64,000 nucleotides of DNA from Dendrobates tinctorius. Its lineage: Eukaryota. The stretch spans positions 36,766,001-36,830,000 of the forward strand of contig NW_027361679.1 of NCBI RefSeq assembly GCF_039654945.1, in the 5' to 3' direction. Under the pieces are notes generated by a model. The model saw only the letters and a program-made list of their open reading frames with translations. It did not search any database and was not told where the DNA came from. Below are positions 1 to 64,000 of this stretch, one piece after another. The stretch's first letter is position 1, and the number at the start of each line of letters is the position of its first letter. Both the position numbers and the translations under genes were made by a program.

Positions 1-2568
1 GAGGGAAAAAAAACTACATTTTCTCCCCAAAGCATTAGGCAGCTTCGTAACACTATTAACCTGCAGATTAGTCCCATATCTGCAGGTTAATAGGGGTTTT
101 CTGGTGACCGGTTCTCTTTACATTCTGTAAATATCAATTGGCTAAAATTCTAAAAGTTATCTTCTATTCATAGGCTAGGGATTGGGGCTCTGCAACTTGT
201 ATGCTTGACCTCTAGTCATTCATGGTCTACAGGTGTGCGTGAGAAAGACAAGCGCTGTAATTAACCTTCTCCAGCAGTTCTATGGACAATGAATGGAGCA
301 CCTCTGCTTGAAGCCATCAAGATGGGGATGCCGAGCTCAGGTTGGCGAGGTCAGACCCCTAGCAATAAGCAAGTTATCCCCCGTACTATGGATAGGGGTT
401 AACGTGGGTTTTTTTTCCGTAAATTCCCCTTTAACTCCTTTTTAGACCTTGTGATTTTCTGCTTTTGGGCTTTCGTTTGTTCCTCTGCTTTTTCCAAGAG
501 TCATAACTTTTTAATTTTTCCATCAATTTAGCCATGTGACCACTTGTTTTTATGTGGAACGATTTCTACTTTTCAATAACGCCATTCATTTTACCATACA
601 GTGTACTGGAAAATGGTCAAAGAAAAAAAAATGTTCCAAGTATGGTAAAGTTACAAAAAAAAAAAAAAAAAGCGCAATTCCACAATTTGTTTTATTTACC
701 AAGTTCAGTATATGGTAAAACTGACCTGGCATTCTGATTCCCCAGGTCAGTAAGAGTACTCAGATACCAAACAAACACACCGTTTTTTTTTTTAATTTAA
801 GAGGTGAAAAACAATTTTGTTTATGTTGCCATTTTCTCAGACGCGTAGCGGTTTCATTTTTCAGTACCTAGGGCTGGGACAGGGCTTATTTTTTGCGGCT
901 TGAGTTGACTTTTTTAACGATGCCATTTTGGGATAGCTTTTTGTGCATTAGCTATGAATAGCAAAAATTTACTCCTCAGGTATGGAAAAACTGTCTTAGA
1001 GATGGACCAGACGTCATCACTGCGGGATATCCTCAATGGCTGCACCTGACTGGAGAATTATTTAGTATTTCTCAAATTTTAGGACAGAGTAAAATATCTA
1101 TACACTCTACTTTGGCGCACTCCATAATGTCTTATTTAAAGAGGACTTTTCACCAATTTTTTCATTTTAAACTGGGCGCAAAATATAACAGTGGCTGCCG
1201 AGTGGAATTAAACTCTATTTTTTGCTTCTTTTCTGTGCAGATATTAGCAATCACAATGTTTGGCACATAATGAGTTTAAAAAAGCTAAATCCAAGTGGAT
1301 GTTATCAGACAGTTTTCATTGTGGACGTGTCCTTCTCCCTGTGTGCTGCTGGCCAATCATAAGCAGGCAGCAACATTAAGAAAATCCCCAAAATACATGT
1401 CCTCACCATTGCTTAGGTTTCTCAGTGTGTGAGATGAAATGATACAGCTCTGATCTCCTGGTCTAACCTCCTGCATGAGTCAGTGTGGGGGGGGAGAAGA
1501 AGTACATCTCAGTTTAGAAGTGTCACATTACAAACCCTTCCATCAGCTACTCTCCTCTCCTAGCATTTTCCAAACCCACCTGCCTGGAGGTGTGTCAGCA
1601 CTCACACTTATGTCTGTTGTGCTCAACTTGTACATGCACTACAGGAAGATTGGAGAAGGCCAACATGATCTGGCTCACACAGTAGTTGAGAAAAGGCAGG
1701 AGCAAGATGTAATGACAGTCTGTTCGCACTGCAGAGCAATTACAAGTTGCTTGAGTAGTACAGCAGATATAAATGTGATTACATCTCACACACTGAGAAA
1801 TCTGCTGTAAGCTATGGTTGGGGCGTGTTTTTCTTTCCTTTGATTGTAACTGCCTGCATATGATTAGTCAGCAACATACAGCGAGAAGTACACACCTTCA
1901 GTGAAATCTATCTGATAACACTCACTTTGAAAAAAGTTAACACATTATGTGCCAAATACTTTGCCAATATCTCCGCAATGGTGAGATAATATACACACAC
2001 ACGTATATTCCACCCTGCAGTAAGCCTCATTAACTCATCCATCTCGCATGCACGGGTTACGGTATATACATTTTTTTCACAGATACAACATGGACCCGTA
2101 ATATATTGTGCTGTTCACAAGTCCAGGTTTTTGGGGGACCCCATGTCCATGCAAATGACACGGAGACATGTCCTTTTTTTTTTTCTTCCATTTACAGCAG
2201 CACGGATGAAAAGTGCCAATAAAAATAAAAAACACATGCAGCACACGGATGGCATCTGTGTGCAGTCTGTGTTTAACATTGGAATAGAGATAGGAGATTC
2301 TTTGTAATTCATTTATTTCTTTATCTTTCTGTGAAAAACCCCTGACGACACACTGATGGGCACAACATTGACGACACCCGTAACATTTTTTCATGTGAAT
2401 GAGGCCGAATATTGTATGTCAAGTTCAACCGGAAAAATTTGGTAAAGTCTAATCTGTCTACAAAGTTGGATGTAATGTGTTCCAACACACGAGAGACTAA
2501 TCTAGAAACCCTAAGAATGTAAGCAAATCAAGTAAAACCAAAGTGTCAGGCAACTTCACAGTACGAGG

Positions 2569-2687
2569 CATGCTACAGGTTAGAGGTGTGACCAGCCTAA
2601 CCAAAATGTTCCTGACAATATCCCCTGCCCTTTAGTGGTTCTTGCCCGGTGTGTAAATATTAGTATGTACGCATGCCACAACATGCA
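2569..2687 (-). promoter_or_regulatory. Cluster of (U)GCAUG RBFOX-type motifs downstream of the cassette exon
   Basis: Plus-strand catgc at 2569, 2672 and 2682 reads GCAUG on the RUFY3 transcript, 190-310 nt downstream of the exon. Confidence 0.4.
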
Positions 2688-2876
2688 GGGGAGACAATGT
2701 AGCTTGTGCATGTTAAGTTTAGCATAAAACACTGAATTCACATTATTAAATCATATTTGTACAATTGTCTCCTTTCCTGTCGGTTCTTGTAAAAGCCACA
2801 GTAAACCAAACCTGGATAGTGAAATGACAAAGTGCCAAAGCAAGCGAAGCATTTCTCATGGTGGGACGGGACGCAC

Positions 2877-2930
2877 CTTTTGGATCAGGACGCATTTTCT
2901 CCACCACCTCTGTCAAATCCTCCCAAGAAT
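2877..2930 (-). CDS. RUFY3: RUFY3 54-nt cassette exon, (D)SWEDLTEVVEKMRPDPK
   Basis: Acceptor tttgcaaag| before 2930 and donor |GTGCGT after 2877. Phase 1/1, in frame with exon 1. Resembles the DSWEDLT...DP insert of the longer rodent Rufy3 isoform (from memory). Confidence 0.85.
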
Positions 2931-4909
2931 CTTTGCAAACAGCACACATATAAAAAAAAAACAAATGAAAAGAAAGAAGCAATAACTTCATGGCAGGCAC
3001 ATAGAGGGCAGATAATGACATTACACAAGGATTTAATAGCTTGCTCCACTGCTCGAGTTACACAGATCATAAGGAAACCATTGGGTAATCTAAAGCAGCA
3101 GCCTAGTCAGGAGACCGGCACACAACATCTCATACCCACAAAGAGTCAGCAACCACGGGAAAGCCAAAAGGTACACGGCAATGTTATGTGCGGAGGACAG
3201 CAGACACGAAGGAGCACATGACTAAGAGCTGTGTTATCGCCCACATAGGACACCCAAGAGCAACACTCAAGGTGCAGCTTCCAAAGGGTTCATATCAAAG
3301 AATGCTTCCCACCAGTGGACAAGGCTAGGACAGCAGACCAGAACAGTTAAAGGGATTTTCCAACCCTTAAAAAAATTGCAGCAGAGAGCCAAGAAAATAA
3401 ATGATAAGAAGTTATACTTATCCCAGGAGTCCGCTGCCATGCCAGTGGTCTCCGCTGGACTGGAAGCAATGTCGTCACCACCGCATGGCTGCAGGGTCAG
3501 AAGAACAGTAGTCAGGGCGTCATCGCTTCCTGGCCGGCGGAGACCACTGGAGCTAACTACAGATTCCAGTGTCAATATAGCTTCTTTTATGAGCATGGCT
3601 ACATACAAAAAAAAAAAAAAACACGGAAAAACCCTATATGAACACATTAATGTTCTATTCACTGAAGGCTTTAAATTGCTGGATTTGTCTCAGATATAAC
3701 CCTGTCCTGATTGAGATATCCCTCGTCTTTTCATTCATATACAAGTTTTTGTTTTTTTTAGTATTGTTATAAATGTATACAGGGGGAAAAAAAAAAAAAA
3801 GGAATTGTCGTGGGTTATTCCCATTTAAAGAAATCTATACTATGATTGTACAGGATTTGTCACCTGTGTTATCTGGTATAAATGATACTACTCTGATTTT
3901 TACTGCTCCTAAGAGATGACCCAATTCATTGTATGTAAACCTAGTACAGATAGCTAAAGGGTATGATCCTCAATAAGAAAAGGTGAAAATCATGCCCCCT
4001 GAGCTATCAAGACAAAAGGAAGACAAGGACATGTTAGGAACGAAGAAAAGGGGGGGGGATGTCAAATTCAGGAAAATAGTGACATTTGCAGGACAAAAAA
4101 AAACATTCATGGCAAGCGACAGGTCCTCTGTAAACACAAGTACTACAGGTACAAAACCCACCTTACCCGAGCAAGGTCCATTTGCATAGCTCCAGATGCA
4201 AGTGGCCTGGGTGTTAGGTCAGTAATATGTATGATAACAAGTAACCCTGTGCCCACGTAGCGTTTTAAACTGGACACTCAAAACCGGACTCCTTCCCAGA
4301 AAACGTGCGTTTTTTTCCCCCCCGAGCGATTTTACCGCGATTTTACAAAATCCACGCGGCCAAATCCGCACCCCAATCCGCAGCGTGTGCACGTACCCTA
4401 AAGGTATATTCACATGTGATAGAAAAAAAGCGGTGTGGATTCTACTGCAAATTTTATCAAGAAGCTACAAAAAAAAATTCACAAAAAGGTTTATTTCATT
4501 GTGAAAACTCAGCCAAAAACTGAAATCGCAAGGATTTCAAAATCCACAAGCAGGTCAGTTTCTGCATGGATGCATCCAAAGCAAGTGAATGAGATAGATA
4601 GATAGATAGATATTTCTAAATATACCATTCACTCCAGGATTTCTCCTCAATAATGAATAGAGAATAGCAAGGGCATGTGTATACGACTTTAAGACAACTG
4701 CAGACACACCAAGGTTTTCCAAGGCAAAACTGCTTCAGTAAAAAGTTGGCAGACACTTTCCCGAGGCGCCTTTGCAGGCAGTTTTATCGTCGTTTTTGCT
4801 GTGGCTCCACTGCCAATGTCTTTTTGTTCCTTTAGGGTTTAGCTACAACTAGCAAATAAAGCATGAAGAGGTTATTTCTTGAAATCGTTTCACAGTTTCC
4901 AAACCCTTA

Positions 4910-7354
4910 GGCTATGTGCACACAGTGTGTTTTTGATGCGTTTTGCGGCGTTTCTTCCGCACAGAAATGGGCCAAAAACGCTATGGAAGCCTTATGCTAG
5001 CTAATTCAATGGCAATCCTGACGTGTTGTGCACATGATCAGTAAATTTCCTTAAGAATTTGCAGTGCATTTTTTTCTACAGCTTGTCAATTCCTTGTGCG
5101 TTTCTGCAGCATTTCCCACACATTGACTTCAATGGAGACAGTCAAATCCGCAGCAAAAACACAGGTAGGAAAATGTTTGTGGATTTGCTGAGTTTTTGGT
5201 TTTTGTTTTACCAGCTTCCTATGGCGTTTCCCACACTGTCATCTGTGTGACAGCATGGCAAACATCGGCGCAGTGGTTCTTATCGACAGTAACACTACTA
5301 CAGATAAGACCGTCGGTCAGACGCTGCAGGGTCATGCTGCCAGATTTCAGCATGATCCCACAGCTGTGACTGTGACACGCAGCGGTGACCTGCAGTAAAA
5401 AGCTTGCGTGGGCTGATGAGTCTACCACTCCCATCGGGCTACGTCTGCTGTCACTGATAAATGATAGCAGGTGCTGCTGATGGGAGACGTAGTCTCATCA
5501 GCCGGCGCCTGTGCTCACAGTTGGAAGGAAGAAAAAAAAAAAAAAGGAAAACAATTACATACACATTCAAATAAAAACCCACTATAGTCACCTAAAAGCC
5601 CAATCCCCGATGCCCTTGTCTCCTAGCAAAAAAAATGTAAAATAATAAACCAACATATACTCATCTGTCTGCCGTAGTCCATGTAATCCCAAGTGTCCCA
5701 CAGTGATCTCACGTATAGAACAGTCACATTGGGAGATGTGACTGCTCTACTTGGCCGCCGGTGATACACAGCGGGAGCGATTACCTCCTGTTAGTGTATC
5801 ACTGAGCTGCTGTGAGACTTCACCAGAGTTCATCAGCTGAGAACTTTCTCATGGCAGCTCAGTAATACACTGTGGGAGCGTTCACCTCCTGTCAGCGTAT
5901 CGCTGACTGTCTTTGAGAGCAGTCACTGATGTGACTGCTCTCAAAGTGATCAGGATCGTCGTGGGACATTATGGACTATCTTCTCTGAGGACAGGTGAGG
6001 AATATTGTGGTTTATTATTTTATTTTTGTTGCAGGAGACACTGACTTCAGTGAATAAGGTGTTCGGTGAGTATGATTTAATTAAGATTCTGGAGTGTCAT
6101 TTCAAATAAACGACTTTACTCTGGGAGTCTGTGTTTTTATACAATATCACTATGAGATTACTAATATATAGGTGTCTTATAGACGCCACTCCATTAGTAA
6201 CCTTTGTAACAATACAAAGGTGACATCAATCCCACTTGACACCGCTACAGGGCAAGTGGGAACAGCGAGGCTAAGTGCCAGATTTGGAGCAACTGAGAGC
6301 TGATGTTTTCCGTCTGGGAGGGGCCAATATCCATGGCCCCTACCTAAGCTATTATAGGGGGACACCATGTCAATCTTTTTCTGATGTCCCCCTGTAAATT
6401 AGTCAGTAAAGGCTAAGTAAACAGCCTTGAGCTGATATAAATAGACTGGGAACCTTTATGGCTATTGGCTCCTTCCCAGAATATTAAAATCAGCCCTCAG
6501 CTTTCCCTCTACTGGTTATTAAAATTATGCAGGAGCCCAAGCAATTTTTTTTCTTTAAAATTAACAGTGGCTGTCTGGTTACAGCCTATGTGCGCTCGTT
6601 CTGCTAACGCTCCTACATAGGCTGGGGACAATGTGTGTTTGTGTGTGTGTCTGTGTTTACTTATCGGCTTAGATGAGGGTGTCGGGCTGACACCTTTTCA
6701 TTACTAAAGCCCCCGTTACACATAGCGATATCACTAGCAATATCGCTGTAACGTCACCGACTTTGTGACGTAGCAGCGATATCGCTATGTCTGATACTTA
6801 CCTCCGACCGGCTCCCCCGCTGCTCATCACCGGTCGCGCGAGAACGTCCTGGATCATTTCTCGTCGGGCGCTTCCTGCGGCGCCGACGAGCGACGCGGGC
6901 GTGAGGACGTCAGGATCGCTGCGTCTGACAGGTAAGTAGCGACCCCCGACCCCTGCGATGTCGCTGGTGAAATCTGCCTGTGTGGCAGCTCACTAGCGAC
7001 CACTTAGCGATGCACCAGCGATCCATATCGTTGTGGGGATCGCTGGTGCATCGCTAAGTGTAACGGTACCCTAAGTCTAGAGCCAGGTGTCAATGACAGC
7101 TGCTGACACCAAGCCCTAATCCCATTACCCTGATGCCACACTGCATCATCATGACAAAGGTGGTGCTATATCAAGAAATTACATCACAGTTTTAAAAAAA
7201 GTCTTTATTTAGCTTTATTAGCCTTAATTGCTGTACAAAAGTGCATACAAAAAATTCATACAAAAACGCAAGTTTTTTCTGCAGTGTTTTTCCTGCCAAG
7301 AGATGCAGAAACCTTGCCGAAATTTCTGCAAGCAAATACTCAACGTGCACAGCC
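4910..7354. mobile_element. Large non-autonomous PIF/Harbinger-type element with a nested MITE
   Basis: TTA|ggctatgtgcac...gtgcacagcc|TTA ends, internal inverted segments, no ORF. Confidence 0.55.
6708..7071. mobile_element. Harbinger-type MITE (ATCGCT-repeat family)
   Basis: TAA TSD; imperfect TIRs agcccccgttacac / gtgtaacggtaccc. Near-identical relative at 19490-19896 and a more distant one at 22216-22535. Confidence 0.8.
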
Positions 7355-7496
7355 TTAAGTGGATAAAAGTAGCAACAAAAGACTAAACATAAACACGGCA
7401 GTGTTGTTTTTGCATTGATGTGCATTATGTTCGCTTTTTGCAGCACTTTTACAGGCAGAATGTGCATTGAAAAAGATGCCATGTGCACATGTCTTT

Positions 7497-8684
7497 ACAT
7501 AGTTATATAGGTTGTAAAAAGACATGGATCCACCAACTATACATTCTCTATCATTAGATTACTTATAACCCACAATGCCATTTGTTGTGATAAAAGGCTA
7601 TGTGCCCACGTAGCGTTTTAAACCGGACACTCAAAACCGGACTCCTTCCCAGAAAACGTGCGTTTTTTTCCGCCCGATTTTACCACGATTATATTCGCGT
7701 TTTTGCAGCGATTTTCGCGTGCGAAATTCAAGCACTTTCCAAGCGATTTGAAGCATAGCTTGGAAAGTGATTGACAGGTTGGTCACACTCGTCAAACATA
7801 GTGTTTGACAAGTGTGACCAGCTTTTTACAATTGAGGCTGCCTATGCGGCATCAATAGTAAAAGACAGAATGTTAAAAATGATAACAAAAATTAAAAAAA
7901 TCGGGGTATATTTACCTTCCGACGCCCCGCGCAGCCTTAGCGACGCTCCCGTTCCCAGCGATGCCTTGCGACACCTGTGATGTTGTTGGTCTCGCGTTGC
8001 TATAGTGATCTCACGAGACCGCTAGAGTAACGCGAGACTACGTCATCACAGGTCCTTGCCGCAAGGCATTACTGGGAACGCTGAGGCCCGGGAAGGCTGC
8101 GCGTGACGCCGGAAGGTAAGTATTCCCCGATTTTTTATTTATTTATTTATTTTTTTTTTACAAGGGTATGGTACCCAGGGCCTGGAGGACAGTCTCCTCT
8201 CCTCCACACCGTGGGTACCATCCGCACATGACACGCTTAACTTTGCGCATGGTGGGCATAGCCACATGCGGGAAGTAAGCGGTTCTCATGCATTCCTATG
8301 GGTGCGGAATCGCGGCAATTCTTTGCGATTCTGCAAAAAGAATGAGCATGCTGCGTTTTTTTCCACGATGCGATTCCGCCGCGGAAAACAGCGCAGCATT
8401 AGCACAGCATGTGCGGAATGCCATAGGAATGCATGGGGGGCGTTCTGTACGAGTTTTTTAAACGTTTTTGAGCCGAAAATCGCGGCAAAAACGCTTAAAA
8501 ATCGCATCGTGGGCACACAGCCTAAAGAACCCTTCCCTTATTAGCTTCTTTCCTCTAGATGTAAAAAAACGCCCCCTGGTCCTTAGTATGGTCTTTGGAA
8601 GGAGTGAGTCATGTGCCAGTCCTTTGTACTGACCACACATGTATTTACACACATAAAAGATCTCCTCTGATGTGCCTTTTTCTA
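7497..8684 (-). mobile_element. Old CR1 LINE 3' fragment split by a MITE
   Basis: Minus-strand ORF 8458-8652 (KYMCGQYKGLAH...RTRG) resembles the CR1 ORF2 C-terminus. The putative 3' UTR part is at 7497-7595. Confidence 0.5.
7596..8522. mobile_element. Harbinger-type MITE
   Basis: TIRs ggctatgtgcccacg / cgtgggcacacagcc with TAA-like TSD. The same left end recurs at about 4245-4320. Confidence 0.8.
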
Positions 8685-8685
8685 A

Positions 8686-9034
8686 GGGTGCATTTACATT
8701 GCTTTCTGTGTCTCAGTCTGGGTAAATGTCCGAAATCCCCCGCAGAATGGGGTCCGGACGCATTCGACAACGGGGCCAATAGACTGTATGGTGACAATAG
8801 AAGGAATGTGTGCTCTGCCGTGCATCATTTTCGGGAGTGTACGCCTACAGGAGGCGAACAATCAGATGTAGCAGATTGCGTCCGAGTGTCCGCCTCCTGT
8901 AGGTGTACACTCCCAAAAAAGTGCATCATCATTACAGTCTATGGCCCTGTCTGCTCATGCGTCCGGACCGCATTTTGTGGGGGATTTCAGATATATGCCC
9001 CAATGGGGACACAAAACGCAATGTGAATGCACCC
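8686..9034. mobile_element. Harbinger-type MITE
   Basis: TIRs gggtgcatttacattgc / gcaatgtgaatgcaccc; palindromic body. Confidence 0.7.
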
Positions 9035-9037
9035 CAA

Positions 9038-9512
9038 TTTGTCCTCGACAGCCGCCTAACGGCCCATCAGGCAATACAATCTCTAACTGTAACAGAGCCT
9101 CCTGCCCCGCTTCAACAGCAGATGCCTCTTGTGCTCGTACTACCCCTATTGCAAAACATGGCCTGTCCCCATATGAGATATTGTTTGGTACTAGGCCCCC
9201 AATTGCAAATTTCCAGAAGAAACTGACCATGCTGTTCAATATGTTATTCAGCTTAGTAAAAATCTTGCTAACACCCATGCTCTAGTTTCTTCTTCTCTTC
9301 CAGATTCAGCAGAAACCGACACCTGTCATAACCTGAAGCCTGGTGATTTGGTAGTCGTGAAAAGGCATGTCAGAAAGCACAGACTAGAACCCTTGTATGA
9401 CGTTCCCTATCAAGTCCTCCTCATCACCCCTACATCAGTGAAACTAGAAGGAAGACCGACTTGGATTCAAGCATTGCCCTGCAAGCTGGTTAAACAAGCC
9501 AATAGCAAATAA
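9038..9512 (+). pseudogene. Endogenous retrovirus pol relic (integrase C-terminus)
   Basis: Frameshifted translation TTPIAKHGLSPYEILFG...HNLKPGDLVVVKRHVRKHRLEPLYDVPYQVLLITPTSVKLEGRPTWI, a GPY/F-type integrase tail. Confidence 0.85.
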
Positions 9513-9521
9513 GGGGGCATA

Positions 9522-11365
9522 ATGTTTTGGTCTTTCACATTTTCCATATTATTATTGGTAACCGCATGGGACAGCCTAAATTCCCCAACGTCCTTGAATA
9601 ATAAGTTTATACAACATCATGAAAAATTACTGAGAGATTTGTTGGATAATTGCCAGTCTCTGGCAGACTGTTGGATCTGCACGTATTCACCAGTGTCAAC
9701 CACAAGCATCCCCCTTTTTGGCTATTCCTGTTCCACCTGAGGAGTTATTTGCTTGGACTAACTGTTCTGACACACTTGCTAATAGTGCCACAGATAATGC
9801 TAAGTTATGGAATTTAACTGTTAATATACCTATTGTGGGATGGGTGGGATACCCCTGGTGGCAAGGTAACCTTTCAGGAAGCAATACACAACTTAGAATC
9901 ATAGAATCATAGAATCGTAGAGTTGGAAGGGACCTCCTGGGCCATCTGGTCCAACCCCCTGCTCAAAGCAGGATTCGCTAAATCAGCCCAGTCAGATGTC
10001 TGTCCAGCCTCTGTTTGAAGACATCCATTGAATGAGAACTCACCACTTCTCGTGGCAGCTTGTTCCACTCATTGATCACTCTGTCAAAAAGTTTTTTCTA
10101 ATATCTAATCTGTGTCTCCTCCCATTCAGTTTCATCCCATTGCTTCTAGTCTTTCCTTGTGCAAATGAGAATAAAGATGATCCTTCTACGATGTGACAGC
10201 CCTTGAGATATTTGTAGACAGCTATTAAGTCTCCTCTCAGTCTTCTCTTTTGCAAACTAAACAATCCCAAATCCTGCAACCTTTCCTCATAAGACAGGGT
10301 TTGCAGACCGGTCACCATTCTGGTTGCTCTTTTCTGAACTTGCTCCAGTTTGTTGATGTCTTTTTTAAAATGTGGTGCCCAAAACTGGACACAATATTCC
10401 AGATGAGGTTTGACCAAAGAGGAGTAGAGGGAAATAATGACTTCACGTGATCTAGACTGTATGCTTCTGTTAATACATCCTAGAATTGCATTTGCTTTTT
10501 TTGCTGCTGCATCACACTGTTGACTCATATTCAGTTTGTGATCTATTAGTATACCCAAGTCTTTTTCACATGTGCTGTTGCTTAGGCCTATTCCTCCCAT
10601 TATGTATATGCTTTTTTCATTTTTATTGCCCAGATGTAGTACTTTGCATTTTTCCCTGTTAAAAACCATTCTGTTAGTTGCTGCCCACTTCTCCAGTTTA
10701 TTTATATCTTTTTGAATCCTCTCTCTCTCTTCTCTAGTATTAGCTATCCCTCCTAGCTTTGTATCATCAGCAAATTTAATCAGTTTACCCTCAATTCCTT
10801 CATCTAAATCGTTGATAAAGATGTTGAACAATACAGGGCCCAGGACAGAGCCCTGTGGTACCCCACTTGAGACATTCTTCCAACTGGATGTGCAGCCATT
10901 TACGACCACTCTTTGGGTCCAATCACTAAGCCAGTTATGAATCCACCTAACAGTTGCCTTGTCCATTCCATACTTAGTCATTTTTTTCAATAAGGATTGT
11001 ATGAGATACTTTGTCAAATGCTTTGCTGAAGTCAAGATATACTATATCTACAGCATTTCCTTGATCCACCCAATCAGTGATTCCGTCATAGAAGGAAATT
11101 AAGTTAGTCTGACATGACTTATTAGTTACAAACCCATGCTGACTCTGTTTAATCACTTAATTCTTATCCAATATTCACAATATTTGGCCTACAAAGGAGG
11201 GGCTTGGGTCCCTAAGAATAAGACTAGTCTAACCAATCTAGGGCAAATTCCAATATATGGTTTACAAGTCAGTTTCAATGTAACTTCACACTCTACTGAT
11301 GCCTTCAAACCAATGTTGCTAGAAAGAAGGTTACATAATACGTCATGGGAATTTTCTAATTTTGT
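9522..11365 (+). pseudogene. ERV env relic (SU N-terminus), interrupted by CR1 at 9894-11177 and truncated near 11365
   Basis: Signal-peptide-like MFWSFTFSILLLVTAW starts just after the pol stop. Has a CWIC motif and many N-x-S/T sites. Env-like reading resumes after the CR1 (QYLAYKGGAWVPKNKTS...NTSWEFSNFVC). Confidence 0.75.
9894..11177 (-). mobile_element. 5'-truncated CR1 LINE (RT C-terminal half and 3' UTR)
   Basis: ORFs 10974-11156 and 10076-11035 contain QHGF...[19 protein letters not shown] and FADD. One frameshift in a T-run near 10981. (ATTCTATG)n 3' tail at 9894-9920. Confidence 0.95.
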
Positions 11366-11692
11366 TTGCCGCCGTCATCATCTGCTCCCCTCCCCCTTCT
11401 CTAGGCTCCCCCTACCTCCCAACTCCCCCCCTCACCCCGCCCCCCCCGGTACCTCCAATGTCCCTCTCCGGCTCCCGGTGTCCCGCGGTCCTGCTTCATG
11501 GGCGCCGCCATCTTGGAAAATGGCGGGTGCATGCCAGTGAGCCCGCCGGCTTCAGAATCATTAATTCATTTTGATCACTGTGATAAACTCTCACAGTGAT
11601 CAAAATAGAATGAAAAGTAAATAAACCCCCCGTTTATCACCCCCATAGGCAGGAACATCTAATAAAATAAAAGAAATTATTTTTATTTTTCC

Positions 11693-11880
11693 ATTAGGGT
11701 TAGGGTTGGAACTAGGGTTAGGGTTGGAACTAGAGTTAGGGGTGTGTTGGGGTTAGGGTTGGAATTAGTGTTAGGGGTGTGTTGGGGTTAGGGTTATGGT
11801 TAGGGTTGGGATTAGGGTTAGAGATGTGTTGGGGTTAGGGCTGTGGTTAGGGGTGTGTTGGGGTTAGGGTTGGAGTTAGA
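11693..11880 (+). repeat. Degenerate interstitial telomere-like (TTAGGG)n tract
   Basis: Many ttaggg / ttgggg / ttagag units interspersed with gtgtg. Confidence 0.85.
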
Positions 11881-11889
11881 ATTGAGGGG

Positions 11890-14140
11890 TTTCCACTGTT
11901 TAGGCACATCAGGGGGTCTCCAAACGCGACATGGTGCAACCATTGATTCCAGCCAATTTTGCGTTCAAAAAGTCAAACGGTGCTCCCTCCCTTCCAAGCC
12001 CTGACGTGTGCCCAAACAGTGGTTTACCCCAACATATGGGGTATCAGCGTACTCAGGAAAAATTGCACAACAACTTTGGTGGTCTGATTTCTCCTGTTAC
12101 CCTTGGGAAAATAAAAAAAATTGGGGGCTAAAAAATTTTTTTTTTGTGGAAAAAAAATGATTTTTTTATTTTCACGTCTCTGCGTTATAAACTTCTGTGA
12201 AGCACTTGGGGGTTCAAAGTGCTCACCAAACATCTAGATAAGTTCCTTGGAAGGTCTAGTTTCCAAAATCGGGTCACTTGTGGGGGGTTTCTACTGTTTA
12301 GGCACATCAGGGGCTCTGCAAACGTAACGATGACCGCAGACCTTTCCATCAAAGTCTGCATTTCAAAACGTCACTACTTCCATTCTGAGCCCTTACGTGC
12401 GCCCAAACAATGGTTGCCCCCTACATATGGGGTATGAGCGTACTCAGGACAAACTGGACAACAACTTTTGGGGCCCAATTTCTCCTGTTACCCTTGTGAA
12501 AATAAAAATGTGTGAGCTAAAAAATAATTTTTTGAGGAAAAAAATTATTTTTTATTTTCACAGCTTTGCGTTATAAACTTCTGTGAAGCACTTGGGGGTT
12601 CAAAGTGCTCACCACACATCTAGATAAGTTCCTTGGGGGGGGGGGGACTAGTTCCAAAATGGGGTCACTTGTGGGGGGTTCCACAGTTTAGGCACACCAG
12701 GGGCTCTGCAAATGTAACATGACGCCCGCAGACCGTTCCATCAAAGTCAGCATTTCATAATGTCACTACTTCCCTTCCGAGCCCCGACGTGTGCCCAAAC
12801 AGTGGTTGCCCCCTACATATGGGGTATGAGCGTACACAGGACAAACTGGACAACAACTTTTGGGGTCCAGTTTCTCCTGGTACCCTTGTTAAAATAGAAA
12901 ACTGCGCACTAAAAAATAATTTTTTGAGGAAAAAAAATATATTTTTTATTTTCACGGCACTGCGTTATAAACTTTTGTGAAGCACTTGGGGGTTCAAAGT
13001 GCTCACTATGCATCTAGATAAGTTCCTTAGGGGTCTAGTTTCCAAAATGGGGTCATTTGTGGGGGTGCTCCAATGTTTAGGCATACAGGGGCTCTCCAAA
13101 CACGACATGGTGTCCGCTAACGATTAGAGGTAATTTTCATTTCAAAAAGTCAAATGGCTCTCCTTCCCTTCTGGGCCCTTCCGTGCACCCAAACAGTGGT
13201 TCCCCCCCACATATGGGGTATCGGTGTACTCAGGACAAACTGGACAACAACTTTTGTGGTCCAATTTCTCCTGTTACCCTTGTGAAAATAAAAAATATCG
13301 TGCTAAAAAATCATTTTTGAGGAAAAAAAATGATTTTTTATTTTCACTGCTCTGCGTTATAAACTTCTGTGAAGCACCTGGGGGTTCAAAGTGCTCACTA
13401 CACATCTAGATAAGTTCTATAAGGGTCTAGTTTCCATAATCGTGTCACTTGTGGGGGTTTTCACTGTTTAGGCACACAGGGGCTCTCCAAACGCGACATG
13501 GTGTCCGATAACGATTGGAGCTAATTTTCCATTCAAAAAGTCAAATAGCGCTCCTTCCCTTCCGGACCCTGCCGTGCGCCCAAACAGTGGTTTATGACCA
13601 CATATGAGGTATCTGTGCACTCAGGAGAAATTGCCCAACAAATTTTAGCATCAATTTTATCCTGTTGCCCATGTGAAAATGAAAAAACTGAGGCTAAAAG
13701 AAAATTTTTGTGAAAAGCAAGTACTTTTTTTTTATCGTTCAATTTGTGAAGCACCTGGGGGTTCAAAGTGATCACTATGCATGTAGTTCCTTGGGGGGTC
13801 TAGTTTTCAAAATGGGGTCACTTGTGGGGGGGGCTCCAATGTTTAGGCGCACAGGGGCTCTCCAAACGCGACATGGCAACCGCAAAATATTCCAGCATGT
13901 TTTCCATTCAAAAAGTCAAATGGCGCTCCTTCCCTTCTGAGCCCTGCCATGCACCCAAACAGTGGTTTAAGACCACATATGAGGTATCGGTGTACTCAGG
14001 AGAACTTGCCCAACAAATTTTAGAATCCATTTTATCCTGTTGCCCATGCGAAAATGAAAAAATTGATGCTAAAAGAAAATTTTTGTTGGAAAAATTAAAA
14101 TGTCCATTTTTTCTTTCCACGTTGCTTTTGTTCCTGTGAA
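11890..14140. repeat. Tandem array of ~390-bp units (about 5.5 copies)
   Basis: The motif gtttaggcac..aggggc recurs near 11898, 12296, 12687, 13075, 13466 and 13841. Confidence 0.9.
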
Positions 14141-15879
14141 ACACCTGAAGGGTTAATAATCTTCTTGAATGTAGTTTTGAGTAGCTTGATGGGTGCAGTT
14201 TTTAGAATGTTGTCACTTTTGGGTATTTTCGCCATATAGACCCCTCTAAGTGACTTCAAATGTGAGGTGGTCCCTAAAAAAATGGTTTCGTAAATTTTGT
14301 TGTAAAAATGAGAAATCACTGGTCAACTTTTAACTCCTATAACTTCCTAACAAAAAAAAAAAATTGTTTCCAAAATTGTGCTGATGTAAAGTAGACATGT
14401 GGGAAATGTTATTTAGTAACCACTTTGTGTCACATAACTCTCTGGTTTAACAGAATAAAAATTCAAAATTTGAAAATTGCAAAATTATCTAAATTTTTGC
14501 CAAATTTCTGATTTTTTTCACAAATAAACTCAAAAATTATCGACCTAAATTTACCACTAACATGAAGTCCAATATGTCACGAAAAAACAATCTCAGAATC
14601 GCTAGGATCCGTTGAAGCGTTCCTGAGTTATTACCTCATAAAGGGACACTGGTCAGAATTGCAAAAAATGGCCTGGTCATTAAGGTCAAAATAGGCTTGG
14701 TCATGAAGGGGTTAAAAGGTGTGAAAACACTTTAAGCATGCATAAAAGGACTTTCTTTTCTGGTACATCTTTGTTAAGACACGGATCTCCAAAAAAACTC
14801 TGGTATACGGCTTGTGGATTAACCACCACCCCAACTGCCCCCCAAAAATGCAATATGATCAAATATAATGACCACAGTTCACCACAACAGGAATTCAACA
14901 TGTTGGTTTTTTTAGGCTTTACAGTAAAATGCTAGCGACATAATGTCAGACAAGCAACTAATGGGTTACATGCTAAAATTCGATTTTTGCATGGAGATAA
15001 GCCATTTGATCCTGACGTATATCACTTACCTTACAGACCTATAGGCTTTTTCTTTGCTGCTTAACGCAATTCAAGAATACATTGCTGCGTGAAACAAGAT
15101 AGCAGCCAAGAATTGCATGGACGCAAGTGTGAAGAACCACTCTATCCATGAAATGACCAGCAGAGTGAGTGGCATCTATAGCAGTAGAGATGACTAGGCC
15201 GTTCACAACACCAAATCACCATTGGCATCATGATCCAGTCAAAGTCCAAAAAATAAAGCTGCCTAAGGACAGATAAATTTTGGCCATGTTAATTTGTTCA
15301 AACCAATTTCAAACAAGCAGTCTATGGAAAATGACCATTTGCTGGGCTGGATTTTTTTGGGGGGATGATAATTGACCACAACTTGTGGCTTAACATACTA
15401 GTCAGCCTATAAAATATTGTAAATCTGATTACCTTCAAGAGCTGTTTGTGGTAATGTCCGCAAAAAAAAAAAAAAAAAAAAAGGAAGAACCTATAGTTTT
15501 ATCTCCATCTTTCAACCAGTAGAGCTTGTGACTAAAACAGGGATTAGACCTATCGGTAATATTGTTTCCAGGAGTCCATCCTGACAGCACCATGGAGGTT
15601 GTCTTTTCATCCTCATAGGGACAGGAAATGCACGAGAGGTTAAAAGGTCCCCTCCCACTCCCATACTCCAGTGATTTTTCAAGTACCACAACAGGATGGA
15701 TGCAACCTTATTTATTGAGATTTTGTACAAGCATATTATTACAAATACAAATCTTAGGGAGGGAACTACCAGTGCTGTCAGGATGGACTCCTGGAAACAA
15801 TATTACCGGTAGGTCTAATCCCAGTTTTCCAGGATGTCCCTCCTGACAGCACCATGAAGAAAACCAAAGTAGGAATTCA

Positions 15880-16750
15880 CTAGGGTGCGATTGCTGCCTG
15901 CAGCACCTTACGACCGAAGGTCATCTGGCTAGTTGCTAATGTATCCAATTTATAGTGTCTACAGAAAGTGCTTAGCGTAGACCAGGTGGCGGCTCTGCAT
16001 ATTTGTTCTACTGAGGCCCCAGCCTTCTCAGCTCATGGTATTGCTTATTGCCCTGGTGGAAAGGGCTCCGAGTCCTTCAGGTATAGTTAATTTTTCAACT
16101 TGGTATGCCGAGGAGATGGTTGAAGTTATCTATCTCGCTAAGGAATGCCTAGATGCTTTTTTAGCCCCATATTGGACAAATAAGTTCGTATCTTGTCGCC
16201 ACTCCCGAGTGGTTTCTATATAGCGGATGACCGCACGTTTGACATCCAACGAGTGAAAGAATTTTTCTTTATCATTTTTTGAGTACTGGAAAAATGAGGG
16301 CAGGACTATTTCCTGGTTTAAGTTCTGGGAGGATACTACTTTAGGAAGAAATCCCGGATTAAGTCTTAGGATTATATGGTCATCGATGATTTGAATATAG
16401 GGGTTCTGTACCGACAGGGCCTGAATTTTACCCAGCCTTTTAGCCAATGTGATGACCACCAAAAAGACAGCTTTCAGTGTGAGTTTTGTCATGTCTATTT
16501 CTGCTTTTGGCTAGTATGAGGGTTTACATAGAGCATTAAAGACCAGATTTAAGTCCCACGGGGGGGACTGCTCTTCTTATTGTGGGCCTTAATAGCTGGA
16601 TGGCCTTTGAAAAATACGCTATCCATAGATGAGAGGCCAAGGAGGAATCAAAGATCGCACATGTAATGGTTTACGGCTGGCTTGGATCGTGGAGATCACC
16701 TGGTCGGAGAGACCTCTAGATCTTAGGATCTCCCTCTCAGGAACCATGCT
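15880..16750 (-). pseudogene. DIRS tyrosine recombinase (frameshifted)
   Basis: LTLKAVFLVVITLAKRLGKIQALS...FLPKVVS...HSLDVKRAV, then AGASVEQICRAATWST..TFCRHYKLD. Confidence 0.9.
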
Positions 16751-16911
16751 GACAGCTGTAGGTTCTCTGGATGTGGATGTAGAACTGGTCCCTGGGAAAG
16801 CAGATCTTCCATTGCTGGTAGATGGAGCGGCCCTTCCTGAGACACCTTCTCTAGAAGAGGGAACCAGCTTAGTCTTGGCCAGAATGGTACCACCAGCATC
16901 ACCCATGCTCC

Positions 16912-18860
16912 TTATTCCTGAATCTTCCTGAGGACTCTTGATATTATAGCAATGGGGGGGGGGGGGAAGCATATAGCAAAATTCCCTTCCCATCTCTGGT
17001 CCAATGCATCGATCCCTTCCGGGTGGTCCCTTCCGGATTGAGGGAGTAGAACCTCTGTAGTTTGGTATTTTTTTGATGGAAGAGGTCCAGCTGGGGAGGT
17101 GCCCCACTGATAACACAAGTCTATGAATGTTTCTACCTTCAGCTCCCACTCGGTGGCTCGGACCACCTGTCTGCTCAATCGGCTACTGTGTTCTTGGAGC
17201 CCTCTAGATGTACCACTGATCTAGAGAGATCGTTGTTCTCTGCCCAGGAGAAGATGCGGGTGGCCAGGTCTTGAAGAGTCCCGTGTCTTGGGCCTCCCAG
17301 GTGGCGTAGAAATGAAACTGCGGTTATATTGTCCGACATGATTTTTAGGTCTTGATCTTGTAACGTGAGCTACTTCTTTTTAGTGTCTCCCACATGGAGC
17401 ATAATTCTCTGTAGTTTGAGGATTGTGAACTGATGTTTTCTGACCATGTTCCCTGAAGGTACCTTCCTTCCAAATGGGCCCCCCCATTCCTTCCCTGCTG
17501 GCGTCTGTGACAATAGTCACACATGGTGATAGGATTCATGGTACTCCTTGACTGATGTTCCTGTGACTGGTCCATCATCTCAGTGATGATTTCAGAGCCG
17601 GAGGAAGAATTTCTTTGTCCAGAGAGGTCTGCCGCCTGTCCCATTTTGAAAGGATCGCCTTCTGCAGTCCCCTCGTGTGGGCTTGCTCCACATTATGCAC
17701 GGTATGCATGCTGTCAATGTACCTAGGACCTTCATTGCGGTTCTTATGGAGACACAATTTCGCAGCAGCTGATAAATTTTGTTCCTGACAGATTTCTTCT
17801 CCTCCTCTGGTAATAGCGAGATTCTTTCCCTGGTCCCCGGCAGCAGGTCTGACTTCTCCCTGCTCAGGATCCAACTCAGATCTTGAAGCGTGGAGAACAC
17901 CAAGTCGAGCTGTCTTTTTAACTCGGAAGCTGAACGGGATATTAAGAGGAAATCGTCCAAGTATTGAACGATGATCACTCTTTTTTGTTTTCGATGTGCC
18001 ACGATCTCGGCGACCAGCTTCATAAAAACCCGAGGTGCTGAAGCTAGACCAAAAGGAAGAGCCTGGAACTTCAAATGGTAGCACGTATCTCTTATTTTTA
18101 GCGCAAATTGAATAAACTTTTGCGAGTGAGGGTGAATGGGAACATGACAGAACGCACTTTTTAGGTCTATCGTGCACATTACGGCATTTTGGTCTATCAG
18201 AGGAATAGTGGTCTTTAGGGACTCCATTCTGAATCTTTTGTACCAGATCCACTGATTTAGCGGTTTTAGATTTATAACAGTGCGACTCTTCCCTGAAGGT
18301 TTTTTTTTTACCATGAAAAGGGTTGAATAATGGCCCTGACCCATTTCTGTTTCAGGGACCGGGACCACCACGTCTGATCTTAACAGATGTTTTACATCTG
18401 CCCATATAGGATCTATGAGGGCTTTGGACCAGGGATTTGTGATCACTAGAGTTGAGCGACTTTGGTCGGATCGGGTTTCGTGAAACCCGAATGAAACAAA
18501 ATAAGTTTCAGATGAAACTCGTCCGACTAGAGCAAAACAAAGTCGGAATTTCGTCTGAAACCCGACCCCAATGCAAGTCAATGGGAAATAAAAGTCGGAC
18601 GAAACTCCGACTTTTTTTGCTCTAGTCGGACGAGTTTCATCTGAAACTTATTTTGTTTCATTCGGGTTTCACGAAACCCGATCCGACCAAAGTCGCTCAA
18701 CTCTAGTGATCACGAATCGTGCCCGGGGGGGGGGGTTGGTAAACTCGATGGTATAACCCTGGGATACTGTGTTTAGGATCCACTGACTGAGAGATGAGCC
18801 CCCACGCGTCTGAAAACTCTGAGGCGACCTCCACAGGTATGGCGTCATTGTCTCCTGCAA
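16912..18860 (-). pseudogene. DIRS pol: RT, RNase H and methyltransferase-like region (disrupted)
   Basis: INLKPLN, IDLKSAFCHVPI, LPFGLASAPRVF, YLDDFL; GTWS...SSNYREL; EWEL...IDALDQRW. Interrupted by the hAT MITE at 18447-18705. Confidence 0.9.
18447..18705. mobile_element. hAT-type palindromic MITE
   Basis: 8-bp TSD GTGATCAC on both sides; TIRs tagagttgagcga / tcgctcaactcta; nearly a full-length hairpin. Confidence 0.9.
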
Positions 18861-19489
18861 CTTGGTCCGGAGATAGAGGGGCTCTACTCTTCCTCCCTTT
18901 TGGGTTTTCCCAGTGACCAGATTTCCCTTTTCCCCCTATATTCCTGCCTCTGGAAAGGGCAAGATCTCTGAAAGGGATAATATGTTTTTGTTTTTGACTC
19001 CGGAAACCCTTTTTTAGTGTCAGTGGCATTCTCCAGAATCTTGTCTAAGACTGGTTCAAACACCTTCAAACCTGAGAAGGGTATGGCACATAATTTATTT
19101 TTTGACTGGTAGTCACCCGACCAGGTCTTCATCCATATGGCTCTACGAGCTGCATTGGACAAAGTATTATTTCTGACTGCAAACCGTACTGATTCAGCAG
19201 AAGCGTCTGCTAAAAAAACGGTTGCAAGTTTCAATAGGGGAAGACCTTCCAAGATTTCCCCCCTGGGGCTTTCCCCCATAATTGATGTTCTAGTTGGTCG
19301 ATCCACAGGTGCATTGATCTAGCAACCGGTGTGGCAGCTATATTTGTCTTCATAACCGCTGAAGAAGCCTCCCAAGCCCTTTTTAAGAGTCCATCAGCCT
19401 TTCTGTCCATGGGCTCCTTGAGGTTAGAAAAATCTTCAAAGGGAATTGAAGTCTTCCTCGATACTCTGTCCACTGGGACATCAATCTTA

Positions 19490-19896
19490 AGGGCCTGTCA
19501 CACTAAGCCATATTGCTAGCAATATCGCTATAACGTCACTGGTTTTGTGACGTTATAGCGATATTGCTAGCGATATCGCTATGTCTGATACTTACCTCTG
19601 ACCGGCTCCCCCGCTGATTATCGCTGATCGCGCGAGAACGTCCTGGGCCGTTTCTCGTCGTCAGCTTCCTGCTGGGCTTCCTGTTGCGCCGACGAGCGTC
19701 GCGTGGACACGGGCGGGAGGACGTCAGGATCGCCTCGTCTGACAGGTAAGTAGCGACCCCCGACCGCTGCTATGTCGCTGGTAAGATCTGCCTGTGTGGC
19801 AGCTCACTAGCGACCACTTAGCGATGCACCAGCGATCCTGACCGTGTCATATCGCTGGTCAGGATCGCTGGTGCATCGCTAAGTGTGAGAGTACCT
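19490..19896. mobile_element. Harbinger-type MITE inserted in DIRS gag
   Basis: TTA TSD. Removing it restores the reading frame DEVPK|ID. Same family as 6708-7071. Confidence 0.9.
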
Positions 19897-20774
19897 TTAG
19901 GAACTTCGTCCCAAGTGCTAATGTCCTCTGGATCAAACAGTAGCCAGAGTCTGAAATCTCGAGAGATGATTAGCCATTTCTCGTCATCTTTCCATTCCTC
20001 CAAAATCACTGAACGGATGTGATCGTTCACTGGAAAAACGTGACGAATCCGTGCTCTTAGGCCCCCAAACATTTCCTCATGGACTTACTGAGTTTTGGGG
20101 GTTTCCTCGATCTGCATTGTGCTTCTTACTGCACGTAGCAGCTTGTCCGTGTTCTCTGAGGAAAAGAGATACCTTTTTCCCACCTCAGGAGATTCCTAGG
20201 TGATCTCGCCCTCTTCCTCCAGGTCCGAGCTTAGTGATTGGACATCATCATCCAAGGATTGCTCAAGATCCCATCTTGGTCTCTTAATACGGGCCTGATG
20301 GGATGGAATGGGCAGGTAGGAGCTCCGAGATGGAGGCATGAACCTCCTCTCTGACCATGGTGCGCATCTAGGCAAAATGAGAGGCCTGTTCGAATCTGAT
20401 AACTTTAAGGGTGCATCCTTCGCATAGGTGTTTTGTCTATGACTCTGGTAGCCTGATGGAACAGATGGTGCACTTCTTGGATTTCCCCAAGGATTTGCCT
20501 GATATCTTAGACGCTGATGCCATTGAAGCTGGTGCCGCATCCCGCTAATGTAAAAGCACAGGTAAGTTTAATAAACTCCTGTCTTTCGCGTCCCATAGGT
20601 CGTGCCCCATAAACACATTTACAGACACTGGTGGCTCAGGGTGATCACTGGACCTCACTGTGTCCTCCATTGCTGGTATACAGTTGCCAGTATAGTGTAT
20701 TGGTAATGTAATGTGTGTAGGATTATACACAAGGGGTTGTGAATTCAAATCCCTGCAGCAGATCTTAATTTTCT

Positions 20775-20923
20775 GCCACGAGAAGTGGTGAGTTCTCCTT
20801 CAATGGAAGTCTTCAAACAGAGGCTGGATAGACTTCTGACTGGGATGATTTAGCGAATCCTGCTTTGAGCAGGGGGTTGGACCAGATGGCCCAGGAGGTC
20901 CCTTCCAACTCTACAATTCTATG
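20775..20923 (+). mobile_element. Short CR1 3'-end fragment inside the DIRS
   Basis: Reverse-complement match to about 9915-10060; ends in attctatga. Confidence 0.85.
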
Positions 20924-21484
20924 AAAACTCTGTCCGGGGAGTTAAGGAGGTTTATATGTATCCTACCTTCCCTTGACTGGGCTGTCTGATCCTCAATCTT
21001 CAGCGGCATGGCGGCTCCTGCCGCGTCTGACGTCACCGTAAGCGTCTTCGTTACTTCCGGTTCTAATGCGTTCCAGCCGGAAGTTGCCGTCCTGCGGCGG
21101 CCGGAAGCGGTGCGGCGGCGGGAGCCGAGATCCCCCACTGGGGGGGGGGAGAAGCGGCTCCAAGTCCCGGAGCTCCGCTCCACGGGACGCCTAGCAGAGG
21201 AACCCCTCTTGGAGGGGTGTCAGCCCCGGTCCTATTGACAGGGGGAAAGTCAGAGTTTGGACCCCCAATCCCCCTGAGCCCGCAAGGTAACGCTGGAAGT
21301 GCCGGAGCTTTTCTCTGACTTTCCATGGAGTCTCTCGTGCCCGTCCTTACAGGGCCAGGAAAAACACTGGAGTATGGGAATTGAAGGGAACCGTTTAACC
21401 TCTCGTGCATTTTCTGTCCCTATAAGGATGGAAGGACAACCTCCATGGTGCTGTCAGGAGGGACATCCTGGAAAATCAGCTTTA

Positions 21485-21915
21485 GGCTGCGTTCACGCGT
21501 TGCGTTTTTTTCGTGGAAAAAATACGCAGCATGCTCATTATTTTGCGGAATCGCGGCGATTCCGCCCACATAGGAATGCATTCTTCTGCTTACTTTCCAC
21601 ATGTGGCTGTGCCCACCATGCGAAAAGTAAGCAGAACATTTGCGGATGGTACCCATGGTCCGGAGGAGAGGAGACTGTCCTCCGGGCTCTGCGTACCATA
21701 TCCCTGTAAAAAATAGAATTAAAATTAAAAAAAAAATAAAAAATAATCGTGTTATATTCACCTTCCGATGTCCTGCGCAGCGTCACCAGGCTTCAACAGT
21801 TTTCCAAGTGATGCTACAGATCCGCGGGAATTTAAAATGCGGTTTTCCCACGGAATGGAATTCCGGAATTCAAGCGGTAACTTCCGCGGGAATTCCGCAA
21901 CATGTGCACTTAGCC
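21485..21915. mobile_element. Harbinger-type MITE
   Basis: TTA|ggctgcgttcac...gtgcacttagcc|TTA; shares internal sequence with 7596-8522. Confidence 0.75.
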
Positions 21916-21948
21916 TTATTGTTGGAAACTCGAGGTAGAGAGAATTAA

Positions 21949-22211
21949 AGTGGATCTGTCACCAGATTTCACAATACAATCTGCATAACTTATTAAATAG
22001 ATCTCTTACATCTGATCAGGCTGGTTTACCAACGATAAAAATACGCATCGTAATGGCAGCATAATACTGATTTTTTTTTTTTTTTATGAGCATTTTAATA
22101 TCTGGCAATAAAAATGTTTAAAAATCCAAGTCATAAAGTACATCAAGTCTGAGATTTATTTGTTATTTATATATGCAGTTTGTGTTGTGAAATCTGGAGA
22201 CAGATCCACCT
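21949..22211. mobile_element. Kolobok/T2-type MITE
   Basis: TTAA TSD; TIRs agtggatctgtcaccagattt / aaatctggagacagatccacct. Confidence 0.8.
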
Positions 22212-22215
22212 TTAA

Positions 22216-22535
22216 GGGTCCCGTTTCACATAGCGACACACCAGCGATCCCGACAATGATGCTACCTGGTAAGGATCGCTGGTGCGTTGCCACAGCAGCT
22301 ATTCTGAACAATTCCAGCCTGCGTCCCCGAGTTATGCGTCACCAATGAGGTCGCTCGTCGCATGCTGGCCAGCGGGACGCTGACGATGAAAAAATGGCCC
22401 AGGACACAATCAGCGATATTCAGCAGGAGGGCCGGTCGTCGACATGTGTCACATGTAGCGAGATCGCATGCGAGATCGCTGTTGCGTCACAAAATCAGTG
22501 ACGCATCAGTGATCTCGCTATGTGCGATGGGGCCT
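22216..22535. mobile_element. Harbinger-type MITE (ATCGCT family)
   Basis: TAA TSD; ends ...tttcacatagcga / tcgctatgtgcga... Confidence 0.75.
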
Positions 22536-23564
22536 TAAAGCACCACTTCAGAGTTGTTTTTATTTTACTGCTGGAGTGGGAGTCACTAATCCAAGTTCCC
22601 TGCCCCTAGTCTCATATTTACCAGCTGCTGTCTTCTTCTGTTATCAGCGTCGCTCTGGTCAATCTTCTGCAGGCTGGGACCTGTTGGATCACTTGCTGTG
22701 TGATCTTCAAGTCACCACTCAATGTAAGTCTATGAGAGCCAGAACAAGGCCCTCATAGACTTGCATTGAAAGCTTGTGCCTGTTAGCTCTGACTTCCGAT
22801 CAGTCAAAAATTGTGGTCACAAGATGGTGGCGCGGGACTGGAGAGGCACTGGGAAGAGCTGAAGATGGTGACTGTTACATATAATATTAGTGAACTTAGA
22901 TTAGTGGCACCACGCCAACGCTGATATAGAATACATATGTGCATTAAGAATTCTGTTGGTTTCATCCTGGGAGCGGAAAAACAGAATTCGATCTATAACA
23001 GATACCAAAATCTAAGTGCACTTTTAATAGAGTGATAGGTTTAATCATGCTTTCAATTAAGGTGTCAAAATAGAAGAAAAAAATAGAACCAAAGTCTCTT
23101 CATTGAGCACATCTATGTACACAGCCTAACTAAATTAACATATGTTACACCACTTGTGTAAGGTGTTTTTTATGGTGGCTTAAAGGGAATCTGTCAGCAG
23201 GGTTTTGTTATGTAATCCAAGAGGAGCATGGTGAATGGACGGAGAGCCTAATCGAGTGATGCGTTACTTACTGGGCTGCTTGGCAGGGCTGTGGAGTCGG
23301 TAAAGCCAAACCTGCGACTCAGACGCCTCAATTTCCCTTACACTGACTCCGACTCCCACTCCCACATATATTGCTTATATTTAAGTGAAAAATTTATTGT
23401 AGTACAATGTGAACATCAGACATTTAATCATTTCTATGATCCAATAATCACGATATTTAGATAGAACATAATATCTATTTATAGGAATACAACTTTAGAA
23501 GACAAAAAAAACTAAAATCAATTGTAAATATGTAATACACTATGTAATATCAATTACATATATA

Positions 23565-25146
23565 CAGTACAAACCAAAAGTTTGGACACACCTTCTCATT
23601 CAAAGAGTTTTCTTTATTTTCATGACTATGAAAAGTGTAGATTCACTCTGAAGGCATCAAAACTATGAATTAACACATGTGGAATTATATAATTAACAAA
23701 AAAGTGTGAAACAACTAAAAATATGTCTTATATTCTAGGTTCTTCAAAGTAGCCACCTATTACTTTGATTACTGCTTTGCACACTCTTGCCATTCTCTTG
23801 ATGAGCTTCAAGAGGTAGTCACCGGAAATGGTCTTCCAACAGTCTTGAAGGAGTTCCCAGAGATGCTTCAACACTTGTTGGCCCTTTGCCTTCACTCTGC
23901 GGTCCAGCTCACCCCAAACCATCTCTACTGGGTTCAGGTCTGGTGATTGCGGAGGCCAGGTCATCTGGTGTAGCACCCCATCACTCTTCTTCTTGGTCAA
24001 ATAGCCCTTACACAGCCTGGAGGTGTGTTTGGGGAATATTGAAAAATAAATGATAGTCCAACTAAACGCAAACCGGATGGAATAACATGCCGCTGCAAGA
24101 TGCTGTGGTAGCCATGCTGGCTCAGTATGCCTTCAATTTTGAATAAATCCCCAATAGTGTCACCAGCAAAGCACCCCCACACCATCACACCTCCTCCTCC
24201 ATGCTTCACGGTGGGAACCAGGCATGTAGAGTCCATCCGTTCACCTTTTCTGGTTGGAACCAAAGATCTCAAATTTGGACTCATCAGACCAAAGCACAGA
24301 TTTCCACTGGTGTAATGTCCATTCCTTGTGTTCTTTAGCCCAAACAAGTCTCTTCAGCTTGTTGCCTGTCCTTAGCAGTGGTTTCCTAGCAGCTATTTTA
24401 CCATGAAGGCCTGCTGCACAAAGTCTCCTCTTAATAGTTGCTGTAGAGATGTGTCTGCTGCTAGAACTCTGTGTGGCATTGACCTGGTCTCTAATCAGAG
24501 ATGCTTTTAACCTGCGATTTCTGAGGCTGGTGAATTCGATGAACTTATCCTCCACAGCAGAGGTGACTCTTGGTCTTCCTTTCCTGGGGCGGTCTTATGT
24601 GAGACAGTTTCTTTGTAGCGCTTGATGGTTTTTGCCACTGCACTTGGGGACACTTTCAAAGTTTTCCCAATTTTTCGGACTGACTGACCTTCACTTCTTA
24701 AAGTAATGATGGCCACTCGTTTTTCTTTACTTAGCATTTGTATTATGGCAAGAAAAAAGCAGCTAACAGTCTATTCAGTAGGACTATCAGCTGTGTATCC
24801 ACCAGACTTCTGCACAACACAACTGATGGTCCCATCCCCATTTATAAGGCAAGAAAACCCACTTATTAAACCTGACAGGGCACACCTGTGAAGTGAAAAC
24901 CATTTCCGGTGACTACCTCTTGAAGCTCATCAAGAGAATGCCAAGAGTGTGCAAAGCAGTAATCAAAGCAAAAGGTGGCTACTTTGAAGAACCTAGAATA
25001 TAAGACATATTTTCAGTTGTTTCACACTTTTTTGTTAGTTATATAATTCCACATGTGTTAATTCATAGTTTTGATGCCTTCAGATTGAATCTACAATTCT
25101 CAGTCAGGAAAATAAAGAAAACTCTTTGAATGAGAATGTGTTTCCA
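23565..25146 (-). mobile_element. Tc1-like DNA transposon with ~270-bp TIRs; right end runs into an assembly gap
   Basis: TA|cagtacaaaccaaaagtttggacac start. TIRs at 23565-23836 and about 24893-25146. Confidence 0.92.
23728..24737 (-). pseudogene. Tc1 transposase (frameshifts and internal deletion)
   Basis: HTH (LSKEKRVAIITLRSEGQSVRKIGKTLKVS), WSDESKFEIFGS, TVKHGGGGVMVWGCF and WPPQSPDLNPVEMVW are spread over 4 frame segments. Confidence 0.92.
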
Positions 25147-25275
25147 NNNNNNNNNNNNNNNNNNNNNNNNNNNNNNNNNNNNNNNNNNNNNNNNNNNNNN
25201 NNNNNNNNNNNNNNNNNNNNNNNNNNNNNNNNNNNNNNNNNNNNNNNNNNNNNNNNNNNNNNNNNNNNNNNNNNN
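25147..25275. other. Assembly gap (N run)
   Basis: 129 N. Confidence 1.
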
Positions 25276-25302
25276 TCAGCTAAGACAAAGCCTAGCTCCT
25301 CA

Positions 25303-25764
25303 GGCTAAATTCACACCATGGGCATAGCCAGGATCAAAACTGTGGGGGGGGGGGGCAGAACCTCATACTGTTCTGCAGAATTTCATACTGCACACCTCAG
25401 CTGCTGCAGAACCTCATACTGCACACCCCTACCCTTGAAAATAAAGCCTGTCCTGGGCGTCTTATTGGCAGCTATGAGGTGTACCTGATTGGTGCTAAAA
25501 AAAAAAAAAAAAAAAAACAACAATTTTATTCTGTGTGCTACCCGGCTTTCATTCTTTTTGGTACAGATATGATATGGATAGACAGATATGGATAAATTGA
25601 TATATAGATAGCAAAAGCAGTTTAGAAATCTGCTCTATTGAAAACATCTATGAGCTCAAAAACCGGTTTCAGGTGATGCGGTTTTTTAAAAAGCTGATCT
25701 GCTTTTGCAACTGAAAAACGTATCCTCAAAACACGCAGGGAAAACGGTGTGTGTGAATGTAGCC
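25303..25764. mobile_element. Harbinger-type MITE
   Basis: Ends ggctaaattcacac / gtgtgaatgtagcc with TCA/TTA flanks. Interrupts the hAT MITE body (compare 40463-40500). Confidence 0.65.
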
Positions 25765-27375
25765 TTAGATCAGGAATAGAACAGCCATTTATAGGACATT
25801 TCATAACTTTCCCAAATTCCTATGAAAAAATAGTCAACACATTCTGCATTGAACTACTGTACCCAATTTATTATATATTTTAGGAGTCGGTCCATTTTAT
25901 ACCGGCTCTGACTCCACCAAAATGAGCACCGACTCCACGACTCCGACTCCACAGCTCTGCTGCTTGGTGTAGTTTTGATAGAATCCCAGGTTTCTTAATG
26001 TAGATGCAGCAGTGGTCAGAATGCTTTACTCCGCCCACACCCCTGATTGGCAGCCTCCGATGCACATTGTCAGGAAGCTGCTAATTAGTGGTGGGGGCGG
26101 GGTTACACAGAAAAGCTGGTCTGACTCGCACATGAGAGCTAATTCTGCAGTGATAATCTCCTGCTGGTAAAACACTGATTGTATTGAAACTACTCTGTGC
26201 CATATATCATGCTGCTGCTGACAGATTCCATTTAAAAAGCTTAGCATTGTCGTGGGTGACAAACCTGAAAATCAGCTACTATGTGGGGTGTTATTTTTAG
26301 GGGTCCCTGGTGTCTACCTCAGTTTGTCAACCTCTATGGTAATTCACATCTTCTAAGCAATTCTGTTTTAGGAAACTTGCATAGAAAAGTTGTGTTTTTT
26401 TAACTACAAAAATTGATGAAAAAAATAGAGAAATAAAAAGGCAATGAATTAAATTGCTAATTACATTTTTTTATGGAATTACCAGCGGAAAAAACTATGC
26501 TGACTACATGACCAAAGGGAACAGTGTGAGATGGAACCTTATGACCAAGACAAGGCCTAAATGAGGAGACCCTCCCACTCTGTATTACTACTATATGTAG
26601 GTACACTGTAAGCCATACAGCCAATGTATGGACACTATATAAAGTGTCTTTATGCTTACTGCCATGTTACAAACACTCAAAAACAGAGCGCCCAAGAGAC
26701 TGGGCATGAATCACGCGGGACTTACAATAAACGAGGGATTTGGAGACTCTCGGCAGATCTCTGTACTCTAAAGGTCTTTTGTCTAAACTATTTAGGCAGA
26801 ATGACAGTGACGAGGGAGGAGGCGCAGCCATTTAACCACTTCATTGCGGCACGTGTCAGAAAATGACCGCGACCAGATGCTATTAACTCTGTCAGCGCAT
26901 GTTCAGGATGCACAGATCCACTAACGACTGTGGCGTATATCCCTGCATCATATTACAAAGGTAATATGAAGGTTACTGATTGTAGGGAGAGGGAGGCTTA
27001 GAAGAGAAGGATGTGGATGACACACAATGCTGGAATTAGGAAGCACAGATATCCAAATACTACCGCTTTCAATAGTGTATGAAGCATGCACAGTGAATAT
27101 CGTATATACTGACAGCAGGCCTGGAGACCCGCGACCTTCACAGATCGGCCCCAAGCAACAAAAAGGAAATTATGCTCTTCTACATAAGCCTTCAGAAACT
27201 CTCCCAATAATACATCCCGCCACACAATGAATATCACTGCACATAACAAAACATTGGCATAAATGTAATGAGAATTGGGGGAAACAATCATACGCAATAC
27301 TTGGATGTGAGAACAATTAAGTATTTCACAGCAGGAGATCACGGGAGGTTGCCATGGCAGGAATTTGGCCCATAC

Positions 27376-27553
27376 CTTCAGGATTCGGTTCATGGTCTGG
27401 TGTAAGAGAGATGTCGTCAAGTTCGCGCAAGCAAAGCCATTCGCCATCCATAGAAACACGGAATTTGCAAAGGTAGATGGTCTCCATGGCAGCCTGTGTT
27501 ATCTTGTCTGTGGTGGGGGTTGGCATGTCGCTTTGAGGAGTGAGAGCCGACAT
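27376..27553 (-). CDS. RUFY3: RUFY3 (RUN and FYVE domain-containing 3) first coding exon
   Basis: MSALTPQSDMPTPTTDKITQAAMETIYLCKFRVSMDGEWLCLRELDDISLTPDHEPNPE is near-identical to the mammalian RUFY3 N-terminus. 178 nt ending GAAG|GTATGG (phase 1). Confidence 0.96.
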
Positions 27554-28400
27554 GATGGCTCAAGTGATACAACAGCCACCGAAAAAAAACAAAAAAAACA
27601 AAACCGGTCACGGCACGAAGAGAGGCCAAGAATCCAAGATGGATGCACGCAAGTTAGGAAGGCAATGAGCTCAGAGGTAAAGTTCCACAATCAACATGCA
27701 GAGATACAGATAGAAAGCGTAGGACTGATTTACTGATCAAATGCAACCTTTCTGAATTGCTCTGAAAGCCTGAGCTTCTCCTCTGCCTCTTCCGCCCCCC
27801 TGCTGCTCTGCTGCCAATTGTCATGCGTCAAACCTGCTTTTTAGAGCCTAAACTCCAGGTTCTAAGAATATTCTCTGCCAAACCCAGAGAGCTAGGTCAC
27901 GAAAAGTCAAAGCCGTCGTCCAGAGGTGCAGAAAGGACAATGAAAGGCAATTACAGGAATCCGAGTGGTTCAAAGAGGGCAGTAGGTCTGCACAACCCAG
28001 GCACTTGTGATCTTGTAGGATTGGTTCTGCGCAGTAAGCAGGGTGGTGACCAAAATGGCTGACTAATGAAGAGAAGAGAAAATTCACACTCATGTGACCA
28101 GAGATGCTAGGAGCGTCAGCAGGTCCCAGGATGCTGTCTGGATGCTGCTGATGTGGGGAGAGCAATTCCAATGTGCTCTCTCCTCCGGCAGCCAACCCCA
28201 CTGGCTCCTCAGTGACAGGTCCCCCTCCCCGGCAGCGGCTCCTCCTTGCTTCAGCCTCGCTCGCAAACAGTGGGGCTCTTTTCTACACAATGAGGCCATT
28301 GTCATTAATGCTGTCACCCAGAAGAGCAGGATAATCCCCGACACAGAGCTAAAAACACTGACCGGAAAAGCATCACATGTACGGAAGGAAGAAGGAAAAC
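27554..28400 (-). promoter_or_regulatory. RUFY3: Probable RUFY3 5' UTR and proximal promoter
   Basis: TE-free, moderately GC-rich sequence directly 5' of the ATG. The TSS cannot be placed from sequence alone. Confidence 0.5.
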
Positions 28401-29570
28401 GGGTTTTATTTGCTATTTATATATGCAGAACTGATAACCTTCAGTGTAGTGGCAGATAATATACCAGCAGCCAGAGAGTCTGCACTTATTACTAACAATA
28501 TATTCATATTATGCACGCTGAAATTATATTTACTGGTATTCAAAATCTAAATAGAATGTCACATCTAATACAGCCCCATAAACAAGATTACCTACAATCA
28601 TGTAATACATATATAAACAAGAACCTAAAAATGATTTTTGCAGAATGAGCTACAAGTTTATTGGTACCACTTTGATCAAGTTTTATTCCATTTTGGAGCA
28701 AGAAAAACAAAAAACAGATTTTTAAATATTTTTTACATCATTTAATGTGTGAGATTAGAGAAAAAAAAAGTCATTATGGCAGCGGCACTCCAGTGATACT
28801 GGCCAGCTTCAAAACAGGTCTTCCAAGCTCAATGGAAAGGAGCTTGTAAACACTGCACTCGTTTGAGGGGTAGATACCGCGCATGTTCAAGGGAATAAAC
28901 GCTACGCATGTTTGAGTGGGGTAAACAAAAGAAAAGTTAATTTTTCACAGGCTGCACATTGTAAGTGTTTTCTCTATATAAAAGTCTATAAAAATATATA
29001 GGTCTATAACATAAGAACAAAGCAAAATAAAATATCTTAAGAGCAGCTGAAAATTTTAGTAGGCATGAAATTGCAAAATTGCTTGTATTTACAAGCATTG
29101 TCTGAGAATACTCATCTCTGAAGACGTGAATAACCCCTTCAAGCGGCTAAATATCCAGTATCAGAGTCATGTTCAATTTGGTTGTTGCAGCAGTAGTTCA
29201 GCTATCCCCACTGCAATATTTTTTTTTTTTTTTTTAATATATGAGGAAAAAAAACTGACTTTTTTTTTACCAGTGTACAGAATCAAATTTTCATCCATTT
29301 TTCCTTTTTCTCATATGGAAAAAATTTACCGTACACAATTTTCAAAAGATGAATAATATTTAGCTTGCATGAATGACACGTTTTTTGACACGATTCAGCC
29401 ACTTAACCACCATATTACACAATTATCGTGAATGATGGGTTGTTAATGCTAGAATCCGAAGGACCATCGGCCGCATGGCAGTGACGTCATGCACTCCAGT
29501 CTTCACGTCGGCAGGCAGGAGAGCAAAGGAAAGTTATTTATTTTAAGTCAGTGGCTATACTAGTACATGT

Positions 29571-30852
29571 ATGACTATAGGATGTGAATTATACTTTATG
29601 GATGACTATGGGGGTGCATTATACTATATGGATGACTATGGGGGTGCATTATACTATATGGATGACTATGGGGGTGCATTATACTATATGGATGACTATG
29701 GGGGTGCATTATACTATATGGATGACTATGGGGGTGCATTATACTATATGGATGACTATGGGGGTGCATTATACTATATGGATGACTATGGGGGTGCATT
29801 ATACTATATGGATGACTATGGGGGTGCATTATACTATATGGATGACTATGGGGGTGCATTATACTATATGGATGACTATGGGGGTGCATTATACTATATG
29901 GATGACTATGGGGTGCATTATACTATATGGATGACTATGGGGGTGCATTATACTATATGGATGACTATGGGGGTGCATTATACTATATGGATGACTATGG
30001 GGGTGCATTATACTATATGGATGACTATGGGGGTGCATTATACTATATGGATGACTATGGGGGTGCATTATACTATATGGATGACTATGGGGGTGCATTA
30101 TACTATATGGATGACTATGGGGGTGCATTATACTATATGGATGACTATGGGGGTGCATTATACTATATAGATGACTATGGGGGTGCATTATACTATATGG
30201 ATGACTATGGGGTGCATTATACTATATGGATGACTATGGGGGTGCATTATACTATATGGATGACTATGGGGGTGCATTATACTATATGGATGACTATGGG
30301 GGTGCATTATACTATATGGATGACTATGGGGGTGCATTATACTATATGGATGACTATGGGGGTGCATTATACTATATGGATGACTATGGGGGTGCATTAT
30401 ACTATATGGATGACTATGGGGGTGCATTATACTATATGGATGACTATGGGGGTGCATTATACTATATGGATGTCTATGGGGGTGCATTATACTATATGGA
30501 TGTCTATGGGGGTGCATTATACTATATGGATGACTATGGGGGTACATTATACTATATGGATGACTATGGGGGTACATTATACTATATGGATGACTATGGG
30601 GGTACATTATACTATATGGATGACTATGGGGGTACATTATACTATATGGATGACTATGGGCGTACATTATACTATATGGATGACTATGGGGGTACATTAT
30701 ACTATATGGATGACTATGGGGGTACATTATACTATATGGATGACTATGGGGGTACATTATACTATATGGATGACTATGGGGGTGCATTATACTACATGGA
30801 TAACTATGGGATGCATTATACTATATGGAGGACTATGTGAGGGTGCATTATA
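29571..30852. repeat. 30-bp minisatellite (ATGGATGACTATGGGGGTGCATTATACTAT), about 42 copies
   Basis: Direct head-to-tail repeats with no spacers. Confidence 0.97.
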
Positions 30853-31300
30853 TTTCTGCAATGGAGCCCCATGACTTCTATGCACGCCCCTTGTGAGTAT
30901 AATATTTTTTTTTATATATACATTAAAAGAACAGCAGCAGAACAGGGGACATATACCAAGATGGGGGATATATATAACGGGGTGAGGCCCAGGATTAGGG
31001 ACATACATTATATACTGGGATGAGACACATACATGCCAGTATGGATGGCGATATACTTACTACACATACATAAATATATAAAAATGTATTCAGGATAGGG
31101 GAAGGGGCTGGTCAAAATCTAGCCCATCAGACTGTAGTTACGCCATTGGTTACAGATACAGCAAATCTAAACATATACATACTGTACATTAGAACATGTA
31201 TGCAAAACACGGATGTCTGAACGAGGTCTAACAAAGCTTGCAGGAACTCCTTTCCCTCAACCTTTATTTATGACAAATGTCAGAAGGGGATTATGTGCTA

Positions 31301-31672
31301 GGCCGAGTGCACACAATCAAGAGAAGCAGCGCATGTCCGCTGTGTCCAAAGCGCTGTCGTCTATTGAACACACATGAATCCGCATGTGTTCACTAAACCA
31401 TGCAGATTCACCGCGTCCAATACACTCTATGGGTGAAATTTCTCTTGTGGAGATTCGGGTCTCCGGAAGAGAAATTGACATGCTGTGGTCTGGAGAGATG
31501 CGTCGAATGTCAGCCTCTGCGGGTGAGCCACAGGCATCTGTGGACGCATAGAGGGCATAGGATTTCTTGAAATCCCATCCACTATGCTGTAAAAGCTGGT
31601 CGCTGGGGGTTTGATGCTGCATATGTACGCAGCGTCTAACCGGCAGTGATTACTGATTGTCTGCACATACCC
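31301..31672. mobile_element. Harbinger-type MITE
   Basis: Ends ggccgagtgcacacaatca / tgattgtctgcacataccc with CTA/TTA flanks. Confidence 0.7.
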
Positions 31673-32444
31673 TTAAGCGTCTTTACTTGTTTGTACAATA
31701 TAGCCCAAGTTAAATTACAGTATATTTATTCCAGTACAGCACAAAACAAATGTGCTCATCCATTATCTAGCAAAAAGCAGTGTGCCTAAAACCTCCCATG
31801 TTAGCACCTCAAGGAGATATACATTTTGCTGGTCACTAACCAAATAATCCTTTTATAACAACCTATATAACAGAAAATTGCTCTTGTTTTATTAAAAAGC
31901 AAAAATTACTCCAATAGAACAAATGATTAACTAGACCAGATTTTCCGATTCCATACATCCCAATTGTTCATCTATCACCCCTCTACGAGGCAATGTTTCA
32001 GTTCAATTTTGTCCGTTTTGAGGAGGCGTCAGTGAAATTAATAAGTAGAATTTCTACAGTTCCATTTTTGGGCTCAAGAGGGCAGTGTTACTTATCAGAT
32101 CGGGTCTTGGTGCTAATCAAATGAGCAGATGAATATAAGAAAGCTGCATTGACTTATTAGAAAATGTTGAAACTAAGGTTTTTGTGGAAATATAATATTA
32201 TTGCTAATAGGGCACTGTGAAAACGCATATGGAATAATCAAATCAAAATTCTGGTCTAGAACAACCCCTATTATGTTGTACGGTATATTGCTCCCATTAC
32301 CAAATACACATTCAGACCTAGAAGTGAAGTTATCCACTATGAAATATGAGACCAATTACGCCATGTGTAGAAAGCATTTTGGACTACAAAATGTGTAAAT
32401 CTCCACCTTTGGTTTACTTAAGAATAAAAACTCACTGACATATC

Positions 32445-33449
32445 TCCTGGATTTTCGCTTTATAAGATGCACCTGATTATAATGCGCACCCCCAAATTTG
32501 GTGAAGAAAAAGAGAAAAAATTGTTTTTGTTAAATGGGAGTCTGTCTTATAATGCCAGTGTCCGTCTTACAAATCATATATATGTCCCTCATCCTGGTAT
32601 TTATATAACCCCCATCCTGGCACATGGCCCCCCCTTGTGCTTCTGGCACACACATGGCCCCCCATCCCATCCTGGATGTGCCCACCTGTGCTGCTGGCAC
32701 GGACATGGCCCCCCCATCCCATCCTGGATATGCCCCCCTGTGCTGCTGGCACACACATGGCCCCCCATCCCATCCTGGATGCACCCACCTGTGCTGCTGG
32801 CACGCACATGATAAAATAACAAACACTTAACTCACCTTCCGATGATGGGTCCGTGCTCCCAGCTCTTCGGTTGCGCTTCCTGTTTCCCTGGCATCGGATC
32901 ATGTGACCTGGACAAACACTGTGATGACATCACTGTGCTGTGCCGATCACATGTTCGGATGTCAGCACAGACACAGGAAGGAAGAGCCACGGGGGGAGCT
33001 GGGAGCCATCATCGGAAGTAATCGGAAGGGGAGTCAAGTTTGTTATTTTATCATGTGCGTGCCAGCAGCACAGGGGGGCATATCCAGGATGGGATGGGTC
33101 GGACCATGTGCGTGCCAGCAGCACAGGGGGGGGGGGGGGGGTAATGTCCAGGATGGGAGGGGGGAGAGTGCAGGCACATGCAATATGCGCTGCTCCCCTG
33201 TCAACCAACTCGGCGCAGCTTCAGCACCGAGGTGATGGACAGCGGGTGAAGTGAATATTACATGAGGCTAATAAGTGGGAGCACGTGACCTCCCACTTTC
33301 TCTGCGGCCCACAGCCAGCCCACCCCACCCCAGCCACCTGACACCACACCAGAGCCGCCCCCCCTCCTCTACAACACACAGATTCGGATTATAAGACGCA
33401 CCCCCACTTTCCCCAAACAAAAGTGCATTTTATAATCCGAAAAATACGG
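32445..33449. mobile_element. Tigger/pogo-type MITE with internal ~53-bp tandem and inverted repeats
   Basis: Right end ...ttataatccgaaaaatacgg|TA. Repeats at 32610-32810 are mirrored at 33040-33180. Confidence 0.7.
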
Positions 33450-33865
33450 TAAGTATCACACAAGTGTGGAGTTCAGAATTAATCCAGAATGATGTATACA
33501 GAGTGTACCCCGCCATCTGCCACCATCGCACTCTAACCAGCATAATTATTTATCTACTCTTCCTCCAGGAATGTCACCCAGCTTTCCACACACACTTTCC
33601 TTACTTCTGCTCCTTGCATCTACTCGGTACATTTTTAACTAACCCCTCCTTTACCCCAATCTTATTTATGACCTTGCTTACACTGTCTTGATCATAAGCA
33701 TCTGGCTCATTCTTAATTATCTAACCAAGATGAGAACAGACCACTCCTTTTTGCTTCATACCGTAATTCACTTTCTAGCAAATATATTGCATAGCATAAG
33801 TCTGCCAAGATGTCAGTCTGTCCTATGTATCACATAAGTATCATACAAGTCGGAGCTCAGATTAA

Positions 33866-34204
33866 GGCTATGTGCACACGTAGCAGAAAATATCTGCTGA
33901 AAAACCTGACTCCCTTCCCAGAAACCGCACATTTTTTTCTGTGCGTTTTCAGCCCGGTTTTTGCGCAAAAAATGCTTTTTTTTCCGCGTGTTTTAAAGAA
34001 GCATAGAAATAGCCAGAAACGCGGAAAAATCCGGTAAATTAATGAGCATGCTGCGTTTACCGCGGTTTTTTCGTGGTAAAAAACGCATCAGTATGCACAA
34101 AAAGTGCAAAATGCATAGAAATGAATGGGAAGCTTATTTTTAGCGGGTTTTATTGGCAAATCCGCTAAAAATACCGCTAAAAAACGCTGTGTGCGCACAC
34201 AGCC
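33866..34204. mobile_element. Harbinger-type MITE
   Basis: TAA|ggctatgtgcacac...gtgcgcacacagcc|TAA. Confidence 0.8.
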
Positions 34205-34586
34205 TAATCCAGAATGAAACCAGAAAGGAACTGGATACAGTCACTGTAAACAATGTTTTTGTTAGTTTTCACTCTCACCCCTATAATCCTTCACTTTCTA
34301 CTAAACCCATTAATCCCTACAGCAAGTCAGGAACTGTTCATCTCTTCATCAATCCTCCCCATTTATCTCACCTCCTCCTCAGAACTGTTCCTTAACATAC
34401 AATCCTATGTCTCCAAACACCTGACAGTCCCCTCATGCTCCCACCTTCTATCACTTTCTCTGCTCTTCCTCAGTGCCGGTGATATTTCTCTAAATCCTGT
34501 TCCTTCTCACCACATCCCCACAGTCATTTCTACCTCTCATCCACGCTATATCACAAATTTCCATAACCTCTCTAACCTTATACCCA

Positions 34587-35806
34587 AATGACAGAAAAAA
34601 CTGACGGCACATCTTAGTCTGAATAGGTGCATACCAAAAAACAGCTTACATATCAAAATAAGGAAATGGTTGCACTCAATTGCATTAAGGCATATCAAAT
34701 ATGAAATATATGAAATGTGAATAGCATAATGGCTTTTGGAATTTAGAAAAAAATGTGGCCAAAAGATGTGAGCCCATTCACCAACGTCAAGGTGATCTCA
34801 TTGAACGGGTCCTGTTATGAATGGGAAACCGAGGAGGAAAAACAAGACAAGCTAAGTCTCAGAAAACCAGAGAAGTTGGTAACTATGCAGATTGCAGATC
34901 CCTGATCTTAACCGCACAACTAGAAGCAGTCGTGGAGCGTTCCTACGTTGGTCCTAGACACCTCGTCACAACCGGAGAACTACATAAGCCTAAAGCAGGA
35001 AAAGAGGAAAACTAACTGCCCCAGAGCAGACCCCAAAGGAAAGACAGCCCCCCACATGTATTGACGGTGAAACAAGATGAAAACACATACAAAGGCAGGA
35101 AAATAGGCTGAGCAAACGATGGGGCCCGGCTAAGTAAAAAGGACAGAAAAGGAAAGACACTGTCTGCAATCTGCCAAAAACAACCTACAAAAATATTGTC
35201 CAACACTTCTGATAGCAAAATTAACCCTAAAGTCACTAGACTTCTAAACCTATATCAGCACTCTGAAATATTCTGAGACAGAGCAAAAAAAAGAGGCCAA
35301 TCTAACAAGGGACAACAAGCAGATTGGCAAATACTGATTAATAGGAGTGGAATTTCAGCATAGCCCCAGCAGGGGCAGGCTGATTACACAACAAACTGAA
35401 TTGACCAACAAGCGCAAGTGTGAACATTAGCAAAAAACAAACTTAACTTGAGAAGACTGGAAGAGAGCTGAAGTCCAGGACCTGACAAGCAGACTAAATC
35501 ACCAGCACCCGGATAGGACGTCGGCTGTCATATCCAGTCTGATACTCCAGAGATCCAATCGTTATCTTCCTCATCAGGTGGCAGATCACTACCACTTAAG
35601 CCAACCGCACTACCTCCTGTCACCACCAGAGGGAGAACGGAAGGGGAACTCTCAACTGGTGGAGCAGAAAATGAGTTCATGACAGGGTCCCTATCTCATA
35701 TGTTTTTTCTATATTCCAAAAGCCATTATGCTATTCACATTTCATATATTTCATATTTGATATGCCTTAATGCAATTGAGTGCAACCATTTCCTTATTTT
35801 GATATG
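34587..35806. mobile_element. Inverted-repeat insertion (Penelope-like architecture)
   Basis: About 34647-34752 is inverted relative to 35702-35808. A 14-bp duplication taaccttataccca flanks the insertion. Confidence 0.55.
34813..35684. mobile_element. Solo LTR
   Basis: tgttatga...tcatgaca ends; 6-bp TSD gggtcc. Reverse-oriented relative at 56358-57206. Confidence 0.88.
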
Positions 35807-38662
35807 TAACCTTATACCCATTCACCCAGCCCCCTCTTCCCCAGTCCCACTAACAGGAGCCCAATGGAACGCTCGCTCTGTCTGCAACAAACTTTCCTAC
35901 ATCCATGATCTGTTCATTACTCACAAAACTTTCCTTCCTCGCCATCACCGAAACCTGGCTCACCCCCTCTGACACAGCCTCTCCTCCTGTACATTCGTAT
36001 TTTCCTGCTGAGTGGAGATGGAAAAGATCACACTCCAACGAGCACTTCATCGCATTCAAAACAGTCCCTCACTACTTTCAAGGACACACTCGCCAAAGCA
36101 AAAACAAACATACTTCTCTTCCTCATATCACAACCCTAAACAGCTATTCAACACTTTCATCTCTCTCCTGCGTCCCACAGCACCCCCTCCCTCTCCACTC
36201 CTCTCAGCCAAAGACTTTGCCTCATTTTTCAAACAGAAGATTAATAACATCAGAGACAGTTTTGGTCGACAAACCCCAGAGCTCTTCTTCCTAACTGCTC
36301 AGCCGTCCTCCTCCAAAATCAATTTCTCCACCATCACAGAAGATCGACTCTCCACTCTACTCTCAAGATCACAACTCACCACCTGTGGACTTGACCCGAT
36401 CCCATCTCACTTCATCCCAAACCTAACCACAGTCATCATACCAACCCTAACCCATCTCTTCAACCTATCACTAACAACTGGTGTTTTCTCCTCAAGCTTT
36501 AAACATGCCTCAATCACACCTATCCTCAAAAAGCCCTCTCTTGACCCATCCTCTGTATCTAGCTTTCGCCCTATATCACTTCTACCCTATGCCTCAAAAT
36601 TAATGGAACAAAATGTCCATCTCTTACTGTCCTCCCACCTCTCTTCTTGCTCCCTCTTCATCCGCTTACAATCTGGCTCCCGGCCGCATCACTCCACTGA
36701 AACTGCCTGAACTAAAGTCACAATAACCTATTAACTGCCAAAGCCAAGCAGCACTACTCTGTCCTCTTCCTTCTGGACTTGACACAGTGGACCATTCCCT
36801 ATTACTACAGACTCTCATCTCTTGGCATCACTGACTTGGCACTATCTCGGATCTCTTCATACCTATCAGACACCACCTCCCCGCCTCGCCCCATATCTGC
36901 CGGAGTCCCGCAAGGTTCAGTCCTAGGGCCCCCTGCTCTTCTCCATTTACACCTTCGGCCTCGGACAGCTCATAGAATCTCACAACTTTCAGTATCACCT
37001 CTAAGCTGATAACACACAGATCTACATCTCTGGACCAGATATCCCCTCCCTACTGACCAGAATCCCATAATGTCTGTCTGCTATTTCATCCTTCTTCTCC
37101 GCTAGATTTGTAAAACCTAATATGGACAAAACAGAATTCATCATCTTTCTCCCATCTCACTTGACCCTATCCATTAAAGTAAATGGCTGCTCACTCTCCC
37201 CAGTCCCGCAAGCTCGCTGCCTCGGGGTAATCCTTGACACTGATCTCTCCTTCAAGCCACATATCCAAGCCCTTTCCATTTCCTGCCGACTTCAACTCAA
37301 AAACATTTCCCGTATCCGTACAGTCCTCAACTAAGAATCTGCAAAAACCCTAATCCATGTCCTCATCTCCCGCCTCGACTACTGCAAGCTCCTGCTCTGA
37401 ATCCCAATTACACAAAAACTCAAGTTCAAAACCCTAACCATGTTATCCAAAGCCATCCACAACCTGTGTCCTCCATACATCTGTGACCTCGTCTCCTGGT
37501 ACTTACCTGCACGCAACCTCCGATCCTCACAAGGTCTCCTTCTCGACTCCCCTCTTATCTCCTCTTCCCACAATCGCATACAAGTTTTCTTCCGTGCATC
37601 ACCCCTACTCTGGAATTCTCTACCACAACATATCAGACTCTCATCTACCTTGGAAACCTTCAAAAAGAACCTGAAAACCTACAACCTGCAGTAACCACCG
37701 ATCAACCAAACCACTGTATGACCAGCTCGACCCTTGCCTACTGAATCCTCACCCATCCCTTGTAGATTGTGAGCCCTCGCGGGCAGGGTCCTCTCTCATC
37801 CTGTACCAGTCGTGATTTGTGTTAAGATTACTGTACTTGTTTTTATTATGTATACCCCTCACATGTTAAGCTCCATAAAATAAATGGCGCTAGAATAAAT
37901 AACGGTTGTTTCAGGCTCTATGCACGTCATGTTTTAGAGGTCAACTTTCCTGTATGCTTTATTCTTCAGAAATGTGTTTTCCCTTTCCATTGGGTTGTGA
38001 GCAGCTTTCCTGAATGTGAAGTAAACGTAGCATTGACCTTCCAACAGTCTGCTGCAATATGGCCCTGTGCCTTTATCAGGCCTTGAAGAATGCACTTTAG
38101 CAGCGAAACAATTCATACTTAAATCATGGCTGTTTTCTTAACAAAAAATGCATTTCATGAATATTCAAGCGCTGGCTCAAAACTGCACTGTCAGTGTGGA
38201 CTAGTCACAGTATGCACCGACAATGACACAAGCAAAAAAAGAAGTGAACAGGTACATGCCTACTGTAACCGAAACATAAATGAGCCCCCAAACTGACGTC
38301 AATGATGACCTAACGTTTGAGCCTGATGAAGGCAAGATGGAGTTTCGAAATGATCATCACAAGAGTAAAAAACAAAAAAAAAAAAAACTCTGAAAGTTTT
38401 AAGGGGCTACAATAGCAGCACAAACACATTTGTTAATAAATGTATGGAACAAACATACTTAAAAAGAGAACCTGTCATGAGGATGTTACACTGTGTGCAC
38501 AATCATTGAGCAGGTAACTATTTTTACCATATCATCATGCAGATCCCAGCTCCAAGCTGTATAAACAATGCTTATTGGATGAAGCAGGTCAGGTGATGTG
38601 TATTTGTGTAATAGGGAGGGTGCAGCCCAAGGATATCATCAACCAGAAGCCAAAGCAGAATT

Positions 38663-39420
38663 ACCTTATATACTGGAGTATAAGCAGACCCAAGTATAAG
38701 CCGAGGAACCTAATTTTGAGACGAAAAACTGGGTAAGCTTATTGACTCAAGTATAAGTCGGGTATGCATTGTCCCCTCATCCCTGTCCTGGTATGCATGA
38801 CTCCCTAGCCTTGCAAGAATGGCTCCAGGGTCCCTGTCCTGGTATTCATGGCTCCCCGTCCCTGATCTGGTATTCATGGCTCCCCGTCCCTGATCTGCTA
38901 TGCATGGCTCCCCCATCGCTGTCCTTGTATGCATGGCTCCTTATCCCCCATCATTGTATGTATGTTTCCTATTTAAAAAAAAAAAACCTACTTACCTTGC
39001 CTGCGCGCCCCCGATGCATCTCGTTACGGCGTCAGCAGCTCTTCCTGCCGAGTGATCACATGGTCCTGCTCATTAAGGTAATGAATATTCACTCCACGCC
39101 TAATGGAGTGAAGAGGCGTGCATATAATGAGCGGGGCCACGTGATCGTTCGGCAGGAAAAGCTGCTGGTGCTGGAACCAACAAGATGCAGCGAGGGCACG
39201 CAGGAAGGCAAGTAGGAAGTCTTCTGGAAGCCGGCGGCTGCGGGTGTCACTGTGCTCACTATAAAAGAGAAATGAATATTAATTTCTCTTTAGCAGCAGG
39301 CACAGTTACAGCAGCTCGCTCCTGCTTCCTGTGATCCGCTGCTCCAAGCCCCCCCTCCCCTGCCAGCATTCTGGATAACTGCCCCTTGTATAAGCTGGGG
39401 GGGGGGGGGGGGGGCTGGCG
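38663..39420. mobile_element. Tigger/pogo-type MITE (partial)
   Basis: Left end taccttatatactggagtataagcagaccc; same family as 41000-41918. Confidence 0.6.
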
Positions 39421-39684
39421 GGGGCGGGGGAATTGCTAAGATATTGGGGCGTGATCACAGAATAATCAAGAGAGTTTGTACAAATACTCAATAGGATCGC
39501 AAAAAACATGTTTAAAAAAAAAAGACTCATTAAGCGCCAGAGGATAGAGAAGAACCGAGACCCCCTTGGAGAGCTCAGAAGTACAAGGTGATCAGAGACA
39601 TGGCCAAGGAAAGGAAAGCTGAAACCCGACCACCACTGATCAAGATACAGAAGATAAAACAGCAAGACTGGGCCAAATATATCT

Positions 39685-40265
39685 TTGTACTAGGTTAGCC
39701 AGTAGATAGAAAAATATTGAAATTTGAGAGTCCTTAGTGGTTGATGCTTTTTATAGCCAACTGAAAAGATGATAAATAGCAACTTTCTAGACTACTCAGG
39801 TCTCTACATAAAGAATATTATAACACAAAATCTGAAGAGTCTGAGAGTACAAATTTGTGGCAACCTTTGACACACTCAGCTCAAAAATTAAGGTGTAGCA
39901 TGGATTTAGGTCTTAGTTTCTACACCAATTAAGAAATATGCTCCTCAGACCTTTTGGGGGCATCACAACCCTGGACCAGACCTCAGAGGACAATAACATT
40001 TTCACTCTCCTTAGCTATGAACAGATCCAATATTTACTGCCACAATTGTTTCTCTCCTTCCCATACTGATCTGCTTTGTGTCAATTCTCTTATTTACTGC
40101 ATTTTTCCAGTGTACTGTTGTGTATAAATGTGTGACTTCAGATTATACTATGCCTGATGTGGAGACCTACGTAGTCTCGAAAGCTTGCTATTGAAATCAC
40201 TATCTTTTCAGTTAACCATTAAAAAAGTATCAATCACCGAGGACTTTTGAATTTCAATATTTTTC
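39685..40265. mobile_element. Penelope-like element fragment with an inverted terminal copy and a degenerate hammerhead core
   Basis: 39708-39840 is inverted relative to 40135-40265. About 20-bp degenerate TSD aagaytgg(g)ccaa(g)atatatct. Contains cctgatgtggagacctacgtagtctcgaaagctt. Confidence 0.7.
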
Positions 40266-40999
40266 AAGATTGGCCAAGATATATCTGAAGACAGGTTTTT
40301 CAAAGGTTCTATGGAACGGTGAGATGAGAGTGACTCTTGACAGCTGAGCTGTGGAGCCGGTAAGCCAAACCTCCGACTCCTCAATTTTCTTGACTCCCGA
40401 CGCCGAGTCCCCAGTACTACCTCACTACTGAGCATGTACATGACATGCAGCACAGACTTATCTCAGCTAAAAGCCGAGATCCTTACATCAGGAACAGACC
40501 TTTATAGGACAATTCATAACTTTCCAAAATTCTTATGAAAAGATATACAGCACATCCTGCATTGTACTACTGCACCCAATTTATTATATATTTTAGGAGT
40601 CTGAGTCGGTACATTCTATACAGATTCCACATCCTTGCCTGACAGACCAGACGGACTGGCCAGTGGCTGGATCAGTAATGGTCACAGACCTCCACTTCAA
40701 CTTGGACACCTGCAAGGTGGAGGTGGAATATTGCTACAAACTAGTATTATTAACGATGAGCTTGTTGGACCTTTCATCAAGGCATCAGGAATTCACTCAC
40801 CTGTGCAACACTATAGAAATCCTGAAAACATGACCTGTGGGAGGCCGTGAGGGCTGTAATTTGGGAAACATTGCTCCAATGAACGGGATATTAGTCGCCA
40901 TTACAATCATTAAAATTGTGCTAAACTACATAAAAGATATTTGACATGCCTTGCCACCAAGTGTTTGATCATATTGGATAGTATAGCAAATAACACTTA

Positions 41000-41918
41000 C
41001 CCGCATATACTCGCGTATAAGCCGAGATTTTCAGCCCATATGCACATATTCATGAGTTTAATGAGCGGTACCAAGTGACTGCTGAAGGAGCCCGAGATCG
41101 GGAGAAGCAGGGCTGCAGAGACCGCACCAGGAGGGGGTGAGTATATGCAATATTCACCTGTCCCCGGACCATCGCTGCATCGTACTCTGTCCTCTGGCTG
41201 TGATGTTCAGGTCAGAGGGCGCGGTGACGTAGTTAGCTCGCGCTGCGCCCTCTGTCTGAACAGTCACTGACAGAAGACCAGGAAGAGACAGAGCGGCATG
41301 CCGCAATGGAGCGGGGACAGGTGAATATCGCAGGTGCTGTGCTGGGGCCCTCAGCCAGCGGTGACACCGGCACCTGTCCCCGCCTGCTCAGGGCCCCAGC
41401 ACCTGGCCCTCAGCAATGGAGAAGTGAGTATGTCTTTTTTTTTTTTTTTCTTTTTTATTTGTAGCAGCCGCATTTGGGGGCATAATCTATGGGGCAGCAT
41501 AATCTATGGAGAATTTTATGGGGGATAATCTATGGAGCATCTCATGAAGCATCTTATGGAGCATCTTTGGGGGCATAATCTATGGAACATTTTATGGAGC
41601 AGCATATGGGGCATATTCTATGGAGCATCTTATGGGGCCATTATTAACCTTTGTTCAGCATTATATGGGATGTATTTTGTATGGAGCATCTTGAACTGTA
41701 TGAAGAATTATATGGGGCTCCTGATTCAATATGGATATTCAGAAACATTTAACCTACTGATGTCTCAATTTTATTTTGATTGGTATCTATTTCTATTTTT
41801 GAAATTTACCAGTAGCGGCTGCATTTTCCACCCTAGGCTTATACTCGAGTCAATACGTTTTCCCAGGTTTTTTTTTTGCAAAGTTGGGGGGGGTCAGCTT
41901 ATACACGAGTATATACGG
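41000..41918. mobile_element. Tigger/pogo-type MITE with a degenerate internal minisatellite
   Basis: TA|cccgcatatactcgcgtataagc ... gcttatacacgagtatatacgg|TA. Confidence 0.85.
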
Positions 41919-42129
41919 TAAATAAGAGGTTATGTTTTCCTGATGAATAATCGTGTATAGACCAAGGGCGTACTCTGGAGACACAGAGCAGGAAAATCAG
42001 GCTAGCTACATGGGACACAAGGGTCTGCTTGCACAATAAAAGAGCATTACACAATGAAAGGCCCTGAAGACCCTGCATTATTTGGACAATAGGTAAAGTG
42101 CTCCAGTCTGACAACTCTGCCCCTGGTAA

Positions 42130-42714
42130 GGCCTTTTTCAAATTTCCGTTTGTTGCCTGTCAAAATCCGCCGTTTTGCAAAAAAAAAAACGGATCAGCCA
42201 TTTTTTTTGGCGGATCCGTTTTTTTTCTCATTGACTTGCATTAACGGCGGATTTTGACGGATGGTCATCCATTGGATCAGTTTTTTGATGGATCCGCCAT
42301 AATTTTGGCGTCCGCTGACTTCAGTGGACGGACACTGAAATGTTTTGTCTGCGTCACAATAGTGGATACCAACGGATCCGCCGCTATCCGCCATTCGTTA
42401 TAATGGTCGCCTATGGGCGGTGGAACCGTTGCCAACCGTTTATTGATGGAATCTGGCAACGGATCCGCTTTATGACATTGAGCATGCCCGGAATAATTCT
42501 CTTGCCAGAAATTTAACCCCAAATCTCTCTCTCTCCCCCCTTTTATTTTTTCCAGAGTCGTGTTCCTTTAAAATTCCACCACTAGCTGATAATGCGGATC
42601 CATCAAAGAAACGGATCCAGTGGCCTCAGTTTGTGCCACAACGGAAACAGACCCGTTTTTTCACATTCTGACAGATTTCAACTGATGTCAAAAAACTCAA
42701 GTGTGAAACAGGCC
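42130..42714. mobile_element. Harbinger-type MITE with GGATCCG repeats
   Basis: TAA|ggcctttttca...gtgtgaaacaggcc|TAA. A second small MITE follows at 42718-42820. Confidence 0.8.
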
Positions 42715-43652
42715 TAAGCCCTCCTTCACATGTCTCTGCTTAAACGCATACGTGAAAAAACAGCTCTGGTAAAAAAGAAACGGATACCACACAATGGAAA
42801 CACAGACGTGTGATGGGGCCTAACTTCCAGTATAGAACAGTTATCCGCCGTGGGCTGATGGGCTTAAAGAGGAAGTACCTTCCCTTAGATAATTTAACTA
42901 ACACTGTCATCTCATACTTAAGGGGTTAAATAGCTATGATCAGTTCTAACATTAATCATGGTTGTTGCAGCACTGTCAGCTATGATGTATAGCTGCCACC
43001 TGCTGATGGTTACAGTGTGATTGTGAACCGGCGAATTCATTGTGGCGTACATGTACGGCCATTTGTGGGAGACCACATCCCACTGCGCCGTACATGTACA
43101 GCAAATGTCAGGAAGGGGTTAAAAAAAAAAAATTCACCCACTACCAGCGACTACATACTGCTCTCTGACACACTGCTTTGGCCTGCTCTGCAGTGCAATT
43201 AGCGGCAGATGGGCCGTGTGTTTGAGACCACTGCCACAGATGAAATGTCACCGATGTTGCAGCATGCTTTATGCTACTTTCACACATCAGGTTTTCGGCG
43301 TCAGGCGCGATCCGGCGTCGTGCCGGAATGCCGGATCCGGCAAATGTTTTGTAAAACCTGAAGTGCCGGATCCGGTTTTCTGCCGGATCCGTCTTGTTCT
43401 TGACAGACAAAACCGGATCCGTCTCATCCGGTTCATCCGTTTTTCGACGGATTACGCCGGATCCGGTTTTTAAAATTGACCCTTGTGGCCTTCCGAACGG
43501 GATTGGCTACTGGAAAACTAGATATAGCATGTTCCTACAGCCCTTCTTTGACAGGTTGTAGAGAAGAAAGTGCAGGTTGGAGAGAAGAGCAAGTTACTGG
43601 CGAAGATTGATGTTGTCATTGGAAATATTACCACTAGAAGTTCTGTGACGGT

Positions 43653-43721
43653 TTCAGGGACAATTTTCCACTATACTTTATGTCACCTCAAGGCAGAGTA
43701 CACTGGGATGACAGAGTGTGA
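43653..43721 (+). pseudogene. Harbinger transposase C-terminal stub
   Basis: FRDNFPLYFMSPQGRVHWDDRV* resembles the RD.F..YF.S..G.V.W end of Harbinger transposases. Convergent with the MADF gene. Confidence 0.65.
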
Positions 43722-44213
43722 AAGATTTGTGCCCTAAACTTGTGTACCTTCTGGACCAACAGTATATACCTTTGCCAACCAAAGTTGGCTATCTTGTCAT
43801 GGTCTTACTATTTTTACCTTTAGGCCACAGGTGTGTACCTGGTTGTGTTTTATGCAAAGTATTTCACCTTTTAACAAAAGTTGTGTACATTGGTAGGAAA
43901 TCACCAACAATAAACACAACTTTTTAGGTGAAATACTTTGCTTCAAACACAACCAGGAACACAACTGTGGCAAAAAGCTAAAATTTACCCACAGTTATAT
44001 ACCTGGTTTTGAATACCTTTTTACCTTTGAAATACCCTGCATTTAACCTTTTTTTAAAACATAGTTCGCCGCAGAAAGAAATGACAGACAACCATTGTGA
44101 AACGATAATTTAACTTTTATTTAAATTTTTTTTTTGTTTGTTTTTAAAGTGCAAAAAACTTTTTTAATAAAGGTTTTAAACCCAATGGGCATTTTTATTA
44201 CAACAAAAAAACA

Positions 44214-46864
44214 TTACAAATCTGTGTACTGTGGGGTGGAAATACTGCTGGAGGGGCTGCGGGACACTTCTACACTGGGTGTGTGGAGAGAGGACTGGGA
44301 TCGTGGTGGGGAAGGAACAGTTAGAGGTGAAGGTGTGGAAAAAGCTACAGAATGGGTGGACATGTGGGAGGCAGAAGAGGTGGTGGGCGGTGGAGTGGAG
44401 GGTTGGGCATGGACTGTAGGAGCAGATGATGTTGATGGAAAGTTGTATGGGGAAGGAGTTTGGTACGGGGAAGGAGTTTGGTACGGGGAAGGAGTTTGGT
44501 ACGGGGAAGGAGTTTGGTACGGGGAAGGAGTTTGGTACGGGGAAGGAGTTTGGTACGGGGAAGGAGTTTGGTACGGGGAAGGAGTTTGGTACGGGGAAGG
44601 AGTTTGGTACGGGGAAGGAGTTTGGTACGGGGAAGGAGTTTGGTACGGGGCAGGTTGCTGGAAGTGGGGAGATGTCTGGTACTGGTGAGGTTGCTGGTAT
44701 GTAATAGGAGGGGGAGGATGGAAAGTGGCTGGAGGGGGTGCAGATGTAATAGGAGGGGGAGGATGGAAAGTGGCTGGAGGGGGTGCAGGTGGAGGAACTA
44801 CAGTGGTGGGAGGTGGAGGTTGGGAGGTAACCTGCTGTAGAGCACCGTGGCACGAATGCATTACATGCATCTGCTGGGTAGGAGATAGTGTTGCCATGCA
44901 CTCCACAACAGACCTGAAAAAGGTGTGGTTTGGCGAAGATCTTGCTTCTGAATGCATGGTTTGCAGAAGTGTCTTCACCTCCAGAATGCTGGAGTTGATC
45001 TGCTGAAAGCCTGCGGAGATTTGCTCTGACAAGACTTTGAGACAGTTCTGGAAAGATGCATTCAGATGCAATAACTCTTGCGCATAACTCTTTTCCTGAC
45101 CCCTCTGCCGCTGCCGCCCAGTACCCGCAGGTGTACTAGAGGCGGCAGGGGCAGAAGGGTGGGGTAAAGGGAAAGCGATCTCCTCACCAGCAGCTTCATG
45201 TAATGTAGGCAGCCACGATGCTCCTGTGCTGGTGGATGGGACAGATGGGTCGAATGTGTGGGAAGGCTGGGAAGGTGCAGATGTACCGGGGCGGTCGAAG
45301 TGTCCCTCGGTGCCGGTCTCCTCAGGGATCGCCTCAGAAGGGTCCAATCGTGCAGGCTCCCGAGTGCTGCTCACCGTGCTGTGTAATAAAGAGAAAAAAA
45401 AACAATTAAAATACTGACATGGTATGGCCCTGGCTGAAAAAAAAAAGTTACATCTAACATTTTTTTCACATGTGGTGTGTAATATTTACCTTCTGGTGAG
45501 CATTGTTTCCCGGAGGAACGACAGGGCTTTTGCGTACTTGTACTTGCTCCTGCGTCCTCCAGATCCACTCGGGGCCCGCATCTCTTTATTGAACTCCTTC
45601 TTGAAACGATCCCTCACAGACCGCCACTGATTCACAATTCTGTTCCCTGAAACGAGAAAGGAGTGGTTAGTATACAACATCAGTGTTTCACAAACTCCAG
45701 TCCTCATGGTCCCCAGGGGTCATGTTTTCAGGATTTCCATAGTAAATAGAAATCCTGAACACATGATCCGTGGGGACCACGAGGACTGGAGTTCGGGAAA
45801 CACTGGTTTACATCAAGCAACCGGTACTGTATATACTTACGCTCTTTAATCTGGGCCCGAGCTTCGAGGTCCTCCCAGCGGCCCACAAGGAGAGAACAGA
45901 TTTCCTCCCAGAGTCGTCGGGTAATGATCAGGTCAGCGTGGCGGCGGTCAGCCATATTCCAGAGCGGCTCCCTTTCTCTGACGAGATCGATGAGGCGGTC
46001 CACATCAATCCCTCCATCCTCACCGTCAGAGTCGGGAGCACGCTGTGAAGGCTGTTAAAGAAAAAGACAAAAATAACATAATTAGCCTCCACAAAAGAAA
46101 TGAAATAAAAAGTGCAAAAAAACAAAGCAAAAATATTTATACTTACACGCTGGTGACCGCCGCGTTGCTGTCGCCGACGACCCTGGGAGGCACTGCGAGG
46201 ACCTCTTGGCCGAGCACCAGATTGGGAAGACTAGAGAAGAAAACAAAAAATGTTATGTCTTTGGATGTAGGCATTTGTTTGCTGTGTGTGGTCTGCAGAA
46301 CATTGTTTTCTATGTGTTGTGTGTAGTGTGATGTTGTGTTTCTGCGTTTGATGCAAAAAACTTACCAATTGTGAGCCCACTCCAGGTGTCTGTCCACCCC
46401 TTCCTTCTTCTTCTGGGAGCTCCTCTTCATCTTGTGATTCCTGTTTTGAAATAAAAGGCAATGAATAGACATATATTACAGAGATGATGGATTTTGGAAA
46501 TAAAAACTTACCGTCAAACGCTGACGATGCGAGGGAGGGCTCCCAGAAGAAGATGTGCTGTCCTGTTGATGGCCAGACTCCATGGCTGTGGGTATTGCTG
46601 CTGCCAGTGATGCCATTTCTGCTGCTGCTGCTGCTGCATCTCTTTGGCGGCTGTTGAATAAAGAGAAACAAAGGGCCAATGAATATCTTGATATTCCATG
46701 GCCCTAGTTTGGAGGAATGGGGGATTTGATAATTACCGTCTCTCATCTGCTTCTGGACTCCCCTCCCGTTCAGCATGCTGCTCCATTTGGGGTGGTGCTG
46801 ATGGTGCTGCTGCTGCAGATGTCTGCTGCCTTCTCCTGCTCCTGGTTCTTGGCTTGGGTGGCAT
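44214..46864 (-). CDS. Predicted 7-exon, 652-aa MADF (Myb/SANT-like) and BESS-like protein. Exons 46737-46864, 46512-46650, 46366-46440, 46147-46230, 45841-46051, 45490-45646, 44214-45378
   Basis: All six introns are GT-AG with pyrimidine tracts and matching phases (2,0,0,0,1,2), with no internal stop. MADF: IDVDRLIDLVREREPLWN...LWEEIC...WRSVRDRF...YKYAKALSFL. BESS-like: PNHTFFRSVVECMATLSPTQQMHVMHSCHGAL. AATAAA near 44194 and 44116. The start codon is less certain than the domains. Confidence 0.85.
44449..44650 (-). repeat. Coding 18-bp tandem repeat, 11 perfect copies, encoding (PYQTPS)n
   Basis: Plus strand ggggaaggagtttggtac x11, inside the last exon. Confidence 0.95.
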
Positions 46865-46895
46865 GTTGGGTGTGGCTGAGGGTCCCATTGTCTTG

Positions 46896-46905
46896 CTTTT
46901 ATATA
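46896..46905 (-). promoter_or_regulatory. Candidate TATA box of the MADF-BESS gene
   Basis: Minus strand TATATAAAAG about 32-41 nt upstream of the ATG at 46864. Confidence 0.5.
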
Positions 46906-47983
46906 TCTCCTGTGGGCAGAGCTACTGAGCATGCTCAGACCAAAAAAACCGGATCCGGCGCATTGCGGCGCTCATAGGCTTTCATTGTGTGAAAAAGCCG
47001 GACGCGCCGGATCTGGCGGGTACGGCTTTTTCGCCGGAGACAAAAAACGTTACAGTAGACGTTTTTTCCAGACGCCGGATCGCGACACATTGCGACACAT
47101 TGCCGGATCCGGCGAAAACCGGATGAAACGCATGGCCATCCGGCGCGATCCGGCGCAAATGCAAGTCAATGGGGGGGAAACCGGATCCGGCATTGCATTT
47201 CGCCGGATCCGGTTTCTGTCAAAAGTGCCGGATCGCACCTGACGGCGAAAACCTGATGTGTGAAAGAGGCCTTACACACTTCTAAATAATCACCACTTGC
47301 TATGATTTGCGATACTGTGAAAGAACAGATTTTCATGTCTGTGATAGGTGCAGGTATGTAGGATTAGACCCTTTCTTGTTCCATGACTTGAAATCACCTT
47401 GCTCAAACCTACTGATTTCCTATTAATATCAGTATTTAGAAATATAAAGCAGTTTTATCGAAAAAATGCTTGACTAATACTGGGCTGCCATTAGGGAAGT
47501 TCAGCAGCTGAGTGTCGGCTCAAAATATCTGCAGTTTTGCAAATTTCAGGATGTGATGACTGATTGACAATCACACGCCACATAAAGAAAACTTCTGTGT
47601 CTAGAGCTTCAGTTTCTAAGGTCTGAGAAAATGACTCTTCCCCACACATACTGGCATCAGATTGTAAAAACGTCTATGCAGCACTAAAAGTAGACGACTG
47701 AAGGCGACCAGCACATTTACAGAAATCCGAGCAATTTATGCTGCAAATCTGCACACAGACAACCCATCTTACTAACACCGGTCTTGATAAATTCCCCCCA
47801 TAACACTTATATAATCTTTGATTGATGCAGAGCCGAAGATAATGTATTCTTCGACAGAAATTTCAGGCCGACTACGATGTCTATTCAATGGGATGATTAC
47901 CAAAAAGTTTATAGGTCTAATAGGGAATGTGCCAAGCCAGCGTAAGAAGACTTAAAGGCCGTGCAATTCCTCTGGGAATTTAA

Positions 47984-50900
47984 CCCCTTCACTACCAAGG
48001 GTGGTTTGCACGTTATCTCCCGAGCCAATTTTTACAATTCTGACCACTGTACCTTTATGAGGTAATAACTCTGGAACGCTTCCATGGATCCTGGTGATTC
48101 TGACACTGTTTTCTCGTGACATATTGTACTTCATGTTAGTGGTAAAATTTCATTCATATAACTTGCGTTTATTTGTGAGAAAAACGGAAATTTGGCGAAA
48201 ATTTTGAAAATTCCGCAATTTTCCAACTTTGAATTTTTATGCCCTTAAATCACAGAGATATGGCACACAAAAAACTTAATAAGTAACATTTCCCACATGT
48301 TTACTTTACATCAGCACAATTTTGGAACCAAAATTGTTTTTTGTTAGGACGTTATAAGGGTTAAAAGTTGACCAGCGATCTCTCATTTTTGCAACACCAT
48401 TTTATTTTTACCACATCACATTTGAAGCCACTTTGAGGGGTCTATATGATAGAAAATACCCAAAAGTGATACCATTCTAAAAACTGCACCCCTTAAGGTG
48501 CTTAAAACCACATTCAAGGAGTTTATTAACCCTTCAGGTACTTCACATGAATTTTTTGAATATTTTAAAAAAATTAACATTTAACTTTTTTTCAAAAAAA
48601 AAATTACTTCAGGTTCAATTTTTTTTATTTTACCAAGTGTAACAGGAGAAATTGGACTGGAAAAATTATTGTGCAATTTGTCCTGAGCACGCTGATACCT
48701 GATATGTGGGGGGAACCACTGTTTCGGCGCATGGCAGAGCTCAGAAGAGAAGGAGCGCCGTTTGACTTTTTCAATGCAAAATTGGCTGGAATTCTGATCG
48801 GACGCCATGTCACGTTTGGAGAGCCCCTGATGTACCTAAACAGTGGAAACCCCCCACAAGTGACCCCATTTTTGAAACTAGACCCCCTAAGGAACTTATC
48901 TAGATATGTGGTGAGAACTTTGAACCCACAAGGGCTTCACAGAAGTTTATAATGTACAGCGGTACAATTAAAAAATCATATTTTTTCCACAAAATGATCT
49001 TTTCTCTCCCAATTTTTATTTTCCCAAGGGTAACAGGACCCTAAAAGTTATTGTGCAATTTGTCCTGAGTACGCTGATACCCCATATGTGGGTGTAAATG
49101 ACTATTTGGGCACATGGCAGAGCTCGGAAGGGAAGCAGCGCCATTTGACTTTTTTGGCTGGAATTGAGATCGGACACCATGTCGCGTTTGGAAAGCCCCT
49201 GATGTACCAAAACAGTGGAAACCCCCCACAAATGACACCATTTTGGAAACTAGACCCCCCAAGGAACTTATCTAGATGTGTGGTGAGAACTTTGAACCCC
49301 CAAGTGCTTCACAGAAGTTTATAACGCCCAGGCGTGAAAATAAAAAAAAAAATTTTTTTTCCACAAAATTGATATTTTTGCCCCAAAATTTTTATTTTCC
49401 TAAGGGCAACAGGAGAAATAGGACCCCAAAAGTTGTTTTGCAAATTGTCCTGAGTAGGCTGATACCCCATATGAGGGGGTAAAACACTGTTTGGGTGCAT
49501 GGCAGAGCTTGGAAGGGAAGGAGCACCATTTGACTTTTTCAACGCAGAATTGGCTGGAATTGAGATCAGACGCCATGTTGCGTTTGGAGAGCACCTGATG
49601 TGCGCAAATAGTGGAAACCCCCAATTCTAACCCTAACCCTAGCCCTAACCCTAACGGGAAAATGGAAATAAATACATTTTTTTAATTTTATTATTTTTCC
49701 TTAACTAAGGGGGTGATAACGGGGGGTTTGATTTACTATTTATGGCGGTTTTTATGTTTGGCGGCTGTCGCACGCTAAAAGACGCTTTTTATTGTAAAAA
49801 TTGTTTTTGCATCACCACATATTGAGAGCTATAATTTTTCCATATTTTGACCCACCGAGTCATGTGAGGTCTTATTTTTTGCGGGACGAGTTGACGCTTT
49901 TATTGGTATCATGTTCGGGCATGTGACGTTTTTTGATCGCTTTTTATTCCGTTTTTTGGGACGCAGAATTTACAAAAACCAGCGTTTCATGAATTTCTTA
50001 TGGATGTTGCGTTTACGCCGTTCCGGGTGCGGTAAAATTTATAAGGCGGTTTTATTCTTCGGGTCAGTACGGTTACAGCGATACCTCATTTAGGTCGTTT
50101 TTTTATGTTTTGGCGTTTTTATGCAATGAAAACAATTTTATATAAAAAATAATTATTTTTGCATCACTTTATTCGGCGAGCTATAACTTTTTTATTTTTT
50201 CGCTGATGATGCTGTTTGGCGGCTCGTTTTTTGCGGGACAAAATGACGTTTTCAGCAGTACCATGGATATTTATATGCATCTTTTTGATCGCGCGTTATT
50301 GCACTTTTTGTTAGGCGATATGATAAATCATTTTTTGCTTCGTTTTTTATTTTTATTTTTTAAGGGGTTCGCTTAAGGGGTTAACTATTGAGACAGTTTT
50401 ATAGGGCGGGTCGTTACGGACGCGGCGATACCAAATATGTGTACTTTTATTGTTTGTTTTTTTTTATTTCCAAAAAATGAATTTATTGGGGAATATATAT
50501 ATTTTTTTTTAAATTTAGCGATTTTTTTTAAATTTTTACACTTTTTTATTTTTTTTTTTACTTTATTACAATGTCCCAGGGGGGACATAACTGTCCTGTG
50601 ACAGATCGCTGATCTGTCACATCACAGATCACTGTGACAGATCAGCGATCTGTCACAGGCACTGCACAGGCTTCCTCATGCCTGCGCTTTGCAGGCACTG
50701 AGGAAGCCAGCTTCCTGCAGGCCCCCGGAGGTCCCCGTCGCCATATTGGATCCGGGAACCTGCAGGAAAGGAGCCCCCCGCAGCAGCGCTGCACATTGCG
50801 CTGCCGTGGGAGGCTCAGGGAAGCACGGAGGGAGCCCCCTCCCTGCCGATGCTTCCCTTTAACCCCCGGTACACCGCGATCGTGTTTGATCGCGGTGTGC

Positions 50901-51104
50901 AAGGGGTTAACGTGTTGGGGGCGGTCCGTGACCGCCCCTGACACATTGTGCCGGGTGTCAGCTATGATAATTAGCTGACACTCGGCCGCGATCAGCGGCG
51001 CTCACCACGTGGGCGCCGCTGATCGCGGTGACGCAATATTCCGTCCATGGTAATTAGGTCCATGGTCACATGGACGGAATATTACGTCAATTGTAGGTAA
51101 GGGG
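47984..51104. mobile_element. Complete non-autonomous TTAA-type (piggyBac/Tx1D-like) element, 3.1 kb
   Basis: TTAA|cccctt...aagggg|TTAA. About 3 internal ~390-bp units (48600-49620) and (CCCTAA)n at about 49628-49655. Confidence 0.88.
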
Positions 51105-51138
51105 TTAAATACATAAATAGGTGAATTATTCCCCCGTG

Positions 51139-51325
51139 GGCCGGGGTCACACTTGTGAGAAACTCGCACGAATCTCGTGTCTCAATACCCGGCACTGCCG
51201 CCGGCAGGACCGGAGTGTGCGGCTGCATATATTTCTATACAGCTGAGCGCTCCAGAGTGCTGGTGGCAGTGCCGGGTATTGAGACGCAAGACTCGTTCGA
51301 GTTTCTTGCAAGTGTGACCCCGGCC
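51139..51325. mobile_element. Harbinger-type palindromic MITE
   Basis: TIRs ggccggggtcacacttg / caagtgtgaccccggcc. Confidence 0.85.
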
Positions 51326-51491
51326 TTAGACTCACAGTCAGAGGCCTCTCACCCAGCCAAATCAGATCTCCTGGTTTGCAGTGAGGAGGGGCAAACACAT
51401 CAAAACACAAGTCTGCAAATGGAGTTTGTGGTTTGGCTTCTTATTCCAAGTCATGTGACAAGGCTTGTTAAAGGCCCAATACAGAATTTAA

Positions 51492-51748
51492 CCCCTTTGT
51501 CCATTTTAACCATCCTGACCAGGCCATTTTTTTCAATTCTGAGAAACTGTCATTTTATGTGATAACTCTGGAATGCTTCAACAGATCCCAGTGATTCTGA
51601 GACTGTGAATTGTGACACATTATACTTCATGTAAGTGGTAAATTTAGGACAATATTTTTTGCGTTTACGATATAGAAAATTTCGCAATTTTCAAACTTTT
51701 AATTTTTATGCACTTAAACCAGAGCGTTATATCACACAACATAGTTAA
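51492..51748. mobile_element. Left end of another Tx1D-like TTAA element
   Basis: TTAA|cccctt start; homologous to 47984-48280. Confidence 0.7.
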
Positions 51749-52107
51749 AGGGGTTATCCACTACTAGGACAACCCCTTCTTGATCAAAGATCCCCTCCTG
51801 TGCAGGCTTCATTAATGCGGTATCGGCGCTCACGGTCCCGGGGTTTGCGTGCGGTTGTTGTGACAGGTGCCAGCGCCACTGTCCCTACCTTTGGACATAT
51901 TGAACATGAAGAGGAAGTCTGGGCGGCAGCTGATCTCAGACTTTCTTTTCCTGCCCAATTCAATTTGGGTGCCGGCATCACTTGTCAGAACAGCAGCACG
52001 GGAGCCTGACTGCTGACACCGCGGGAACAGCGCCTGCACGGGAGGTGAGTATAAGCTTTATTATTTTATAGGAGTATGAGAAGTTGTCCAAGTAGCAGAC
52101 AACTTCT
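51749..52107. mobile_element. Kolobok/T2-type MITE
   Basis: TTAA|aggggttatccactact ... agtagcagacaacttct|TTAA. A second T2 left end abuts it at 52112. Confidence 0.75.
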
Positions 52108-52691
52108 TTAAAGGGAACCTGTCAGCAGGATTGTGTGCAGTGATCTACAGTGTCAGGTTGGTGCCATTACACTGGTTAAACTAATACCTTGGTTGATGAA
52201 ATCAGTCTTGAGGTTTTCGCGAGTTTTCGCCGACGCCATTTTGGATCCCGACGTCCTCCACGCCGGCGACATGTTCTTGCGGCGACGCCATCTTGACTAT
52301 CGCGGGATTTCGCCGATCCAAAATGGCGTTGCCGTAAGAACATGTCGCCGGCATGGAGGACGTCTGGATCCAGGATGGCGCCGGCGGAAGATGATGTCGG
52401 GGATCGTGGAGCAGCGGCGATGACGGCGTGAGTATGAGAGACTGAGTGAGAGAAAGGGTCGTATGTGGAGTGAAAGAGTGAGTGGAGATGGTGAAAGGTG
52501 AGAGGAGTGTGTGTGTTGAGGGTTAACATGGAAAGAGGTGTGCGGTGACGTCACCGGTTACAACTGGACAGAAGTTGTTACAACCGGAAGCTGCTTAGGG
52601 CATTTATTATATAGATTACCACGTATTTGGCACAGTACATAACTGAAGGTGGTCAAAATTTGACCGAAACTTTTTTTTACATTTACTACAA

Positions 52692-53972
52692 GTGGCACAT
52701 GACCATGACTTGGCCCTCTCCTGGATCTCATCATACCTAACAGACCAGACATTCAGAGTCTCCCACTCACACACCACCTCCTCACCTCGCCCCCTATCTG
52801 TCGGAGTCCCACAAGGTTCAGTCCTTGGGCCCCTGCTGTTCTCTATTTACACCTTTGGCCTGGGACAGCTCATAGAATCTCATGGCTTTCAGTATCATCT
52901 TTATGCTGATGACACACAGATCTACATCTCTGGACCAGATATCGCCTCCCTACTAACCAGAATCCCTCAATGTCTGTCCACTATTTCATCCTTCTTCTCC
53001 ACTAGATATCTGAAACTCAACATGGACAAAACAGAATTCATCATCTTTCCCCCATCTCACGTGACCCCCCCTACGAACCTATCAATTACAGTAAATGACT
53101 GCCCACTCTCCCCAGTCCCACAAGCTCGCTGCCTCGGAGTAATCCTTGACGCTGATCTCTCCTTCAAACCACATATCCAAACCCTTTCCACTTCATGCCG
53201 ACTTCAACTCAAAAATATTTCACGCATCCGTTCATTCCTCACCCAAGAATCTGCAAAAACCCTAGTCCATGCCCTCATCTCTCGCCTTGACTACTGCAAC
53301 CTCATGCTCTGTGGCCTCCCCTCAAACACTCTCGCACCCCTCCAATCTATTCTAAACTCTGCTGCCCGACTAATCCACCTGTCCCCCCGCTATTCCCCAG
53401 CTTCTCCCCTCTGTCAATCCCTTCACTGGCTCCCAATTGCCCAGAGACTCCATTACAAAACCCTAACCATGACATACAAAGCCATCCACAACTTGTCTCC
53501 TCCATACATCTGTGACCTCGTCTCCCGGTACTTTCCTGCACGCAACCTCCGATCCTCACAAGATCTCCTTCTCTACTCCCCTCTTATCTCCTCTTCCCAC
53601 AATCGCATACAAGATTTCTCTCGCGCATCACCCCTACTCTGGAACTCTCTACCACAACATATCAGACTCTCACCTACCATCGAAACCTTCAAAAAGAGCC
53701 TGAAGACCCACCTCTTCGAACAAGCCTATAACCTGCAGTAACCACCGATCGACCAAACCGCTGCACGACCAGCTCTACCCTCGCCTACTGTATTATCACC
53801 CATCCCTTGAAGATTGTGAGCCCTCGCGGGCAGGGTCCTCTCTCCTCCTGTACCAGTTATGACTTGTATTGTTTAAGATTATTGTACTTGTTTTTATGTA
53901 TACCCCTCCTCACATGTAAAGCGCCATGGAATAAATGGCGCTATAACAATAAATAATAATAATAATAATAAT
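52692..53972 (+). mobile_element. 5'-truncated young L2 LINE; RT C-terminal ORF open for 349 codons
   Basis: [30 protein letters not shown]. 3' UTR ends in (AAT)n. Confidence 0.95.
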
Positions 53973-54010
53973 GTATGCGAGTACATCTCTTAGCGAGGGA
54001 TACCCTAAAA

Positions 54011-54669
54011 AGGGAACCTGTCATGTCGTGTTTAACATGTAAACTGTCCCCAGTGCGTTATTGGTGATGCATCACTAACCCTTTTTTTAATTAAAAACGG
54101 TGGTCTAATCATGTGCAAAAGCACTTTATATAGTTAGATCATACCTGCTCATGTAGTCATAGGGGTGTGCTGCGTTTTATTCAGTCATGGTTGTTGCCGC
54201 TCATGCAATTTGGATGATGTTACTGGGGCTGTGTCTATGTCATTCAAATCAGCTTTGAAAAATCCTGCACTCGTGGAGTAAGTATTGTGGAACCGCGCTT
54301 GTAGTGTTGATCGGGGAGCCATGCATGCGCCATTATGAGCGATTCCCCTCACATGCGCACTGAAGCCGTGTGTAATACACTGACTGTGTGCGGCCGGATC
54401 AGCTCATCATGACACAAGCGCGTGCGACACTGCAAGTGTGGCTCCATAATACACACGAACGGGATTTTTCAAAGCGGGTTTGAGCGACGTTGGCGTAACC
54501 CCGGGAACATATTCAAATTGTGTGGGCAGCAACAACAACAGTAACTGAATGAAATGAAGCAGCACACCGCTATGACTAAATGAGTAGGTGCGATCTAACT
54601 ATATAAAGTGCTTTTTGCATAGGATTAGACCACCGTTTTTATTTTTAAGAAGGACATGTCAGGTTCCCT
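54011..54669. mobile_element. Kolobok/T2-type MITE
   Basis: agggaacctgtcatgtc ... gacatgtcaggttccct|TTAA, with long internal inverted arms. Confidence 0.75.
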
Positions 54670-55601
54670 TTAAGAAATGAAGGGTGTGGGCTCATGGTGT
54701 TTAAGAAAGCATTGACCAGACCGGAAAGCTAGCAGGATTATTCAGCGATTGGTTCTTTGTGAGCCATCCTTTAGAGGACACAAAAATACTTTAAAAATCG
54801 ATGCTGAGAAATACCCAAGAGACTTCACAGGGGCAGGGTGATTGATCACAAGATAAAAAACCAGCCCAGATGCTGCCATTTTACCACACAGACATCTGCA
54901 CACATAAATAAATGATCAATGGAAGCCCAGCTTTATCCAGTCACATATCAATAAGGAGAGAATACATTACTGCAATCTGAAGCAAAATGTGACATTTTTG
55001 TTTAAAGAAAACGGTTTATTTTTTAATATGGAGATAAACAACATTATGACTCACCCACAAGGAAGAAGGGAGGATAGCTTGGACCTTTCATCCACAGTCA
55101 TTTACTTAAACACTCTAACCTTCTAAAAGGACAATGCTCAGCTCACTGCCATGCCCGATGCGGAGGCACTTCACCGCTGCAGATGGCACACATCACACAC
55201 CATCATCAGTGCTACAGGGGTTAACCCGGAAAGTGCAGTGCTGGATCCGCTCAGAGAAACCAAATACTGAACTCTGTACTGCAGACACCGCTCAGGCAGT
55301 AAGCTGGGCACAAGACGACAGGGTGCGCGCTACTAGTCTCAATCACACGCAAGTACATCTCATAAGGAAGCATGGAGGACTAGTGAAAAAATACAGACAG
55401 GGATTTTGTAAAATTGGATTTTTATTACTTCCCACAATACCAAGTCTCTGTTCATATTACAAGATGGTAACATTTGTGGTGTATGTGGCGCAGAAGCATC
55501 TGGCACACGTACCAAATGTGGCCACAGGCCCCCCCATTTACCAGATGGAGACCTAAAAGAAGTACCTTCCCAGCTATAATAAATATATTACACACACCCA
55601 C

Positions 55602-57285
55602 TGTGAGATGTAAGATTCTTCATGGGAGTCTATATTTAAAAAAAAAAAATATATATATATATCTCTCTCCCTCTCTCCCCCAGAAAGGCTCTGAGATGTT
55701 GAATCTGGAATATGACCTATAATAACAAAGTGCAATATCTCTGAGCCTAGCCGAGCACAAATTCGGAATCTGGATTCCTTTCCCCACGAGCCCATACCAG
55801 GCAGCCACCCCTAGCACTTTGCTTTATGGAGTTATAAAGCATAGCTACCAGGAATTAAATACAGTAGCCGTATTTGGTCTCCCTGCAGAGATAAAATCAA
55901 GTGGCGCCGCTGCTGTATTATTTGGACCTTTGGGTGAAAAGTTATGGGTCATCCACGGTTCCGCCTGAAAAACCATACTCTCCGATATGGGAGGGGGCCC
56001 AGCCTAGGAGATATTAGGCAGACCTTCATTTGTGAACTTAGCTGACGCAGCCAGGGGAATCATGTAACTAAGATTTGGACCTGTGATCCATCAGTGCCTC
56101 CCTGTGGTCACATGCAACATAACACGGTAATTTTAACCTATCTGTACCCTACCCCTGTACTACACTCTTGACTGTATACTTGTATATAAACACACCTGTA
56201 CCTATCTAGTGCTCCTTTTTGGTGATTAAATATAAAATTAATCTTGGGCTGCTCTTTTATCTCGATTCACGAATACTCATGTCCGCACGCTCAGTTGGTT
56301 ATATCATACGCTACCCGGGTTGGTTTCTGACCTGATATAAGCCTGCTGTCGGATGGGTGTTGTGAGTTCATTCTCACCAGTTGTGAGTTCCCCTTCTGGA
56401 CTCCCTCTGGTGGTGACGGGAGGTGGTGCGGCTGGTTTGATTGGTGGACACCTGAGAATGAGGATGATGATTGGATTTCAGGATTCTCAGATTGGATTTA
56501 AGACAGCCGACGCCCTATTCAGTTGCTGGTTATTCCTTCTGGCTTGTCAGCTCTTGGTTTTCAGCTCTGTTCCAGTCATCTAAAGCTAAGTTTTTCTGCT
56601 AATGTTCACACTTGATTTTGTTGGTCTATTCAGTTTTTTGTGAGGTCTGCCAGCCCCGGCTGGGAGTTGAGCTGAATTTCCACTCTTATTTATCAGTATT
56701 TTGCCAATTGGCTTTTTGTCCCTTACTAGTTCGGTCTCTTTTTGCTCTGTCTCAGAATATTTCAGAGTGCTGATATAGTGGGAGAAGTCTAGTGACTTCA
56801 GGGTTAATTTTGCTATCAGAAGTGTTGGACATTATTTTGTAGGGTTTTTTACAGGTTGCAGATAGTGTCTTTCCTTTCCTGTCTAGTTAGTTTGGGCCCC
56901 ATCATTTGCTCAGCCTATTTTCCTGCCTGTGTTTGTGCCTTCATCTTGTTTCACCGTCAATACATGTGTGGGGGCTGTCTTTCCTTTGGGGTCTGCTCTG
57001 GGGCAGTTAGTTTTCCCTTTTCTTGCTTTAGGCTTAGGTAGTCCTCCGGCCGTGACGAGGCGTCTAGGTTCATCGTAGGCACGCTCCACGACTACTGCTA
57101 TTTGTATGGTAAGATCAGGGATCTGCAATCTGCATAGTTACCAACCACTCTGTTTTCTGTGGCTTAGCTTGTTTGCTTTTTTCTCCACGGTGACCCATTC
57201 ATAACAGATGGGGCTTATATCAAACGAGGAACTGGTGGCAGAATATCGTACTGTGTTAGTGAGAAACTCTGTCAGTGATGGCCGG

Positions 57286-57335
<50 letters not shown>

Positions 57336-57555
57336 CAGCCTGCACTGGTGATGTATATCCCCCCTCACTGGGAGCGCCTCATTAACTCGTACCTATAAGG
57401 GAAGCCTTTCCGGCGATTATTTGCCCTCTGTGCAGTTCCCTGAATGACCTGGGGAAGTGGTGGCGTCAGAGAGCCAAACTCTACTGGGTCCTTCTCTCCC
57501 TTCCCCAGAGGTGAGTGAAGCCGACACACCCCCTTTCCCTGTGCGATCCGTCACA
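55602..57555. mobile_element. Probable LTR-like sequence hosting a solo LTR
   Basis: tgtga...tcaca ends, but no matching TSD found; the left boundary is uncertain. Confidence 0.4.
56358..57206. mobile_element. Solo LTR (same family as 34813-35684, opposite orientation)
   Basis: tgttgtga...tcataaca ends; 6-bp TSD gatggg. Confidence 0.88.
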
Positions 57556-57635
57556 CCTTGGCTGATGAAATTCATCTTGTGGTTGTCTAATCTTTATTTT
57601 CAGTTTTGAGTTAATGATATACGCGTGCTCTGGGG

Positions 57636-57674
<39 letters not shown>

Positions 57675-58127
57675 GGGGGGGTCTTCATGTGATGCTCTGA
57701 TTAGCTATTCATCTGTATGGCTTCTGACAGGTCACTGATCTCTCACTGACCTACCCCCTTAGTTTACATAATGAATACACGTACATACTGGAAAGAAAGA
57801 AAAAACCTCTGCATGCATGTGCCAGCCGTGGCACCTGCGCTGCAGCATAATCGCGTGTTTACTGTGTTAATAATAAATGTGCTTGAGGTTATCCTGGTCC
57901 GATAGCTGCTACTGCGCAGGTGGTGCCATCTTGCAGGAGGAAATTTTTCTCATCTCTAGCAAGCCCCGCCCCAAAGCATGACCATATCATTAACTCAAAA
58001 CTGAAAAGGTTAAACAACAACCACAAGACGGATTTCATCAACCAAGGTATCATTTTATTCAGTATAACGGCGCCAACCTGACACTGTCTGTAGGTTACTG
58101 TGCACAATCCTGCTGACAGCTCTCTGG
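57556..58127. mobile_element. Kolobok/T2-type MITE, right portion, containing (TG)n
   Basis: End ...cacaatcctgctgacagc.. is complementary to the left end at 52112-52190. Confidence 0.6.
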
Positions 58128-58139
58128 TTTAAAGGGAAA

Positions 58140-60590
58140 GTATGTCACACAAAATGTTTAATAACAATTCCCATGTCTACTTCACATCAGCACAATTTTT
58201 TTTAAACAATTCTTTTTTTGTTAGGAAGTTAAAAAGGGTTAAAAGTTGACAAGCAATTTCTCATTTTACCAACAAAATTTTTTTTTTTTTTTTTTTTTAG
58301 GGACCATTGAAGTGACTTTGAGGGGTCTTTATGACCGAAAATACCCAAAAGCGACACTATTCTAAAAACTGCACCCCTCGTCGTGCTCGAAACCACATTC
58401 AAAAAGTTTATTAACCCTTCAGGTGCCTCACAGGAATTTTTGGAATGTGGAAGAAAAATGAACATGTTACTTTTTTCACAAAAATCTTACTTTAGACCCC
58501 AACTTTTATTTTTGCAAGGATAACAGGAAAAAAAATGGACACCAAAATCTGTTGTGCAACTTCTCCTGAGCATGCCGACCGATACCCCAGATGTGGGGGA
58601 ACCACTGGTTCGGCACATGGCAGGGCTCGGAAGGGAATGAGCACCATTTGACTTTTTGAATGCAAAATTTGTAGGAACAATTAGTGAACACCATGTCCTG
58701 TTGGACAGCCCCTGATGTGTATAAACAGTGGAAACCCCCCACAAGTGACCCTATTTTGGAAACTTGACCCCTCACGGAATGTATTTTAGTTGTGTAGTCA
58801 CAGAAGTTTATAACGTTGAGCCGTGAAAAAAAAAAAAAAAATCTCCCCACAAAAATGTTATTTTAGCCCCAATTTGTTTTATTTTCAAAAGGGTAACAGT
58901 AGAAATTGCACCACAGAATTTGTTGTGCAATTTCTCCTGACTATGCCAATATCTTATATATGGGGGAAAACTACTTTTGAGGCACAATGCAAAGCTCAGA
59001 AGAAGAGAAGCACCATATTGGAGTTCAGATTTTGCTGAAATGGTTTGCGGGTGCCATGTCAGATTGCCAGAGGTGCCAGAATAACAGAAACCCCCCTCTT
59101 ATGTGAACTCAATTTACAAACTACACCCCACAATGAATTCATCTAGGGGTGCAGTGATTATATTGACACTATGGTTGTTACAGAATTTTAAAACCATTGT
59201 GCCGGGGAAAAAAAAAAAAAATTGTTAGTACCAAAAATTTGTTTTAGCCCCAGATTTAACATTTTCACGTAAGAAGTGGGTAAAAGTGGCACCAAAATGT
59301 GTCCCACAATTTTTTCTGGACATAGTAATACCCCATATGTGGCTGAACAGTACTGATTAGCCACTCGGCGAGACTCTGGATGGATGGAGCGCCATTTGCC
59401 TCCTGAAACGCATTTTGGAAATTATCTACAGCTATAGTGACAATTTTCACTCCATGGGTGTTTTCCAGAAACTAGCAGCAGTGATGTTGCAGAGTGAAAA
59501 TTGCCAACTGCCTTTGCAGTGACCAGTACGCTATGCTCGGCCTGTGCTTCTGTAGGCACGCACCAGTAAATTAGACGGGCTCTCATCGATAAAGAAATGC
59601 CAAACATTTGAGCGCTATATGTGGTTTAGGCACACTGTGGGATCCAGAAGGAAGGATTTGGGAGGGCTGAATTTTTTTTGGGAAGGGGAGGGCCATTCTG
59701 CTTTTCCAGAGCCTTTGTACTACCCATTACGTAGAAGCCCCTTATATCTCTGTTAACAGATGACAGACCCGAGTAGGGACTTGCTTTTTTGTGGATTGAG
59801 TTGAAGCTTTTATTGGGAACATTTTACATGATGTTTGGGATCACATTTATCCAGCGCCCTCCACTGAGCACTTACATTGGGGTTTCTATCTAAATCATCG
59901 AGTGATATGACTCAGATGAAACCCCCGAGGGATCCATTCACTATAATGAGGCAGCAGAGTTACTCTTTATTAATCTTTACTTTGATATTCTTTTCAGAAG
60001 TGCACAGAACTGTGGCTAACTGCACTTTTCTGGATGCCTAAAAAGACGGACACTGCAGGATCATAGGCCAGACGACGTCCACAGTGCCTCCATCTGCCTC
60101 ATCTTCCGTCTGAATCACGTATTTCAGAGATTTACACGGAAACCCCAATGTAAGCACTCAGCGTAGAGCACAGAATAAATGTCACCGAGCCTTACTGCGA
60201 TCTTTGGGAAGCAGAATGAACAAATCAACAGCAGGTTTATAGCATTGCTATACCTTATAGCATGTCTGCCCAGCAGACACAAGATAGTTAATTATATGCA
60301 GTGCATGATCTAACTTCCTAGTGCTTGGTGACCCGGATGTCGTCATGATGATATCGGGTTACCATGGCAACTATCGGAACCCCGCGATGATGTCGTGTGG
60401 TTTTGAGCCAAAGGCAGAGGGGCTTTTTTCTCTCAGTCTGCTCTCGAAATGCTGCAATCAAGTTCGACTGCTCTTGGCACTGAATGCCGGGTGTCAGCTG
60501 TCAGAATCAGCTGACACCCAACGGCGTTTGTGCGCGCAAAATCGCCCGGATGTATCTATACTTCCCAGATTTGTAAGTACCAGGCCACGT
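58140..60590. mobile_element. Older Tx1D-like element body with diverged ~390-bp units
   Basis: Homologous to 48260-49600, with a right-end-like gtgtcagctg...cagctgacac segment near 60490-60520. Confidence 0.7.
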
Positions 60591-60608
60591 CCAAGGTGGA
60601 AAAGGGAC

Positions 60609-60657
<49 letters not shown>

Positions 60658-61841
60658 CATACACAGTAAAAAAAAAAAAAAAAGCAATTTTCAAGGGAGG
60701 GCTTCTTTAAACTTGCTTTAAAATATATTAGTTTAACCAATTTTACAACAGGTTGGGGTTTTTTGGTTATAATATAAAAACATGCAGCTTGCAACAGTTA
60801 GAAAAACGTAGTGTAAAACAAGCCTTAGCGCTGTTGTATAAAACGCATGGACACCTTTTCTTTAGGAAAGTGATGTTAGCTAAGGGGTTATTCTCATTTT
60901 TCAAAGTTATCACCTATCCTATGGATTGGTAATAACTTAAAGATCGAAGGGGGTCCGACTACTGAGCAGTCCCATAGAGAATGGATGGAGTGTTGAAGAG
61001 TATATATGACCACCATTCAGATGCGCCCAGGAGTGCAGTCTTGCTACAAGAAGTTATCACCTATCCTATGTACTGCTACTGATCATAAAAGGGTTAAGCT
61101 CATCTTTAGAAGTTATCACTTTTCTAAAGAAAGAAAACTGCAAAAAGTAAAAAAATAAAAAACGCAGGTGCGATCCCTTTTCAACAATCCGGTCCTGCAT
61201 AGAAAATTTCAATATTCTTTTTGGAAATAAAATGTGTAACCATTACTGAGTCTATCACTTTTTCTACCTATCCTTCAATGGGGAATTTCAATTTAATCAT
61301 GAGACTGTGTCGGCTTTCAATAATAACACTGGACCGAAGACCAAAGACAGCAGACGTCAGAATTACTTCCAGCAAACCATAAACACCTCCTCTCACCCAA
61401 AAAATACTCATGAGGCCTATAAAACATGCAAGCAGAGGAGAAAGCAAATAAAATATATTCCTAGGACAGCATCTAATCAATAGTCATATTCATTACCTAA
61501 ATGGAGGTCCTGAGCAAGGCACAGTCACTAACTGCAGACAACACATGACATGTACAGTTTATACTTTGAGATCATCAAGATTTTAATTTTATTTAAAAAA
61601 AAAAAAAAAAGGGGGGGGGGGGTTTGCATTAGACCATTTAAAGAAGGTTGAAATATGAATACATGTAACTTGTATACAAACAGATGGCCTGATCTTTAGC
61701 CATCACCATAGTCCTTACAGCTCCGCTCGAGGGCCGACAAGCGGAGCGTTCCCTGTGCCAGCTCATTGTCAGTGCTGCGAGTGAAAGGGGCTGGCTGCTT
61801 ATTTCCATATCTAGGCCAGCTCCTTTATCACTGCATAGCTA

Positions 61842-62308
61842 AAGTGGCATGTAAAAGTTTAGGCACCTCCGATAAAAATTACTGTTATTGTTAACAGTTA
61901 AGCAAGTTGAAGATTAAATGATCTCTTAAAAGGCCTAAAGTCATATTTCCTTTGTATTTTGAAACATGGGTCAATGCAAAAGTTTGTGCACCCTGCATGG
62001 TCAGTACCTAGTTGCACCACCTTTTGTAAGTATCACAGCTTGTAAATGCTTTTTGCAGCCAGCCAAGAGTCTTTCAATTCTTTTTTGAGGGATTTTCATC
62101 CATTCATCCATTGTTCCTTGGAAAATTCTTCCAGTTCTGTGAGATTCTTGGGTCATCATGCATGCACTGCTATTTTGATATCTAGCCACAGATTTTCAAC
62201 GATGTTCAGATTAGGGGACTGTGAGGGCCATTGGAAAACCATCAGCTTGTGCCTTTTGAGGTAATCTATTGTGGATTTTGACATGTATTTATTATCCAAT
62301 TGTAGAAG

Positions 62309-62383
<75 letters not shown>

Positions 62384-62553
62384 GCAGAGACACACATATG
62401 AATTCACTCACATACATTTACTTTGTATTTTAGGCAAAAATGTGTCATCATTAACTTTAGGCCTTTTAGAGATCATTTAACCATCACCTTTGCTTAACTG
62501 TTCACAATAACAGTAATTTTGACCTGGGGTGCCCAAACTTTAAATGTGCCAGT
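61842..62553 (-). mobile_element. Internally deleted Tc1-like element with (TA)n(GA)n microsatellite
   Basis: About 100-bp inverted ends. WPSQSPNLNIVENLW and IERLLAGCKKHLQAVILTKGGATRY on the minus strand. Confidence 0.85.
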
Positions 62554-64000
62554 ATAAAAGCCAGCCATCCAGCTGCCAGCACAGGAAAGATTGTTCTGTT
62601 GGACACCACCCAGAAAAGGAGCTGCAGATCAAAGATTGTAGCTTCCTATCGGAGCACCATTCCAACCTAAAAAATATTAAGAATTTGCATAACAAAATGT
62701 TGGCAATCACAGCTTGGGAGCATCTGAGACTGCTAGATCAGCTGTCAAGCACAGGGAGGGTTGAAAGAACACACCCCGATAGAACAATCTGGCGAAATGT
62801 GTAAAAACCGATTGCAACGTTTTTGCCACATTTTTGGGTGTTTCAATGAGGGAATTCTATTAAATACAACTTGATGAATTCTGAGATCAATATTGCCCAT
62901 TCAAGGTCCGTCACACTCAGATGGCACTTGAATGTTATCCGAGTGCAGTCTGATCTTTTCTCGGAGCCACTGACTTGCATGGCCAATTTTGACAACACAT
63001 GAATGGTCCCATAGACTATCACAGGTACGAACGCAATCCGTGAAAAACACTGATAGCATTTGTACGACAAAATCAGATGTATGAATGAGCCCTAAGAGAA
63101 ATAAGCTTGGAAATCTCCATTGTTTCCATAATAGAAAGACAGATGCCTCACTGATGAAAATGGACAAACGGACCAAAAATAGACAATAATTGGATTCAGA
63201 ATACTGATATAAATGTAGACTGTTTTCCTCGTACGCATACAAAAATAAACATAGTGAGAAGTAAAGAAAGAATTAAGAGCAGCCAAAAGAAGACTTCAGT
63301 ACAATAAAACCCACACAACCTGAAGAGTGACTTTATGTGATACTGTTCAGTAATGGAACGTCTATTTGCCTGTAAAGAACACTGCTACAATGTGTCATCT
63401 GTGGGCAACCCCAGACATGAAGATTATGGTTAGTCAAACCCAGAGCCGGGATGGGCTGACAATCTCGCTGATCACAGGTAATAAGGACTGGTGGAGAACT
63501 AAGCAGAGCCAGACGTGTTTGACAGGTGCCTACCTCTAGCTCGACCTAGAAATATCAAGTCACAAGGAATCTGTCATTAAAGCAGATCATAAAAAGGGGA
63601 TTAGCAAGTCTGTTTGGACATATTGGCAGGCAGGAACCAGTGCTCCCTAGCACCTAGAGGCCATGGATATGCCACTGGCCTTGCGTGCGCCCTGTGTATA
63701 AGAGGTCCCCTCTGGTTGGAGCGTCTTAGGGCCTCTACTTTGCCACAGTCACGTATTCAGAATCTCAACCTAATCCTGGGAGAAGCTTTATACCCCACTT
63801 TCATACTCTGGAGAAAAAAATCCATGTAAAATAACCGCTGGAGGGGTGCTTTAAATGTAAGTCCCTTGTCCCCCATCTGATACACACCTTCCAGGGATTT
63901 CACCGCCACTCCTGCCTCCAACAAAAATTGACCTGCCCACAGCGCCAGAGTTTCATGGAACACGTCGGTGGTCACTTTACACACGTCTATGAGGGCCTCC

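What the first reader, a model, noticed from the sequence alone, without database searches (positions are those of the whole stretch)
43272..47271. Transposase-less Harbinger retaining an intact 7-exon MADF-BESS gene
Seen: TIRs and TTA TSD; only a ~22-codon transposase C-terminal stub on the plus strand; and a convergent gene with TATA-like box, six phase-matched GT-AG introns, a 652-codon uninterrupted frame and poly(A) signals. Established: autonomous Harbingers encode a DDE transposase plus a Myb/SANT-like protein that binds subterminal repeats, and such genes have been domesticated (HARBI1/NAIF1). Inference: this could be a Myb-only lineage that borrows transposase in trans and supplies or competes for the DNA-binding subunit, or an early domestication. 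Intactness could also simply reflect recent insertion.
Basis: partly seen in the sequence, partly recalled or inferred. Interest (0 to 1): 0.85.

Follow-up and report, generated by a model that had tools for sequence, protein, structure and literature searches.

The report
Transposase-less Harbinger keeping its MADF gene
This is a 4-kb jumping gene of the Harbinger type in a poison-frog genome that has lost its cutting enzyme but still carries an unbroken gene for its DNA-binding partner protein. It looks like one of many young copies drifting neutrally, a kind of element already described in a nematode in 2026.

Summary
The element spans 43272-47271, with 40-nt inverted ends, a TTA duplication on both sides, and ten CCGGATCCGG-type motifs (seven exact, three with one mismatch) found only in its two ends. 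On the minus strand is a 7-exon GT-AG gene with matching phases: 660 codons, or 652 from the second ATG. It encodes a complete MADF domain split by intron 5. RefSeq protein models of paralogues align across all six junctions. No transposase domain remains.

Two claims are not confirmed. The "22-codon transposase stub" gave no match in any search. BESS scores below Pfam's cut-off (13.4 vs 21 bits) but recurs at the same site in relatives.

The gene belongs to a dispersed family found almost only in dendrobatoid frogs, with about 15 or more Dendrobates tinctorius loci. Amino-acid changes private to single copies, this one included, hit conserved and variable positions equally. That indicates neutral decay, not domestication.

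The best reading is a young non-autonomous deletion derivative that depends on transposase supplied in trans. MADF-bearing, DDE-less Harbinger derivatives were published for Caenorhabditis inopinata (PMC13668399).

This scan's first readers noted five other ~3.9-4.2-kb "transposase-less, intact MADF" elements on other DNA of this genome. These are unchecked leads that the form is multi-copy. I could not fetch DNA of other copies.

The parts
43269..43271 (.). Left target-site duplication TTA
   Evidence: Read. Matches TTA at 47272-47274.
43272..43316 (+). Left terminal inverted repeat. 43277-43316 pairs with the right end. The outermost 5 nt read TGCTA instead of GGCCT.
   Evidence: (pair I3, 40 nt, 95%).
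43317..43470 (.). Left subterminal zone with five CCGGATCCGG-type palindromes (43331, 43366, 43383, 43413, 43457). Presumed binding sites of the MADF protein.
   Evidence: CpG o/e 1.62 against 0.5-0.66 in the flanks. Binding is inferred.
43471..44213 (.). Non-coding remainder where a transposase gene would lie in a two-gene element.
   Evidence: No Pfam family in any open frame here. No DDE hallmark motifs. phmmer of the stub frame found 0 hits. Palindrome I2.
44214..45378 (-). Exon 7 (includes stop TAA at 44214-44216). It encodes a linker, a conserved helical/BESS-like region and a Pro-rich repeat tail.
   Evidence: Homologues.
44862..44921 (-). BESS-like motif (spliced residues 426-445)
   Evidence: Pfam BESS 13.4 bits, below the 21 cut-off. 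The same site scores in P0049, P0023 and P0034. hhalign to the true BESS of Hyla sarda P0072 gives prob 53%, E 1.4e-4.
44445..44654 (-). 18-nt tandem repeat x 11.7 encoding (PSPYQT)n. A perfect 45-nt duplication follows at 44699-44788.
   Evidence: Paralogues differ here by 48-73-residue gaps.
45490..45646 (-). Exon 6: C-terminal half of the MADF domain
   Evidence: profile 41-84, 26.6 bits.
45681..45805 (.). 125-nt palindrome inside intron 5, the intron that splits the MADF domain
   Evidence: I1, 60-nt arms, 88%. A relative lies at 40810-40873. Rfam gives only far-sub-threshold hits.
45841..46051 (-). Exon 5: N-terminal half of the MADF domain
   Evidence: profile 1-50, 19 bits.
46147..46230 (-). 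Exon 4
   Evidence: Junctions supported by ungapped alignment to P0046/P0002.
46366..46440 (-). Exon 3
46512..46650 (-). Exon 2
   Evidence: P0049 aligns over residues 1-660.
46737..46888 (-). Exon 1 (first ATG at 46888, second ATG at 46864)
46896..46905 (-). TATA-like box TATATAAAAG
   Evidence: Function inferred.
46936..47226 (.). Right subterminal zone with five CCGGATCCGG-type palindromes (46949, 47007, 47103, 47181, 47203)
   Evidence: CpG o/e 1.36.
47227..47271 (-). Right terminal inverted repeat, ending in the canonical ...GTGTGAAAGAGGCC
47272..47274 (.). Right target-site duplication TTA

Best explanation
The feature is a non-autonomous internal-deletion derivative of a two-gene PIF/Harbinger DNA transposon family of dendrobatid poison frogs. 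The genome is probably Dendrobates tinctorius.

The element keeps the cis parts: the TIRs and 5 + 5 CCGGATCCGG-type subterminal motifs. It also keeps the complete gene for the family's MADF (BESS-like) DNA-binding subunit, with its own TATA box and poly(A) signal. It has no transposase gene.

It inserted at a TTA, presumably using DDE transposase made by an autonomous relative (inferred). If its gene is transcribed, it would add MADF protein to the common pool that binds the subterminal motifs (inferred from Harbinger3_DR and Pong biology).

The gene is intact because the copy is young, not because the host or the element selects for it. Individual copies of this family, this one included, accumulate amino-acid changes without regard to conservation.
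For: Structure:
- TIRs, TTA TSD and end-restricted palindromes.
- A neighbouring 585-bp MITE (42130-42714) with TAA|GGCCT termini and related motifs shows that this kind of element is mobile in this genome.
- The 7-exon gene is intact and carries MADF.
- RefSeq models of paralogues are collinear across every junction.
- No DDE domain or motif anywhere in the element.

Dispersed family:
- About 18 D. tinctorius proteins of 86-96% identity, on scaffolds with different neighbour genes.
- In the tree the window copy sits inside a star-like D. tinctorius-only clade.

Neutral decay:
- Copy-private changes number 30 at 163 deep-conserved columns and 39 at 207 variable columns, a per-site ratio of 0.98.
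- The window copy has 3 and 4. Its private changes include R227Q in the third MADF helix and F375L at an invariant column.
- In a cruder first pass, conserved columns were less often variable within the young clade (42/127 vs 78/158, p 0.008), while singleton columns alone were not depleted (31/127 vs 44/158). This suggests constraint acting on shared, older changes rather than on copy-private ones.

Precedent for DDE-less, MADF-bearing Harbinger derivatives: PMC13668399.
Against: - No autonomous partner was seen by me. The link to a DDE transposase rests on the TWA TSD, the MADF gene and unchecked scan notes.
- The claimed transposase stub could not be verified.
- The selection test uses proteins only, and only annotated (hence mostly open) gene models. 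It has few events for the window copy itself (7).
- With about 1.9% private amino-acid change, a rough estimate gives only about a 1-in-10 chance that a 2-kb frame stays open by luck. Five further first-reader notes of intact MADF genes in ~4-kb elements could mean more than luck.
- Three of the five outermost bases of the left end are non-canonical, which remains unexplained.
Confidence: 0.62

Rival explanations
1. This is a half-autonomous MADF-only lineage. On this reading the ~4-kb form is a self-sustaining subfamily that has split the two Harbinger functions between separate elements. It supplies its own DNA-binding subunit and borrows only the DDE enzyme, as proposed for Harbinger-1M_cIno. 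Keeping the MADF gene would then help the subfamily spread, for example through preferential binding of a matched MADF variant to its own end motifs, or by competing with autonomous elements.
For: - Five other first-reader notes in the same genome describe 3.92-4.16-kb transposase-less Harbingers with intact 7- or 8-exon MADF genes (unchecked).
- None of six paralogue loci looked up in three species has an annotated DDE gene within 7-10 kb.
- Conserved columns vary less often than variable ones within the young clade, while singleton columns are not depleted.
- A published precedent exists.
Against: - Private changes per copy are neutral.
- Proteins act in trans, so no mechanism is shown that would favour an element carrying its own MADF gene.
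- A short deletion derivative can amplify passively.
- Annotation pipelines often omit transposases, so a missing neighbour gene is weak evidence.
- A shared deletion breakpoint was not tested.
Confidence: 0.3
2. This is an early domesticated host gene: a Harbinger-derived MADF-BESS transcription factor, like NAIF1 or the insect PIF-derived MADF genes, now serving the frog.
For: - The frame is intact, with its own promoter-like and poly(A) signals.
- RefSeq models some paralogues with several isoforms.
- Some models join MADF exons to KRAB/zinc-finger genes.
Against: - TIRs and TSD are still present.
- There are many near-identical paralogues at unrelated loci.
- This locus itself has no identical protein in the database (best 96%).
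- Private substitutions fall at conserved positions at the neutral rate.
Confidence: 0.03
3. This is not a single element: a MADF gene fragment that happens to lie between two independent Harbinger MITE ends, or a cargo gene picked up by another superfamily.
For: - The left terminus is non-canonical in its outer 5 nt.
- A separate Harbinger MITE lies only 558 bp away.
Against: - The two ends are 95% matched over 40 nt and carry the same motif in equal numbers.
- TTA flanks both ends at the same offset.
- The gene's promoter abuts the right subterminal zone.
- The MADF family is dispersed like a transposon gene.
Confidence: 0.05

Closest known systems
Harbinger-1M_cIno family of Caenorhabditis inopinata (Sato et al. 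2026, Genome Biol Evol, PMC13668399)
   Same: A PIF/Harbinger derivative with TWA TSD and long retained terminal regions. It keeps an intact MADF gene but has no DDE transposase ORF. The DDE function is presumed to be supplied in trans.
   Different: The host here is a vertebrate and the element is 4.0 kb rather than 1.63 kb. The gene has 7 exons, a BESS-like motif and a long Pro-rich repeat tail. Copy number, a DDE source and recent mobility were shown in the nematode but not here.
Canonical two-gene Harbinger elements (Harbinger3_DR of zebrafish; Ping/Pong of rice) and their non-autonomous derivatives (Tourist MITEs, mPing)
   Same: 3-bp TTA/TAA duplication, GGCC-type terminus, subterminal repeats bound by a Myb/SANT/MADF-like second protein, and mobilisation of deletion derivatives in trans. 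This rests on established knowledge, as cited in PMC13668399.
   Different: Typical derivatives lose both genes. This one lost only the transposase.
Domesticated Harbinger partners (HARBI1/NAIF1; insect PIF-derived MADF genes, PMC9710019)
   Same: A Harbinger-derived Myb/MADF-type DNA-binding protein.
   Different: Those genes are single-copy, lack transposon ends and are under purifying selection. This gene lies between TIRs, is one of many copies and drifts neutrally.
MADF-BESS transcription factors (Adf-1, Dip3; Hyla sarda P0072)
   Same: The MADF domain scores 43-52 bits in full-length paralogues. A BESS-like helix lies about 160 residues downstream, the same spacing as in P0072.
   Different: BESS is below Pfam's threshold in this family. 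Outside MADF there is no BLAST similarity to P0072.

Membership tests
PIF/Harbinger superfamily | 3-bp target-site duplication TWA | tested here: met
   TTA at 43269-43271 and 47272-47274. The neighbouring related MITE has TAA on both sides.
PIF/Harbinger superfamily | Terminal inverted repeats, typically starting GGCC/GGGC | tested here: met
   40-nt TIR at 95%. The right end starts GGCCT. The left end's outer 5 nt read TGCTA.
PIF/Harbinger superfamily | PIF-type DDE transposase (Pfam DDE_Tnp_4 or Plant_tran) | tested here: not met
   No Pfam hit in any open frame of the element. No hallmark motifs in the whole window. The copy can therefore only be a non-autonomous member.
PIF/Harbinger superfamily | Second gene for a Myb/SANT/MADF-like DNA-binding protein | tested here: met
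   MADF halves in exons 5 and 6. Paralogues score 43-52 bits over profile 1-84.
PIF/Harbinger superfamily | Sequence continuity with an autonomous element carrying the same ends | not testable with these tools
There are only unchecked scan notes of complete two-gene copies.
MADF-only Harbinger derivative lineage (as Harbinger-1M_cIno) | Element retains an intact MADF gene and lacks a DDE ORF | tested here: met
MADF-only Harbinger derivative lineage (as Harbinger-1M_cIno) | Several copies share the same transposase-less structure and breakpoint | not testable with these tools
   Five first-reader notes of 3.92-4.16-kb look-alikes are leads only. A sequence look-up in the scan index was blank.
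MADF-only Harbinger derivative lineage (as Harbinger-1M_cIno) | An intact DDE source elsewhere in the genome, and evidence of recent movement | not tested
   No transposase sequence could be obtained. The stub search was blank.
MADF-BESS protein family | MADF domain above the Pfam threshold | tested here: met
   The exon-6 half alone scores 26.6 bits against a cut-off of 22. Paralogue P0049 scores 43 bits.
MADF-BESS protein family | BESS motif above the Pfam threshold | tested here: inconclusive
   13.4 bits against a cut-off of 21. The hit recurs at the homologous site in 3 relatives. hhalign to a true BESS gives prob 53%.
Domesticated transposon-derived gene | Loss of transposon ends, fixed single locus, purifying selection on the copy | tested here: not met
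   TIRs and TSD are present. There are about 15 or more paralogous loci. Private changes are neutral with respect to conservation.

The most novel reading that the evidence does not exclude
The ~4-kb form is an amplifying, half-autonomous Harbinger subfamily in a vertebrate. It would have physically separated the DNA-binding (MADF) function from the catalytic (DDE) function, keeping its own MADF gene open across many copies. This would be a second, independent case of the functional partition proposed for C. inopinata. It would be directly testable in the giant, TE-rich poison-frog genomes.
Probability: 0.3. Interest if true: 0.5.

Novelty: new member of a known kind. Interest (0 to 1): 0.3.

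Why it matters
Harbinger transposition needs two proteins, so the family can decay asymmetrically. If MADF-only elements really amplify in poison frogs, they would give a vertebrate system for three questions. How do two-component transposons divide labour? How do surplus DNA-binding subunits affect transposition, as helper or competitor? How do Harbinger Myb/MADF genes become raw material for host genes? On the last point, some RefSeq models already join these MADF exons to KRAB zinc-finger genes. As it stands, this single copy is an ordinary, well-preserved deletion derivative.

Tried and rejected
- Fetching DNA of paralogous loci. The look-up of encoding contigs returned gene tables but no DNA at seven loci, because the assemblies are too large. 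P0002 was not on record. Breakpoint sharing, nucleotide dN/dS and the empty-site test were therefore impossible.
- Scanning metagenome contigs for the 20-nt TIR core. The two hits (L001, L002) are one unrelated AT-rich sequence that shares only the 20-mer.
- Verifying the transposase stub. The three plus-strand frames gave no Pfam hits. phmmer of the 44-residue frame against 1.84 billion representatives gave 0 hits. This is a low-power search, so the blank does not disprove the stub.
- A regex scan of all six frames of the window for DDE hallmark motifs found nothing relevant.
- Rfam on the element gave only far-sub-threshold miRNA-like matches to the palindromes.
- BLAST of the window protein against the Hyla MADF-BESS protein found similarity in MADF only. 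A profile comparison was needed for the BESS region.
- A scan-index look-up by sequence and one by words were blank.
Full report
**What is there**

Reading 42900-47700 and the repeat search show a 4,000-bp unit, 43272-47271. It is bounded by a 40-nt inverted repeat (43277-43316 / 47227-47266, 95% complementary). The 20-nt core of this repeat occurs only at these two places in the 64 kb, against 0.01 expected.

TTA lies directly outside both ends (43269-43271 and 47272-47274).

Inside each end are five copies of a CCGGATCCGG-type palindrome. Seven of the ten are exact, three have one mismatch, and none occurs elsewhere in the window, against 0.6 expected. Both ends are CpG-rich (o/e 1.6 and 1.4), while the flanks are at 0.5-0.66.

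A 585-bp Harbinger-type MITE lies 558 bp to the left, at 42130-42714. It reads TAA|GGCCTTTTTCA...TGAAACAGGCC|TAA and carries related CGGATCCG motifs. This shows the canonical terminus of this group of elements. The finding's right end has that terminus (GGCCTCTTTCACAC). Its left end reads TGCTACTTTCACAC, so three of the five outermost bases differ. I cannot explain this.

**The gene**

On the minus strand I rebuilt the gene from the reading frames and splice signals. The exons are:

| Exon | Coordinates |
|---|---|
| 1 | 46888-46737 |
| 2 | 46650-46512 |
| 3 | 46440-46366 |
| 4 | 46230-46147 |
| 5 | 46051-45841 |
| 6 | 45646-45490 |
| 7 | 45378-44214 |

- All six introns are GT-AG, with GTAAGT-like donors and pyrimidine-rich acceptors, and all phases match.
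- The frame has 660 codons from the first ATG.
- TATATAAAAG (46905-46896) lies only 8-17 nt upstream of that ATG, so the second ATG (46864) is the likelier start.
- AATAAA follows the stop at 44194-44199.
- Pfam finds MADF_DNA_bdg in two halves, exon 5 (profile 1-50) and exon 6 (profile 41-84). Intron 5 therefore splits the domain.

The model is independently supported by RefSeq proteins of paralogues. P0046 and P0002 align without gaps over residues 74-468, and P0049 (601 aa) aligns over residues 1-660. Full-length paralogues score 43-52 bits over the entire MADF profile.

**BESS**

Pfam does not call BESS at its threshold. A sub-threshold match (13.4 bits, cut-off 21) sits at spliced residues 426-445 (44862-44921). 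It recurs at the homologous position in P0049, P0023 and P0034. This stretch is among the most conserved of the family (alignment A1).

The nearest relative outside the poison frogs is Hyla sarda P0072. It has a true MADF plus BESS (32 bits) with the same ~160-residue spacing. A profile comparison aligns the family's motif to that BESS with probability 53%, E 1.4e-4. Plain BLAST finds only the MADF similarity. My reading is BESS-like: probable but unproven.

**No transposase**

Outside the gene and the ends only 43471-44213 remains. None of its open frames, on either strand, matches any Pfam family. No DDE hallmark motif occurs anywhere in the window.

It has no Pfam match and no match among 1.84 billion representative proteins. 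That search has little power for 22 residues, so the stub is unverified rather than refuted.

**What family it belongs to**

Exon 7 finds 42 proteins, all from dendrobatoid frogs:

| Species | Identity to exon 7 |
|---|---|
| Dendrobates tinctorius | mostly 83-95% (two older lineages at 57% and 73%) |
| Ranitomeya imitator and R. variabilis | 46-70% |
| Anomaloglossus baeobatrachus | 56-64% |

The window is therefore probably D. tinctorius. Cluster listings give about 18 distinct D. tinctorius RefSeq proteins on scaffolds of different size. Different host genes lie around them: GCIP, VWD and CNPase.

In a tree the window copy sits in a star-like D. tinctorius-only clade. Ranitomeya and Anomaloglossus have bursts of their own, and older D. 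tinctorius lineages persist. This is the pattern of a vertically persisting transposon family with lineage-specific bursts.

No database protein is identical to the window's (best 96%). This locus itself therefore seems not to be annotated.

**Selection**

Nucleotide sequences of other copies could not be fetched, because the assemblies are too large for the tool. I used a protein proxy instead.

- Columns were classed as deep-conserved (at least 80% identical among 53 divergent relatives) or variable.
- Changes private to a single young copy fall on both classes alike: 30 at 163 conserved columns and 39 at 207 variable ones, a per-site ratio of 0.98.
- The window copy has 3 and 4. Constraint of omega 0.2 or lower at conserved sites is rejected even for this copy alone (P 0.026), and overwhelmingly so for the pool.
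- The window's private changes include R227Q just before the conserved tryptophan of the third MADF helix, and F375L at an invariant column.
- In a cruder first pass, conserved columns were less often variable within the young clade (42/127 vs 78/158, P 0.008). Singleton columns alone were not depleted (31/127 vs 44/158).

Function thus seems to have mattered for older, shared changes, while inserted copies drift.

Caveats: only annotated, mostly open models were sampled, and "private" depends on that sampling.

**How it most likely works**

Shown: the element has the cis features of a Harbinger and one of the two Harbinger genes.

Inferred from established Harbinger biology, as summarised in PMC13668399 (the Myb/MADF partner binds subterminal repeats and recruits the DDE transposase):
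- It was mobilised by transposase from an autonomous relative.
- Its MADF protein, if made, joins the common pool that binds the CCGGATCCGG motifs.

Its open frame is best explained by youth. It has about 1.9% private amino-acid change, which by a rough estimate leaves roughly a one-in-ten chance of an open 2-kb frame. The scan also preferentially notices open ones.

**Rivals**

The main rival is that the ~4-kb form is a self-propagating MADF-only subfamily. In its favour:
- First readers of this scan noted five other 3.92-4.16-kb "transposase-less Harbinger with intact 7/8-exon MADF gene" elements elsewhere in this genome, along with notes of complete two-gene copies. These are unchecked.
- None of six paralogue loci in three species has an annotated DDE gene within 7-10 kb.

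Against it, a shorter derivative can amplify passively, and no cis-advantage of carrying the gene is shown.

Domestication is very unlikely: the ends and TSD are present, there are many copies, and drift is neutral. A chance pairing of two MITE ends around a gene is also unlikely: the ends match, the motif numbers are equal, and the gene family is dispersed.

**Comparison with the known, and novelty**

The configuration [quoted passage not shown] was published in September 2026 for Caenorhabditis inopinata. There 19 MADF-only elements, one intact DDE locus and a spontaneous insertion were documented. The authors state that it had not been reported before in the superfamily.

The frog element is thus a new member of a known kind, in a vertebrate, with a larger, intron-rich MADF/BESS-like gene. 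It is not a new principle. Interest is modest unless the genome-wide analysis shows a true MADF-only lineage.

Noticed in passing
window 42127-42717: A 585-bp Harbinger-type MITE (TAA|GGCCTTTTTCA...TGAAACAGGCC|TAA) with CGGATCCG-like subterminal motifs, 558 bp left of the finding. Part of it (42208-42299) is 73% similar to the finding's right subterminal zone.
   Followed up: partly
window 43272-43276: The outermost 5 nt of the left end read TGCTA. The right end and both ends of the neighbouring MITE read GGCCT. Three changes in five bases is far more than the ~1% divergence of the rest would predict. The cause is unexplained, and it may affect whether this copy can still be cut.
   Followed up: partly
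window 45681-45805 and 40810-40873: A 125-nt near-perfect palindrome lies in the intron that splits the MADF domain. A relative of about 82% identity lies outside the element. Rfam gives only far-sub-threshold miRNA-like matches. Other scan notes describe arrays of 6-9 such hairpins in this intron in other copies.
   Followed up: partly
window 43812-43983: A second palindrome (58-nt arms, 88%, 56-nt loop) in the non-coding remainder between the left end and the MADF gene's 3' end. It contains a plus-strand AATAAA.
   Followed up: no
window 44445-44788: The array (PSPYQT) x 11, encoded by 18-nt units that are 98% identical, is followed by a perfect 45-nt duplication. Paralogues differ here by 48-73-residue gaps, so the repeat number is unstable between copies.
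   Followed up: partly
proteins P0054, P0071 (D. tinctorius), P0065 (Anomaloglossus): RefSeq/GenBank models join this family's MADF exons to a KRAB box and/or C2H2 zinc-finger arrays. This could be exon capture by KRAB-ZNF genes or an annotation artefact.
   Followed up: no
loci L001:2792-2811 and L002:2449-2468: Two metagenome contigs share the exact 20-nt TIR core but nothing else. They are copies of one unrelated AT-rich sequence, so this is a chance match.
   Followed up: yes
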